Positions 1 through 64,000 of a stretch of 64,000 nt of DNA are shown piece after piece; position 1 is the first letter of the stretch; each line of letters starts with the position of its first letter. Location of the stretch: assembly GCA_023205875.1 (NCBI GenBank), contig CP060759.1, positions 372,001 to 436,000 on the forward strand, given 5' to 3'. The DNA comes from Chloropicon primus (taxonomy: Eukaryota). A program made the translations under genes and the position numbers. Under the pieces are notes generated by a model, which saw nothing but the letters and a program-made list of their open reading frames with translations, did no database searches and was not told where the DNA came from.

Positions 1-2
1 AG

Positions 3-161
3 GCAGCGAGAGCAAGGGAAAGGGAGAAGGCTGCCCAGGCAAAGGCGGGAATAACAAGCACGGATGCGGCCGAGGAGGGGGCCGTGAAGCTGAACCACAA
101 GTTCATGAACTTGAACATGAACAAGGAAGAAGGGTGTGCCGATGACGCTTGGGATGACTAA
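3..161 (+). CDS. 3' end of an unknown protein (partial, runs off window start)
   Basis: Open frame ...AARAREREKAAQAK...GCADDAWDD* ending TAA at 159-161, followed by an AT-rich UTR. Confidence 0.55.
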   Translation, partial: AARAREREKAAQAKAGITSTDAAEEGAVKLNHKFMNLNMNKEEGCADDAWDD

Positions 162-246
162 AAAAAAGGTTATTTGTTTTGCTCAATAAAGATCCTCAGA
201 TTTACTCGAACGTCTTCTGTCCAGCATTGTTCTATCAAGACAATTG

Positions 247-426
247 TCATTCGGCCGGCTGCTGCATCTGCGCTGTGAATGGGTTCGCAATCTCTTCGAT
301 TCCCGCTGTCGGTGATACTGCCATCACAACCGTTCCTCGGCACACCACGAGACCAAGCTTCCTCGTGTTGGTTGTCACCCTGGACATATCTTCCGGATCT
401 GCACACCCAAGCAGAGAATAGATGGG

Positions 427-471
<45 letters not shown>

Positions 472-883
472 AGTCAGTACACTGGTGCCACAGCACGTTG
501 GGAGGGCCGTCCTTCGTCAAAGAAGCTCGAAGCCTCGCACTTACCCCTGAGGTATTCCACTGCGTCATCTAATACCATATTCAGCAGCTGGTCATACCCC
601 TTCAATGTCCCCGAAACTGCAAGGCAAAAAGGAAAGCAGAAGAAACAAGTCAGCTACCACAACCCCCCCTCACCTCAACCCACTTCCCCAACAAAACCTT
701 TCCCCACCATGGACACCGAGGCCTCTCTCCCTCCCTCTGTCTTTGGCGGTAAGTCCTCCGTCTCCGTCTTCTCGTTTCGTTTCGTTTCGTTTCGTGCGTA
801 CCTTCCCTTCCCCCCGCGAGCTTGACGTGGACGCCCTTGTCCACGAACTTGGCCAGCTCCACAGCCGACTGCTTGTGCGACAT
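247..883 (-). CDS. LSM7: U6 snRNA-associated Sm-like protein LSm7 (exons 883-802, 616-545, 398-247)
   Basis: Spliced translation MSHKQSAVELAKFVDKGVHVKLAGGREVSGTLKGYDQLLNMVLDDAVEYLRDPED...RKLGLVVCRGTVVMAVSPTAGIEEIANPF; GT-AG introns keep frame. Confidence 0.93.
428..473. repeat. (GATA)n/(GA)n compound microsatellite in an LSM7 intron
   Basis: agatagatagata...gagagaga seen directly. Confidence 0.9.
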
Positions 884-1041
884 CTCCCTCCCTCCCTCTC
901 TCTCTCTCTCCTCTCTCTCCTCGCTCTCTCCCTCGTCTCTCTCTCTCTTCCGCCGCAGTCGATTGCGATCGATCGATTTTGATTTGAAGGGGAGCAGAAG
1001 GGCACGAGGAGGCCTCGCTCGGTGCGCGGTTTGCGTTTGCG

Positions 1042-3777
1042 ATGAAGGGAACGAGGGCGGAGGACGGCATGAAGGGAACGAGGGCAACGCGCGTTGTCTT
1101 GTTTCTTCTCTTCGTGTTGCTGTGCTGCACCAAAGCGGCGTCTGGTTTCAAGGAAAACGAATTCAAAACCTGCGCCAAGTCGAGCTTTTGTCAAAGGCTG
1201 CGTTCCGTGCCACCCGAGCACAAGTATGTGATCGAGTCGCTCGAGGCGGACGACTCCGGTGCGGTGAGGGGTAAGGTCTCGGTCGTGGACGAGGATGCGG
1301 AGGACGAGACCTTGCACAAGGATATCGACTTTGCTCTCTTGGCGTACGAGTCTGGCGTGCTTCGCCTGAAGGTTTCTCAGCCAGGGAGGTTTGAGGTGCC
1401 AGAGGTTCTCCTGGACGATCTGAAGCAGGTGCCACTGACGTCGCAGTCCAAGGCGAGCGCCCAAGAGATCTTCCAGTTCCAGAACTCCTTGGTTGTTGTG
1501 ACCTTGAGTCCCATGAAGGTTGAAGTGTACGGCGACAAGTCGAAGATAACCACGCCTACTGTCGTGTTCAACGAGAACAGCTTGTTCAACTTTGAGAGAC
1601 AGGTGAAGCCTGGTGAGAATGGGTCCAGCGAGTGGGCGGAGACGTTTTTGTCTCACAGCGACACCAGGAAGAATGGGCCGATGGGACTCTCGATCGATGT
1701 TCACTTTCCTGGAGCAAACCACGTGTTTGGGATACCCGAGAGAGCGACGCGTTTCTCGCTCCCGCCTACCAAGGAGGTGCACGCAAACGGCGAAAAGGTC
1801 CTTCACGAGCCGTACCGACTCTACAACCTGGACGTCTTCGAGTATCTGCACGACCACCCCTTTGGCCTGTATGGCAGCATTCCTTTCCTCACAGCGAAGA
1901 AAGTTGGTTCGACCACCGGTGCTTTCTGGCTGAACGCAGCGGAGATGTACGTGGACATCTGGAAGACCGACAAGGGCACGAGCACTCAGTGGGTCTCCGA
2001 GAGCGGAATTGTGGACCTGTTCTTTTTCATTGGCCCGGAGCCAAAAGATGTGGCGCGTCAGTACTCCTCAATGACTGGGGGCACGCAAATGCCTCAGCTC
2101 TTCTCGCTGGGGTATCACCAGTGCCGCTGGAACTACAAGGACGAGGAGGACGTGGCCACGGTGGACAGCAACTTCGATCACTTTGGAATTCCCTGTGACG
2201 TGATCTGGCTTGATATCGAGCACACTGACGGAAAGCGGTACATGACTTGGGACAAAGCGCACTTTCCTACGCCGGAGAACATGCAAAACAGCTTGGCGGA
2301 GAAGGGCAGGAAGATGGTCGCCATTGTGGATCCTCACATCAAGAAGGACGATTCCTACCACATCTTCAAGGAAGCTCAGGGCAAGAGCTACTTCGTGAGG
2401 AACAAGGACGGGACCGACTTTGACGGTTGGTGCTGGCCCGGCTCATCGATGTACTTGGACATGCTCAATCCAGAAATTAGGAAGTGGTGGGCAACTAAGT
2501 TTGTGCCAGAGGTATTCAAGGGCTCGACGGAGAGTCTGTACATCTGGAATGACATGAATGAGCCAAGCGTGTTCAATGGCCCTGAGATCACCATGCACAA
2601 GGACAACTTGCACTACAACGACATAGAGCACAGGGATGTTCACAACATTTATGGTTACCTGTATCACATGGCAACCGCGGAGGGCCTCGTCTACAGGGGA
2701 GACAAAAGCCTGGCAAAGCCTTCGGACAGAGCTTTTGTCCTGAGCAGGGCTTTCTTCTCAGGGTCTCAGAGAGTTGGGCCGGTGTGGACCGGCGACAATA
2801 CCGCGGACTGGAACCATCTCAAGGTCTCCATCCCCATGTGCCTCACCCTCGGCGTCTCTGGCTTGACTTTCAGTGGGGCTGACGTTGGCGGGTTCTTTGG
2901 AAATCCAAATTCTGAGCTGTTGACGAGGTGGTACCAGCTGGGAATCTTTTACCCTTTCTTCAGAGCCCACGCTCACATCGACACAAAGAGGAGGGAGCCG
3001 TGGCTGTTCGAGGAGAGCGTCATGTCCAACATCAGGTCTGCTATTCAGCTGAGGTACAATCTCATGCCCTACATCTACACGCTCTTTCACATGGCGCACA
3101 AGGATGGTGCACCTGTGATGAGGCCGATCTGGTACGAGTTCCCTGAGCAGGAAGACACGTTCTCTTCCGAAGACGCCTTCCTGTTTGGGCCCTCTTTGCT
3201 TGTCAGCCCTGTGCTGGAGGAAGGGGCGAAGGCAGTCAATGTCCTTTTCCCTGGCAAGGACCTTTGGTACGACCTCTTTGGTGACAAGGTCTATGACGCG
3301 GAGAAGACGCCAAGAGTTCCCATGCCAGTCACAATGGAATCGATTCCTGTTCACGTGAGAGGAGGAAGCATCATTCCTCGCAGAATGCGGCCAAGGAGGA
3401 ACACGGAGGCCATGAAAAAGGACCCTTTCACGATCGTTGTGGCCCTGGACAAGAACCAAGAGGCCAGGGGGTCGTTCTATCTTGATGACGGTTCCTCGTT
3501 CGATTTCCAGCAGAAGAGAAAGTTCTTGTCTTCGACGTTCGTGTTCAAGAACTACAGACTGGAGAATGATGTGTACCACAACGCCCTGTACTTCACTAAC
3601 GAGTTTACGAAGGTCGAGAAAATTATTGTGAGGGGCCTGAAGAGAAAGGTTGGGAAGGTGGATGGCAACATGACGAAAATCAAAGACTTCTCTTGCACAC
3701 AGGAAGGGGGCACTTGGACCCTGGTGATAAAGAAGCCTGACCTGAGCTTGACAGAAAACTGGTCTTTGAAGCTGTAA
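1042..3777 (+). CDS. GANAB: ER glucosidase II alpha subunit (GH31); start may be ATG 1069
   Basis: Signal peptide, FKTCAKSSFC, YRLYNLDVFEY, WLDIEHTDGKRY, catalytic WNDMNEPSVF, WTGDN, FFRAHAH motifs. Confidence 0.95.
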   Translation: MKGTRAEDGMKGTRATRVVLFLLFVLLCCTKAASGFKENEFKTCAKSSFCQRLRSVPPEHKYVIESLEADDSGAVRGKVSVVDEDAEDETLHKDIDFALLAYESGVLRLKVSQPGRFEVPEVLLDDLKQVPLTSQSKASAQEIFQFQNSLVVVTLSPMKVEVYGDKSKITTPTVVFNENSLFNFERQVKPGENGSSEWAETFLSHSDTRKNGPMGLSIDVHFPGANHVFGIPERATRFSLPPTKEVHANGEKVLHEPYRLYNLDVFEYLHDHPFGLYGSIPFLTAKKVGSTTGAFWLNAAEMYVDIWKTDKGTSTQWVSESGIVDLFFFIGPEPKDVARQYSSMTGGTQMPQLFSLGYHQCRWNYKDEEDVATVDSNFDHFGIPCDVIWLDIEHTDGKRYMTWDKAHFPTPENMQNSLAEKGRKMVAIVDPHIKKDDSYHIFKEAQGKSYFVRNKDGTDFDGWCWPGSSMYLDMLNPEIRKWWATKFVPEVFKGSTESLYIWNDMNEPSVFNGPEITMHKDNLHYNDIEHRDVHNIYGYLYHMATAEGLVYRGDKSLAKPSDRAFVLSRAFFSGSQRVGPVWTGDNTADWNHLKVSIPMCLTLGVSGLTFSGADVGGFFGNPNSELLTRWYQLGIFYPFFRAHAHIDTKRREPWLFEESVMSNIRSAIQLRYNLMPYIYTLFHMAHKDGAPVMRPIWYEFPEQEDTFSSEDAFLFGPSLLVSPVLEEGAKAVNVLFPGKDLWYDLFGDKVYDAEKTPRVPMPVTMESIPVHVRGGSIIPRRMRPRRNTEAMKKDPFTIVVALDKNQEARGSFYLDDGSSFDFQQKRKFLSSTFVFKNYRLENDVYHNALYFTNEFTKVEKIIVRGLKRKVGKVDGNMTKIKDFSCTQEGGTWTLVIKKPDLSLTENWSLKL

Positions 3778-3895
3778 AGTCTTTGAAGCTGTAAAGTACA
3801 ACTATACATCAATCGATTTTATTACAATACACCATTTCACCCCGTGGCACCCTGGCGCGAGATCAGCTCAAATGCTCATGGCGCACACACGTATC

Positions 3896-6800
3896 TCAGA
3901 AAAATCTTCTTTTGACGCTTGACTTCCCCGGCATGGCAATCGATTTCTTCTCCCGCTGTCTCCGCGATTTCTTTTCCTCTTCTTCTCTAGCGGCAGCGGC
4001 CGCCTTCTGTCTCTTGAATACGTTCATCTCGGCCTCCATCGCCGCGGCTTCAATGGCACCCCTCTGCTCGGATTTCAGCTTGGTTTCATCCGTTTCCTTG
4101 ATGGTGAAGAATATGCTCCCATAGTCTGCTAGCCATTCTGGCTCCACTGCTGTCACACACTGCATGTACTCCTTGCTTGTCATGACCAGCTCATGATACA
4201 CGACGTAGTCTGGAGTGTAACCGAGGCCGTACAGCGCGCTTGTCGGGTGAAGATGGCAAGGTATGCCACTTCTGCAATTGACGTATTCCCCAATGCCTTT
4301 CAATTTTGAGGCATGGTGGAAATAAGACGAGCAGATTGCCTGCCTCACCACGTCCCACTCCAACTGCGTAGACGTGACCGGAAGCTTCTGCTGCTCCATG
4401 ATGTCAATCATTTGGGATCTCACCTCTCTGGCCTTCCGCAGTATCTTCGCATGCAAGAAGTGCCTGGCACACCAGTCTCCCCTGTACTTGTTGTTTTTCC
4501 ACTGGTTGTAAATATGCAGAAGCGTGAGGTGATCGCTTTCGGGGACAAAGAATTTCTCCCTTGCCGCGTCGCTCTCCTCCTGCCTGTCCGTCGGGCGGAA
4601 GAAAACAGGCGGGACGCTGAGCATGGAGACAACTGTGAGGATTTCACTTGTGCAGCCAAGCTCGTGTCCCATCAGGAGCATCTTTGCGAGGGGCGGGTCC
4701 AATGGGAACTGCACCATCTTTTTCCCCAGGCTCGTCAAGTTTCCCGTGTTATCCAAAGCCCCAAGAATCCACAACTGAAACATGGACTTCAGAAGGTTGT
4801 CCTGAGGAGGAGGGTCCATGAAGTCAAAGTGCAGCAGGTTGTCGACTTTCAGGCTCTTCAGCAGAAGGATCACGTTGCCAAGGTTTGTCCTCTGAATCTC
4901 TGGAACGTTCACCTCCAGCATCTCATTCTTGTACGCGTATTGCGTGAACATGCGGTAACAAGTTCCTGGTCCAGTACGGCCGGCCCTTCCGGAGCGCTGG
5001 TTCACACCCGCTCTGCTGCAGGGAAAGACCTGGAGAGCATCCATTCCCATCTTTGGGTTGTACACTTTCATTTTCACGTAGCCACAGTCCACGACGTACA
5101 GGATGCCATCCACGGTGAGGGAGGTCTCCGCGATGTTCGTGCTGATGATGCATTTGCGTACATTGTCCGGGGCTTTCTCAAAGATCTGCGCCTGGAGATC
5201 CGCGGGAAGCTGCGAATACATCGGAAGGATGGATAATTCAGGAGCATCTTCGAGCTGGTCCAGCCTCTCCTTCAGGGTGAAGCAGCAGCACTCAATTTCT
5301 TCCTGGCCCGTCATGAATATGAGCATATCGCCCGGGGGATGGCTCAAGTGAATTGCCAGGGCTTGCTTCACTGCTGCCTCGACGTAGTCCTCCACGGGAG
5401 TTTTGCTGAAAATGGTTTGCACAGGAAAGGTTCTGCCAGGAATGTTGAATATCGGGACTTGTCCAAAAAAGTTTGAAAACTTTTCTGAGTTCAGGGTGGC
5501 GGACGTGACGATGAGGCGGAAATCTCTCCTCCGCGAGAGGACTTTCTTCAGAATTCCAAAAAGCACGTCCGTGTTCAAGCTCCTTTCGTGGGCCTCGTCC
5601 ATGATTACAGCACAGTACCGATCCAAGTCGTCTTCCTTCAAGGTCTCCCGAAGTAGAACACCATCGGTCATGTACTTGATCTTCGTCTTCTCGCTCGTGC
5701 AGTCTTCGAATCGAATGGCGTAGCCCACCTCTTCCCCAAGCCTCACACCCATTTCCTCGCTCACTCTTTTGGCCACTGACATGGCCGCTACCCTTCGAGG
5801 CTGGGTACACCCAATCATTCCCCATTTCCCGTACCCTTCCTCGTATAAGTACTGGGTCATTTGCGTTGTTTTACCGCTCCCCGTTTCGCCGACCACCACC
5901 ACAATCTGGTTCTCTCGGACCACATCCATGAGCTCCTCCCTCACCGAGAACACTGGCAAAAGACACCGCTGCTCCTGTATCGTGTTGTTCTTCGAGAATT
6001 CGCTGGCAGCCTGGGACGTCGTCTTCATGTGATCGGAAAACTTTTCGGGCTTCTTGTAGTGCTCCTCGTTGCCCTCGGGATCTGATCCCCCGTCGTTCTC
6101 CTCCTTTTGTATCCCAGCAAGTTCCCTGGCATCCGCTTCCTCTTTGATCTCCTTGGTCGTCACGCCCGTGATCTTGGCCATCTTCGAGCCTGAGACCTCC
6201 CAGAACCTCTCCCTGCTCTTGTTCGCCTCGCGCCTGGCTCTCATCTCTTTCACAATCCTCGAGCCCTTTCGTGCAACAATGGCCATGTCGCTCGTGGGGT
6301 CCTTCAGCGGAAGAACCAGATCGATTTGCTTGGTGAAGATGATCCTGCCGTCGAGGAACGGCGGCCGCGTGTCGTGCACAATGAGGAGAACGCGGCAGTC
6401 AGAGTCGAAATCCTCGTCAATCCTCTCCTTTGCCCTCACGACACCGCTTGTCATCAGTCGGTTCTCCTCCCAGACCCTGAGGTCGGCCTGTATTTCGCTC
6501 GCTCGCTTGGACTGCGCCAATGTCATTACGGTGCCGTCTCTCCTGGTGAGGTGCTGCTGCATAAGCTTGCGCTTCCTCTGGAGCATCGCCTCCTCCGCTT
6601 CGTAGTCCTGCTCAGTGAAAAGGGCCGTGGTGCCCCCGAAGCCTTCTTCGTCGGCGTCGTACCAGTGCCTATCCAACTCGCGCTCGACCTCCTTGTCGAC
6701 GCCACCCTCGTCCTCCCGTTCCCCGGAGACATTCGCGGAGCCCGCCGCCTTGACAAACGTCTTGAGAGCCGGCCTCCCCGCGGGCCTGACGAAGTTCGGC

Positions 6801-7201
6801 CGATCGGACAGCGCCGTCCTCGTCGAGGCAGAAGCAGTCCCCGTGGAACCTTCGTCAGACCCGAGCGCGCCCGCCGAGTACCTCCCCCTGCCTTGGCTCC
6901 TTCGGAACTCGCCGTCGTTCCGACTCGCTTCCCACCCGGAACTGGGACCTCTCCTCGAGGTCTGCGGCCGAGCGTCCAACTCCGAGGCGCGCCCACCCAC
7001 AGACTCCTCCTCCTCCAGCCTCCTGCTCGCCTGCTGTCTCACGTTGCTCCTGTTCCTGTTCCTCCTCTTATTCTGCTGCCCGGCGGACGACACCTTGGCC
7101 GGCGCCTTGAACCCAAAGCCCTCGACATTGTCCTCGCCGTCCTCCTCGTCCTCCTCGTACGCCAAGTGGCTTAGCATCTTCCTCTTGCCACTCCTCTCCA
7201 T
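3896..7201 (-). CDS. PRP16: Pre-mRNA splicing DEAH-box helicase Prp16/DHX38
   Basis: [27 protein letters not shown] motifs; Prp16-type [13 protein letters not shown] and KDPTSDMA segments. Confidence 0.95.
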
Positions 7202-7651
7202 CTCAATTCTAAAGCAAGACCGAAGCCTTCTCGAATACTCCGAGCGTGAAAAGGGTCAAGAGATTGGCAATCAAAGGAATGTCGACACAAGCATTCGGAA
7301 GAAACCTTCTCCCCCTCCTTTCCACGTCTATCACGGCGTCGCTGTCCTCAGCAAGGTGGGCCACTCCTGTCCTTCCTTCTTCCCTTTCCGTCCTCCCAGT
7401 CAGTTCCTCGACCACTCAGGAAGCCAAATGGGTCAATCAAGGTATCGTTGGAAAGATCTCGGGGTCTAGTTTCGTCCAGTGTCCTCCTCTTGTCCCCTTT
7501 CCCCCTCGTTCGACCGTCAAGCCTCGCCACAGTGCTCTCCTCCCTCCTCCTCCCTCTAGGCCTCGAGATCTTTTCCAGCAATCAGTGGCTGGCAGAGGAA
7601 GAAGAAGAAGCGGAAGAGGAAAGAGGAGGGCTTTGGCCGCCGTGGTTCGGC

Positions 7652-10600
7652 ATGGAGGAGGGTCTGAAGCCGCAAGCGTTCTTCACGAGCGATGTCGTGT
7701 CCAAGAGGAACCCCGTGTTCTTCCACAAGGACGACAACAGGGAAAAGGAAAAGGAAAGAGAAGAGACAGAAACAAGCGGAACAAGCGGCGACTGCATAGA
7801 TGGCTACAGCAGGTGAGTGTTGGCCTTGGGAGATGGTTTCTCTTCATTTTTTTTTCAAAGGGTTGAGAAGGTTTTGTTCTGACTTCCTTGGATCGGTTCT
7901 GATGGCGTTGCTCTGGTCAAGGGGGACGCACCGTATTGGCGTGGTGGTGAGGACGAGGGAAGACTCGGGGTCGGACTCGGAGGACGACTACTCGAGTAGC
8001 TACAGCCAAAGCAACCCTTCTTCGGAGGACAGCCACCGGAAAGGGGATGATTCGAGTGTGGGACCCTCCGATGCGTCAACGAACGCGACGAAGAAGTCGA
8101 GTAACGCAGAGTTGGAGCCTACCGAAGTCGAGGTGTCCTGGTTTGGGTACTCGTCCAGATCGACAGCGCTGGAGCAGCACGATGACCTGGACCTGGTGGA
8201 CCGGCCCATCTATTTCAGCGAGATCGTGTCCTCGGCGAGTGATTCCATGGGGTGCACGGGCGTCGTCACCGGCTCTAGGATGACGGTTGACCTGCTTAAT
8301 CTGGAAGACAAAATCATCAGGAACATTGACACGAGGAACATCTGCCACGTGCGGTCGCACCGACCGGGGCTGTGGGTGCTGAGCGCCGTGGGGAGCCCTT
8401 TTCTCGGGCGGGTGGAGGATATCGGGGAAGGCATTATCGTGGAGTTCAGGGACGGCTCCAAGTGCAGGATAAGCGAAAGCAAGTTTCACAAGATAGAGAC
8501 GTACAATGACACGTACTGGGCGGAGGACACCATGTCGGACTTTGAGGGGAGGGACTGCAGGTTTTACCCCGGCCAGAGGGTCAAGGTGAAGGACAGAAAC
8601 GTTTTGGAGACTGCGGAGTGGCTTGTCGGCGGGCCATCGGATCACAAGAGGGGAATCATATGCAAGATCGAGGTCTGCACACTAGAGGTGCGCTGGTTGA
8701 TGCCGATACCGACTTGCAGTGGCGACGACGTGGAGACGGCGTCCCTCCCCCCGCCAATGGACATCTCTCCGAACGACGTCGTCTCGCTAGGCTTCGACGA
8801 GTTTCGCAACACGGACTGGTGCATCGGGGATTGGTGCATGTTCTCAAAGGGAAGCGGCGAAGAGGACGAGAACGGGCCTTCGTTCAGCAAAGGAAACGAT
8901 AGGAAGAAGAAGCTTATGGTCGTGCTTTGCTCTCACACGGTGTGCGACGTGAGGTGGCAGGATGGACGGCTCAGCAAAAACATTCCAGGAAAGGATCTTA
9001 TCGCTCTGAAGCATTGCGACGACTCTGAGTTTTGGCCAAACGATTTCGTGATGCTGCGGCAAGCAGCGGATTCGCTGGACGACTCGGAGACGTCGCCGAG
9101 GAAAAGCGGGGTGATACACACCGTGAATCACAAGGATCGAACTGCGGTGGTCAAGTGGCAGCTGAAGAGCAAGAAGCCGGATGAGTTTCTTCTGGGGGAC
9201 GAGGAGACCGTGAGCCTGTATGCCCTCGATGCTCATCCTGATTTTGGTCATTACTGCATCGGGAGCATGGTCATTCTCCTCGACGTGGAGAGGTCCAAGG
9301 AGAGGTCAAGAGACCAGGAAAGGGACTCAAAGGTGTCCACCGCGTCGATATTTGGGCAGATCAGGGCTCTGGACAATGGAAAGCTGCACGTCGTATGGGC
9401 TGACGGCAGCATGTCCTTTGAGTACCCCGCCAGCGTGTTCTGCATCGACAAGGATGATCTGGACAGTATGATCTCCGACTACGACTCTTATTCGTACAGT
9501 GAGAGTTATGACGGCTTTTCATCCTCTTCGGGCTCGTGGGAAACTGTTCCGGATGAAGAGAACCACAATTCAAACCAGGCGGCGATTGATGAGGTCTTGG
9601 CCCAAGCAGAGGCCCAAGAAAAGCTTTTGAGGGACGAGAATTCCCTTGCGAGGGGTTTGGCACAAAAGGTCAAGCTGGCAGACTTTGCAAGTGGTCTGGA
9701 ACAAAAGGTCAATCTAGCAGAGGAGGACGGGGAGAATGCTTGTTCTGAAAGTGGCCCAAGCCACGTCTCGAAGGAGAGGAAATCGAAAAAGAAGAGCGAG
9801 GGCATGCTTGGAAAGTTTCTGAACGTCTTTGGCAAAGGCACGGAGGAAGGCGCGAGTCCAGCAGCTGGTGCGGATGCAAAAGCGAAGAAGGACATGCTGC
9901 CTCGTGCTGGTGGCGGTGAGGGGCTCAGGGACATTATAGGCGATCGCAGCGAAGAGGTGAATTATAATACTCGCAAAGCAGCGAGAACGGCTTCCCTCTC
10001 CAGCATTGAAAGTCCCCGCGCGGAGATCACCGACACGGACGCCTTGCTGAAGAAACAGGATTTCAAGTCCCTGCTGCTGCGGCAGACTCTGAAGCACGAA
10101 AAGTTCGAGGTTCTGGAAGCCGCGCCGAGTGACCATCACTTTCTCGACCGGTCGCCGAGGTCGAACGTCCCCAAGTTTTCGAAGACAATCATAAAGGAGT
10201 GGAAGATCTTGAAGATGGGTCTCTCCGACGGGGTTTGGGTCAAGTGCTACGAGAACAGGATGGATCTCTTCAGGGCGATCATCGTGGGAAGCCCGGGGAC
10301 ACCTTATTACTCTGCCCTCTTCTCCTTCGATATCTACATCCCGCCTGACTTTCCTCAGGTTCCACCGGAGGTTTGTTACAGGTCCCACGGCTATCGTCTC
10401 AACCCAAACTTGTACGAGAATGGCCGCGTCTGCCTGAGTCTGCTGAACACTTGGAGCGGGAAGGAGTCGGAGAAGTGGGACCCAAAGCGCTCTTCCATTC
10501 TCCAGCTTCTCGTCTCCATCCAGGGTCTGGTGCTGGTGCAAAAGCCTTACTTCAACGAAGCTGGCTTCGGAAAGCAGGTCGGCACAGTGTCTGGCGAGAA

Positions 10601-10856
10601 GAACTCGGTCTTGTACAACGAGAATGCCCACCTTCTGTGCTTGAAGCTCATGATAAGCACGCTGAAGAGCCCCCCAGCTACTTTTGAAAAGTTTGTGAGG
10701 GATCACTTTCGCACCTTCTCCCCCGTGATCGCGGAGACCATGGCGAGCATGGAAGCGGGCGAGAACTTTTCGGGCGGGTTCAAAATGATGCTGTCGCAGA
10801 TCAAGCCCCACGTCCTCGCGGCCCTGAAGAAGGGGAGCGAGCAGCCTCAACAGTGA
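7652..10856 (+). CDS. E2/E3 hybrid ubiquitin-conjugating enzyme, UBE2O/UBC23-24 type (intron 7813-7921)
   Basis: C-terminal UBC domain RMDLFRAIIVGSPGTPY...NPNLYENGRVCLSLLNTW; N-terminal FYPGQRV and DVRWQDG motifs; GTGAGT...AAG intron joins the frames. Confidence 0.88.
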
Positions 10857-10941
10857 CTGATTGGGTGCGTGCGATGGGAGGGTCGTGTATAATTATTTTC
10901 TTCCCGGTGTATTACAAAAGTGTGAAAGGGAAAAAGTTTCA

Positions 10942-11766
10942 TCAATTCAGCATCCGCTTCATGCGCAAGGTGCGGCGGGACCGTCTCTTGGTCTCCTTCT
11001 GGATCTTCTTCTTTCTCGGAGCCATCGGCGTCTTCTTCTTCTGGGTCTCCACCTGCACTTGGTTGGCAGGCGTGCTGACCTCCTCCTGGACCTGCCTGCG
11101 CGCCTTCTTCGCCGCGGCAGGGGTGCCGAGGAGGTGCAGGGCACCCTTGGGCGACGACCTGGACACCTTGGACTTCTTCTTCTTCCTCCTCTTCTTCTTG
11201 TCCTTGCTGCTGCTCCTCTTCTTGGCGCCCTTCTTCTTGGCGAGGACGACCCTGTCCGTGGTGGCGCCGTCCTTGCCCTTCCACTCCGCGACGCGCTCCA
11301 CCCACTCGTCCTTGAGCTCCTTGGCCTGGGCCTCAAACTCCTGCTTGCGCTCGGCAGTGATCTCCTTCCAGAGCTTGCCGAGCTCCTTCGCCACGACCGT
11401 GACCTTGGAGGCGATGGAGGGGTTCTCCTTCACCAGCTTGGCTCTCTCCTCGGCCGCGAACAGGAAGTACGCGCTCGGGGGTCGCTTCGGCTTGGACAAC
11501 TTGCCGCTCGTGATGAGCTTCGTGGCCGACGACCCGACCATCTTCTTCTTCCTCGTCTTCGCCACCCCTCCCTGCTTCCACAGCGCGCTCTCCGCCCATT
11601 CCAGCAGGACGGTCGAGGGACCGAGGGGTCGGCTCACCCGCTGGTTCGGGTTGTTGTACGTCGTGACGAGGATCTTCGTCGTTCCCGCGAACTCCGTCGT
11701 GGGGAGGAGGTAAGGTCTCGCAAGATCCGAACCGTAAAAGTTCGCCACGCTCGCTCTCGTCGCCAT
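10942..11766 (-). CDS. HMG-box protein with an uncharacterised N-terminal domain and Lys-rich tail
   Basis: KPKRPPSAYFLFAAEERAKLVKENP...KELGKLWKEI is a canonical HMG box. Confidence 0.85.
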   Translation of the reverse strand: MATRASVANFYGSDLARPYLLPTTEFAGTTKILVTTYNNPNQRVSRPLGPSTVLLEWAESALWKQGGVAKTRKKKMVGSSATKLITSGKLSKPKRPPSAYFLFAAEERAKLVKENPSIASKVTVVAKELGKLWKEITAERKQEFEAQAKELKDEWVERVAEWKGKDGATTDRVVLAKKKGAKKRSSSKDKKKRRKKKKSKVSRSSPKGALHLLGTPAAAKKARRQVQEEVSTPANQVQVETQKKKTPMAPRKKKIQKETKRRSRRTLRMKRMLN

Positions 11767-11950
11767 AGTCCTCGTCCTCGTCCTCGTCCTCGTCCTTGTC
11801 GCCGTGCTCTCGATGAGGTTGAGGTCGATCTCGTCGTCGTCGTGCGCCGCTCTGTCTCTGTTCCCCTAAAAAAAAAAAGAAAAAACGCGCGAGAAAAGTC
11901 CTCTGGAAAAGTTTCAGATGGAATTGTGTTGATATAAATTGCTGTTAGTG

Positions 11951-13494
11951 TCAACCTTCGTTCTCCTCGTCCGTGGTCCAGTCGTCCTCGTTCTGGGCGT
12001 TGTCCCGGTTCTCCCCGCCCTCCCGGTTCCCCTGCCCCTCCCCCGCGGAGGCTCCCTCGGTGCTGCTCTTGAGCACCTCGGCCTCCCAGAGCAAGATGTT
12101 ACCGTCCAAGCTCGAGGTGTAGACCTCCCCGTAAAACTGGTTGTAGACGCATCCGGTCACCAGGTCGTAGTGCCCGTTCATCTTCCTGTACCTCTTGCCG
12201 GTGTTGGCGTCCAAGTCAAAGATGGAGGTCTTGTGGGGGACGAAGATGTGGTTGCCGCCGTCGAGCGCGGCAGAGTTCAACGACTTGAGGCCAGCCGTGG
12301 GAAGCTCGAAGTGCACGAGGGTGTTCTTCCCGGAGCTGAGGTCCCACTTGCGCATCTCGCTCATCCTATGCGCCGCGCTGTACAAGAACAGGCCGTCCGG
12401 AGACGTCAGCAAGAGCCTGACGGAAGAGTTGTGGGCGGTCGCCGTGTCGTTTCGCTTGGACTCTGCGATTTTCTTCACGAGCTTCTTGCTGTTGACCCAG
12501 TCCTGCAAGTTTCTGTTGAACTTGTTGTACAGGACGTCCTCCACGTGCGGGGTCCTGCCCGATTTCTCTCGTAGGTGTTCCACGTCTGGCAGGGGGGTGA
12601 GGCCCTCCGAGTAGCTCTTCGTGTTGTACTGGTCGAGCGCCAGCAGGGCGTTCGCCTTCCTGACGTCCCACAGCCTGATTTGCCCGCAAGACCCGCCGGA
12701 AATGAGCATCCACTCCGAGCTGGAGGACCACGTGAGGGAAGTGACCTCCTTCCCGAGGTGCCCCGCAAAGTTCAGCGTGATGCAGTTGCTCCTCGGGTCC
12801 CACACCCGGATCACGGGGTTCCTCGCGGCGATCGCGATGAGGCAGTGGCCCGACGCCGTCCTGGGCATGGCCACGCAGTTGATCTCAAAATCCTGCCTGC
12901 TCGAACACACGGTCGCCAGCTCGTTCGCGTCGGTCAGCCTCACCGACTTGTCCTTCGCCGCCGAAAGGAACAGTCCCGTGTCGACGGGGTACCACTGCAG
13001 GCTCGTGACGCTGCCCCGGTGCCCCGCGTGCCTCGGCTCTCTCTGCGCCTCCGCTGCCACCCTCGGAGGGCACGGTGGGACCCGAAACAAGTGCTTGTGC
13101 TCGTGCTGGGGCCCGCTCCCCCAACTGCAGTAGTGGGAAACCACGTCAAAGGCGCACAGCGTCCCGTCCGTCCCTCCGGCCAAGAGGTATCTGCCCTCCA
13201 CGGGGTCGAGGTCCATGACCGAGCACCCGTTCCCCGAGAAGGCATCCTCGCAGAGGAAGATCCGCGAAGAGGAGAGCTGCAGAGAACGATTCCTCTCGCT
13301 CTGCACAAGCCACACGAGGCAGCAGCAACAGCAACAACAACAACAACAGTACCATCATCAACATCATCATCAAGCGGAAGGGTCAGCAGGTTGTTTCTCC
13401 TCCCTCTCTTTCTCTTTCGACTTACCTCGACCTCGTGGGCAATCCTCCTCCCTCCTCGGTAGGACGTCTCTCTCTCCCTCAGTCTGGAAAGCAT
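11951..13494 (-). CDS. ERCC8: DNA excision repair WD40 protein CSA/ERCC8 (intron 13425-13301)
   Basis: LDPVEGRYLLAGGTDG, WYPVDTGLFLS and LWDVRKA motifs; exon 1 MLSRLRERE... ends at a GTAAGT donor. Confidence 0.88.
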
Positions 13495-14009
13495 GTCGCG
13501 TCACAACATGCCAACACAACTCCTCATCCTCATCCTCATCCTCATCCTCAACAACCAAATCATATGAATGGTTACCCTCTCTCTTCTCCTCTCCTCTGCG
13601 CTTCGACAAGCGTCCAGTCCACACAAAGAAAGAGAGAGAGAGAGAGAAAGGAGCGAGGCAATGCGAAGGCGAAGGGGACTGGGAGTGAAAGGGCACGACC
13701 TCGTCCTCCTCGTCCTCCTCGGGTTCCCTTCCTCTCCAGTTCGTCTATTCTCTCCTCCTTCTCGGATGGAATGGAAAGGGAATGAATCAAGTGTTCATCG
13801 ACTCCTTCGCTGTGGCTCAAGTGAGAGAGGAAAGGAAATCTGCGTTGGCGCTGGAGGCGGAGAGGCGGGATGCAGCGGTAGGTGTGTGTCTCGGTTGACG
13901 TCCAACCAAGGAACGTGGAGGTTTTGGAAGGCGTTGGTCGCATCACCTGATCGACAGAGTTCCAGACAACGTTTTCATATTTTATATTCTGGTGGGGAAC
14001 ACGGGCGTC

Positions 14010-15484
14010 ATGTCTTCCAGGGACGAGGAGGGTTTGGAAACCGTGAGCCTTGGCACGACGGGGATGATCGATAGGTCCTTCACGGACGTGGTGAGCGACC
14101 TCGAGGCGCACAGGGCGAGGGAGCTTTCTCTGACGCTGCAGAACGATAGGCTGAGGTCCATCGTCAGGCAGACCTCGTTCGAGAGTCCGATATCACCGAG
14201 GCAGAACGCCATCTGCAGCGTGCGAATACTGAGCGTCGACAACAACGTGGTTCAGGTAAGTGAGGGATTCGTGTTTGTCTGTCTGTGTGTGTGTGTGTGT
14301 GTATGTGTGTCTCTGTGTGTGTGTGTGTGTGTGGCCTTGTCACCCCTCGGGTGCGGGCTTGCTCTTGCCTTTCTTTTCCCCCCCGCGCGTTACGTTCGAC
14401 TGACCTTGGTGCGTTTGCCTTGCTCGTCGCGCGACAGGGGTTTCCGAGGGAAGGCAAGCTCGTGTTCGGCGTCCACCTGCTTACCATACTGCCCATACAG
14501 ATGTCGTTCTCCGTTGCGGAGTATGTCGGGTACAGGGTGATGGAGGAGAACGAGGTGGGGGTGCCGCAGGAGACGTCCGTGTGGGAGAAGGGCCGAGCGT
14601 TCTTCGACAATCTCTTTGGCATCCCGGAGCACCCCAGCAGCTCGTCAGCGAACGGCCACGCCCCCCACAAAAATATTGCTTGGGAGATGCTGTGGAAGAA
14701 GAGCGTGGGCACTGGAAGCTTGTGCAGGGTGACGCTGTCCTCGTCCTTCGAGTCGTTCACGAGCTTTCGCAACCTCGTGAAGGAGTGGGCCCTGGCCCCT
14801 TCGGTCGCCGAGGCCACCACCTCGACTTCTTCCCTGGAGCCCGCCGCGTCCCCAGAGGAGGCGTCCCCGTCCCCGTCCACGCCTCGGGTCGACTCCAAGG
14901 ACAGAGTGAGAAACTCCTTTCAGAGGAAGTTGAGCACCAAGGTGGTCTCCGAGTCGTGCTTGCTGCTTCCCCAGCACATCGACTTCTTGATCGAATCCGT
15001 GCCGGATAGGTACAAGCAGCACAAGTGGGACCTGCTCTACTCGACGGCAAGGGATGGAATTTCTTTGCAGACGCTTTACAGGCGCGTGGCCAAGACTTCT
15101 CCGACCATCTTGGTGGTGAAGGACATGCAGAGCCACGTGTTCGGAGTCTTCGCGCCAGATCCTTGGAAGGTGCACCACAAGTTCTACGGCACCGGCGAGA
15201 CGTTTGTCTTCAAGCTGGAGCCAGAGGCAGAGGCGGCCGCGTACCACTGGGACCAGAAGGAGCACTCAAAGGAAGAGAGGAACAACTTTTTCATGTTTAG
15301 CACGGACGACTGCATTGCTGTGGGCGGGGGAGGCCACTTCGCGCTCTGGCTCGACGAGGATCTGCTGTACGGGAACTCTTGCAAGAGCAAGACCTTCAAC
15401 AACGACTGTTTGTCTTCTTCGGAGGTCTTTCAGGTTCTGAACATCGAGGTTTGGCGCCTCAGCGAGGGGAGCGGGAGGTTCTAG
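14010..15484 (+). CDS. TLDc-domain (OXR1/NCOA7-like) protein (intron 14256-14437)
   Basis: WDLLYSTARDGISLQTLY, FYGTGETFVF, GGGGHFALWLDEDL, IEVW are TLDc motifs. Confidence 0.88.
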
Positions 15485-16088
15485 CGCTGGCCTCCCCCTA
15501 TGCCCGCTTCCCGGAAGGACAAGGGCGCACTGCATAACTAGATAATAAAAGACCTTCTTGTCCTTTGTAACAATAGGCAGTTTCATTTATGGAAGCAAAA
15601 CTCACAATAGCATCTATCCCTCCGGCCGAGGTCCGAGCTCATCCTGGCCTCATCAGCGTTGGCCATCCTCACCAGTCGTCTCTCTGGTGCTTCTCCTGTG
15701 ACTCTGTCTCGTGAGACGCCTCATCGTCGAATGCAGCACCACACACCACACTGCGCTCTGCTCGTTGGGTTCCCTCCTCTTCCTCTTCACCAACCGAGCT
15801 ATCAACTGACAAACCTTGGGTTCCTCATTGTCCTTTCAAAGGGATGAGCGAAAAGGTCCCCTCCTTTTGTCAAATCCTCCACCCGAGGTATAAATCGAAA
15901 GCCCGAGAGATGCTCTTTCGTTTGTTTAACACCTCCTCCCCTTCCCCTTGACCGTCCTTGCACAAGATCCTCGACAAACCCCACCTTTTGACTCCACCTT
16001 TCCATTCCTCTGGCCCTGTCAAAAATCTTGAAAGAGGCTGAAGAGGAGGAAGGGAAGGACCAGCAGCATCGGTCGGTGGTTGGCGACG

Positions 16089-17210
16089 ATGGCGAACCGC
16101 ACGGATCCTCTCGCGAGCATCGTCCATGGAACGAACCCTCAGGTACGCCCCCTCTTCCTTGTCCTCTCCGCCGCGAACAACGCAACCTCGTCACTGACTC
16201 TCTCTCTCTCTCTGGTTTGGTTTGGTTTGCTCTTGCTCTTCTTCACTGACGGACACCACGATTGCATGCCACAGAACTTGATCGAGAACATCGTGAGGCA
16301 GAGGATCTATGAGCAGTTATACTGGAAGGAGGATTGCTTTGCCCTGACGGCGGAGACTTTGCTGGAAAAGGCCGTGGAGCTGAGGTGCGTCGGGGGAACG
16401 CACGGTGGACAGAGGCAGGCCACGAATTTCCTTTGCCTTGTGTTGAAGCTTCTGCAGCTGCAACCGGAGAAGGAGATCATTTACGAATACATCGCCAACG
16501 AGGACTTCAAGTACGTCCGAGTCCTTGGTGCGTTCTACCTTCGGCTGGTGGGAAGCCCGAAGGAGATCTACGAGTACCTCGAGCCCCTTTACCACGACTT
16601 CCGGAAGGTCAGGAAAGTGAACTTGGATGGGACTTTTTGTGCCGTCCACATCGACGAGACTGTTCAGGAGATGCTCACGGGGAGCTTCATGTTTGACACG
16701 AGTCTCCCCAGGATCCCGTACAGGCACACACTGGTGTCTGTTGGACGGCTCAAGCCGAGGGTGAGCGCCATGGCTAAAGACTTTGAGGCAGTGAGGAAGG
16801 AGCTGGAGGAGAAGAAGGCGAGGCTCTTGGAGGAGGAAGTGAGGAGGAGGGAGGAGAACCTGGAGATTGAGAAGAGGGAGGCCGCGGAGAGGATCGCGCA
16901 CACTTATCGAGACAGGCACAGCGGAAGCATGAGAAGAAGAAATGACTTCGGGGAAGACAGGCGCCACGGCGGCTTCGGGGACGGCGAAGCGAGAGCGAGA
17001 GCGAGGGAAGGAAAGAGGCAGAGGTCCAGGCGGAGTCCGTCTCCTGGCGTCCGGGAAGGCAGGGGGCCCAAGTCGACGAGGAGGGACCGGGAGAAGACCT
17101 CAAATTCTGAACGCGAGGCGGGGACGGGGGATATGAGGAAGGAAGATCTCAGCATCCAGGAGACAAACGCGTTGAGGGCTAAGCTTGGGCTGAAGCCCCT
17201 GAAGATGTAA
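16089..17210 (+). CDS. PRP38: Pre-mRNA splicing factor Prp38A (intron 16143-16274)
   Basis: MANRTDPLASIVHGTNPQ/NLIENIVRQRIY, YWKEDCFAL, FKYVRVLGAFYLRL; C-terminal ETNALRAKLGLKPL. Confidence 0.93.
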   Translation: MANRTDPLASIVHGTNPQVRPLFLVLSAANNATSSLTLSLSLVWFGLLLLFFTDGHHDCMPQNLIENIVRQRIYEQLYWKEDCFALTAETLLEKAVELRCVGGTHGGQRQATNFLCLVLKLLQLQPEKEIIYEYIANEDFKYVRVLGAFYLRLVGSPKEIYEYLEPLYHDFRKVRKVNLDGTFCAVHIDETVQEMLTGSFMFDTSLPRIPYRHTLVSVGRLKPRVSAMAKDFEAVRKELEEKKARLLEEEVRRREENLEIEKREAAERIAHTYRDRHSGSMRRRNDFGEDRRHGGFGDGEARARAREGKRQRSRRSPSPGVREGRGPKSTRRDREKTSNSEREAGTGDMRKEDLSIQETNALRAKLGLKPLKM

Positions 17211-17312
17211 AGCAAGGGATTCGTTTTTATTGCTATGTTTACAGTTGTATATTATCGGGCTAGACCGTGTGCATGGATGGAAATGTCCCCGAAGTCTAAC
17301 GCACTTTCCTGC

Positions 17313-17803
17313 TTATCTCGGTTGCTGCTGCTGCATTCCACCAAGCATCTACAAGAAAAAGAGAAAAGGGGTGCTGTGAGTAAGAGAAGACAAACCGTCG
17401 CCGCGAGGAATCGATTCGATGGGGTGCTGTGCTTACCTGCCCGACAATGCCCGTAACCTGCCAGTACTTTGCTGCGCACCTGTCGACGCAGCTGTTCTCT
17501 CCCACGTTAAGATCTCCCTCCTTGTATCTGGTGTCCATGCACTTTGCGAAGCACGAAGCCGTCATACTACGTCCAAGCGTTTGCGTTGCAGCGAGTTCAA
17601 AGGAGCAAGAACAAAAGGAGAAGCGCGCCGCGTCAGCGCCTGCCGTTCGGGGCTCGGGAACAAGACGCCTACCGCAGAGGCTGCCAGGGAGGAGGCCAAA
17701 GAGGGACTTACGCATTGTAGAGATCGACGCGATACTCCATCTCGAGCTGGGCCATATCGAAGGCCTTCGCCTTCTCGGCGGGAGACATGTTGGGGTTGCT
17801 CAT
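17313..17803 (-). CDS. TIM10: Mitochondrial small Tim chaperone Tim10 (exons 17803-17712, 17566-17437, 17348-17313)
   Basis: EMEYRVDLYNAMTASCFAKCMDTRYKEGDLNVGENSCVDRCAAKYWQVTGIVGQML with twin CX3C motif. Confidence 0.92.
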
Positions 17804-17949
17804 CGCTTCTTGTGCACTTCTTCCACGTAGCACCGTAAGACCTTGGGCTTCAAACGAACGCGCAGGCCGTCACTCGAGAACTGGCTGGATCCCCTGGCTG
17901 CGCAAGGAAATGTTGAGTTGAGTGGGGGAAATGTTGAAAGAGAGAGAGA

Positions 17950-20280
17950 GGCCAACCCAACCAATGAGGGAGGAGGTGATCGCTTGACGACGCAGAAATG
18001 ATTGCAGTTTCAGTTTCAGTTACAACTTCAGTGTAGCGAATGACTCGTAAATCCGCGAGCTCTTACAGGAATCAGATATTCCTCGCAGTGAAGAGAGCTT
18101 TGCGCAAAGAAACTTGGATTAATACTGCGACCAAACAGTCTTGACGCCGGTGCGAGCAGAGATGAAAACCTACCGTAAGAGCTTGAGACGAACATCGCAA
18201 TCTCATAAGTGCCCCGTAAAGAGCACGAGGAAAGATATTTCCAAACGCCCAATCCCATCGTGCGTCCGTTTCAAAACAACACGTGATGTTTCTTTGGATG
18301 GATATCCCTCACCTTACTCAAGGGGCGAGTACTCAGGTCAGCCTTGCAAAGCAATCGATTGCAGGCGATCGATTGCAGGCGCCTTCTTCAGAAACGAGTT
18401 TAGGTTTTAGGAAGGGAGAGAGATGAAGCGGATAAAACAAGCAAGTCATGCTTGCAATACAATGGGATAGGGAAAAATGACTGCTCTCCCCAAAACAATT
18501 TATCAATATTCCACGTTCCATTCTTTCGCGATTACAGTCACTAGAAGCTTTCTGCCAGGCCTCCCTTAAAAATGATACTTTATTATGCTGTACCATCGCT
18601 AATAAGTACTTTAGCATTTTTCTTGAATCAACTTTAAAAAAGCAGCGCGTAATTTCTCAAGTGTTTTGTCTTGCTTTATGTATACAAGTAGTGATGTACG
18701 TTTAAAAGGGGCGTGTATTGGTAAGCTGCTTGTTTTGAAAAAGACATAAAATATGAATTGCCCACAACCATAATGTTTTCTTTTAACAGAGCTCTCATAA
18801 ATATATCAATCATTTTCGTGATGTTGCCCACTCAACTGCAGAAAGATTGCCTGATCTCATGTCTTATTGAGTTTGCCAACACGTATTTACATGGTTCTCT
18901 TCTGATGCTATCGATCAATCAAACATGTTTGAATTGTGAAAACATATTCCAAGTCGATAATTTCTCTGTCAAGCTATCTTGATCATTTTGGTTTACGCCA
19001 TCAAAGTCATTAAAGCGACAAACATATTTTGCAAACTGACAAGGTATACTATTCCTCTCCAATATGTTTACGTGAAGAAGAATATATGATGTGTGTTATC
19101 ATGTTCATCCCATGACCAGATAAAAGCCTTCCTTAAAGTTATATATATATATTTATTTATGATGTTTTTTTTCCTTTCAGTGGTCAGTTTAATACTTCAT
19201 TATGAGCAGGTGATTGCTTCTCAAACCGTTTTAGCTCTTTCGGATTCAAAAAAATCCAGAACCTGAAAGTAATGCCCGCTTCAATTGATTGTTGAGCCGA
19301 TCAAAATCACTAACAATTGTCGCTATCAATATATCACCGTTTATTGTGATTTAGGCACGAAAACATCGATATGTTACAAACCACTACAAAACATTCTTTA
19401 TATTTTGCACTTGAAACTAATATATATAACAGCACAACCATTCGATGTTAATATCATTCAGAAATAAATATAATTCCAAAACCAGATGGATTATGGGATA
19501 TTATAGGCGTGCTTCCACACCATGTCCCTGGTTTGGGGACTGTGCTTAACACGCGTTTAATGTAGACCATAAGTAACCCAAATAACTTAATTTTCAGTTA
19601 CTTTGTACGGAATGTCAATAAAATGGAAGCTCTTTTGCTACTTCTGTTTCAAGATTATTCCGGTTCTTTGTGGGGAGAGCGAATGTCCCTTGTGCTACGA
19701 TATATCGCATTGCCGTGACCTGTTGCGTCACAAGAAGTACTTTTGCTTACCATTTTAGCCTCTCTGCATCACAACTAGCTATCAGGAACTGAAATCAATC
19801 GTAATACCCATACATATTTGCTGTGCAATTTTCTCCTTTCCCCATTTGCTTTCTCGCCATTTCCCTTTCACGTAAGACTTTCTCTGCTCTGTGAGGGTGC
19901 GGGCACCCTTGGAATGAAAAACAGTTTAATGGAAAGTTAGCAAAGAGCTAGGGAACGAAGGGTGAGTTAGCGCACTTTGTGCATAGGGGAATATGAATAC
20001 GAATCAAGTAATATTTTCTAGGGAAAGTTTCTCTGTGGCTTACGGACTTTATCGTCTCGTCTCGGGTATAAAGATACCCCCACTGGTCCCTTTTCCCACT
20101 GCTACAATGTCTCAGTCTCAGTCTTTCTGCTCCTCCAGACAATGATAGGTTGGGTTGTTCAAATCAAACACGCTCCTTAAGAGTCCTAGGTTGGCCCCAG
20201 TCCTGGAGCTCGAACTTCGCGAGGTTGACCGAGCTGCATCTCCAAGAAGCTGCAACAAATTTTGATAAAGTTACAAATTA
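17950..20280. other. AT-rich island with no recognisable long ORF
   Basis: Visibly much lower GC than flanks (e.g. atatatatatatttatttat at ~19141); only short ORFs in the six-frame track. Confidence 0.8.
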
Positions 20281-20298
20281 TATATGCTTTCGATCAAA

Positions 20299-23200
20299 TT
20301 ATATGCTTTTGATCACTCGCCTTCCCCATTCCCCGGTTTGGTGATTCAGCTTGAGCTCCCAGGTTGGCCAGAATCTCAGGTCGAGCCTCAGGGTGATCAC
20401 TTTAGGTTTGTTGTCCAAGTGACAAAGCTTGACGCGCACAAACGACTGGTGCTGGAGATATTCCGTCTCCTTCAGGAAGGTATCCAGATCGGGCGTAGGC
20501 TTGCCATTGACCTCAAGAATCCAGTGGAGGGCGTACATTCCGTATCTGTGTGAGGGCGAGCCATGGTGCCAACGTGAAATGTAGACGCCGTGATTCTGGG
20601 GAAGGAAGCCCCTTTCCTTCACTGCCCTGTAAGAGTCCTGAATTTGCGCGCCTGCCCAGTGCAAAAGCCTGTCAGTCCCCAAGCCATCGACCACCTCGAG
20701 CTTGAAGGACACGTCCTGGATTTTGCTATCTTTGAATACCGTGAGCTTCATGTCATCCACTTCCTTGAGTTCTGAGAATGAGAGCTGGTCGCACTTGCTG
20801 CAGTGGTTATCGATAATGCCACCAATGTCGTAGAAAGAGGACAGCAGCTTGTCGTTCACAGCAAGAATCATGTCGCCCTCGTTCAAAATGGCCTTGGCGT
20901 TGCTGTCGGTCACACAACTCTTGACCCTGAGGACCTGCTTCCTCTCCTTGTCGTATTCTGCAAGCTTCTGTATCCACTCTCTGGACAGTCCATAATTCGC
21001 TGCTTTCGAGAGAAGCAGAGCATTGAATTCCACGTTCATAACGGGCACCGGCACCGACTTTCTGTGGGCGTGGCTCGACTGGAAGTTCTTGAGGTAACTC
21101 ACAGTCTTGTCGATCCAGCTGGAGAAGGTGTAAGAGTGTATTCCCGCGCAGAATTCTCTTTCCTCCCCGCCGACTTGCCTTGAGAAAGATGCCCACAAGG
21201 CCCTGACGGAGGCATTCTCATCGATCAGCACACCGGAGAAAGAGGTACCAAAATCTTGATCCAGTTCGATCACCTCCTCATTCACGGCGTGAAAACGAGG
21301 TATTTCTGCCGTGACAATGTTCAACGCTGCCGTAGCATTTGTGACGGAAGCATCGCGGGCCGTAGACCTCAGTGCTCCGGAAAGACCCACAAGCACCACC
21401 TTATCTCCCCTGCTGAGGGGTGGATCTGATAATATTGTACAGGGTTTCACAACCTTGAGCGCATCTGAGTTCAGGTCTCTGGGGTCGTAAGACACCAAGG
21501 CAAAGTTGTGGAGCGGGTGCAAGAACCTCACAGTCCCGTGCAGCTCGGCCGGGTACGCGCAAAAAGAGAGCCTGATATCACAGGGGCCAATCGCCACGGT
21601 GTTCCTGTCAACGAGCACCAGACCAAACTTATCGTCTTGGTACACGAGAACGCCATTGCCAGTGAAACTCTTGGAGTGCACACCGTCCGCCAGAGCGACC
21701 TCTGGGACCTCTACATCGACGAGAAGAAGGCTTCTAGATATGCTTTCCTTGGGATCCTCCACGCTTTCCTTCCCACTGAGGCCATTTGCCAGCCCAGTGG
21801 TGTCACAGCTTTCTGGGACTTCTGACATCTTGCACTTTTTGCTCTTGTGCGTGGCCTCCAACTCGAGCTCCTTCTTCGATTCCTCTTCATCGAAGGGGTA
21901 GACCTTGATTTGGTGCCAGCTACCCGCGGAGTCGTCCCTTGACCACACCGTCGGCGCTCCGTACCACTTCCTGTCCACGTAAATGAGGCTCTGCCGTTTC
22001 CTGAACCTGTCAGAAAACACTCGGTACTGGACAGGGACTTGCTCCCCCTTTGGAATTGTCGCCAGAACCGTTGCCAGGGTCTCGACATCCGGGGTTGGCC
22101 TTCCTTTGACAGAAAGTATCACAGAGTGCTTGGAGATCCCCGCCCTCGAGAGCATGTACCCAGGGTCTGCGACGTAGACCTGGCCCGTCGGCGTAGAAAA
22201 GTTCCTGGCCTGCTGATAACTGAGGGCGTGGATGCTCCCTCCGGAGAGCTCCAGGAAGCAAGCAGGCGTCACCCGGTGCAAGCTCTCAACCCTTATCTTG
22301 TACGTCAGCATCTGGCTGCCCCTGACAACACTGACGCTAACTTCCTCATCGACGTTGCTATCCAGCTTATCCTCCAAGTCTATGAAATGGGTCACGGTTT
22401 CCCCGTTGATCTCGACAAGAACGTCCCCGGGCTCCAGCTTCCCGTCCGACGGTCCTTTCGGAACCCTGCTGTCCACGACTAGCATTCCCACTGTCTCCGT
22501 TTTCTGCCTTTTGTGGCTCCTCACCAGGGCCTCCGTGTCAGGCTTCACTCCAAGCCTCTTCACCTCATCGAAGCCTTTGAAGATGAACGTCGCTTGCAGG
22601 TCGCCTCGAGGGATGTTGGGGGCTCTCCACGTGCGGGCGTTGTTCTCTCCAACCGAGAAGCACGCCTTGCACATGTTCAGCGCCCTGACCACGCGGTCCA
22701 GGGGCAAAAAGAAGGCCGAAGCCGTCTTGGTCTTCGACCCGGCGTTCAGGCCTATCGCTCTGCCCTGCACGTCTATCACGGGCGACCCCGACGACCCTCC
22801 CTTGGTGCCCGAAGCAGCTTGGAGGTAAAAAGTATTGAAGTCGTTGTACCCTCTGCTGGAGTACGTCGGTGCGTCCCTGTCAAGCCTCGCGAGGGTTCCC
22901 GCCAGTATGGATATCTGCAAAGAGCAAGCACGCACGCAAGGTTTAGAGTGGAAGCGTTAGAGAGCGAGCGTTGCCAAGGTTGAGAACGAACACCACGACG
23001 ATAAACCTGTGTCACACGTTTCGTGTCCCGCGCGCGTGCGTGCAATGATTTCGCGGATTTTACCTTCTCTCCACTGTCGTTGCCCACGACTCGGATCTCT
23101 ATCCCGACCTGAGCCGCCTGAGGAGCCAAGGGAACCTCTCCGACCTCCATGAACCGGAGCAACCGAGGGTCGAAGCGCATGAACCCAAAGTCATGTATGG

Positions 23201-23483
23201 GGTCTCTGTACAAGGGGTAAACGGGAAGCTCCTCGCGATTGAGGAATACGGCCTCCGCTGTGATCGGTCCGGGCTTGACAACGTGCCTATTCGTCAGGAT
23301 GAGTCCTCTCTCTTTGTCTACAATGAACCCAGTTGCGAAGCTCGAGCCCGCAGATTCCGTGTCAAACGACCTCGCTGACGTCACCTTGAGGACAACCACG
23401 CAAGGCACCACCTTCTTCAAGGTCCTCTGCCAGTTGTGATCGCTCCCTTCCTCCATCCTCGACCCCTCCTCCGTCGTTCCCAT
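20299..23483 (-). CDS. DEG7: HtrA/Deg-family serine protease DEG7 (Nma111-like); intron 23063-22915
   Basis: ILTNRHVV, RDPIHDFG, GNDSGEK/ISILAGTLARLDR, GGSSGSP catalytic motifs; duplicated protease-PDZ architecture. Confidence 0.93.
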
Positions 23484-24116
23484 CTGCCTCGTCCGCGATC
23501 GCAATCGATCGTGACTGACCTCGGTTAGGTCATCTCTCTCTTCTTCCCCTCCCTCGCGATCGATCGTGCTGGTGATCAAAACTGAAGGATCCGATCGCGA
23601 TCGAAGGCGAAGGCGAGGCGTTGGGGGAGTGGCAGCGGTCGAGGGCGGGGGACTTTGGGGAGGTGAGGGTGGCCAGCGGAAGCGGCGTGTTCTTGGCTTC
23701 GCTTTGACACCGCGTTTGAAGGATTTGGCCAAGTGTGGAGGATTTGGCGAGCGGAAGAAAACGCAAGAGAGGGGGAGGCGGGAGATCCGAGGGAGAAGGC
23801 AAGGCGGCGGGCGCGGAGGAGGGAGAGGGAGGGGGGGAAGGGAGGCCGGCGGACAGACGGAATATTCACCCCTCGGTCTTTCGTTTGACGCCCTTGGTCT
23901 AGCGAAGCATCCCTTTGAGGAGGGTTGGGCGAACGAGAGAGTAGGTGATCGAGGGAGGCTCCCTGGAAGAGAAGGGGAGCGAGCGAGGGAGGGGGGCGAC
24001 GGCGGGACCGAGGGGAGGAACTGCCCTTGCCTTTCCATTGGCACGGACTGCAAACGGGGTGTAGCTGCGAGGCTGGCGCTGCGTTTGTGCAATAGAAACG
24101 AAGGTTCGTGTCCGTG

Positions 24117-25405
24117 ATGGGGTTGAAGAGCCCCTTGAAGCAAGGGGCGTCGGCCCAGGGGACGGCGGCGTTCGTCGACATGAAGCAGGAGAAGTTCCTG
24201 TACCCGGACAGCAGGCGTGGCATACGCTTCTATCTCTTAGACGCGAGCGGGAAGGCGACCTTGGCGGTCTTGGGAGAGGAGAGGGACACGAGGGACGGCC
24301 ACTACACGTATCGAAAGGAGCCCACGTTCTCGGGAGGACCCGAGCTTTGCTGCGGCAACGTAAGTATTCTCGCCACTCGTCCTCTTCACGCTTCCCCTTT
24401 TTCTTTTTTGCCCTGGCAATGCGGTGCTTTCAGGTGATGGCAACTGTTTACAAAACTTAAATATACCATGAGACACAGTGATTCAAAAAACACTTAACAG
24501 CTGATGAATCGCTGCTCGCCAAGGCGCGCTCTGAAGGGGAGGCGGGAAGCTGTGCCGAAGAGTTCCCAGAAGAAAGAAGAAGGGGAAAAAATACTAAAAT
24601 TCTCCTCGTTCCTCTTGAATTGTCGCAGTTGTCGGGCGTGCACAAGTGGATCAGGGATGTCATGATCGACTCGGGGTGCTCTGAAGTAGCCATCGACTTC
24701 AAGCCGCTTCGAAGGGGGAGCACTCTGGGGGGTGCAGCAGAAGCAAGTCACCACAAGAAACAACGCCACCTGAAGGAGGAGGTCGACAGGCTTGTGTCTC
24801 GGGCGCGGGAGCTCGAGCAGTCCAACTTGAGCCTCTATGCCTCGGGCATCCGCAGCGCAAGGTCCACGGCGAACGCTTGGTTGAATGACGCTGGAACTGG
24901 GACAGACACTACCTTCGAGAAAGCTCTGGCAGGGGCCAGCGAAGCGAAGGCTTCTCAGGAGGTGGTCATCAACAACCTTAGGAGCCTCTGCGACTTGTAT
25001 GCTCCGCTGCAGTTGCTGGACTCGACCGACGCTTTTGCTGTCATCACAGACATAGAGAAGAAGCAGGAGTCCGGGGCCGTGAAGGCCTTGTGCGCGCAAA
25101 TAAAGGAAGTCTGGGGCTTGCAGCTCAAGAAGGCGCTGATTGTCGGGGCTGCTCCCTGGAATGAGTACCCCATCTTCACCAAGCAAAACCTCGGTTCCCT
25201 TGTGGCCCTGAACACAAACAAAAGGAGTGCGCACCAGCAGGGCGGCACGGCCACGAAGACCCAGAAAACCACGAGCAAGACGGGAATCGGGAAGGGAAGG
25301 AAGATCTGCCACCACTGCAACCAGATCGTGGGCTCCCCTTCCCGGATCTGCCCCTTCTGCAAGGGAGAGCTCCCACTCAAGACGACGCCCAAGAGCGACA
25401 AGTGA
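24117..25405 (+). CDS. Hypothetical protein with C-terminal C4 zinc ribbon (intron 24360-24628)
   Basis: Exons join in frame via GTAAGT...CAG; C-terminal CHHC-x10-CPFC. Confidence 0.7.
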
Positions 25406-25513
25406 AGTGAGTGTCCTCCAGGCCGAAAATATATTAACTCTGTAGAAAAAAATCGATTTGTTGTTACATTCCGGCTAAATAAGCTTCCCTCTGGCCTGGA
25501 AACGGCTTTGACG

Positions 25514-26365
25514 TCAACCCCCTTGCGTTATCTGCGGCTTCCCCCCATCCAGCTTGACCCCCACCGGCGCCTTGTGGGCACCCTTCTGGGATGACTTGCT
25601 CCTCTCCCCCTTCTTCTCCTTCCTCCTGGCGCTGAGAACCTCTTGAGAGGACGGGTGAATCTTGAACCCAAACACCTTTGGCACGTACTTTGCGACCTGC
25701 TTGCCGCTGCGGAGGTGGCTGTAAGTCATGAGAAAGAGGTGCGGGAAAGTCGTCCCAAAGTACGCCCCGTCGATGTTCCCTTGAAGCTTCGACCGCGGGT
25801 AGTAGATGTCCTCGCACTTTGGGCAAAAAATCTTGACCGTGCTGGTCCTCGGCACGTCCGCCTGGCCGACCGGAAGGCACGCCGCCCCTCCACACAAAAC
25901 GCGCGGGCACCTCCCAAAGTCCACGCTCTTGAACTTGTCGTACATGGCAGAAAGCCCCCTGGATGTCAGTATGAAGCGCTGATGAATCAGGCCATAAAGC
26001 ATCTCCGCCGCGCTCTCCACGAGCTCGTGCTGCTCCTCCGTCAGCATCTCCTCGTGAGGGGACTCTATGTCCAGAATCAAGTCCAAAGCATAGTCGTAGT
26101 ACGGCACCTGCTGGTTCAGTCCGCTTAGGTTGAACTCATCCTGAATGTAATCCTCGTCCACCTCACTGCGCAAGACCAAAGAGAAACGGACGGGAAGGCG
26201 TTATCAGACCCCGTCACCAAAGCCACGGGCCGCGGACAAGCGCACTTACCAAAAGAACTCGTTCCCCTGAAGGTTGCAAAACCATGACACCCACGACGTA
26301 TCCTCGTCCGAAGCTGACACGTCCGTCTCCTCATCACTCACGACTTGCGCACCAAAGTACTTCAT
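25514..26365 (-). CDS. CKB: Casein kinase II regulatory subunit beta (intron 26249-26166; start uncertain)
   Basis: [59 protein letters not shown]. Confidence 0.95.
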
Positions 26366-26652
26366 CCTTGATTCCGTCCCGTCGGCGTCGACAATCGCTT
26401 GGTCTCTCGTACTCGCCGCTCCCCTAAACCTCCATCGCGTGGTCGCGCCCCTCGCGCTCTTGGCTCTTACGGCCGCGCGGATCGGCCACGCACGTAGAGG
26501 AGGACGGACAGGTGAGTGGAGAGGGCGAGAGGGAGGGCGAGGGAGGCGGTTGGGAGGAGGGAGACACGGAAGGGGGGGCCCTCGTGCTGAGGGCTTTCCG
26601 TGGACCATCCACTTGAACAGTTTGGTGAAGTTTTGAGAATGTTCTGAAACGA

Positions 26653-28128
26653 ATGAGGACAACTCTCTCGATTTGGTTCGCACCAGGACCGAGGAGGATG
26701 ACGGTGACGATGACGGTGACGGTGGCTGTGGGAGGTTTTCGTTACGCGGGAAGGGGCCGGAGGTCGAGGGGAGCGGGAAAGAGCGCCAGGATGGTGCGCA
26801 GAGGTTCGGGCGGAGGTTCGGGACGGTGCGACAACGCAGAGAGGAAGAGGGAAGGCGGGAGGGGGATGTCATCCGTGTTGTTGCTTCCGGATGGGCTAAG
26901 AGTGAGGGGGGAAGAGGTCGCGCAGACCATGCAAGGCATGCGGCGTCGGATCTCGCCCGGGACGGCTCTGATTCCAGCGGGCATTGGTTTGGCGTCGGGG
27001 GCGCTTCTGCTGCCGTCTTCTGTCCTGTCCTCCCTTGAGGGCTCGGCGTCGTCGATACAGACGGCGTTGGCTCTCGGCCTCGTTGTCACGGTCCACGAGT
27101 GCGGCCACTTTGCCGCAGCGAGGCTTCAGAACATTCACGTCTCCAAGTTCTCCGTTGGGTTCGGCCCCTGCGTGCTGCGGTACCAGGGCAGCAAAGTGGA
27201 GTACTCCCTGAGGCTCTTTCCGTTTGGTGGGTTTGTTGCTTTCCCCGAGGAGAAGGGGGACGAGGAGGGGGTGAGGGAATACGCAGAGGACGACCCGAAC
27301 CTGCTGAACAACCGCCCCATTAAGGACAGGTTTCTCGTCATCAGCGCCGGCGTCGTGGCCAACATGGTCATGGCGTTCGGGATCCTTTGGGGGCAGGCGC
27401 TCAACCCCGGGCTAATGCAAGTGACCTACCAACCGGGAGTCAAGGTCCCAGAGCTCGCGAGCACCTCCCTCGCGCAGAGCTCGGGTCTGGTCGTCGACGA
27501 TATGATCACGGGGATTAACGGCGAGGAGCTGGGGGAGGGGGACGAGGCGGTGGACAAGGTGGTCAACACCATCAGGGCAAGTCCGGACAAGGACGTGACG
27601 TTGGACTTGAGAAGAAGCGGGAAACCAATGAGCGTCACCGTGAGGCCAGAGGCAGCCGGTGACGGGGTGGGAAGGATAGGGATCCAGCTGCTGGCGAACG
27701 CTGACAAGGAGGTAGTCAAGGCATCCGGACTTCTGGATGGAGCTGGGATGGCGTCGAGGGAAACTGCAAAGCTAACGAAACTTGTTCTCAACGGGTTCGG
27801 AAAGTTGCTCTTCAACTTTCAGCAGAACGTGGACAAGCTCTCTGGACCGATCGCGATCATAGCGAACGGGGCACAGTACAGCAGGAACAACCTGTACGAC
27901 CTGCTCCAGTTCATGGTGATCGTGAACATCAACCTCGCGGTGATCAACACGGTTCCCCTTCCAGGGTTGGACGGGGGCTACCTTGCCCTCCTCCTCGCGG
28001 AAACCGTGCGGGGCGGAAAGAGGCTTCCAGAAAACGTGGAGAGCGCCATCAACCAATCCGGCTTCTTCCTCCTTTTCGTGCTGGGAATCACGCTCCTCGT
28101 CAAAGATTCAGCGAAGCTGCTGAGTTGA
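26653..28128 (+). CDS. ARASP: Plastid membrane metalloprotease, RseP/ARASP type (M50 + PDZ)
   Basis: HECGH zinc motif, FSVGFGP, PFGGFVAF, PDZ region, NTVPLPGLDGG; transit-peptide-like N-terminus. Confidence 0.9.
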   Translation: MRTTLSIWFAPGPRRMTVTMTVTVAVGGFRYAGRGRRSRGAGKSARMVRRGSGGGSGRCDNAERKREGGRGMSSVLLLPDGLRVRGEEVAQTMQGMRRRISPGTALIPAGIGLASGALLLPSSVLSSLEGSASSIQTALALGLVVTVHECGHFAAARLQNIHVSKFSVGFGPCVLRYQGSKVEYSLRLFPFGGFVAFPEEKGDEEGVREYAEDDPNLLNNRPIKDRFLVISAGVVANMVMAFGILWGQALNPGLMQVTYQPGVKVPELASTSLAQSSGLVVDDMITGINGEELGEGDEAVDKVVNTIRASPDKDVTLDLRRSGKPMSVTVRPEAAGDGVGRIGIQLLANADKEVVKASGLLDGAGMASRETAKLTKLVLNGFGKLLFNFQQNVDKLSGPIAIIANGAQYSRNNLYDLLQFMVIVNINLAVINTVPLPGLDGGYLALLLAETVRGGKRLPENVESAINQSGFFLLFVLGITLLVKDSAKLLS

Positions 28129-28213
28129 CGAACTCTTCCTTCGCTTGCAATATTCTTGTATGTATATTTACAGCAATACACGTCGTGTGTGTGTGTGCGT
28201 GTGTGTGGGAAAA

Positions 28214-29378
28214 TTAAGCCTCTGCAGGCGCGGCTTCCTCCGCAGCGGGGGCGGCCTCCTCCGCGGCAGGCGCAGCCTCCTCCGCGGCAGGCGCAGCCTC
28301 CTCCGCGGCAGGCGCGGCACCCTCGGCTGGGGCGTCCTCGGCTGGGGCGTCCTCCTCGCTGGGCCTCTTGCTGAAGTAATCATTGAGATCGTCGTCCATC
28401 TTCTGCTCGGTGTTGTCATCCGCAGGCCTCGCCGGGGGTCTTCCGCCCCTCTCGTCGCCCTCGCCATCTCTCCTCACAAACCTGTCGTTCTTCTCTCTCC
28501 TGGTGTAGCCCTCCTCACCCGGCGGCTTGTCTTCCCTCAGCGCAATCTTCCTGTCGCCGATCATCGTGTCGTACATCGTCTCGATAGCCTTCTGGGCATC
28601 CTCTCTGCAGGTGAACTCCACAATACCGCACCCCTTGGAGCGACCTGACCTTCGGTCGGTCATCACGTCGGCATAAGCGACCTCGCCGACCGACTTGAAG
28701 TGGTCCTTGAGGTCCATCCACCTCGTGGACCAAGGGAGGTTCCAAACGTAAACGCGGCAGTCCCTCTTCTCGGGGTCTCTCTGATGGACGGCCGCCGTGC
28801 GGCGAGGGGGGGAGCGCCTCCTCTCCCTGTACCCTCCGTAATCGGAGCGGCCGTAGCCCCTGTCCCTTCCGCCGTACCTGTCCCTGTCACCGTACCTATC
28901 CCTCGAGTCATAACGATCTCGGCCACCGTAACGATCGTCTCTCCTGTCGCGGTCATACCTATACATAGCAAAACGCCTCAAACATCAGTCTCTCTCGATC
29001 CACCTCTCTCTTCGACGCAATCTCTCTCTTCGACGCCTTGGCGGCAGCGCGAGGAGGAGGAAACTCCAGGAGTGGATCACACACCAACAAGCAAGATGTT
29101 CCACCAAAGATGCTGACCCATCACACGACTACTCTGGACCCAAACATGCCAGCAACCGCGCACTCCTTTATACAAGATTCCATCATTTCGCACACGCATA
29201 CACCACACCCTCACGTCCTCCCACACGCACGCCCTCCCGCACGCACGCGATCCTCCTACCTGTCATAGCCGCCTCCTCTCTCCTCGTATCCGTATCCTCC
29301 CCTCCTGTCGTCGTACGAGTCCCTCCTGTCGTCGTACTCCCTCCTGTCGTAGTCCCTCATCCTGTCGTCGTAAGACAT
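28214..29378 (-). CDS. RRM RNA-binding protein (Gbp2/hnRNP-M-like RRM) with RD/RG-rich N-terminus (intron 29259-28959)
   Basis: RVYVWNLPWSTRWMDLKDHF, GRSKGCGIVEF; C-terminal KMDDDLNDYF and PAAEEAA repeats. Confidence 0.85.
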
Positions 29379-29632
29379 CGCTCTCGTCGCTCACCTCTCA
29401 CTCACTCTCTCTCTCTCTCTCTCTCTTCTGCCGTCATCCCCTCCTCTCGCTCTCGAACCCTAGCTCTTCCAAGCTTCACCGCATCACGTTATTTCTCCAA
29501 GCATCCGTATGTTTACGATGTGACGTTACTTTTCCTTGTCACCGGGGAGGAGGGCGGAATTCAAAAAAACGCGCCAAAGGCGTCGTCGTCGTACAGAGAG
29601 GGAGACACTCACACTTGTTCTTGTTGTTGACG

Positions 29633-30631
29633 ATGGAGGAACGTTTCCAAGACATCCCTGTGTCGAGCCAATTGGCGAAGATGAAGGTGGAGGACGAGAC
29701 CACGAGTTCTCCTCCCCATGGCCAAGGTGTTCCGGAAGAGAGGACCGCCACCGCTGTGGCTACGGCTGGGTTGTCCGGTACCCACCAAGACAAGGCCAAG
29801 GCCAAGGCGAAGAGAGAGAGGAGCGAGGACGTTTCGGACTTGAGGATAGAGCAGCCGGAGATCAACATGGAGCAGTACCCTCCGCATGACGACCTCGACA
29901 TCGAGATTGACAAGCTCGTGTACGTCGTGGAGGAGCACGCGCACACGCTGAAGAAGAGCCTCGTGAACAGGTACATGGGAATGAGGAAGAAGTGGCACGA
30001 CCACGAGATACAGCGCATAGAGGACGAGAAGAAGAACTTCGAGCAGCAGCTCGTGAGCAAGCAGGCGGAGCTGGACAGGGAGAAGTACGCCGTGCACGTG
30101 CACAAGCAGAACGAGGCCAAGGCGAAGCGAGTGACCACCAAGGCCATCGGGCTCATCTTCGTCACGAACCAGAGGCTGAAGAACTTCTCGACCTCGGCGC
30201 ACTTCTTCAAGACGTGGCGCGAGATTCCCAAGAAGAGGCGACTGTTCCTCAAGAGCATCGACAAGATCAAGACCAAGATAGCCCTGCAGGTCATGAAGAA
30301 ACACTTCCAGGCCTGGAGGAAGTGGAACAGGGAGACCGTGCGCACGAGAATCGAGGAGGTCATCCACCAGAGGTTCGAGAAGAAGTTCAACGACGAGCGG
30401 GACGACCTGAACGGGCAGATTGACGCGTACAAGGCGGAGCTCGAGGCCGTGCAGAAGCAGCTCGCGGACGCCATGACCGCCAGAGAGAAGATAGAGAAGG
30501 ACATGAAGCAGTCTTTCATGCGGGGTCTGTGCGCCATGAACATCGAAGCGATGAGCATGATGAAGAAGGGGTCTTTCAACTCCCTCTCGGCGATCATCCC
30601 CCCCGTCGAAGGCGAGGAGGAAGAGGAGTGA
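29633..30631 (+). CDS. POC5: Centriolar protein POC5
   Basis: Coiled coil, FxxW centrin-binding-like repeats, signature MKQSFMRGLCAMNIEAM. Confidence 0.82.
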   Translation: MEERFQDIPVSSQLAKMKVEDETTSSPPHGQGVPEERTATAVATAGLSGTHQDKAKAKAKRERSEDVSDLRIEQPEINMEQYPPHDDLDIEIDKLVYVVEEHAHTLKKSLVNRYMGMRKKWHDHEIQRIEDEKKNFEQQLVSKQAELDREKYAVHVHKQNEAKAKRVTTKAIGLIFVTNQRLKNFSTSAHFFKTWREIPKKRRLFLKSIDKIKTKIALQVMKKHFQAWRKWNRETVRTRIEEVIHQRFEKKFNDERDDLNGQIDAYKAELEAVQKQLADAMTAREKIEKDMKQSFMRGLCAMNIEAMSMMKKGSFNSLSAIIPPVEGEEEEE

Positions 30632-30704
30632 GTGAGGCCAGGCCAGGCCAGGCCAGGGACGACCGCCATGAATCCAGCAAGCTCGTTTGTTGTCCCTCTA
30701 ACAC

Positions 30705-30708
<4 letters not shown>

Positions 30709-30747
<39 letters not shown>
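30709..30747. repeat. (CA)n microsatellite
   Basis: Seen directly. Confidence 0.9.
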
Positions 30748-30749
<2 letters not shown>

Positions 30750-31172
30750 GTCCTATGTTACAATATATTACTATCTATCAGAACCGTTGCGCCCGGGGTG
30801 CGACTTGGGTGGGCAAGGGAACCTCTACCCCTGCGTCGCCCAACGTCAACCTTTGCCCCCCCCCCGTCTCACACCTCCCAGGCCGCTGTGAGACCGCTGA
30901 GAGACTCTGTTGTCTGTGTGCGTGTGCGTGTGCGTGTGATAAAGGCAGACAAAAGCGATGGCATTGCATCCCTCCCTTCCTCTTCCTCTCGGCATCCAGC
31001 GGTGCGATCTGTTGTTATGGTGTTCAGACATCAGATCAAAAACAGCACACAGAAAAGTCACGAAAGGACGGTAGGGAATTCACAGTCAATACTGGAAGCA
31101 CAAAGGCAAGTTCTCCTTTCCACTGAAAGAGAGAAACACGGAGAGAAACACGAGGCGACCGGCCACTACTTA

Positions 31173-31326
31173 CCTGTTAGTTTTCTGCAAAGGTCGTTTC
31201 ACCGAGTTTGTAAGTTTCTCGGCAGGGTAATTCAGCCCTACCACGACCATTCCACCGTACATGAACGAATACTTCCGCCCACGCACGGCAGCCCGTACTA
31301 ACAAACGTATGTGCAACCCTGAGGAG
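31173..31326 (-). ncRNA. Candidate Fanzor omegaRNA scaffold
   Basis: Minus-strand 15-18 bp hairpin with many G-U pairs, a three-way junction, and a closing stem TGTTAGT/ACTAACA immediately after the nuclease stop. Confidence 0.7.
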
Positions 31327-33491
31327 TTACACACTTTTTGGTTGACGCAAGTGCTTCAGGAGGACGTTGCGTGCCCCGTTCACATCCCGACCGCACTTGA
31401 AGCCACACTTCTGGCACTTGTACACCTCTGCTCCACCCAGGTTCTTCTTGATGTGTCCGCACCTGCCACAGGTCTTGGAGGTGTACTCCTCCGTCACGAT
31501 CGCCAGCTCACTGCCGTGCAAGAGCACCTTGGAAGCCAAGAACGTTCTGAACGCATAGTGCCTCAACGTCAAGAGCGTGCGAGCCGTCTTCTTCCTGATC
31601 ACTCGGCGTCTCCCGTTGTTGTTCTTCTTCACCATGTCTTGGGACTTGAACTCCGGGAGGAGGATTGTGTCGAACCTCCTGCATAGATCGTTGGCTACCT
31701 TTTTGTGAAGCTCGTTCGTCAGACCTCGAAGTTTCTCCATGCAGGCGTATTGCTGTCTCTTCAAGTCGCGGCGGTCGAGGTAAGGGAGCTTCACCTTTGG
31801 GTCTTTGCGCTCGGAAATGATCTCATCAATCCTCCAGCAGAGGTTGAACAGCCTCGCGAAGCCTCGCTCGCCCGTGGCATACTCCCCGACGCCTTCTTGC
31901 GGCGAGTACGACGTCTGAAAGGTCCTGACTCCCGGATCCAGGGCGACAACCTTCCGCTTGTTCTCAGGCTTCAGGGGTGGCAGGCGATCCCATGGCGTCG
32001 CGATGGGAATGTATGTGGAACTGCCCAAGGCGATTTCTTGTGATCTTCACGGCACCCTCGATCTTGCCCCCGGGGATCTCCTCCGTCAAGTACAGGGGCC
32101 CGCCGGCCATCTTCTCCTTGAACACCTCCAGCTTGGTCCACTTGCGTCGTTTCTTGTGCTTGTTGTCATCCTTGTGTCTCGTTCTCGGTCTTTCGATCGT
32201 CTCCACGTTCTTTAACTCTCTTGCATCAATTTCAATAGTCCAAGAACTCGGTTGCTGACGTTGACGATACTTGAGAACGAAGCGGTGCCCCTTCTTCTCG
32301 CCGCGCTCCTTCATCGCTTCCTGCTTCGCGGTGTTCGAATCCCATGCCTTGATGAGACTTCGCACGGCAGCTTGTCTGATGGCACAGGGGGTTTCCTTCA
32401 GCCAAGGATGCTTCTGATTTACAAAGGCCCCGCTAACGTAGTCCCGGTCCTTGGCCACTTCGGCGCGAAATCGTCTGCCTCCAATTTGGCTCTCGAGTCT
32501 CTTCTCTCTGGCCGCGAAAAGCTCTGCCTCCTGTTTTGTCCATGGCCGTGGAGAGCATTGGATTTCTTTCAGCTCTTTCTCCAGCCCCTCAAAGACCTCA
32601 GGGCGTCGCGGTTTGGCCGTCACAAATCTGTCCAGCAGGACGGTCCAAACCAGCGGAAAACCCTCCTTCTTGACCGCCTCCAAACACTTGTTGTATGTGA
32701 AACGCGCAGCTCCCATCCAGTTGCAAAGGCATTGCGCCTGCTCAGGGTTCAAGCGCATCCTCACCTTCCTCGTCCGTATCACCGTTCGCTCCGACAATAG
32801 CTTGGAGGTCTTCAGTTTCTGCTCCCTCTTCCTTTTGGCGGGCGACTGCAATGTCTCGACGGATACCACAGAATCTTCTGGAAGGTTCAAGCACGACCTC
32901 CATCCCGTCTTCGGACACTTTACCTCTACAAGTTCTCTCTTGATCGATGAGAACCAGGTCTTCTTCACGCTGTCGTCCGCCAAGCCACCCGGCTGCTTCC
33001 CTGCTTTCTTCCCCCTCTTGTTCTTCTTCTTCTTACCCTTCTTCTTGTTCTTCTTCTTACCCTTCTTGCGAGGCTTCTTGCGAGGCTTGCCTGACGAGCT
33101 CGAACTCTCACCCGCAGAGGCGTCCGCCTCCGGCCGCTTCCCCTTCCGCTTCCCCCCGCTTCTTGCGAGGCGTGCTCGAACCCTCCTCGAAAGCAGAGGC
33201 GGGGTCGTCCAGCGGCTTCCCTTCCGCTTCCCCCCGCTTCTTGCGAGGCGTGCTCGAACCCTCACCCGCAGAGGCGGGGTCGTCCGCGGGAGGAAGCAGA
33301 CACAACGCGTAGAGCAACTGCAAGCCCTGATTCCAGAACGGAAGTAACGGCCGCTCCGTCGTCGGAGACTCCTGCCCCGACTTCGAAGCGCCCTGAGCAT
33401 GACTCTCGCCAGAGTGCGACCTCCTTGTGGAACTCGTCGAGCCACTCCCCTGCTTCTCCTTTTTCTTACGGCGCTTCCCTGATCGCGCCAT
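31327..33491 (-). pseudogene. Fanzor2/TnpB-family RNA-guided endonuclease, ~720 aa when two frameshifts (~33140, ~32014) are corrected
   Basis: PFWN...WFS N-terminal motifs; RTRKVRMRLNPEQ...WMGAARFTYN; RuvC-I ALDPGVRTF; ILLPEF; EEYTSKTCGRCG...CQKC; RuvC-III RDVNGARN. Confidence 0.9.
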
Positions 33492-33741
33492 GACTGTTAG
33501 CTGCTACTGCAAGGGTTTCACTCGCTGCCCTCCTCGTAACTCCTCGTAACTATAGATTTGCCTTGTCCAGCAAGTGAGAACACGAAAAAAACGCTTTGTG
33601 GGTTGTCCTTTGGGTGTGACCAAACTGGTATACACTGGAATCCCACCAACAGGGGAAAACCTCCAACATCTGTCCCAGACCGAGGGAGTGGAGACGGAAA
33701 CGGGGCAGGGGAGTCCAGCGCGTTACGATCGAGCGAGCGCC

Positions 33742-36700
33742 ATGGCGGACACTGCGACGATGGAGCAGTTCAAGGAGGGGAGCCTCGTGTGGGTGAAGGC
33801 CACGACAGTGCCCGGGTCCTCGCCCGAGACCTTGCCGTGGCTCAAGGCTCGCGTCGCGTCTTCCGCGCGCAACTCCTCGCCCAACGAAGAGGGGAGGGTG
33901 GAGGTGGAGGTGTGCGAACACTCTGACCTCGCGGATATCTTCGCCTTCGAGCCGGGTTCGTTCCCTTCGCAAGGGACGCGAGCGGAGGTCGACGCCGCTT
34001 CTCTCAGGGCGCGGACGGAAGGGGACAGCATGGTGGAGGACCTCGTGAACAGTGATATCCTGCACGAGGCGTCCGTGCTGAAAACGCTTGGACTGCGGTA
34101 CATGTGCGACGACATTTACACGTACACGGGGTCGATACTCATAGCGGTGAATCCGTTCAAACCTCTGAAGTCTCTTTACGGGCCGAGCATGATGAAGCGG
34201 TACTACAACACCTTCTTGGGAGAGTCGAGCCCCCACGTGTACGCCATCGCAGAGCAGGCGTACAAGTCCATGCTCATCGACGGTGGGTCCCAGTCCATCC
34301 TGATATCGGGGGAGTCAGGAGCCGGGAAGACGGAGACGGCAAAGCTCGTGATGCAGTACCTCGCGATGAGGCACACGCAAGAGTCCCCGGGGAGGAGGGA
34401 GGCGGAGGCGAGCGAAGCGGGCGCTCCCCCGGTGCAGTACAAGGACGAGCAAGGCCAGAGTGTCTCGCCCTTCACTGCAGGGCTGATGAGGAAGAGGAGG
34501 AACAGCAATCCCGTGGAGCAGCAAGTTCTGCAGTCGAACCCGCTCCTGGAGGCCTTTGGCAACGCGAAGACGGTGAGAAACAACAACTCGTCGCGGTTTG
34601 GAAAGTACGTGGATCTCAAGTTCAACAAGAGGGGGCAGATCCAGACGGCCCACATCCAGACCTACCTGCTCGAGAGAACCCGCGTGGTCCAGGTGTCTAC
34701 ACAGGAGCGCAGCTACCACATTTTCTACCAGCTCTGCAAGGGTGCGTCAGAAGAGCAGAGGGAGATTCTGCACTTGAAAGCCTGCTCTGCATCTGATTTC
34801 TATTACCTTTCCTGCAGTGAAGTTCTCGACATCGAGGGCATGGACGATGCAGAGGACTTTCGTGTGACGCAGAAGGCCATGTCGATCGTGGGCATTTCCG
34901 AAGAGGAGCAGCTCGACGCCATGAAGGTTTTATCGGCCGTCCTCCACATCGGCAACATCAAGTTCTCCGATGCTTTGGAGTCGGACAGCGCTGTCATGGA
35001 TGGCTCGATCGTGAAGGATGAGTGCGAAAGGCATCTCAAGGCAGCTGCGAGCCTGCTGGGCGTGCCCAGCGATGATCTTGAGCAGGCCCTCACAACGAGA
35101 ACGATTGTGGCCCCGGACAGCACTTACAGGAAGGGCTTGTCCCCAATGGATTCGGCCAAGGCCAGGGACACCTTGTCGAAGACCCTGTACGACAAGCTTT
35201 TCAACTGGGTTGTTGAAGCTGTCAATAAGAACATGGATTCCAATGAAGGGGAAACATTGTCCATTGGTATTCTTGACATTTATGGCTTCGAGCACTTCAA
35301 GAAGAATGACTTTGAGCAGCTGTGCATCAACCTCGCCAACGAATACCTGCAGCAACACTTCAATTACCAAGTGCTGAGTTACGAGCAGGAGGAATACACG
35401 AAGGAGGGGATCGATTGGACGTTCATTGATTTCAAGGACAACCAGGATGTTCTTGACATGATAGTGGGCACGGGGGGCAAGAAGAAGCTGAGCGCAATCA
35501 TGCCTATTTTAGATGAATGTTGCCGGCTGCCGCGGACAACTGCAGCAGATTTCTGCCATTCGCTGAAGGACAAGCTTGGGGAGAACAAATCATTGGTGTT
35601 TCACAAGAAGTGGCCCCACTGCTTTGAGGTTAGGCACTACGCGGGGGAAGTGCTTTATGAGACGACCCAGATGATCGAGAAGAACAAGGATTACATCATT
35701 TTTGAGCACAACGCTCTGGCAAAATCGAGCGAATCCAGTTTCTTCCAAGCGTTATTTCTCGCGGGACTGGAGTCACAAGAATCGAAGAACAAGACGTTCA
35801 TTCTGAGGACGGTGTCGTCGATTTTTTCAAAGCAGCTGAAGTGCCTCATGGATGACCTTTGCAAAACAAACCCGCACTACATACGATGCATAAAACCAAA
35901 CTACAGCTGCCTGCGCGGTACGTTTGTGGCAGGCTATGTCCACGAGCAGCTGGCGTACGGAGGGGTGATGGAGGCAGTTAGGATCTCGAGGAGTGGCTTC
36001 CCCTCAAGAAAGGTCTTTGTGGATTTTGTCTACCGATACGAAATTCTCTTGGATGCGAAGGCAAGAGAAAGGTGTGAGGACGCGGATGAAAAACATGTTA
36101 CGGAGCTCATACTGCGCACGCTGAACCTGGAGAACAGGTGGCAGGTCGGGAAAACAAAGGTATTCCTCAAAGAGGGCGTCGTTCCCATGCTGGAAAACAA
36201 GAGGAACGCAGTCCTTTATGATGCGGTTGTGTGCATCCAATCTACATTTAGGACCTACCTTGCTCAGAAGGAGGCGAAGGAGAGGAAGGAAGCCATCGTG
36301 AGGATCCAAAGCTGCTGGAGGAGAGAAATGGCGAAAAGAAGATTTGAATCCGTGAGGATCGATAGAGCAGCGACTTTGCTCCAGTCCTGGGCACGGATGC
36401 TTCCTCTGCGGCAAGCATTTATTGCACACAGGAGGAACCAAAAGGCGATCGTGATCCAATCCTTTGTGAGAAGCTACTTCGCGAGGCAGCGGAGCGAAGC
36501 CGCAAAACTCGTCCTGATCAGACAGAAGAGGAAAGCGGCCGCTGTAACGATTCAGAGCTTCTGGAGACAGCTCGAGGCAAAGAAGACGTTTGCAAGGATT
36601 AAAGCAGAAGCGGAGTATCTCCAGAACATGGAGACGGAGAACGAACGCCTCCAAGAGCGAGTCAGGGAGCTCGAAGCCTACAAGGCCTACAAAGAGGAAG

Positions 36701-38514
36701 AAGCTGAAAGGAAGGAGAGCGGCGAGCAAAAAGAGCTTGAAGCATACAAATCATATGCCGAATCCGAAATGAAAGAAGGCAGAGAACGCATTGATTTGCT
36801 GATGAAAGAGAAGAGTGAGATAGCAACAAAGATGAAAGAGATGGAGCAAACGGCCCAGAGCTTGCATGACTCGATTGCTGATCTGAAGCTTCAACTCCAG
36901 TCAAAGGAGTCTGAGGTAGAAAAATTGCAAGAGCAGGATCAAGCCAACAAGGACCACGCAGCTCGCCTTGATAGTCAGCTGGTTGGTCTTAAGGACGAGC
37001 TCCAGCAAATGAAGGCCACAAAGGCGGAACTTCAAAGCAAGGCCAACGATGCAAAGCTGGCGGAGAGCCAAGCGATTGCAGGCAACCTCAAATCAGAGAA
37101 CGAAAAGCTCAAGGCACAGGTACATAGCTCCGCAAAACAAGTTTTGCACCTCGAGAAGATGCTAAAAGCGAGTGAGGAGCGAGAAGGCGAGGCGAGGGAA
37201 ACACTCAAGAACCAATTGGCGATGATGACGCCCGACAAGCTTGGGCTGGATGAAGTTCAACAATCCACGGTTTTGGAAGAGGTTGTCCATCCGCTTGCGT
37301 TTGACAAGCTGTCCCCAAAGAAGCAGAATGATTTCCTGCAGCTCATGTCTATGGCAATGAAGAATTCGCAGTTCATCGACAGCATGTCGGTCACGGCATA
37401 CTGGATATCCCTAGCCCTGTGGGACTGGGCGAGGCAGTGGGATGCGCCAGAGTTCCAAGGCGCACTTGATACAATTCCAGGCCAAGTTCTCAACAAGTTT
37501 AGGGAGTACAATAGCATGCATGACAGAAACCATTGCTGGCAGATCATAAACACGGTGATCTCTCTGTCGCATCTTGTGCGCCACAAGCCCCCACTGAAGG
37601 ATTTTCGTTGTGCCAAAACGTCAGAGCTGCAACTCACAGTCTTCTCAGGCACTATTGGGGTTGAGAACATCATCCTTTTCAGGGAGTTGAGACAGATGCT
37701 TTACACAATTCTCGATCCAGCGAGGTTGGTCGATGTCGGCAACAAGGGAAACGGCCTCTCTCGAAAGCGCTTGGATGTGCCGGTGGCGGTCAAGTCTTAC
37801 CTCATCGATTTGCAGGGCATCGTATCTGATATCGAGAGCGCCCAGATCAGTGAATCGCTTGTCAAAGTCTTTTTGTTGGAGATGCTGAACATGACCGATA
37901 TGGAGATACTGAACCAGCTTCTCATGCGGAGGGAATGCTGCAGCACATCTTCTGCAAGGATCTTGGATTTAACTTTGAGGCATATCGAGAAGTGGGCATT
38001 GACAGGATGTTCTGACGTCAGTCTCAAGGACATCAGGTGGTCCTTGAGGAGAAGCATACAGGCGTGCAACTTCCTTCTGGTCCATAAGACCGACATCGCT
38101 AGGGCTCACAAGCACGGCATTCCTCTGAGCCAGCTCTTGGAAGGAAAGACGGACAAGCTAAACCTGCAGCAGGTTTACAGGCTTGTCGCGTACCACCACG
38201 ACGATTGGATCCTCGGCAACAGAATGAACAGCGACTCTTATGGATTGCTGCACGGGCTGAAGAGAGAAATCGCAAGGAGCGCTGGCAGTGACCAGGGAAG
38301 GCTGACCAGTCCCGAACTGCTGAGCCCAAACCACGCGGTGACTTGGAAGACTGGGGACTTTGACAATGAAGCGGAGCTGCTCATTGATGTTGTCACGGCA
38401 TCGGCTGACTTTGAGACTGCGCTGAAGGAGGCGGTGACGAAGAGGGGCTTGGAAGACCCTTGGGCTTCCTTCAGCGAATTCCCGGGCTTCCTCAAGGATA
38501 TTCTCACACTCTGA
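33742..38514 (+). CDS. Myosin heavy chain, class XI-like (motor, IQ repeats, coiled coil, DIL-like tail)
   Basis: GESGAGKT, LEAFGNAKTVRNNNSSRFGK, LDIYGFE; multiple IQ motifs; NQLLMRRECCS DIL motif. Confidence 0.93.
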   Translation: MADTATMEQFKEGSLVWVKATTVPGSSPETLPWLKARVASSARNSSPNEEGRVEVEVCEHSDLADIFAFEPGSFPSQGTRAEVDAASLRARTEGDSMVEDLVNSDILHEASVLKTLGLRYMCDDIYTYTGSILIAVNPFKPLKSLYGPSMMKRYYNTFLGESSPHVYAIAEQAYKSMLIDGGSQSILISGESGAGKTETAKLVMQYLAMRHTQESPGRREAEASEAGAPPVQYKDEQGQSVSPFTAGLMRKRRNSNPVEQQVLQSNPLLEAFGNAKTVRNNNSSRFGKYVDLKFNKRGQIQTAHIQTYLLERTRVVQVSTQERSYHIFYQLCKGASEEQREILHLKACSASDFYYLSCSEVLDIEGMDDAEDFRVTQKAMSIVGISEEEQLDAMKVLSAVLHIGNIKFSDALESDSAVMDGSIVKDECERHLKAAASLLGVPSDDLEQALTTRTIVAPDSTYRKGLSPMDSAKARDTLSKTLYDKLFNWVVEAVNKNMDSNEGETLSIGILDIYGFEHFKKNDFEQLCINLANEYLQQHFNYQVLSYEQEEYTKEGIDWTFIDFKDNQDVLDMIVGTGGKKKLSAIMPILDECCRLPRTTAADFCHSLKDKLGENKSLVFHKKWPHCFEVRHYAGEVLYETTQMIEKNKDYIIFEHNALAKSSESSFFQALFLAGLESQESKNKTFILRTVSSIFSKQLKCLMDDLCKTNPHYIRCIKPNYSCLRGTFVAGYVHEQLAYGGVMEAVRISRSGFPSRKVFVDFVYRYEILLDAKARERCEDADEKHVTELILRTLNLENRWQVGKTKVFLKEGVVPMLENKRNAVLYDAVVCIQSTFRTYLAQKEAKERKEAIVRIQSCWRREMAKRRFESVRIDRAATLLQSWARMLPLRQAFIAHRRNQKAIVIQSFVRSYFARQRSEAAKLVLIRQKRKAAAVTIQSFWRQLEAKKTFARIKAEAEYLQNMETENERLQERVRELEAYKAYKEEEAERKESGEQKELEAYKSYAESEMKEGRERIDLLMKEKSEIATKMKEMEQTAQSLHDSIADLKLQLQSKESEVEKLQEQDQANKDHAARLDSQLVGLKDELQQMKATKAELQSKANDAKLAESQAIAGNLKSENEKLKAQVHSSAKQVLHLEKMLKASEEREGEARETLKNQLAMMTPDKLGLDEVQQSTVLEEVVHPLAFDKLSPKKQNDFLQLMSMAMKNSQFIDSMSVTAYWISLALWDWARQWDAPEFQGALDTIPGQVLNKFREYNSMHDRNHCWQIINTVISLSHLVRHKPPLKDFRCAKTSELQLTVFSGTIGVENIILFRELRQMLYTILDPARLVDVGNKGNGLSRKRLDVPVAVKSYLIDLQGIVSDIESAQISESLVKVFLLEMLNMTDMEILNQLLMRRECCSTSSARILDLTLRHIEKWALTGCSDVSLKDIRWSLRRSIQACNFLLVHKTDIARAHKHGIPLSQLLEGKTDKLNLQQVYRLVAYHHDDWILGNRMNSDSYGLLHGLKREIARSAGSDQGRLTSPELLSPNHAVTWKTGDFDNEAELLIDVVTASADFETALKEAVTKRGLEDPWASFSEFPGFLKDILTL

Positions 38515-38575
38515 TGATTTTGCTGTGGTGTAACATAAATTATATGTAAAATTGTAGAACTCAATGGAAACCCTT

Positions 38576-39331
38576 TCAAAGCTTTGCGGGCACTTTGCTC
38601 AGTTTCTCGTGCCTCATCTTGGAGGCGAACCTCAGGAACTTGTGAACCTCCTCGTACACGGGGCTGGTGGCCTCGGCGACCCTGGCCATCCAGGCCCTCA
38701 CCTCGGGGAAAGGCCCCATGATGGAATCAAAATCCATGCCATCGACGGGGGCATAAAACATGTTCAGCTGCTCCAGCTCGCAGCAGAAGAGCAGGTCGGC
38801 CACGCAGGGGCGGCTCCCTCCCACGAAACTCCGGTCCTTCAGCCAGACTCTTTCCATGGTCCCAAGGGCCCTGTCCAGCACAGCTTTGCAATCCACGGCA
38901 ATGGCCTCATTAGGCTGCACCCCCAAGTTCATCGCCACGACCTTGTGAAAGGTGAGCCCCCCGCAACCTTTCCTGAGCGTGGAGTGGTACCAGTGAAGGG
39001 CGCTGTCGACGTACGCCTGCTTCTCGAGCTGCTCCACGCCCCCGGCGGACGGATACCAGTCACTGAGGCTGAACCTCTCGCACAGATGCCTCAAAATCGC
39101 ACAGCTCTCAGGAAGACGGAAATCGACGGACTGCCCCGCCCCCCGCTTCACGAGGCAAGGAACCTGCCTAAGGGGGTTGAGCTCCTTGTACTCGTCCGTC
39201 CGGTGCTCCTTCTTATGTATCAGCACTCGCTTCTCCTCCAAAGCCTGACCCATACTCGCAGCATTCAGGCGACAGAGAATCATCAACGCCCTACTGGGTT
39301 GGGACATGAAGTCCACGTAAAGCTGGTACAT
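38576..39331 (-). CDS. Glutathione S-transferase, theta class
   Basis: LYVDFMSQPSRA, NPLRQVP, ESCAILRHL, DWYP, LHWYH motifs. Confidence 0.9.
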   Translation of the reverse strand: MYQLYVDFMSQPSRALMILCRLNAASMGQALEEKRVLIHKKEHRTDEYKELNPLRQVPCLVKRGAGQSVDFRLPESCAILRHLCERFSLSDWYPSAGGVEQLEKQAYVDSALHWYHSTLRKGCGGLTFHKVVAMNLGVQPNEAIAVDCKAVLDRALGTMERVWLKDRSFVGGSRPCVADLLFCCELEQLNMFYAPVDGMDFDSIMGPFPEVRAWMARVAEATSPVYEEVHKFLRFASKMRHEKLSKVPAKL

Positions 39332-39636
39332 GGCTCCACCCTTCTCTCGCGCTCACCTGACCTCCTCACTTCATCAAAACAGAACAGAACAGAACCAAAA
39401 AATCATGGATGGTCAGACCCAGAACATCCTCATTACCGCTTCATTCTTTTCAAGAGAGGGGTGGTCGGAAAGAGCAAGACGCGATCCTTCCGTCTTCCTC
39501 CCCTCCCTTTGTCCCTCGGACCTCCCACTACGCCGCCTCCGCCCTAGACTCACCTCCACAAAGGTCCCTCCCCTCGGCTTTCGCTCGATTGGGTTCTCAG
39601 CCTATTTGAACCAAGATGACAGGCGACACACGGACG

Positions 39637-40763
39637 ATGGCGAGGAAAGCTTTCGAGGCGGTGATACTTTACGAGAACCTGTGCGAGGCCAAGAGAAAGC
39701 TGGTGAGTCCAACAAACCTCTCATCCACCTCTCTCTCTCCAACTCTCTCTCCATCTCTCTCTCTCTCGTCCTTGCTTTGCCTGACGCTTGTTTGTTTGTT
39801 GTTGTTCGAAAGGTGGAGCAGGTGGGTGACTGGGCACTGGAGGAGCTTCTGTTGCTGAGAGCGGAGGCGTACTTCACGAAGAAGCAGAAGCTCAAGATTC
39901 AGCGATGCTTCCATCAGTGGGCGGAAGGCACCGCTTGTCTCTCCCACTCCGTGGAGGACTCATCGCAGGAGGAGGAGGAGGAGACTCGGACTGGGGTGGT
40001 GGTGGAGGCTGAGGAGGTGGATCCCGCGAGGGTGACGAGGGAGGAGATCGAGGACGAGCTCGTGAGCGAGACTTTGAGGGCTCTGGAGGAGTGCGGAACG
40101 GAGGAGGTGGACACGCGGCGACTTGTGGAAGTTATCGTCCAGATCCAGGAGGAAGAGAGGGAGAACGTGGAGGTCATGTCCACGGTGCAGTTCAACTTCC
40201 AGCACGTGAACGAGGAGAAGATTTCGGTAATAACCAAGGGAAACGGCGGGCTCACGGAGAGGATCAAGCTGAGCCGGGCCATTCAGAACATGAAGATACT
40301 GAGGTACAAGGCGGAGCTTCTTGGGATCGAGACCAGGGTCATCGATGAGACCCTGAGAGTCTTGGACTACCACCTTCTGCACCACCCCACCGCGGCTCCT
40401 TCCTTCACGGGCTTGACCGCAAGGGACACGCCTGCTGGTGACAGCGGGGCCACGGCAGCCGAGTCCAAGATGAGGTCGATGAGCCAAACGGACTCGGGCA
40501 GGACCGTCTACGAGAGCGCGGGCTCGCTCGACTTCGACGGCGGGGGAGAAGCCAGCGAGGACACGTACAACAGCCACCTGAGGAGCAACATGTACGGCAT
40601 AACTTTCAACGGCGACTTGCTGGTGAGCGACGAGGACGACGACGTCTTCGAGTCCGAGACGCCCGAAGCGGAGCGCTTCGGAGTGAACCGGGCGAAGCAG
40701 CTGCTCCACAGCCTGCAGAACATGAAGGACGTCGGCAAAAGCCTGGACTACGACTACTTTTGA
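39637..40763 (+). CDS. Hypothetical acidic protein (intron 39703-39812)
   Basis: GC3-biased ORF; GTGAGT...CTGAC...AAG intron joins exons in frame. Confidence 0.6.
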
Positions 40764-41297
40764 GCTCGGGTCCTTTACGAGGAGAAAGGGGAGAAGACGG
40801 CGGGGGTAGAAGGAAAAGGATAAGAAAAGAATAATATTATTACAGCGCAACAAACGTGCACATTATTGAGGCCCCCACTACACTGTTCGACGATCAAGCT
40901 GCGCGCGCGCGAGCGCCACGGAGCTCTGTGGAGGCGGAGGCGATCAGAGGACAAAGTGCGCGGAAAAGGCGTCAGCACAGAGCTCGAGACGAGGCGGAGG
41001 ACGGGGTGGGGTAAGACTTTTCGACCAAGCATGTAGTGTCCCCGAGTTATCTTGTCTCGGAAACTTCTGAATGCAGTCGCAAACACTTGTCGCACGTGTA
41101 AGCTGTGACCTTCCAGACTTTCAAAGTACCCTTAGAAAGGCGTATCTAACAGTGCATTGGCCAGCCCCGGCGCCGACCCTCTCTCTCTCCCCCTCAACCT
41201 TCGCCTCCTACTTTCTGTCACTCACCTGCAACGCTGCGAAGAAGAAGACGACCAAGACCAAGACCACGACCACTCGGCGGGCCACCGCGAGTCCCGC

Positions 41298-41600
41298 TCA
41301 CTTCTCCTTGCTGGCTCCGTGCCGAACGACGAGGGGCTCCTTGATCTGCGCCCTCTCGCTCCGTTCCGCCACCTCGTCCTTGTACTCCTCGAGGGTCTTG
41401 ATGGACACCAGGTGAGACACTTGGTCGAGCTTGCCGCGCACGGACGGCGTGTTCGGCACGACGACCTGCTTACCCGACTTGGTCAGCTTCAACGTCTTAA
41501 GCGTCGCGAGGTGCAAATTCTGCTTCCCTGCGGTGCCCCTCACCAGCTTCACCACGAGGTGGTGTGCCAGCTTCCCTGCCTCCACCGCCGCACCACTCAT
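41298..41600 (-). CDS. Mitochondrial ribosomal protein uL30m
   Basis: VKLVRGTAGK...TLKTLKL...NTPSVRGKLDQVSHLV is an L30 signature. Confidence 0.85.
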   Translation of the reverse strand: MSGAAVEAGKLAHHLVVKLVRGTAGKQNLHLATLKTLKLTKSGKQVVVPNTPSVRGKLDQVSHLVSIKTLEEYKDEVAERSERAQIKEPLVVRHGASKEK

Positions 41601-42278
41601 CACGCCCTACCCAACTCAATTCGACACCAAAACCTTCGTCCGACCCACCAATCGAAAGCTCGCGGAAAGACCTTTCGAACGACACCTTCCTCGTTCCCCG
41701 AAACTCCCGACGTGGTTCCGAAAATAAACGAACGAACGAACGAACGAACGAACGAAGCCGAGTCCCTGCCTCTCCCCAAGGCGTCTTTCAGGAAACCCGA
41801 GCGTCGTGTTATTTTAAGTGTCTTTTTTGGTACACTCATACCAACGCTCTCGAGAGGATAAGATGAAGATCCCTCGAAGGACGGGGACTGACGGAGGTGG
41901 AGTGAGTGGTGGTCGTGTGATTGAGGGAGGTCGTAGCCGAGGTCGAGGGAGGGAGAAGGAGAGGGGGTTGTGGTTGGAAGCTTCGCCTCTTCCTTCTCTT
42001 TCCAAAGATACCTTTGTTGAGGGGAGAGGTGGGAGGGGGAAGGTTCCAGCCTTGGAAAGGGCACAGGGAGAGGCTGCGGCAGGAGGGGGTGAGGGAGAGG
42101 GTGGGGGAGGGGAAGCGGGAAGCAGGGGAAGCGGGGGAGCGAGGGGGCGTTTGATTTGTGGGTGAGTTTGTATTTACGTGGTCCCGCAACCGATTGGGTC
42201 CCGTGACGCTGGCCTTATTTGGCGAGGAGGAAGGGTGGGGGGAGAGGAGGAGGAGGAGGTGTTCGTTGGGAAGGGGGC

Positions 42279-43922
42279 ATGGTGACGAGCTCGTCTCGGT
42301 GCAGGGTGCATCATAGCTCGGAGTTGGGACAGCTAACGGGTGGGAGGAGGAGAGGGAGCTCGAGGGAGGTGACAAGGCATGAGGCGACGGGGTCGCGGGC
42401 GGGGGGCCAGAGGGCTGCGACGGCGGAGAGGCCGAGCCCCCTCCTGGTCTGTGGCGCGGGGGGGCGTCCGGGGTCCTTCCAGTGCGCCCGCGCCCGGGTG
42501 TTGGACAGCGGGAGCGACGATTTCTTCAGATCGAGCGACGGAACGGCGGCGGGGTCATCGTACTATTACAGAAGGAGCGACCGGGAGTTGAGGAACCAGG
42601 GGAGGGGAGGGGGGGTCGGGACGACGGAGGGCACGGCCGGCGGGTGCAGCGCGGTGCAAAGCAGCAGCGGGAAGGGTTGGAGGCTCCAAATATTCATCGT
42701 TGGCACCGCGATGCTTCTGTGCAACTTGGACCGCGTCGCGATGGGAATTCTCGCGGTTCCCCTGATCCAGGAGTTCAGCCTGAGCATGACGGAGCTTGGC
42801 GTGCTTCAGTCCAGCTACCTTTGGGGGTACCTGGTCGGCCAGATCCCGGCGGGGCTCGCGTCGGACAAGTACGGAGGCGTCGAGGTCATGCTGGTGGGCC
42901 TTCTCGTGTGGTCCCTCGCGACCTGCGGGACGGCCCTCGCAAAGTACGCGGCCGCCCCCCTGACAATCGCGATCGCGTCTCGGGTGCTCATGGGCTTGGG
43001 CTCCTCCGTGGCGCTGCCCGCGGTGGCCGCCACGGTCGCCAAGGAGGTCCCCGCGAACCAGAGGGCGAGGTCGACGACCATCTCGTACGCCCTGTTCAAC
43101 ATTGGCAACGTGGTGGCCAACTTGTGCACGCCGTACGTCAGCGAGTTCCTGGGGTGGCACTGGTCCTTTGCGATCTACGGCGCTCTGGGCGTGGTGTGGA
43201 CCGCGGTGTGCTTCTACCTGCTGAGGGGGGCCAGGGCGAGGAGGCAAAAGTCCGCGGTGACCCTGAAGGAGCTCCACGCGGAGCCTCCCAAGAAGCCGGT
43301 GAACATCCTCCAAGCCGTCAGGAAGAAGAAGCTGTGGGCGCAGCTTTTGATTCTTGCGTACTGCCACAGCACCATCGGCCTGGGGTACTTCACCCTGCAG
43401 TCCTGGATTCCAGCCTTCATGGCCAAGGACTTGGGAATCGTTTCCCTCAAGGTGGCAGGGCTGTGCACCGCCCTGGTCTGGCTGGCCACCGCCTTCAACA
43501 CGGCCTTCGTCGGCGTGGTCGCCGACAAGCTTTTGAGCAAAATAGAGTTTTGGAAGGTTCGCAGGATAGCCATGACGATCTCGACCATCATCCCTGCGGC
43601 CTGTTTTTTTGTTCTGTCGACGACGAGCAACCCACTCGTTGGGGTTTTTTGCATCCTGATTGGATTGGTCTCGTGGTCCTTCGACTACGCGGGTTTCCAC
43701 CCCTATATCGTGGAGGTGTCGGGCAAGTACTCTGGCACCGTCCTCAGCTTCACCAACAGCGCGGGCGTCATCGCCGGAATCGCCGGGAACATTGCCACGG
43801 GCTACCTTGTTGGCCTCGAGGGCAACTTCACGAGAGTGTTCAGGATCCTGGCAGGGGTCTACTTGCTCTCTTGCATTCTCTGGAACCTCACCATGAAGGG
43901 CGAGAAGCTCGAACTCGTGTAA
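42279..43922 (+). CDS. MFS anion/phosphate transporter, PHT4/SLC17 family, probably plastid-targeted
   Basis: LCNLDRVAMG, LQSSYLWGYLVGQIPAG, many TM helices, Ser/Arg-rich presequence. Confidence 0.85.
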   Translation: MVTSSSRCRVHHSSELGQLTGGRRRGSSREVTRHEATGSRAGGQRAATAERPSPLLVCGAGGRPGSFQCARARVLDSGSDDFFRSSDGTAAGSSYYYRRSDRELRNQGRGGGVGTTEGTAGGCSAVQSSSGKGWRLQIFIVGTAMLLCNLDRVAMGILAVPLIQEFSLSMTELGVLQSSYLWGYLVGQIPAGLASDKYGGVEVMLVGLLVWSLATCGTALAKYAAAPLTIAIASRVLMGLGSSVALPAVAATVAKEVPANQRARSTTISYALFNIGNVVANLCTPYVSEFLGWHWSFAIYGALGVVWTAVCFYLLRGARARRQKSAVTLKELHAEPPKKPVNILQAVRKKKLWAQLLILAYCHSTIGLGYFTLQSWIPAFMAKDLGIVSLKVAGLCTALVWLATAFNTAFVGVVADKLLSKIEFWKVRRIAMTISTIIPAACFFVLSTTSNPLVGVFCILIGLVSWSFDYAGFHPYIVEVSGKYSGTVLSFTNSAGVIAGIAGNIATGYLVGLEGNFTRVFRILAGVYLLSCILWNLTMKGEKLELV

Positions 43923-44212
43923 ATATATCCTGATCATTAATCCGTTATCGTCATCGAAGTCACCAAAGCATCTTTCCGGGGAGGACGCTCTATGTGGAGG
44001 AAGGATCAGGAGCAAAAGGCGACCTATCCGCCCCACCAATCACCCCCTCCCCATCCTCCTCCTCCTCCCTCCTCCTCAACCTTCACCACCATCATCCATC
44101 TCAACCCACTTCTCAATCTGCAACTCACTTTTTTCGTTCGGACTCGACGCCCTCGAGCTCGTCGTCATAAGGGGACGGACGGACGGGAAGAAGACGTAGA
44201 CCGCGACCCAGC

Positions 44213-45454
44213 ATGGCGCCACCCCCTCCCGCGAGGAAGTATGGCCACCCGCTCTTCTTTTGTACCTTCACGGACAGCGCCGAGGGCTCTCAAGTGGTCC
44301 TCGGTGGCGGTGGAGGAGCTTCGTCCACTGGCGTGGCCAACAGGTTGCTCCTCGTTCCGGTCCAACCCAACGACGCCGTCAAGGGCGGCCCTCACAAGGA
44401 CCAGCTTAAGTCCGACCCCGCGAGCGAGCTCCACACGGGAGACATCACGACGGTCAGCGGCACTTGGGTCCAGAACAAGCCGTACTTCGTTGCTGTTCTC
44501 TCCGGTGGAGCTGGACTGAGCAAGTACAAGCTTGGGAAGGGAGCGGACGGGAAGGAGGAGTTCCGCGAGGTTGAGGTTGACGGGGGGAAGGCCGAGAGCT
44601 TCAAGCAGGCGGAGATCAAGACGGTGGCGTCCAATGCGAGCGGAACCCGCATCGCTGTTGGGTACAACACGGGCAAAATTGTGATTTATGACACGGAGAC
44701 CATGGGGGAGATCAGGAGCTTCGACCCCGAGAAGCACGAGGACGTTTTGCCTCCAAAGGGGGGGATCATGAACTTGTGCTACTCTCCCTGCGGCGGGAAG
44801 ATTTTGGTGGTCAAGGACAGCGGCGTCGCCTTTGTCTGGGAGAGCGGTGCCGGTGCGCCTGCCTCGCCCTCGAAGAAGAAGAAGAAGCACAGCAAGGACA
44901 AGAAGAGCAACAGCGGCAGCGCAGGAGGTGGCGCGACGGTGGTGAAGTTTCCGCAGGATCTCGGCACGTTCAGGGGGTGCTATGCATTCCAGGGGGGTGA
45001 TGGGAAGCCTCTCTTCTGCTTGGGGGTCAACTGCAAAGACAGGAAGAGCCGCGTGTCGACTTGGAGGATTGCGGGAGGCAGCCACGCCGCAAGGCAAGTC
45101 TTCCGGTACGCCCACGGCGCCGCCATGACCGCCCTCGCTGGGCATTCTGGCGAGGCCACTGGAAACAGGCTGGTCGCGACGGCCAGCTCCGAGGGTGACG
45201 TCTGCGTGTTTTCCGCGGGAGAAAGCAGCCTGACGGCCCTGCACCGCGTCTCAAACGCTCACATGATTTTCGTCACCGACTTGTCTTTTTCCCGAGACGG
45301 GAGGCGCCTTGTGTCCGTGTCCGCAGACGCGGGCGCGAGGATCACGTGCGTGACGAGATCTGCCAAGCAGATCGCGATGCAGCGCCACATTCTCTTGGCC
45401 CTTCTTCCGCTTTTGGTCGCCCTCATCATCGCGCTTGTGAGGCAATTGCTGTAA
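44213..45454 (+). CDS. SEC12: Sar1 GEF Sec12/PREB (WD40, C-terminal TM)
   Basis: YGHPLF, GGGGGASSTGVAN loop, AHMIFVTDLSFS, C-terminal anchor. Confidence 0.85.
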   Translation: MAPPPPARKYGHPLFFCTFTDSAEGSQVVLGGGGGASSTGVANRLLLVPVQPNDAVKGGPHKDQLKSDPASELHTGDITTVSGTWVQNKPYFVAVLSGGAGLSKYKLGKGADGKEEFREVEVDGGKAESFKQAEIKTVASNASGTRIAVGYNTGKIVIYDTETMGEIRSFDPEKHEDVLPPKGGIMNLCYSPCGGKILVVKDSGVAFVWESGAGAPASPSKKKKKHSKDKKSNSGSAGGGATVVKFPQDLGTFRGCYAFQGGDGKPLFCLGVNCKDRKSRVSTWRIAGGSHAARQVFRYAHGAAMTALAGHSGEATGNRLVATASSEGDVCVFSAGESSLTALHRVSNAHMIFVTDLSFSRDGRRLVSVSADAGARITCVTRSAKQIAMQRHILLALLPLLVALIIALVRQLL

Positions 45455-45541
45455 ACTAAAAGCTTTTGGATTATTATTAATATATGGACACACACACAAC
45501 ACAGAGAGAGAGAGAGAAAGAGAGCTTACAAGCGACGACCC

Positions 45542-46885
45542 TCAAGTCTCGGGCCTCAGCTCCCGATAGGCCGAAGCGAAAAAGCCGGCGATCGTCAACG
45601 CAAGGCACAGCAAGGTTGAGAAGAAGGCACTCCTTCCGATCATGGAGTAGCCTTGCGTGCCGAAGAGCGCCGCGAGGAAGAGCCCGATCTGCAGACCGAT
45701 CCCATTCACGGTCTGCAGCAAGATTCGTCTCTGTTCGTCGACCTTCGTGGTCAGACTGGCCGCGCAAGAGCTTATGACGCTCACCGCTGGCATGATAAGC
45801 AACCCGCCGATCGTGAACAGGACGATGGCTGCCTTGCCTGCGGGCCGCACAAAAAAGAAGGGGAAGGAGGCCACAAGAGCGCAGAGCCCCCAGAGAATCA
45901 AGATTCTGTCCCCGCAGCGGTAGCTCAAGTAGGCCGCAGCCCCGTTCGCCATCAGAATGGAGCTGAGAATCGACCCCAGGTAGAACCCACTTTCAGTCGC
46001 GCTGAACCCCCACTCCTCCTCGGCGATTGTGGTGGTCGCCAGCTCGAAGCTTCCATCCAGGAACGCGGGCAACGTTGTCAGCACCACCACGGCTATGTGA
46101 ACGAGCTTCAGCCTTTCCCTCCTCGCCTTTGCCTTCGACGCCCCCCCTTCGGTCCCCGAGGCACTCTTCGGAAATGCTGGCGCGGCCAGCACCATGCAGA
46201 GAAAGAGGAAGAAAACGACGCCCATCGCGTACCCCGGAGCGGTCTTCTCGTTCCAGCGAAGGAGGCCCCGAACCTCCGCCTCGCCAAATAAGGCCAGCAT
46301 GGCCCCAACCATCGGACCCAAAGCGACTCCTGTGTAGACCGAGGAGTAGAGAATGGAGAGGTACATCGTGCGGTGCCGAGCCCCCACGCAGCTCCCAATA
46401 AAGCTGGGGCAGGTGAAGCTGTACGAGCAAACGCAAGCCGCGACGATTCTCCCCCCGATCGCCATCCACTGGGATCTGAACAGGCCCGCGGAGCCGTACA
46501 TGACGGAACCTACGAATCCAAGGACCGCCTGTACCGCGAACACGGTCTTGAAGCTCAAGAACGGCAGGACTGGCGTTACGGCAATAGAGACCAGATCCGC
46601 CCCTCCCACGATGAGCCCGGCGGTCATTGCCGGCGAGAAAGGCCCGTCCAGATCGTCCTCGGCATAGCTCAGAAGCGACGGGAGCACGATGCAGTACTGC
46701 AAGGCCGCGAAAAAAGCGGACGTGAAAACGATCAGGGAGTAGATGATCGGAGGGTGGACGTCCTCCCCCAGACTCGACTTCCCCGCCTCCACGGATAGCG
46801 CCCCTCCACCTTCCACCAGCAGGGAGACGTCCTCCTCCTCGTCCCCCTCCACCGCAACGGGATCATTCCCCCCGTCCCACGCCAT
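45542..46885 (-). CDS. MFS transporter (MFSD8-like)
   Basis: ~12 hydrophobic segments; YCIVLPSL, GVALGPMVG, TAPGYAM. Confidence 0.75.
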   Translation of the reverse strand: MAWDGGNDPVAVEGDEEEDVSLLVEGGGALSVEAGKSSLGEDVHPPIIYSLIVFTSAFFAALQYCIVLPSLLSYAEDDLDGPFSPAMTAGLIVGGADLVSIAVTPVLPFLSFKTVFAVQAVLGFVGSVMYGSAGLFRSQWMAIGGRIVAACVCSYSFTCPSFIGSCVGARHRTMYLSILYSSVYTGVALGPMVGAMLALFGEAEVRGLLRWNEKTAPGYAMGVVFFLFLCMVLAAPAFPKSASGTEGGASKAKARRERLKLVHIAVVVLTTLPAFLDGSFELATTTIAEEEWGFSATESGFYLGSILSSILMANGAAAYLSYRCGDRILILWGLCALVASFPFFFVRPAGKAAIVLFTIGGLLIMPAVSVISSCAASLTTKVDEQRRILLQTVNGIGLQIGLFLAALFGTQGYSMIGRSAFFSTLLCLALTIAGFFASAYRELRPET

Positions 46886-47456
46886 GCGTTACCCTTCTGC
46901 TCCGGTTCTTCGCTCGTCGTCCACAAATCCTCACCAGAGCGTCATTTCAGGCCACCGAGGACTCGAACGAAAGAGAACCCGTCCATCCAACGGGGACCAC
47001 GAACCAAAATACTTCTTCCTCTGCACCTCCCCCCTCTAGTCGCCTCCCCTCGCTCCCCTCGCCCCTCGCCAACCAACGCCTCCTCTGTCCACAAGCTCGA
47101 GCCCGACTGGAGCTTCACAATCCTCGCACAGAATCCTCACCACGACGCCATTCTTCTCAATCAAGGGGTCTATGGAAAGCTCACGAGACGCATATTCGCC
47201 TCCGATACCTCCCTCCCCTCACACCTCCCTCCCCTCCGCACAACGCCGTCCTCCTTCCCCTTTCTTCCGATCGATCCCCTCCCGGCCTGCGTATATTTCG
47301 CATTACTATTTTGACATTCGGAGATGAAAACATTTTTGAAAATCGCGCGGCGGAGAAACGAAAGCCAAAGGTGTCGCCTTGGCCTTGGCCTTTGCATGGA
47401 TTGATCCATCGATTGGGAACGAGAGAGAGAGAGAGAGAGAGAGAGGCAGAGGAGGA

Positions 47457-49277
47457 ATGTCTTACGACCGGCCAGCATCGCGAGGTTCGGCCCAACTTGG
47501 GTCGCAATATGGTGCCGGGTTTGGTGGAAGCCAAGGGGTGTCCAACGGTGGTGGGGTGCCTGGTACGGCGAGGCCAGGGTCTGGGTTCCGTAGGCTGGGG
47601 ACGGGAATGGGAACGGCGTTGCCACCGACGGCTGCAGGCTCGGGTGCTGTCTCCGGAGTTGGGGTTGGAGTGGGTCTGAACACGAGCGTGGTCGTGGACG
47701 ACCGTCCCGTGACGCAGCAGGGCATGGTGGGTTTGAATCCTGGAAAGTCTCTTGGGCCTTCGCGCCGCGTTCAGGACAAGTCCTTCTTCCTGTCGGAGCT
47801 GAGACAGAAGACCAAGGAGCTCACGGCGGTTGTCCAGGACATGACCGCGGAGGTTGACGAGTTCGAGAGGAACTCCAGCACTATGGTGGTGTTGAAGAAG
47901 AGGGAGGGCGAGTCCCAGGCCGCTGTCAAGGAGCTGCAGGGCAAGCTCGCGGACTTGAACATCATCTTGGACAAGGCGGGCACGGACACGCACCAGGAGG
48001 AGATCCAGGAGGAGTACCTGAAGCTCAAGGGGAAGAACGACATCGAGAGGAAGAGGCTGAACGCGGTGTTCACGGAGAGGTCGAACATGGAGCAGAGAAT
48101 CACGGAGGCCGAGTCTCAGATTGCGGGCCACAAGAGGAACATCGAGAACAAGCTGAACGAGCTTGCGCCGGCAAAGAGGAAGGAGTACCTGGAGCTCCAG
48201 GCGGAGAACGGGCAGCTTCAGCTGGAGAAGACCAGGCTTGAGAACGCTCTGCAGGCGATCAACGAGGACATCCTCACCTCGAGGCAGGAGATCAGCGTGG
48301 ACCACAACAAGAGGCAGGCCCTTCACCTCACGGAGCAGAACGTTCACATCTCGGAGAGAAAGTTTGAGCTGGAAGCTGCGGAGAACAAGCTCAACTTGGA
48401 CCCCGAAGAGCAGCAGAAGGAGCTCGTGTACAAAATAAGGCAGGACAAGGCAGACATTGGGCGGTTGGACGAGCAAGCTGCGGCCCTGAGAACGACCATC
48501 AATCGCTTGAAGGGAATGTTCGACAGTTTTGGCCTCGACAAGGAAGGGAGGGCAGACAACGGCGCCGTCAGTTACTCTGACCTGAAGAGGAGAAAGCAAA
48601 AGCTCGAGAAAATGATTGACAACTTGATGACGGACATGTCGGATGGAAAGACAAGACTCAAGGAGCAGAAGCAAAACATCGTTGGAACCCTGGAGAGCTT
48701 GGCGCACGCGGATCCAAAGGCCAGCACGGACACAGCGCTGTCAGACCTGCAGACGGAGCTTGATTACAAGCAGGTGCAGTACAAGAACTCCCAGCACACA
48801 AATGAGCAGCTCGAGAAAGAGCTTGAAGTGAGGAAGGACGAGCTCGGAAAGATCGACACGCTCGAGGACAAGATACAGAAGGAGGTCGACTCAATCCATG
48901 AGAGGATGGGCGTCTTCGAGAAGGAGATGTCAGAATTTCCTAACGGGGAGGAGCTCAAGGTGAAGGTGGACCAACTTCAGCAGGAACTGGAAAAGTGCCG
49001 CAAGAGGCTATTGGAGAGGAAGGACGTTCTCAACTCCGAGGTCTCGGAAAAGAAGAAAGAATACGAGGGGAAGCAGCACCACTTGAGCTCTCACCCCAAG
49101 TACATCACGTTTGAGAAGGAAGAAGTGAAGATGAGGAAGATGCACCAGGAGATATTCGCGTTGGAGGACTTCATCAAGCAGAAGGAATCCGAAACGGACT
49201 GCTCGCAACTTGCTGGGGACATCATCGAAGCGAGCAACCACGTCAACAGCATGATCAAGAAGCTGGTTCTTTTGTAA
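47457..49277 (+). CDS. IFT74: Intraflagellar transport protein IFT74
   Basis: PGTARPGS, DRPVTQQGM, RRVQDKSFFLSELR, KLADLNIILDK; long coiled coil. Confidence 0.9.
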   Translation: MSYDRPASRGSAQLGSQYGAGFGGSQGVSNGGGVPGTARPGSGFRRLGTGMGTALPPTAAGSGAVSGVGVGVGLNTSVVVDDRPVTQQGMVGLNPGKSLGPSRRVQDKSFFLSELRQKTKELTAVVQDMTAEVDEFERNSSTMVVLKKREGESQAAVKELQGKLADLNIILDKAGTDTHQEEIQEEYLKLKGKNDIERKRLNAVFTERSNMEQRITEAESQIAGHKRNIENKLNELAPAKRKEYLELQAENGQLQLEKTRLENALQAINEDILTSRQEISVDHNKRQALHLTEQNVHISERKFELEAAENKLNLDPEEQQKELVYKIRQDKADIGRLDEQAAALRTTINRLKGMFDSFGLDKEGRADNGAVSYSDLKRRKQKLEKMIDNLMTDMSDGKTRLKEQKQNIVGTLESLAHADPKASTDTALSDLQTELDYKQVQYKNSQHTNEQLEKELEVRKDELGKIDTLEDKIQKEVDSIHERMGVFEKEMSEFPNGEELKVKVDQLQQELEKCRKRLLERKDVLNSEVSEKKKEYEGKQHHLSSHPKYITFEKEEVKMRKMHQEIFALEDFIKQKESETDCSQLAGDIIEASNHVNSMIKKLVLL

Positions 49278-49364
49278 GCCGATGTGTGACTCAAGCAAAG
49301 CGTTTGCTTCTGTGTGCACTTCTCAATATTGTATTAAACTTTTGTATTTCCAAAGACGGACTCT

Positions 49365-51077
49365 TTACTGTGGCAACTCCTTTCTCTTCTGGAACTCCTT
49401 GAGCTTGTAGTCCACGACGCCCTTGAACATCGCTGGGGTCAAGATTCCGTCAACGCTTCCGTAAACTGCCGCTTGCACCGCGGACATCATTTTCGCGATG
49501 TCCCTACCAGAGAAGCCCTTGGTGTCCTTGGCGATGCTATCGTACATCTTGCTAAGATCCCCCGGCGTGATGTCCACCCTGATTGATGGCCCCTTCACAG
49601 ACTTGTTCTCCGCGACATACCTCTTCAAGTAGAGCTCGATCAGCTGCCTCCTCTCCTCCGCTTCTGGGTTAGGGAACTCCAGCGCGTCGTCAATTCTGTT
49701 GAGGACGGCAGAGTCGAGGTCGCCAGGTCTGTTCGTCGCCAAGATCATCGAAAAGTGCTTGCTTTGGTCTCCTGTTCTGTACAACAGCGCGTTGAGGGCG
49801 GCCCTCAGTCCCTCCGACTGGACCATCTTGCCACCTCTGTCACCAAGGAAGGCGTCCGCCTCGTCGATGAACAGCACGAGGCCCTTGTTGGACGTCGCGG
49901 ACCAATCAAAGAGACTGTGGAGCTGGGTCACGGCATCCCCCCCGAGCGGCGCGATGTCTCCTCCGGTCAGGATCGCGTAGTCCATGTTGCTCTGCTTCGC
50001 GATCACTTTGGCTGTCATCGTCTTTCCCGTTCCGGGTGGTCCGTAAAAGAGCATGTGCCTGAAGGGCGCGCCCCTCTGCTTGGTCATCAGCAAGCTTCCG
50101 GACAGGCTCTGGATCCTCTCGCCGAGACCCTTGTTCAGAATGATATCTTTCATCTGGTACTCCTCCTCCTTTCCGGAGGAGAACATCCTCCTCATCCTTC
50201 CGAACATGCTGGACCTGGAGGTGTCCCTCACCAGGGACGGAGTTCCAAGGTACCTGTCAATAGCCCTGGCGGCCACCTTGGTCCCCTCCCTGGATCCGTA
50301 GACGCCGAGCGCCATCAGAGATATGCCTCCCGCGAGCATGGCCATCTTGGTCTGGTCCGTGAGAATGTCTCTGGCCCCTTCCCCCAAGCTCGTGAGAACT
50401 GCTTTGGCCACCTGAACGGCCTTGTTCCTCTCCTCCTTCATTTTCAGCAACAGCTCCCTCCTGAAGATGTCCTCGTTCGCCCTGTGCTCCTGAGTCCTTC
50501 CCTCGGCCTCCGCCAACGCCTTCATCCGAATCTGCTCCTTCTCCATCTTAATTCTGTAGGCCTCGGTGGCCCTCCTCTCCTCCTGAATACGCTGCTCAAT
50601 CGCAAGCTTCTCCGCCTCTATTCGCTTCTTGCTCTGCTCCTGCAGGGCCACCATCTCGGCGTTCCTCTGCCTCTCCTTCTCGTGAGACTCCTCCTGCCTT
50701 CTCCGCGCGAGCTGGTCCTCGAACTTGGCGATCTCACCCTTGTGCTGAGCCTGCTCCTGGGCGTACTTCCTCTGCTCCTCCCACCTCACCTTCTCCTGCT
50801 GCACTGAGTACTGGCTGGCGGCAGCCTTCATCTCTGCCTCCTTCGCCTTGCTCTCCTGCTGCTTGGTCAACTCCTGGGTCTTAGCCAAGTCCAACACCTT
50901 CTTCGCATGCGGACTCTGGTTGATCTCACGCAACGCCTTGGCACCACGCTCCAACGCCTCCGGGTCGAACCCGACCCCAGAGTTCGCGTTCGACGAAGAC
51001 GACGCTTTACTGTCGCACTCCACAACCCTCATCCCTTGCGCGAGGCGCTCCACGAACCAGCTCGTCATTGTCTTCAT
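49365..51077 (-). CDS. ATAD3: Mitochondrial AAA ATPase ATAD3
   Basis: FDPEALERGAKALREI, coiled coil, TM, GPPGTGKT, FIDEADAFL, LATNRPGDLD. Confidence 0.95.
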   Translation of the reverse strand: MKTMTSWFVERLAQGMRVVECDSKASSSSNANSGVGFDPEALERGAKALREINQSPHAKKVLDLAKTQELTKQQESKAKEAEMKAAASQYSVQQEKVRWEEQRKYAQEQAQHKGEIAKFEDQLARRRQEESHEKERQRNAEMVALQEQSKKRIEAEKLAIEQRIQEERRATEAYRIKMEKEQIRMKALAEAEGRTQEHRANEDIFRRELLLKMKEERNKAVQVAKAVLTSLGEGARDILTDQTKMAMLAGGISLMALGVYGSREGTKVAARAIDRYLGTPSLVRDTSRSSMFGRMRRMFSSGKEEEYQMKDIILNKGLGERIQSLSGSLLMTKQRGAPFRHMLFYGPPGTGKTMTAKVIAKQSNMDYAILTGGDIAPLGGDAVTQLHSLFDWSATSNKGLVLFIDEADAFLGDRGGKMVQSEGLRAALNALLYRTGDQSKHFSMILATNRPGDLDSAVLNRIDDALEFPNPEAEERRQLIELYLKRYVAENKSVKGPSIRVDITPGDLSKMYDSIAKDTKGFSGRDIAKMMSAVQAAVYGSVDGILTPAMFKGVVDYKLKEFQKRKELPQ

Positions 51078-51184
51078 CCTTTCCTCGCCCCTCTCCTCCT
51101 CTGTCTTCGTCGCTCCTCTCCTCTGCTGACTGCCCCCTCTCCACCAAGAGAGAAAGAGAAGGCGGCTGAAGATCCTCCTTTTGG

Positions 51185-51222
51185 AGGGTTTTAGGGTTTT
51201 AGGGTTTTAGGGTTTTAGGGTT
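51185..51222 (+). repeat. Internal telomere-like array (TTTTAGGG)4
   Basis: agggttttagggttttagggttttagggttttagggtt seen directly. Confidence 0.9.
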
Positions 51223-51235
51223 CCGAGTGGAACCC

Positions 51236-51270
51236 ATGATGGAGCAACACAGCAGAGGAGCGAGGAGAAG

Positions 51271-51306
<36 letters not shown>

Positions 51307-52769
51307 TGTCGGAAGGAAGGGGAGGGGAGGCTTCGTTCCGCCTCAGTACGTCTCATCAAACCTCACTCCAACGCAACGCATTCGCATCGCGTCGCGTCGC
51401 ATCGTGTTGTATTCTCTTTGTGCTTGGATTGATTGAGTGCGAGAGAGGAGGTCGTGGGGAAGGGAGAGGGGAGCGAGAGGGATACGAGTGCGCCTCGCCC
51501 TCTTTCGTTGGACTCCTCGCTCGAAGGAAGCAGCCACAACCGGTGGAACCGCGCAGTGGTGAGGATTGGAGGAGCGAGAGAGGGGAGATGGATTGTGTCC
51601 TGGACGCGGAGCTTGAGGCGAGCGTGTCTGGAGGCAGCTCCATCGACAGCGAGGAGGTGAGGACAAGACACGGAGGAGGCTCGCTGTTGGCCATGACCAA
51701 GCTTTGCTGACACGCCATCTACCTCATTTCTGGTTTGTTCTGACGACGACGTTGGTTTCCTCTCTCTCTCTCTCAACCACTTTCATCAAAGGAGGAGAAT
51801 ATTGACTTGCTGGTGACCGCGTTCGAGAACAAGCAGCTGGGCTTCCAGTTCACGACGGGCGGGGAGTGCTTGGTCGAGAGCGAGAGCGAGGGGGAGGGCA
51901 CGGAGTCGGACAGCGAGGGGGACGAGGACGAGGACGGGTCTTCTGGGAAGGAGGAGGGGGGGAGCGGGAGGGGCAGAGAGCTGGGGCAGCAGTTCCCGGT
52001 GTCCTCGGGGGAGCACCACAGGAGAAGGGAGCACGGGAGGGCCCCCACGAATGACGACTCGGAGGGCGCCAGGTCAAAAAAGTCCAAGAAGGGGCGGAAG
52101 GGCAAGAAGGAGAAGCAGAGGAAACGGGGTGAAAAGCAGGAGAAGAGGAAAAAGCGCATCCAGTCCAAGAGGGCGCAGCGCCTCGAGGGCAACAAGGGAG
52201 GGCAGTTCAACCTGCGGAGCATTGCGAACAAGCTGATCTACTTCATCGAGGAGGTCGATGACGACACGTTCGAGTTTCCGCCGATCCCGAACCAGCTGAA
52301 GCAGAGCGGTTCCTCGAGGTTGGCGGTCAAGTTCCTCACAAAGCTGAGCAGGGCGCTCGAGCTGAAGGTGGTGACGCTGCACAAGATGAAGAAGTTCATC
52401 CTCATCGGGGCCATGCGCACGCGGAAGACTCCTGTGTTCGTGTCTGAGGACCACCGCGACACGGTGAAAGGCATACTGAAGGAATGGAATGATGTGAAGA
52501 GCCCCCCAGCGCCCGCTAGAGAGGGAAGGCCGAAGGAGGACGGGGACGATGGTGGCGATCTTGGAGAGGAGGGGGGGAGTGCCGCGACGAGCTCGAAGTC
52601 GCAGCAGTCGTTCGGTGAGTTCGAGAAGCACACGCTCGGATTTGGGAGCCGGATGCTGGAGAAGATGGGTTTCATCCAAGGAGCCGGCCTTGGCAAGGAT
52701 AACCAAGGGTCGAACCAACCTCTTCAGGCGCAGCTGCGGAAGAAGAAGTTGGGTCTTGGGGCGGATTGA
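51236..52769 (+). CDS. G-patch domain protein (5' exons uncertain; last exon from ~51791)
   Basis: C-terminal FEKHTLGFGSRMLEKMGFIQGAGLGKDNQG...KLGLG G-patch; upstream GT-AG introns. Confidence 0.75.
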
Positions 52770-52849
52770 CGACTGTACGACTATTGTAACATAAGGATGA
52801 TTCTTTTGCCAGATGTGCCGCACGCCCCCTCTCCTTCCTTTTGTCTCCA

Positions 52850-54088
52850 CTAAGTTTGGAAGAATAAAACGAAACTGGAGAATCTTTGAAGAGAACGACT
52901 GCGATTGCGGTGGCAGAGGCAGAACGGTTGTGAAAAGGGTAAAGTATTTACAGGGATTGAAGATATGTACAGATCGTGCTCTCCTTTCTTTGTGTGCTTC
53001 GTGAGCGGGCTCAGTAGAGCCAGCCCTCGACTTTGTCGATGGCCTTCAAAAGCACACAAGCTTTTGTTGTTGTTGTTGTTGTTGTTGTTTTCGTTGTTGT
53101 TGTGATCGAGAGAGAGAGAGAGAGTCTTGCTGTTAGCAAATCAACCCATCGCGGGAAGGGATCAACTTCTTGCTTTGCACTCACCTGAGCTAAGCATCGC
53201 ACTCATCGGCTTTGGCTTCGCGACCTTGGCCTTTGGCTGAAACCTTCTGAGGCCCCTAAACTTTCTTGGAGGTTTCGTCTCCTTCTTCGGTGGCTCCTCG
53301 AACACCGCTACCTTCTTCTCCTCAACCCTTTTCTTCGCTTTGCCCGCGTCCTCCGCCTTGGTCTTCTTCCCCTTGAGACTCGCGTGAGCCCTCTTGGAGG
53401 GCGAGGGAGACTTTTGGGCCTTCTTCACCTCCCCAGCGCCGCTCTTAGGGACGTTCACCTTCCTCTCCGCCAAGACTTTCTTGGACTTCGCCTTCAGCTT
53501 GGGCGGGCTAGACTTCTGCTGCTTGGGCGGGCTAGCCTTCGACTTGGGCGGGCTAGACCTCGCCGTGGCCACAGCGCCCGCCTTGCCACCGGCGCCCTTG
53601 GTCGGGGCCTTCGCCTTCTTCCCGCTGTCCCCGGTCCGCACCTCCTTGTGCGCCTTCTCCTGCTCCGTGGGAACCGTCAGCTTGATCCTGATCTTCTTGC
53701 AGCCGCCGGAGTTTGCTGACCTCTCCCTCTCCCTCTTCCTCGCAGACCCAGAGCCCCTTGGAAGCGGAGACGGCCTCCGCTCGGCCTTCCCCACTCCTGA
53801 ACCCCCGAACAGGTCGTCTATCTTCGCCGGAAGCCTCGACGGCGCATCCCTCCTCGTGTTCTTCGCACACCCCACGCTCACCACCCTCTCCACCGGGCGA
53901 ACGCCTCCCTCCCCCGTCGCAGGCGGCTGCGTACTATCGATCTGATGATGGAGCGCGAGTTTATCCACCTCCGAGAAGTCCCTCTTCGATGCGGGTCCCG
54001 GAGGGTGAAGCTGGATGCGACTGTCCCAGCCCCAAGGGCTCAAGCCCGCAAGCTCCTTGCACAACCTGCTTGAGTCGTTCCTCTTCAT
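52850..54088 (-). CDS. Lys/Pro-rich hypothetical protein (probable intron ~53184-53045)
   Basis: Long GC3-biased ORF from ATG 54088; CAG/GTGAGT donor near its end. Confidence 0.5.
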
Positions 54089-54110
54089 GCTGCTCTCTCC
54101 CCTAATCCTC

Positions 54111-54112
<2 letters not shown>

Positions 54113-54166
<54 letters not shown>
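54113..54166. repeat. (CT)n microsatellite in a divergent intergenic region
   Basis: Seen directly. Confidence 0.9.
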
Positions 54167-54174
<8 letters not shown>

Positions 54175-54495
54175 TTCCGTCTGTCGAGCGCTCTCTTTCT
54201 CTCCGCTTGAATTCTGGCGCGAAACACCGGACGGAGGAGACGAAGCAGGAGAGTGTCTCTCTCTTCTCTTGGAGGGACGAGGGAGGAGGGGGGGGGGGAG
54301 GAGAGGGGGGGGACCAACACGGGAAGCGTCTTCGTGACTCGCTCTTTCCATAGAGCCTTCAATCGAAAGAAGGGACGCTCGGGTGAGGAATTGAGACCTA
54401 GGGAGAGAGAGAGAGAGGTGGCAGCAGGTTTGTTGTAGTGGCGCTTGGCCCTGGCTCTTGTGTGTGTGTGTGTGTGTGTGTGTTTCTGTGCAACG

Positions 54496-55560
54496 ATGGT
54501 GTCGAGGGCGCAGGTTGTGATGGTTACCCTGCTGACGGGGGTGCTGGTGTTCTTCTCCACGTGCGAGAGGCACAGGCCGAAGCCTAGGAGGGCGACAGTG
54601 GAAGTGGCCGGGGATGCCGTCTCGAGCTCGAGCTCGAGCCACTCGGGCCACCTGCTCGGTGGGGACGACGCCTCCGTCGTCGTGGGCCGGGAGGGGAGGG
54701 AGAGGAAGAGGGTCGTGGCGACGGAGGAGAGGCCTCAGAGGTTGACGCGGGACCTCCCCCCCTCGCACGACGCGCTGAGGCTTCGCGCGAAAGCCTTTCC
54801 GATACGCGAACTCCGCGACTTGATGAGGAGGGAATACGGGGTCAGGGGCTGGGGCACCTGCGCGGTGGTGGGCAACTCCGGAAGCGCTCTCGGGAAGGGG
54901 CGGGGGGCTCTGGTAGACTCCAACGAGGTTGTCATCCGCTTGAACATGGCGCCCACCAAGGGGCACGAGGACGACGTCGGAAGGAAAACCCAAGTGTCCT
55001 TCATCAACGGCTGGCTTTTGAGCTCCTGCATCGAGGAAGTGGCCGGGGGGAACGGCACCCAGGCGAGGCGTTGCTCGTGCTGGAACAAGTACAGGGAGGG
55101 CGGAGACGTGATGGTGGTCGGGTATGCCATCACGGAGGGTCACGTTGGCGACGGCCAAGTCTGCTCGAGCGAAAACCCCACAAAGTTTCACTTGTTCAAG
55201 CAGAACGACCACTTCTCTCGCTTCACGCAGTCACTGGTGAACCACTACACCAGCGAGAGGATCAAGAGGAACTACCCCCAGGAGATGTGGCACCAGCTCG
55301 CGGAAGAGCGCAGGAAAGTCAAGCTGCACTACTCGAGTGGGCTCCAGGCAGTCGTCTTCGCCCTCACCCTGTGCAGCAACGTGTCGCTCTTCGGCTTTGG
55401 GAAGGAAGAGGCTGGCCAGCACCATTACTTCGAGGGGAAGACCAAGGGGGAGGTCCCGGACCACGACTACGAGGCCGAGAAATTGTTCTACAACGAAATG
55501 GAAGATGGGAGCGCTTACCTTTTCCCGGTATTTGATGTACATATGAGTGTTTTTGATTAA
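54496..55560 (+). CDS. GT29 sialyltransferase-like glycosyltransferase (type II membrane)
   Basis: Sialylmotif L CAVVGNSG...VIRLN.AP...DVGRKT; motif S SSGLQAV...CSNVSLFGF; HHYF; HDYEAE. Confidence 0.9.
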   Translation: MVSRAQVVMVTLLTGVLVFFSTCERHRPKPRRATVEVAGDAVSSSSSSHSGHLLGGDDASVVVGREGRERKRVVATEERPQRLTRDLPPSHDALRLRAKAFPIRELRDLMRREYGVRGWGTCAVVGNSGSALGKGRGALVDSNEVVIRLNMAPTKGHEDDVGRKTQVSFINGWLLSSCIEEVAGGNGTQARRCSCWNKYREGGDVMVVGYAITEGHVGDGQVCSSENPTKFHLFKQNDHFSRFTQSLVNHYTSERIKRNYPQEMWHQLAEERRKVKLHYSSGLQAVVFALTLCSNVSLFGFGKEEAGQHHYFEGKTKGEVPDHDYEAEKLFYNEMEDGSAYLFPVFDVHMSVFD

Positions 55561-55565
55561 GTTAT

Positions 55566-56876
55566 TCAAGAAGTGGTATTGATAGTGTATGATTTTTGGA
55601 ACTCTTCCGTGTATTCCGAGAAGACCCCTTCCTCGATCGTCGTGCGGATGGTCTTCATGAACGAGCACATGTGATGCGTGTTGTGAAATTCCAGGAGCAC
55701 TTCGGCCAAGAGCTCCCGGCACTCCAACAGGTGGTGGATGTAGCCCCGCGAGAAGCCATTCCTGCACGTGTAGCACTCGCAATTCTCCTTCAGGGGTCTC
55801 TGGTCGTGAATGAACTCGTCGGACCACAGGTTCAAGTTGAAGCCGTCTTCCACTTCTGGGTCCGGGACGCCTTCGCGGTCCGTGGGGAAGACCATCGCCA
55901 TGCCGCAGGCCGTCAACTCGTTGACAAACCCGGTGTCCACCACATCGATCCCGCACTCAATGGTCCTCAGCAGATCGATCGGAGTGGAAGGGCCGCTTGT
56001 GTACCGAACCTTGTCCTTGGAAAGCTGCCCGCAAATCGACAGGAGAGCCCCTCTTCTGCTCTCCTCGGATTCCCCCAAACCGAGCCCCATGATGGCGTAC
56101 CCGACGACGCTCGGATCCGAGGAAGCAGCAGCGGCAGCCTGCGCTTGCCTCAGGTTATCCTCGGCCCTCTCCGTCGCCAAGATGCTCGCGATCAAGCCAA
56201 CTGACTTGAGCTCTTCCCCGCTTCCGCCAAACTCGTTCAAGGACTCCCCGAGCCACTCGGACGTTCGCTTCACGGCCTTTGCTCTCCTCTTCTTGCCGTT
56301 GCAATTCATAATGTCATCCGAAAGGGACAGGCAAAAGTCCGGCTGAGCTTCCTTCACGAACCTCATGTAGCTGTCTTGGCACGCCGTCGTCACCCCCGCC
56401 TCCGTCTCCACTGAAATGTTACCGCTCCCCACTGCGGGATACAAGTTCAGGTTGAATCTCACCGGATCCCGCAGCCCGCAGAAAACGAGGACGGGACTAT
56501 CCTCCTCCTGGCCCATGACTTCGCTCAAGGGTCTGCCATCCCTGAGACCCAGGCCACTCCTGTCGAAAAAGTGAGACGCACAGACGTGCAAACCTTTGAC
56601 CCCGTTGATCTGCTTGAGGTTATCCATCGTCAAGTAACCCGGCAATCCCTTCCTGGTCATCCTGCGGAGAGAAGAAGCGAAGCAAACGCGAATCAGAATC
56701 CCTCCTGGCCTCGACCTGGTCCACCCCCCTGCCTTCGAAACTTACACCAGCCCGAAGGGCGTCTCCGCTGTAACGCCTCTCGAAGTCGTGATGCAACCCG
56801 TCCTCGCACCCGTCTTCCCGTCTTCCTTGCACAGCCTGAACTGCGGCTTGGCATTCACCTTCGTCTTCCCCTCCAT
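55566..56876 (-). CDS. QTRT2: Queuine tRNA-ribosyltransferase accessory subunit (intron ~56745-56662; start uncertain)
   Basis: ETPFGLV/MTRKGLPGYLT, CECYTC...YIHHLL..ELLA..LL..HN; lacks the catalytic DSGG motif. Confidence 0.85.
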
Positions 56877-57435
56877 GCCGCCCACCCCGCCGAGCCCAAC
56901 GCCCAATCCCTCCCCCTTGACCTTGCCCTCGTCCTCGAGGGCAACTTCCCCTTGGCTCCCTCTCCCTCTCCCTAAATCCTCACCACAGCGTCGCCTCCAA
57001 CGAGGGAGGGCTCTTTCGAAAGCCCACGACGAGACCCTTCCGCCTGTCTACCCCCTGCCTTTCCCTCTCCCCTGAAGCTCCCTCCCCCCGCCAAGGTGCC
57101 TCACCAGCTCCGTCCCGTCCTCTTCTCCTCTTCTCCCTCGCCGTCGCCATCGATTTTGAAACCCACAATACGACAGAGGAGCGGTAGGTGTCCATCCAAA
57201 GGTGGTGAGTTAGAGCGATGCGGAGGACGAGGGCGACGGGCAGGACAGATCTGAAGTGCATCAGTCGAAGCACGGCGTCTTCTTCTTTCGTGTGACTCCT
57301 TGGTGGACGAGAGCGGCGTCTTGGGGAGGTTTTGGGGGGCTACTGACCGGTTGTGGTGTGTCTTGGTCTTGTGTTTTCCTCTTTCAAAGCTTGTGGGTGC
57401 TGGGAAGTGTGCTGCCTGCCTGTGAGGTCGGGACG

Positions 57436-58122
57436 ATGACGGTGGCAAGTAATGCGGAGGCTCTGCGTGACGCTTTGGATGACCAGGTTGTCCTGGAGTC
57501 GGAGCTTTGGCGAGCCATATCGACGCAGGAAGGGGAGACGAACGCGTTGGTGGGGTCCTTCAACTCAGCTCATATGAAAGCCTTTCGAGATACGCACAAC
57601 ACCTTGACGGGTTTTCTGGACGACTTGGAGCTGAGAGAGCTTCAGCTGAGGGAGCTGGCCGTTCTCGACGAGTTTGAGCGCAGGGTGCAGGAGTCCACGG
57701 AGTACCAAGCCGACCTGAGGACGGGACTTTGTTCGACTGTGCAAGAGGCGAGGGACAACTTTGCGGAGACCTTGAAGGCAGACCTGGAGGAGACAAAGAG
57801 AGCCAAGGCCAATGAGGCTTCCGCCAAGTGCAACAGAAACGGAGGCGCGCCGCTTGTGGTGCGAGGGATGCTGAAGCTCGTCCGCGTCGCCGTCGCTGGC
57901 GTCCTACCGTTGTTTCTGGCAAAAGAAGCGTTTCGAGTGAGCCAAAACTCGGGCGGCTTGAGACTGAATCAGATCAGCGCCCTGATGGACAGAATGGGAA
58001 GGAGACGCTCGGACTCAGGTTACGAGGAAGACGATGAGGATGAGACCATACACTCGCTGCCCGCCATCGCGATTCCCACTTGCGGGACAAGGGATACGGT
58101 GATGTCCACGACGTTCTACTAG
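57436..58122 (+). CDS. Hypothetical coiled-coil protein with one hydrophobic segment
   Basis: ORF with coding-like composition; no recognised motif. Confidence 0.55.
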   Translation: MTVASNAEALRDALDDQVVLESELWRAISTQEGETNALVGSFNSAHMKAFRDTHNTLTGFLDDLELRELQLRELAVLDEFERRVQESTEYQADLRTGLCSTVQEARDNFAETLKADLEETKRAKANEASAKCNRNGGAPLVVRGMLKLVRVAVAGVLPLFLAKEAFRVSQNSGGLRLNQISALMDRMGRRRSDSGYEEDDEDETIHSLPAIAIPTCGTRDTVMSTTFY

Positions 58123-58231
58123 GTGACGAGGCCGACGCGCAACGCGTTGTGTCTGAGGAGGGAGAACTGTTCTTGTAAAAGAGGCCCATTTTTCATACAT
58201 AATGTATGTATATATATATATATATATATTA

Positions 58232-59268
<1,037 letters not shown>

Positions 59269-59397
59269 TCAAGAATCAAGTTCTCTTCTGGAGGGGAGGG
59301 GAGGGGGTTGTTCTCCAAGTACTCGATGTGAGAATGCGAGAATGATTTCTCTTGCGGAGTACATTACAAAATAATCGCATGGGTGAGCTCTAGTGCT

Positions 59398-61194
59398 CTA
59401 GTGCTCATAGTCATCGTGAATATACTTTTTGAGTTTCGTGCTCAACTTTGGCTGCCTCAACTTGTTCAGGGCCCTCGCTTCCATTTGCCTCACCCTCTCC
59501 CTCGTCAGACCGTAGGCCGCGCCGATGTCTACGAGAGAGAGGCACATGTCATCGATGGGGGTCAGGCCGAACCTCATCCTCAAGATGTTCCTCTCCCTCG
59601 GCGGGAGCATCTTGAGGACGGCGTCAACGTCGTCCTGGAGAATCTTTTCGTACAGCTCCGAGTCCAGGTTGTCCCCAACGTCGTACGACTGCGACACCGT
59701 CAGGGCGTCCTCAATGTTGCCGTTCCCGTTACTCGAGCTGGAAGCCATGATGTCCAGCGGCTTCGAGTCCTGCGAGGAGTTGTTGTTGTTCGCCCCGCAC
59801 AAGACCTCGAGCGAGATCGCCGTCCTCGTCGACTCCAGCACGTTCTGCAGCTTGTTCACCTTGCAGTCCATCAGGTCGGCGAGCTCCTCGACCGAGTACT
59901 TGATCCTCCCCTTCCCGGCCTCCCTCTGAATCTTGTTCATCTTCTGAAAGGTGTCCGTGATGTGGACGGGGAGCCTCACGTCCCTCGAGTAGTTGCAAAT
60001 TCCCCTGATCAGACTCTGCTTGATCCACCACGTCGCGTACGTGCTGAACTTCAGGTTCCTGCTCAGGTCGAACTTCTCGATGGCGGTGAGCAGGCCCTGG
60101 ATCCCCTCCTGCACCAGGTCGCCCAAGGACACCCCCTTCCCCCTGTACCTGTGCGCCAGGTGAACGACGAGCCTGACGTTGTGGTCCAGCATGAACCTCC
60201 TCGCCTCCATCGCCTCCGTGTGCTTCTGCCTCAGCCTGGCGGGCGAAATCTTCTTTTGCCCTGGCTTGACGGACTTGTTGATCATCGCGGCGAGCCTGTC
60301 GTAGCTCGGGACGCTCGCGGCCGAGCCGTCCCCCAGAGCCTCCTGCACCGCGTTCTCGACCACGAAGCAGAACTGGGCCTTCTCAATGAGGCGCGCCTCC
60401 TCCTCCCTCGAGAGCAGGGAGAGGTGCCTCCGCTCCTGAAGGAGGGTCGTCACCGCGTCCGCGCTCGACGACGTGGACGCCACCGAGAGTGACTCCTCGG
60501 AGGACTTGGACACAAACTCGGGGGAGAACGCCGCGGCGTGACCCTCGAGACCCCGGGCAGCCCCGGCGCCGCCCTTCTTCCCCGCCGACTTGCTTCGAGG
60601 GGAGGCCCGCTTCCTCGGCCGGCCCCTCCCCTTCCCCTTCGAGGCCTTGGCCTTGGCCCCCTCGCTCTCCCCGCCAACCTCAGCGGCACGAGCGGACGAC
60701 GAGGAAGGCCTCTGGAGGCTCGTCCTGTAGCGGTCCCGGCGCAAGCGCGCGGGCGTCGCCGTCGACGACGGCGCGGAGGGCGAGGAGGACTTTGGCCCCG
60801 CCGCACCCGCCCTGCTCCCCTCCGCGTCCACTGCCAGGCTCTTCTCGTGCTCGTCTATGCGTTCCAAAATCTCCTCGAGCTGCCTCCTCTCGTTCAGGAG
60901 CTTGGTCCTCTCCTTCTCGAAGTCGAAGTCCATGAAGACGTCGCCCTTACGGCGAGCGGCTCCGCTGCCGCTGTCCTCCCCCTCCGCATCCTCAAAGAAA
61001 ACAAGCTCCACCTCCTCCTCGACGCTCCTCGCCTGGTCCACGATGAGCCCGGCTTGCGCCCGCTTGTTCCTGTTCCCCGAAGCCCGCAGCGCCGTGCACG
61101 ACTCGCCCCTGCTCCTCCTCCCTCCCACCACTTCCCTCCCCATAACGCACGCCCTCGCCGTGGCCGAAGCCCTCACCCCAGGCGCCATGGCCAT
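59398..61194 (-). CDS. Nuclear-encoded plastid RNA polymerase sigma-70 factor
   Basis: NVRLVVHLA, DLVQEGIQGL, KFSTYATWWIKQ, GLTRERVRQME; transit-peptide-like N-terminus. Confidence 0.93.
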   Translation of the reverse strand: MAMAPGVRASATARACVMGREVVGGRRSRGESCTALRASGNRNKRAQAGLIVDQARSVEEEVELVFFEDAEGEDSGSGAARRKGDVFMDFDFEKERTKLLNERRQLEEILERIDEHEKSLAVDAEGSRAGAAGPKSSSPSAPSSTATPARLRRDRYRTSLQRPSSSSARAAEVGGESEGAKAKASKGKGRGRPRKRASPRSKSAGKKGGAGAARGLEGHAAAFSPEFVSKSSEESLSVASTSSSADAVTTLLQERRHLSLLSREEEARLIEKAQFCFVVENAVQEALGDGSAASVPSYDRLAAMINKSVKPGQKKISPARLRQKHTEAMEARRFMLDHNVRLVVHLAHRYRGKGVSLGDLVQEGIQGLLTAIEKFDLSRNLKFSTYATWWIKQSLIRGICNYSRDVRLPVHITDTFQKMNKIQREAGKGRIKYSVEELADLMDCKVNKLQNVLESTRTAISLEVLCGANNNNSSQDSKPLDIMASSSSNGNGNIEDALTVSQSYDVGDNLDSELYEKILQDDVDAVLKMLPPRERNILRMRFGLTPIDDMCLSLVDIGAAYGLTRERVRQMEARALNKLRQPKLSTKLKKYIHDDYEH

Positions 61195-62279
61195 ACGCCA
61201 CCCTCTTCCCTTCCCTCCTCGACCGAGCAACGGACCCCACCCCTCGATCAAGGGGTCAAACGAAAGCTCGCGAGACAACCTTTCCACCCAACTCCCTCTC
61301 CCCTCCCCCTTCGCCTTCGCCTCCGCTCCAGTCCGCGCGAGACCTCCGCCTCTGTCCTTCCCTTCTCTCTCCCCGTGCTCGCCCGGGTTGAGGGTTCTGA
61401 GCCAAGCAATAAAAACGAAGAAAAAAGATCTCGCTCCGCGTTAACAAGGCAAAGCTACTCTGGACAGGACGATGAGGCGGAGGTCCAAAAAAATCTGGAT
61501 AACGATAGAACGATAACGCCAGAGCTTGAAGGAGCAGGAAGAACGAGAACGCCAAGCAGGGTTCCGGTTCCTTCTGCGTGACTACAATCGCGATGGCGAC
61601 GCGTATCGGTAAGCAAACACTGAGGAGAAGCGCACTGACTTCCCTTGACCACGTTCTTCTCCTTCTTTTTTCTCTTTCCTGGTCTTTTTGTACCTCTTGG
61701 AGAACCTCCTCTCCTCCAAGGACCAAGGGGGACAGACAGGCGATGGAGGACGACACCGAGACGCCAAGACAGAAAGGTGAGCGCACCCGCGGGCGAGAAG
61801 CCGGCTCACATCGTGAAGGTCATTGAGAGCCAAATGGATGCAGAGAGACAGAATGCTACCATTGCGGTAAGGCCCAAAGAAACACCCTTTGGGGGGTGGT
61901 CCACCCCGGGTGGATGATCACTTTTGGGCTTCACCTGCAGTCTTTTGAAGCTTTGGTCGCTCTTGTCCCCTCGCGGACAATGCCTCGAACCTCAGCAACG
62001 ACGAGCGGGCCCACCGTCCTCCTCTGGTTTGTTGCTGAGGTCATTACTCTTTGTTGCTGTTCACTTAGAATAGTTCAAGCAAGGGAGCAAGGAAAAAAAA
62101 AAAAAAGGATTCGAAGACGTCCGAGAGTTTGGAGAAGAGTGTTACGATCGGGAAACGCGTTCTTTGATTTTATTCTGGGTCGCGCCTCCCCTCCCCCTCC
62201 TCGCGCAAGGCCTCGCTCGATCTGTTTCTTCTTCTTCTGTCTGGTGGATTTCTCCCTTCCGCTGCATCATAACGGCCCG

Positions 62280-62563
62280 AGGCAACGAGCCACCGCCTTG
62301 TGATTGGAGCGAGTACACTTGTAAAGCAGCAGCTTTGGGAGGTCACCTTGATGTTCTGAAGTGGGCTCGAAGCCCGGATCCGCCTTGCCCTTGGAACGAG
62401 GAGACTTGTGAATGGGCAGCTCAATATTGGTCACCTTGATGTTCTCAAGTGGCTTCCAAGCCAGGACCCGCCTTGCCCTTGGAACCGAAACAGTTGCATA
62501 AGAGAGGCGAATTCCTTTCACCACCCACACGTCATCGATTGGATGGTCAAGGCTAATTCTTAA
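62280..62563 (+). pseudogene. Ankyrin-like repeat fragment with a frameshift
   Basis: PPCDWSEYTCKAAALGGHLDVLKWARSPDPPCPWNEETCEWAAQY, +1 shift at ~62428, then GHLDVLKWLPSQDPPCPWNRNSC...HVIDWM*. Confidence 0.75.
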
Positions 62564-62956
62564 CCAAGACAATGTCTCACGACGGCCTTGTCATCGACCT
62601 TAGTTTTCCTTCCTGATTCCTCCTCCTCTGTCTGGTGGATTTCTTCCCCTTCCGCTGCATCAGATAATGGGCGATCACGAGTGCGAACTAAGGATAAGGT
62701 CTCCAAAACGTCTGATGGTGTTTCTTTCTTCGTCTGCATCGCTCTTTCTTCCTTTTCCTCTCTTCCCGGCCGGCCCTTCCTCATCGAGTCCATCGAGTCG
62801 TCCTGCATCGACGGCCTCTCAACCTCATCATCATCCTCATCCGTTTGTAATCCGTTGGCCAGACTCCGCTCCGCACGTGACGACGGCTTTTGACGACGGC
62901 GGAGGAGAGACGAGAGAGAGAGAGAAGAGCGCGCGCGCGTGCGGGTGTAGAGGAAG

Positions 62957-64000
62957 ATGAAGGTTTTCTCGGTCCACTCGAGGTTTCCCGAGAAGGGTGT
63001 TAGGGCCACCACGACCGCCCCCGTCGTCGGTTTGCCTTTACCTTTACGACAACAACGACGGAGGAGGAAGTACGTGACCGGTGGACCGGCAACCCAGCAC
63101 GTCGTTCAGCACGTCGTCGTCCCTCGCGCGTCTTCGTCGTACTCGGCGTCGTCCTCGTCCAAGGGGAAGAAGGCCACCTCGTCGTCCTCGTCGTCCTCGT
63201 CGTCCTCGTCGCAGCAGCGGCAGCAGCAGCAGGGGTTGGAGCACAGCAGGCAGCAGAAGAGCATCAAGGGGTGCGACGTTCTGGTGGAGTCGCTGGTGAG
63301 GGAAGGGGTGGACGTGGTGTTCGCCTACCCAGGAGGAGCGAGCATGGAGATCCACCAGGCTCTGACGAGGCAGGAGGCCAACATCACGAACGTGCTTTGC
63401 CGCCACGAGCAGGGGGAGGTGTTCGCCGCGGAGGGCTACGCCAAGGTCACGGGGAAGGTGGGCGTTTGCATCGCCACGAGCGGACCGGGAGCGACGAACC
63501 TCGTCACCGGGATAGCTGACGCCATGCTGGACTCCGTGCCCATGGTCGCGATCACTGGCCAGGTCCCCAGGCGAATGATAGGGACGGACGCCTTCCAGGA
63601 GACTCCGACCGTGGAGATAACGAGGCCTATCACCAAGCACAACTACCTCGTGATGGACATCAAGGACATCCCGAGGGTGGTGAGCGAGGCCTTTTACCTC
63701 GCAAAGTCTGGGAGGCCGGGGCCGGTTCTCATCGACATCCCCAAGGACGTGCAGCAGCAGATGATGAGCGCACACGAGATCGACACCGCGTTCGAGCCCT
63801 CGAAGATGCTCGAGTACTACAGCAAGCGCCTGCCTGAGCCCCCGACGAACGGTCTCCTTCTCGACGTGGCCAGGGCGATCGCGAGCGCTGAGAGGCCCAT
63901 GCTGTACGTGGGTGGCGGGTGCGTCGACTCGGCGGACGAGCTCGCGAGGTTCGTGGAGCTCACGGGAATTCCGGTGGCGCAGACGCTGATGGGTCTCGGT
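62957..64000 (+). CDS. ALS: Acetolactate synthase large subunit, plastid (partial, runs off window end)
   Basis: [71 protein letters not shown]. Confidence 0.96.

Follow-up and report, generated by a model that had tools for sequence, protein, structure and literature searches.

In IS607-type TnpB and Fanzor2 systems, the end of the omegaRNA scaffold is also the end of the element, and the flank serves as the guide. ISXfa1, ApmFz2 (9B0L) and two loci recovered in this work, L016 and L017, resemble the locus analysed here, from the marine green alga Chloropicon primus, in combining a DPG motif and a shifted glutamate in RuvC with a scaffold downstream of the ORF; the scaffold's 3' end reads AAC-GG in L016 and L017 and GAACGG in the tested ISXfa1. 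In our locus, by contrast, the flank lies 161 nt away from the scaffold end, TnpA is dead and the GG reads AG. A closer relative has been reported from the same species: the Chloropicon primus Fanzor2* of Yoon et al. (2023, PMC10711439) belongs to the same protein family and, according to the accessible text of that article, sits between degenerate terminal inverted repeats (TIRs) with a variable 5-nt target-site duplication (TSD) and no transposase. That text makes the TIR and TSD part of the scaffold and does not mention splicing, whereas here the scaffold ends 161 nt before the TIR.

Two further systems couple mobility to splicing. In IStrons, as far as the accessible text of two reports goes (bioRxiv 2023.11.20.567912; PMC13565253), one end serves mobility, splicing and the omegaRNA, as we suggest here, but splicing there opposes the guide, whereas in our locus spliceosomal removal of the arm alone would make it. 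Introners likewise have a donor within the element and an acceptor predicted from the insertion site; they remove themselves from host mRNA, however, whereas here the intron would sit in the element's own transcript. Our copy is intergenic and, with 161 nt separating its donor from the right end, is not a whole element spliced out of host mRNA, and of the splice signals it carries a donor and a branch motif, with the acceptor only predicted. Among the titles and opening lines of abstracts in the Fanzor and TnpB literature, mostly outside subscription journals and with figures excluded, we found no splice-made guide RNA. Thus the TIR/TSD element is already known, and the splice-donor arrangement appears to be undescribed. 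We tentatively propose, as a reading towards which we lean without being able to call it probable, that the scaffold ends at a splice donor 161 nt inside a TIR transposon, that the spliceosome removes the intervening arm, and that the host sequence following the acceptor AG becomes the guide.

The window, by which we mean the entire 64-kb stretch of DNA analysed (64,000 nucleotides), contains one copy of the element, with no second copy found within it. The features that define the element are as follows.

31013..33668, minus strand: non-autonomous Fanzor2* DNA transposon with termini TGTT...AACA, placed by a depth step, an empty-site joint, contig ends and published insertions
31008..31012, no strand: target-site duplication, right-end copy, including the first AG past the arm (31010-31009 on the minus strand)
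33669..33673, no strand: target-site duplication, left-end copy, placed from contig data and coordinates
31327..33491, minus strand: Fanzor2 ORF, with its stop at 31327; full-length copies encode about 723 aa
33253..33438, minus strand: decayed IS607 serine recombinase (TnpA), a dead relic whose frame overlaps that of the ORF, with a stop inside the RLC motif

These limits carry an uncertainty of 1 nt, because the duplication can also be read as 6 nt. Contigs from four of 21 listed sequencing runs bear on them, two from DNA (X1 and X8) and two that we guess to be from RNA (X5 and X6). In X1, repeat-level depth persists to about 31012 (2345.6 at 31165 versus 129.6 on the unique flank, as summed contig depth and not copy number), one contig represents the empty site by joining 30989 to 33668 with the duplicated bases present once, and there is a loose end at 33668; X8 contigs end at 31013 and near 33674. 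The accessible part of the supplement to PMC6731263 (Suppl. Data 8) holds three heterozygous insertion rows of the element, of 2.66-2.71 kb, two showing the whole right arm and one the left end, and the available text of bioRxiv 2023.08.09.552727 gives a 5-nt, highly variable TSD for the Chloropicon Fanzor2*. Our element has degenerate TIRs and a 5-nt TSD, carries Fanzor2 only and encodes no transposase; it is the published Chloropicon TIR/5-bp-TSD Fanzor2*. An IS607 element would instead have an intact serine recombinase TnpA and GG crossover ends without a TSD, where this one has a TnpA relic with a stop and a 5-bp TSD.

Since the element extends to 31013, positions 31172-31154 lie inside it. 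The preliminary description had taken those positions for a guide supplied by the flanking DNA and had expected conservation among copies to stop sharply at 31173; they prove instead to be the start of a 161-nt arm common to copies, present at repeat-level DNA depth to about 31012 and carried by the published insertions. At the DNA level, therefore, a plain flank-derived guide at that position is excluded.

Several other observations concern the element and its surroundings. Just past the right end, at 30961-31007 of the window, the filled and empty alleles differ, with 37 letters in place of 17. Directly 5' of the Fanzor ATG, the stretch 33494-33522 (minus strand) resembles the last 30 nt of the scaffold, with a similarity score equalled by 9 of 2028 window tiles, and other copies vary here; judged by this resemblance, it is possibly a relic of an IS607 left-end repeat. 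Further away, 18001-20000 is a low-GC block (0.37-0.41 versus about 0.57) without any 100-aa ORF inside.

The ORF contains Cas12f1-like TNB and HTH_OrfB domains and, although frameshifts near 33151 and 32012 set it apart from other copies, keeps intact the Fanzor2 signatures given in the accessible text of PMC10711439, namely DPG at RuvC-I, a glutamate six residues before the zinc finger and the third RuvC aspartate. By these sequence features, its product family is Fanzor2 nuclease, with the cleavage function assigned by analogy. Because the window copy is frameshifted, its RNA could act only with the protein of another copy. The closest proteins, with 97-99% identity, bear the name 'putative IS605 transposases' in Chloropicon primus, and one cluster of them has 46 members, while the best PDB match of the ORF product is ApmFz2 (9B0L, E 5e-21). 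A member of the same protein family, UPR03652.1, is listed in Table S3 of Yoon et al. 2023 (PMC10711439), and the available part of Suppl. Data 6 of PMC6731263 gives 25 genes of this kind, with RNA-seq depth >20 for 22. The TnpA relic was detected by tblastn with the L016 TnpA at loose settings (E 0.012), a match that is weak alone, and its position corresponds to that of TnpA in L016 and L017.

In those two relatives, TnpA overlaps the Fanzor2 N-terminal extension in a different frame (501-1214 in L016, 1303-1869 in L017), which points to a possible origin of the extension. Within the N-terminal region of the window copy, a unit of about 76 bp is triplicated at 33086-33289, overlapping the dead TnpA motif, and its copy number differs among element copies. 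In the REC region, a survey of 188 proteins shows an L-x-x-x-F motif residue that is Arg in 18 of the 44 motif-bearing proteins, Leu in 20 of 20 Chloropicon proteins and Met in relatives with 67% identity; this residue difference may mark a change of TAM. We do not equate the residue with R194 of ApmFz2, for which the mapping of TAM residues by profile alignment proved unreliable. In three annotated gene models (P0004, P0135 and P0146), different predicted donors close to the stop codon link the Fanzor with host exons further downstream; these fusions are probably prediction artefacts.

Directly after the ORF lies the structured RNA around which our argument turns, composed of the following parts.

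31174..31330, minus strand: omegaRNA scaffold, a 5' hairpin at the stop codon plus a multiloop shut by a conserved helix (z -3.88)
31313..31330, minus strand: 5' hairpin overlapping the stop codon, absent from the preliminary description, predicted by folding and matched by hairpins in the corresponding position of L016 and L017
31297..31305, minus strand: closing helix, 5' strand, pairing with 31174-31181
31252..31291, minus strand: long G-U-rich hairpin (arm 1), predicted by folding, its base helix kept by wobble changes relative to L016 in a hand-anchored comparison
31192..31248, minus strand: arm 2, a GGUCGU/ACGACC helix with inner hairpin(s) of uncertain branching, the helix having positional counterparts in L016 and L017 (hand-anchored)

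The scaffold's 5' start may extend into the last ORF codons. The preliminary description had proposed a structured RNA that folds well only on the Fanzor sense strand, and this is borne out, with the minus strand of 31173-31326 reaching -58.6 kcal/mol (z -3.72, equalled by 0 of 200 shuffles) and the plus strand only z -0.31. Across 30700-34029, in 54 sliding windows on 2 strands (108 folds, 30 shuffles each), the lowest score belongs to 31180-31329 on the minus strand (z -5.18; runner-up -2.5). The long hairpin at 31255-31288 is as had been claimed, with 15 bp, 5 G-U pairs and an extension to 18 bp, and 14 of its 15 pairs have a probability of at least 0.93. The proposed three-way junction holds in part: its helices are present, but the bases 31222-31221 belong to both inner hairpins, which therefore cannot both be complete, and while a trimmed junction folds at -59.9 against an MFE of -60.4, GGUCGU/ACGACC and CCGAG/CUCGG have a probability of about 0 in the fold of 31173-31326. 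The closing stem is similarly missing from the MFE of 31173-31326, yet it forms when the fold begins at 31306 or 31330 and is kept in both relatives. By eye, we found no 3'-terminal pseudoknot pairing consistent across the three scaffold sequences. A search of 30900-31500 against Rfam returned one match at chance level (E 4.6) and no notable match to a group I intron ribozyme, and the remainder of the element is almost wholly ORF.

The identity of this RNA rests on its relatives. A metagenome scan yielded, from 181 candidates, the two loci L016 and L017 (56% and 55% protein identity), in both of which the reading frame of a Resolvase-family TnpA overlaps that of the Fanzor N-terminus, so that both are IS607 elements. 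Their predicted folds comprise a stop-codon hairpin and a multiloop shut by GUURGU/ACYAAC, followed by GG; the closing helix is kept in both, with one A-U to G-C change, and both scaffolds end AAC-GG. From the GG onward, L016 continues into an epoxide-hydrolase-like reading frame (E 0.007), that is, host flank; this frame has no Pfam match and its PDB matches are weak. That two IS607 relatives keep the architecture and end AAC-GG identifies the window RNA as the corresponding scaffold: a structured sense-strand RNA directly after the ORF and kept in relatives (three sequences, one clear compensatory pair), it is, judged by fold and ancestry, a Fanzor2 omegaRNA scaffold.

It departs from the described types in two respects, as its end (31174) is not the element end (31013) and as the arm and TSD, far from being folded into the scaffold as in Fanzor2*, are predicted to be unstructured. 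The two U that pair with GG in the relatives pair with A31175 and G31174 in the window, a shared register that puts the scaffold end at 31174 (three sequences, with arms anchored by hand), where it coincides with the exon end of the donor described below. An omegaRNA scaffold ending about here had been anticipated, and agrees with the ends of L016, L017 and ISXfa1; the anticipated end at 31173 is displaced by one base, and the splice-donor motif there had gone unremarked.

We left out of these comparisons the pair counts from MAFFT and RNAalifold, which misaligned the 5' part of the three scaffolds, and, for covariation, 80 distant prokaryotic loci. In a tree, the window family, L016 and L017 fall in one well-supported clade of unresolved inner order. 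Among viral contigs, alignment A1 gave 15 distant relatives and alignment A2 gave none from 145 candidates, and a scan with the scaffold motif returned 31 loci, none of them near a Fanzor. A homology between the right arm and the DNA downstream in L017 was also considered and rejected, its score being reached by 4 of 500 shuffles but by 122 of 1432 window tiles.

At the scaffold end, the sequence takes on the appearance of an intron, with the following predicted parts.

31168..31175, minus strand: splice-donor motif AG/GUAAGU, its exon end (31174) being the homologous scaffold end
31013..31173, minus strand: unstructured right arm, predicted intron of 161 nt, including 31154-31172 and present at repeat-level DNA depth
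31030..31034, minus strand: the arm's one CURAY motif, a putative branch point some 20 nt short of the element end
30989..31008, minus strand: predicted guide of the window copy, on the assumption that the acceptor is the first AG of the flank

AG/GUAAGU is the consensus 5' splice site. This 8-mer occurs three times in the 128,000 strand positions of the window (both strands), with GTAAGT occurring 12 times, and it is kept in both published copies (2/2) in which the arm is visible. The arm shows no sign of structure (z +0.27 for 30988-31173). AG is missing between 31092 and 31011, that is, for 82 nt ahead of the element end, and the first AG falls in the TSD; with the sole CURAY near the tip, this leads us to expect the acceptor from the insertion site. 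Neither property is rare alone, as AG-free runs of such length cover 5% of window bases and CURAY occurs 1.7 times per kb. Two AGs inside the arm follow pyrimidine tracts and have no branch motif upstream; we rejected the corresponding internal mini-introns (acceptors 31123 or 31092), of which there is also none among the joints listed. For comparison, an intron of a host gene in the window, which we take from its protein sequence to be CK2-beta, opens with this hexamer too, and its CUGAU precedes the AG by 40 nt; the branch-to-AG distance in the element would be 24 nt against those 40 nt, in the single host intron checked by translation. Both relatives have GGU at the boundary, so the GU could have arisen without selection for splicing.

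Evidence that the donor is used comes from X5 and X6, which represent two studies and two organisms. Neither has depth over the left end (33564-33674) or more than a little on the unique flanks, and X6 depth climbs towards the 3' end, as expected of RNA. In X5, a contig of 1028 nt departs from the element at 31173 and continues for 46 foreign letters, a complex sequence, not poly(A), that has no exact match within the window; the match includes G31173, and one shared G fits a next exon beginning with G. In X6, the main unitig, of depth 282, stops at 31174, beyond which the genomic continuation has a depth of just 34, the residual bin depth implying about 243 in branch contigs, although contig depth is a poor measure of quantity; depths at 31148, 31165 and 31234 confine the extra contigs to the donor junction. 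The DNA contigs of X1 and X8, in contrast, run through 31173. Donor use at 31174 is thus likely, supported by the X5 and X6 contigs, and the acceptor is a prediction: among the contigs listed for these two runs, none supports one at the flank AG. Counting against a simple splicing picture, X6 also contains an internally deleted derivative (joint at 32893), in which the 5' part of the ORF is joined to the right arm and which, with GG/GUAAGU, is unspliced at a depth of 363.

The fuller account, which we put forward with more reserve, is of a spliceosome-assembled guide in which the old IS607 end became the donor, the arm the intron and the insertion site the source of the acceptor, with the TAM changing from GG to AG to match. 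The ancestor would have been an IS607 element bounded on the right by the scaffold end; in an order that we infer, it would have lost TnpA and acquired new TIR ends. Expression of the family is published; transcripts would extend past the ORF, across the scaffold and arm, and on into the flank, and splicing would proceed from 31174, via the branch motif near the tip, to the first AG of the TSD or flank. By analogy with TnpB and Fanzor biology, the Fanzor of an intact copy would bind and trim this RNA and might cut the flank sequence beside an AG-ending TAM, resulting in homing into empty alleles.

The main weakness of this account is self-targeting, because the filled copy retains both TAM and target. 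An AG at the start of the TSD would avoid it, since the preceding base then differs between filled and empty sites, much as CGG versus GGG tells empty from filled sites in ISXfa1. AG begins the flank in two of the four insertion sites seen, and one of the four TSDs lacks AG, where two of the sites come from noisy long-read rows and one TSD is inferred; in the window copy, the AG lies deeper in the TSD. The filled and empty alleles of the window site agree over just the first 10 bases of the predicted guide (30989-31008), and the divergence that follows in the predicted target could reflect ordinary polymorphism or a scar left by repair.

Splicing at 31174 might, however, be real and serve just mRNA 3' end formation or guide neutralisation, the scaffold being a recently stranded relic and the Fanzor a passenger. 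We regard this as unlikely, but it accounts for the departure of the contigs without any self-targeting problem, suits an element without a transposase gene and gains from the 97-99% likeness of the copies, at which intact motifs need little selection. It explains less well why TnpA has decayed whereas the scaffold helices and RuvC motifs persist, and why the donor coincides precisely with the homologous scaffold end while the sole branch motif lies at the element tip.

Alternatively, it is the unspliced RNA that acts, its guide (31172-31154 or 31173-31155) being internal, fixed and common to all copies. The idea is doubtful, as is its corollary that the target would be an empty TIR element or another repeat, like an IS607 inserted into a MITE. 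The start of the arm is indeed common to copies, the GG-T at the boundary in both relatives makes a register at 31173 possible, and the X6 derivative has GGG ahead of this sequence. Yet the supposed guide differs among copies at 31165, lacks any further target in the window (12 nt, <=1 mismatch), and is bypassed by most of the X6 depth, which departs at the donor; nor is a left-arm/right-arm joint, as an empty MITE would give, among the two joints listed for the four runs.

A scaffold of about 320 nt that takes in the TIR and TSD, with the unspliced flank after 31008 as guide, is what the accessible text of PMC10711439 states for Fanzor1 and Fanzor2*, and X6 depth does extend over the arm tip (114 at 31052). 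This we consider quite improbable here, given that the arm is unstructured (z +0.27) and the conserved closing helix stops 161 nt short of the element end, and the same text gives no data for Chloropicon primus. Very improbable, finally, is that the departure at 31174/31173 reflects older IS607-type or truncated copies, or cleavage and polyadenylation, for although the RNA nature of X5 and X6 is a guess and the X5 match includes G31173, X6 branches between 31174 and 31173, ahead of the second G, the DNA runs continue through this point, and the foreign part of X5 is complex sequence rather than poly(A).

The question behind this work is how TnpB-type nucleases kept a programmable guide in eukaryotic transposons that had acquired new ends. 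The published answer is that the new ends were recoded into the scaffold. If our proposal of a splice-made guide is true, the Chloropicon element would represent a second, eukaryote-only route, in which the transposase-binding end is spliced out. The scaffold boundary at 31174 would be usable for reprogramming the Chloropicon Fanzor2, of which the genome holds about 25 copies.

Follow-up and report, generated by a model that had tools for sequence, protein, structure and literature searches.

A Fanzor2* element of Chloropicon primus whose guide RNA may be assembled by splicing

Introduction

The protein family treated here is already in print. In the annotation published by Lemieux et al. (2019; PMC6731263) it appears as 'putative IS605 transposase' with 25 annotated members, and the text of Yoon et al. 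(2023; PMC10711439) presents it as a non-IS607 'Fanzor2*' of Chloropicon primus; their curated Table S3 contains UPR03652.1 (P0003 below), which is 97% identical to the protein discussed here. As Yoon et al. describe this very family, both the protein and the element were already known. According to their text, these elements are non-autonomous, have degenerate inverted ends and a variable 5-nt duplication, and no partner transposase was found; our copy is similar in all these respects. In IS607 elements, as described in the same text, a fixed dinucleotide closes the scaffold of the guide RNA (omegaRNA) and the guide comes next (PMC10711439).

A Fanzor captured by a transposon has to cope with the new sequence that the transposon's ends impose; how can its guide stay programmable? 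In the published view, the ends and the duplication were absorbed into the scaffold. The C. primus family points to a second one: the new end is spliced out.

The window, i.e., the whole stretch of DNA analysed, comprises 64,000 nt of C. primus (GenBank assembly GCA_023205875.1, contig CP060759.1, positions 372,001 to 436,000 of the forward strand); all positions below are those of the window. It was compared with contigs of public sequencing runs. X1 is a DNA run; X4, X5 and X6 (studies P2, P3 and P4, respectively) are RNA by guess.

The Protein and Its Frame Breaks

The initial annotation had joined three overlapping minus-strand reading frames into one Fanzor protein. Stop-to-stop, these frames cover 33108-33503, 31964-33496 and 31327-32046, and they indeed make up a single protein: the intact homolog P0002 (723 aa, from a cluster of 46) tiles the window in three frames by tblastn. 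Its residues 1-113 match 33491-33156 (88%); this part (33156..33491) is a basic, low-complexity N-terminus with repeats of ~76-78 nt and the PFWN segment. Residues 114-496 match 33157-32009 (97%) and comprise a Lys-rich tract, the WFS segment, HTH_OrfB_IS605 and REC/WED (32009..33157). Residues 496-723 match 32013-31330 (98%), and the corresponding feature (31327..32013, including the stop) encodes the RuvC-I D (DPG), a Pro at the canonical Glu position, the alternative Glu, a C4 zinc ribbon and the RuvC-III D. The catalytic residues are located at 31938-31936 (D of ALDPG), 31491-31489 (E of TEEYTSKTC) and 31386-31384 (D of RDVNGARN). The CxxC...CxxC ribbon, ILLPEF, PFWN, WFS and RTRKVRMRLNPEQ are also present, and the motifs first named (DPG, EEYTSKTC, ribbon, RDVNGARN, ILLPEF, PFWN and WFS) all sit where they had been placed.

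As a rule, Fanzors have Pro or Gly where the canonical Glu would be. The E of TEEYTSKTC aligns with the E of NEYLTTKTC in ApmFz2, and the P at the canonical place aligns with a G of ApmFz2; replacement of the canonical RuvC-II Glu by one just before the zinc finger, as initially proposed, is thus seen in the alignment. In the family alignment, the DPG motif and the first E of TEEYTSKTC are invariant, and 21 of the 23 family proteins examined have all three catalytic motifs intact, the other two being fragments. Two Pfam models exceed their cut-offs, PF07282 on the C-terminal piece (67.5 bits, cut-off 26.3) and PF12323 on the middle piece (32.7 bits, cut-off 21). The NCBIfam model guided_TnpB hits the C-terminal piece with an E of 7.8e-21; its score of 74.8 is below the cut-off of 100, which is one for whole proteins. 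A search among longer proteins yielded 496 matches from 1,488 candidates, of which the top four were each a 'putative IS605 transposase [Chloropicon primus]' (97-99%). P0001 has a similar N-terminus but differs in many residues, and was treated as another copy.

The closest PDB sequence is ApmFz2, 9B0L (phmmer, 3.5e-19). The same entry is the best Foldseek match of an AlphaFold2 model of the homolog P0003 (pLDDT 81.8), with an E of 1.7e-12 and a TM of 0.58; SpuFz1 reached 2.6e-4. In sequence and, as judged from the P0003 model, in fold, the protein is closer to IS607 TnpB/Fanzor2 than to Fanzor1. The original call, a Fanzor2 of IS607 lineage, is therefore upheld by DPG, by the shifted Glu and by the best PDB match in sequence and fold. 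Among the viral contigs searched, P0003 had no relative. RNA-guided, TAM-dependent DNA cleavage is the predicted function of the family.

The window copy itself carries two 2-nt losses relative to the family. One, after 33151, affects a homopolymer run (33151..33156) that is 2 nt shorter than in most copies; the other, after 32012 (32011..32013), parts REC/WED from RuvC. At the first break, the 2 extra nt are found in X1 (7643 of 9381 depth), X5 and X6, while the X4 contig skips this repeat unit. At the second they are found at full depth in the contigs of all 4 public runs. The losses may be real decay or errors of assembly. Even where the flank is single-copy, X1 and the window disagree in 2 of 533 letters, and rare variants are lost from contigs; the myosin next door has an open frame of 1,590 codons, but polishing is harder in repeats. 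As assembled, the window copy has no single open frame joining REC/WED to RuvC, nor does its RuvC frame contain a Met before DPG; with two frame breaks, it makes, as assembled, no nuclease. Programmed frameshifting was rejected, since family members have an open frame and the breaks are either private to this copy or vary; introns were rejected as the source of the breaks, since the homolog can be tiled gap-free. Taken by itself, the protein is an ordinary one, from a family already described and in a broken copy.

The Transposon and Its Insertion Site

The whole non-autonomous element extends over 2,656 bp on the minus strand (31013..33668) and reads TGTTGG...CCATAACA, as delimited by the filled and empty alleles and by depth. 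Of its termini, only TGTT/AACA are inverted. It is flanked by the target-site duplication ACAGA, the left copy at 33669..33673 and the right one at 31008..31012 (both minus strand), of which the empty allele contains a single copy. This allele is represented by one X1 contig that joins 30989 to 33668 at a depth of 59.5, the flank having about 130-158. Between about 31010 and 33670 the X1 depth climbs from about 130 to several thousand. In the run contigs, other copies depart at 33668 and 31013, which disposes of duplications of 4 or 6 nt. The variant table of Lemieux et al. lists three heterozygous insertions of 2,664-2,707 bp that begin with these ends, and the flank of one resembles the window site (PMC6731263). 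The locus is, then, a TG...CA element that makes a 5-bp duplication, is multicopy and is polymorphic for presence or absence.

Its neighbours are a myosin gene, divergently oriented, and a coiled-coil ORF in convergent orientation; the genes around it (myosin, PRP38, UBE2O, ATAD3 and others) are eukaryotic, and the adjoining myosin clusters with C. primus myosin, as befits the algal chromosome that had been presumed. The initial annotation had further seen a eukaryotic OMEGA system embedded among housekeeping genes. The eukaryotic neighbours are real, but the system is not resident: a multicopy, presence/absence-polymorphic transposon has landed between host genes. A domesticated host gene is discarded on the grounds that an empty allele exists. 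Elsewhere in the window, about 2 kb (18000-20200) has a GC content of 37-41% against about 57% and no ORF of at least 200 aa; it is a candidate for a short regional centromere or another non-coding island.

A target duplication, degenerate inverted ends and a Fanzor2 as the sole gene make the element a Fanzor2*. It is not an IS607 element: of TnpA there is only a broken ghost frame, and comparison with the empty allele reveals a 5-bp duplication. No integrase was found among the 25 long window ORFs scanned. The ends TGTTGG...TAACA together with a 5-bp duplication recall those used by integrases of LTR or Ginger type, and the Fanzor may be sitting inside a solo LTR. At least one row of the published annotation table reads hypothetical 'integrase' (PMC6731263). 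The right-end DNA pattern had 0 matches in metagenome contigs.

The bases beside the ends in the various copies are AGGAT, TGGAT, CGGAT, AGGAG, xGGTG, ACCTC and ACAGA. Five of these seven have GG at positions 2-3, a hint that some targets are preferred even though the duplication is termed 'variable'. Loose ends in X4 and X5, at window 32893 and 31287, hint at a second subfamily or an internally deleted derivative, with the ancestral CTAACGG retained immediately ahead of GTAAGT.

Descent from IS607

A TnpA-like match was obtained in 72 of 95 related loci. In L001, L002, L004 and L005 an IS607 TnpA frame (NF033518; L004 and L005 above the cut-off, L001 and L002 below it) overlaps the N-terminal part of the Fanzor. 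This overprinting of the Fanzor2 N-terminal extension, in another frame, is found at L001:1303-1632, L002:501-920, L004:1-450 and L005:217-870, and the PFWN and WFS segments fall within this overlap. In the window, tblastn detects a ghost of the ancestral TnpA at 32787..32999 (minus strand), in another frame that overlaps the N-terminal region of the Fanzor. It matches the TnpA frame of L002 with an E of 1.5e-7 and 37.5% over 72 aa, for which shared DNA ancestry alone would suffice; the ghost frame alone has no family match. In a quick tree of 53 RuvC rows, none of them from Fanzor1, the window nests among the TnpA-bearing loci with moderate support (82-92).

In all likelihood the element descends from an IS607 element with overlapping TnpA and Fanzor2 frames and subsequently lost TnpA. 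New ends were, with similar likelihood, gained outside the old right end, which reads CTAAC-GG in two relatives and CTAAC-AG here.

Where the Scaffold Ends

Folding, a motif and covariation in relatives define a predicted omegaRNA scaffold at 31174..31330 (minus strand), ending CUAAC-AG. Downstream of the ORF it is predicted to form a hairpin at the stop codon, an 18-bp stem, further hairpins and a terminal, pseudoknot-type long-range helix of UGUUAG (31303-31298) with CUAACA (31180-31175), which is part of the MFE fold. The 150 nt after the stop have a z of -4.47, with 0 of 200 shuffles being as stable; the last 150 nt of the element (z +0.39) have no excess structure. The helix partners are 127 nt apart, which matches the terminal pseudoknot U-130/A-3 given for ISXfa1 in the text of PMC10711439.

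The five core pairs of this helix are kept, with compensatory changes, in the window and in four of the five relatives examined (L001, L002, L004 and L005), the helices of L004 and L005 having been picked by eye, the pairs counted by script, and the ends of the relatives being presumed ones. L003, a close relative, has no such helix motif. The dinucleotide following the helix is AG in the window and GG, GG, CG and CG in the four relatives. The upstream motif of the helix, GTTTGTTRGTAC, occurs in 2 of the 95 loci, namely the two closest, and an automated scan for helices of the AACGG/AACAG type returned, among the matches listed, L001, L002 and three unconvincing loci.

Since helix and dinucleotide lie at 31174, and since the dinucleotide closes the scaffold in IS607, the scaffold is predicted to end at 31174, 161 nt inside the element. 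The novelty is this internal position: the scaffold would end at a splice donor, not at the end of the element. An RNA copied from the downstream DNA without splicing would, in consequence, carry the wrong guide, and guide RNAs that are read from genomic right ends can, more generally, be wrong in eukaryotes.

A Probable Intron at the Right End

The remaining 161 nt (31013..31173, minus strand) behave as a spliceosomal intron with an acceptor borrowed from the flank, as judged from the sequence, from contig breaks and from loose ends in X4-X6. An AG/GTAAGT donor is placed exactly at the 3' end of the scaffold (31174/31173), and the two strands of the window together contain the 8-mer AGGTAAGT only 3 times. 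Pyrimidines make up 61% of the tail, which has a branch-like CTGAT at 31034, 22 nt from its end. Its last 79 nt are free of AG, which is modestly unusual (776 of 20,000 shuffles had as long a stretch). The first AG beyond the element, 31010-31009, lies inside the right ACAGA and is the predicted 3' splice site of the window copy.

Contigs of X4, X5 and X6 start at 31174 or 31173, and foreign continuations at the donor were seen twice in X5 and once in X6. The X6 continuation is identical to what comes after the unspliced end of the element in X4, except that it lacks the AG at flank +1/+2. This matched pair, a single locus seen in two different runs, is a GT-AG junction with its acceptor outside the element. 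A spliced junction into the flank of the window locus itself was not among the junctions listed from the run contigs, the use of its acceptor being deduced from the other copy. Tail-internal AGs were discarded as acceptors, as no such joint is among the joints listed. Depth, although contig depth is a rough measure, drops from scaffold to tail from 1,888 to 105 in X5, from 282 to 34 in X4 and from 28 to 0 in X6. In the DNA run X1 it is similar on both sides of the donor; none of the X1 pieces listed bridges the donor by 31 nt on each side. The only run registered as RNA, X15, contributed 0 records. The donor is also kept in the CTAACGG/GTAAGT variant seen in loose ends of the runs and in two copies of the published table (PMC6731263). 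Very probably the tail is spliced out as a GT-AG intron.

Donors of the same type, GTAAG/GTAAGT, are present in the apparent introns of a small host gene at 17330-17790 (minus strand). P0004, P0135 and P0146 are annotated as fusions of Fanzor with host sequence via predicted splicing, and 62329-62560 of the window resembles the host C-terminal piece that is fused to Fanzor in gene model P0004.

A Spliced Guide RNA?

As the donor sits at the predicted scaffold end and, in the matched pair, everything from there through an AG of the flank is missing, splicing likely joins the scaffold to a flank-derived guide. That an intact Fanzor2 uses this joined flank as its guide and cuts the matching site appears to us an evenly balanced proposition. 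The most far-reaching version, to which we assign a probability of slightly less than one half, is a eukaryotic OMEGA guide assembled by the spliceosome, with the old IS607 right end as 5' splice site and with one AG in two roles, acceptor and TAM.

The sequence of events might have been as follows. After capture, the new transposase end would have become an intron with an acceptor borrowed at each insertion site, and each copy would splice its scaffold onto its own flank. According to the contigs, most transcripts lose the tail from the donor on and continue in non-element sequence. The spliced RNA would retain the terminal helix, and the guide would begin with the first base after the acceptor AG. 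As this AG would always stand before the target, NAG is the predicted TAM; a specific scaffold (31330-31174) is predicted along with it. Empty alleles would be cut and then repaired from the filled homolog, whereby the element would be retained or spread. The window copy would supply RNA only, and the protein would come from intact copies. Parts of this scheme have precedents in the texts of the pertinent papers: Fanzor2 TAMs have 3 nt (PMC11832414), that of MmeFz2 is TAG and thus a precedent for NAG, Fanzor2s cut at 9-19 nt (both PMC10432273), and with bacterial TnpB the empty allele is cut and the filled homolog copied (PMC10690162).

Some observations speak against the use of such a guide. 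The right flank of the filled allele also holds AG plus target, and a 3-nt TAM may not tell the filled from the empty allele. In two flanks one has to go 14-25 nt from the element to reach the first AG, past the duplication and into sequence that does not differ between the two alleles. Also, the duplications lean to NGG rather than to AG (5 of 7). On the other hand, the filled flank of the window and the empty allele in X1 differ by indels (30990-31000), the first of them 11 nt past the AG predicted as acceptor. This is within the cutting range of Fanzor2s, but being one low-complexity locus it is a lead only. Two insertion calls in the published table carry, towards the right end, about 25 additional letters of flank (PMC6731263). 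Such indels and extra letters are possible scars of cutting and repair.

The best competitor, although rather unlikely, accepts the splicing and assigns it to the formation of mRNA 3' ends or to host tolerance, with a downstream exon and a poly(A) site being borrowed; a minor unspliced RNA reaching the end of the element would be the guide RNA and would include the inverted end and the duplication. In that case splicing and the making of guides would be rivals, as they are in IStrons. Unspliced contigs of element end plus flank are indeed present in X4 and X5, the end AUAACA can pair over 5 bp with UGUUA, and a guide starting at the element end would distinguish filled from empty alleles naturally. 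Moreover, TIR and TSD form part of the Fanzor2* scaffold according to the text of Yoon et al. (PMC10711439). However, the covarying helix, the A-rich linker and the 2-nt ending are found at 31180-31174, not at 31013, and the tail lacks excess structure and has, in X4 and X5, a depth lower by a factor of roughly 8 to 18.

Still less likely, a guide is no longer needed: a transposase would act in trans, nuclease and scaffold would have been carried along in a recent burst, and the donor would be incidental. The copies are 97-99% identical, hence their intact motifs may only reflect youth, and the window copy is broken. Also, of the coding differences listed, scored base by base, only 10 of 28 are synonymous, a count that does not clearly point to purifying selection. 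An incidental donor is, however, hard to reconcile with its position exactly at the scaffold end, with its conservation in the CTAACGG/GTAAGT variant and the two published copies, and with a tail that is intron-like over its length.

Improbable is, finally, that the junctions are not splicing at all but truncated or rearranged DNA copies or chimeric contigs from runs that are not truly RNA: the run types are guessed and DNA-level derivatives do exist (loose ends 32893, 31016 and 31316), yet in three studies the position of the breaks is that of a perfect GT donor, GT-AG holds for the matched pair, 0 of the 6 X1 loose ends listed lie at 31172-31174, and most of the single-copy flank outside the element is uncovered in X4 and X6, as expected of RNA.

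Comparison with Known Systems

Assembly of the guide by splicing, which we prefer, has to be seen against the related systems. ApmFz2 (PDB 9B0L) shares DPG, the shifted Glu and the fold. ISXfa1 TnpB and the metagenomic relatives L001, L002, L004 and L005 share the long-range terminal helix followed by a fixed dinucleotide. The overlapping TnpA frame is common to the IS607 relatives, the window having retained only its ghost. Unlike the Fanzor2s encoded by IS607, the window element lacks TnpA and has 161 nt of tail between scaffold end and flank; also, IS607 recombines at GG without a scar, whereas the window element duplicates its target. Introner-type transposons likewise borrow a splice site from the target site; they splice out whole, however, and carry no nuclease or guide. 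The mollusc Fanzor2* (MmeFz2) is another case of a Fanzor2 captured by a duplicating DNA transposon, and its TAM, TAG, ends in AG as well; its capture was independent, with a TTAN duplication, and no spliced tail is described in the available part of the source.

The published Fanzor2* of C. primus differs from the window copy in that the latter is frameshifted twice. An internal scaffold end with a spliced tail is absent from the main text of Yoon et al., figures aside ('splic' 0 and 'intron' 0 occurrences; PMC10711439). Our search of mostly open-access literature turned up neither a Fanzor guide made by splicing nor any mention of this intron; Figs 4A/S3 of Yoon et al. may show an RNA model.

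The most instructive parallel is that of the IStrons, which combine a group I intron with IS605 or IS607 and TnpB. There, too, splicing and guide RNA share the right end, as stated in the text of PMC10690162; the self-splicing intron, however, excises the whole element and severs the scaffold from the guide. In the present element Rfam found no group I ribozyme, its one match on 30900-33800 being a chance one (E 0.76), and an intron of spliceosomal type removes the end only and would join the scaffold to the guide. If this is true, we are looking at the reverse of the IStrons: there splicing destroys the guide, here it would make it.
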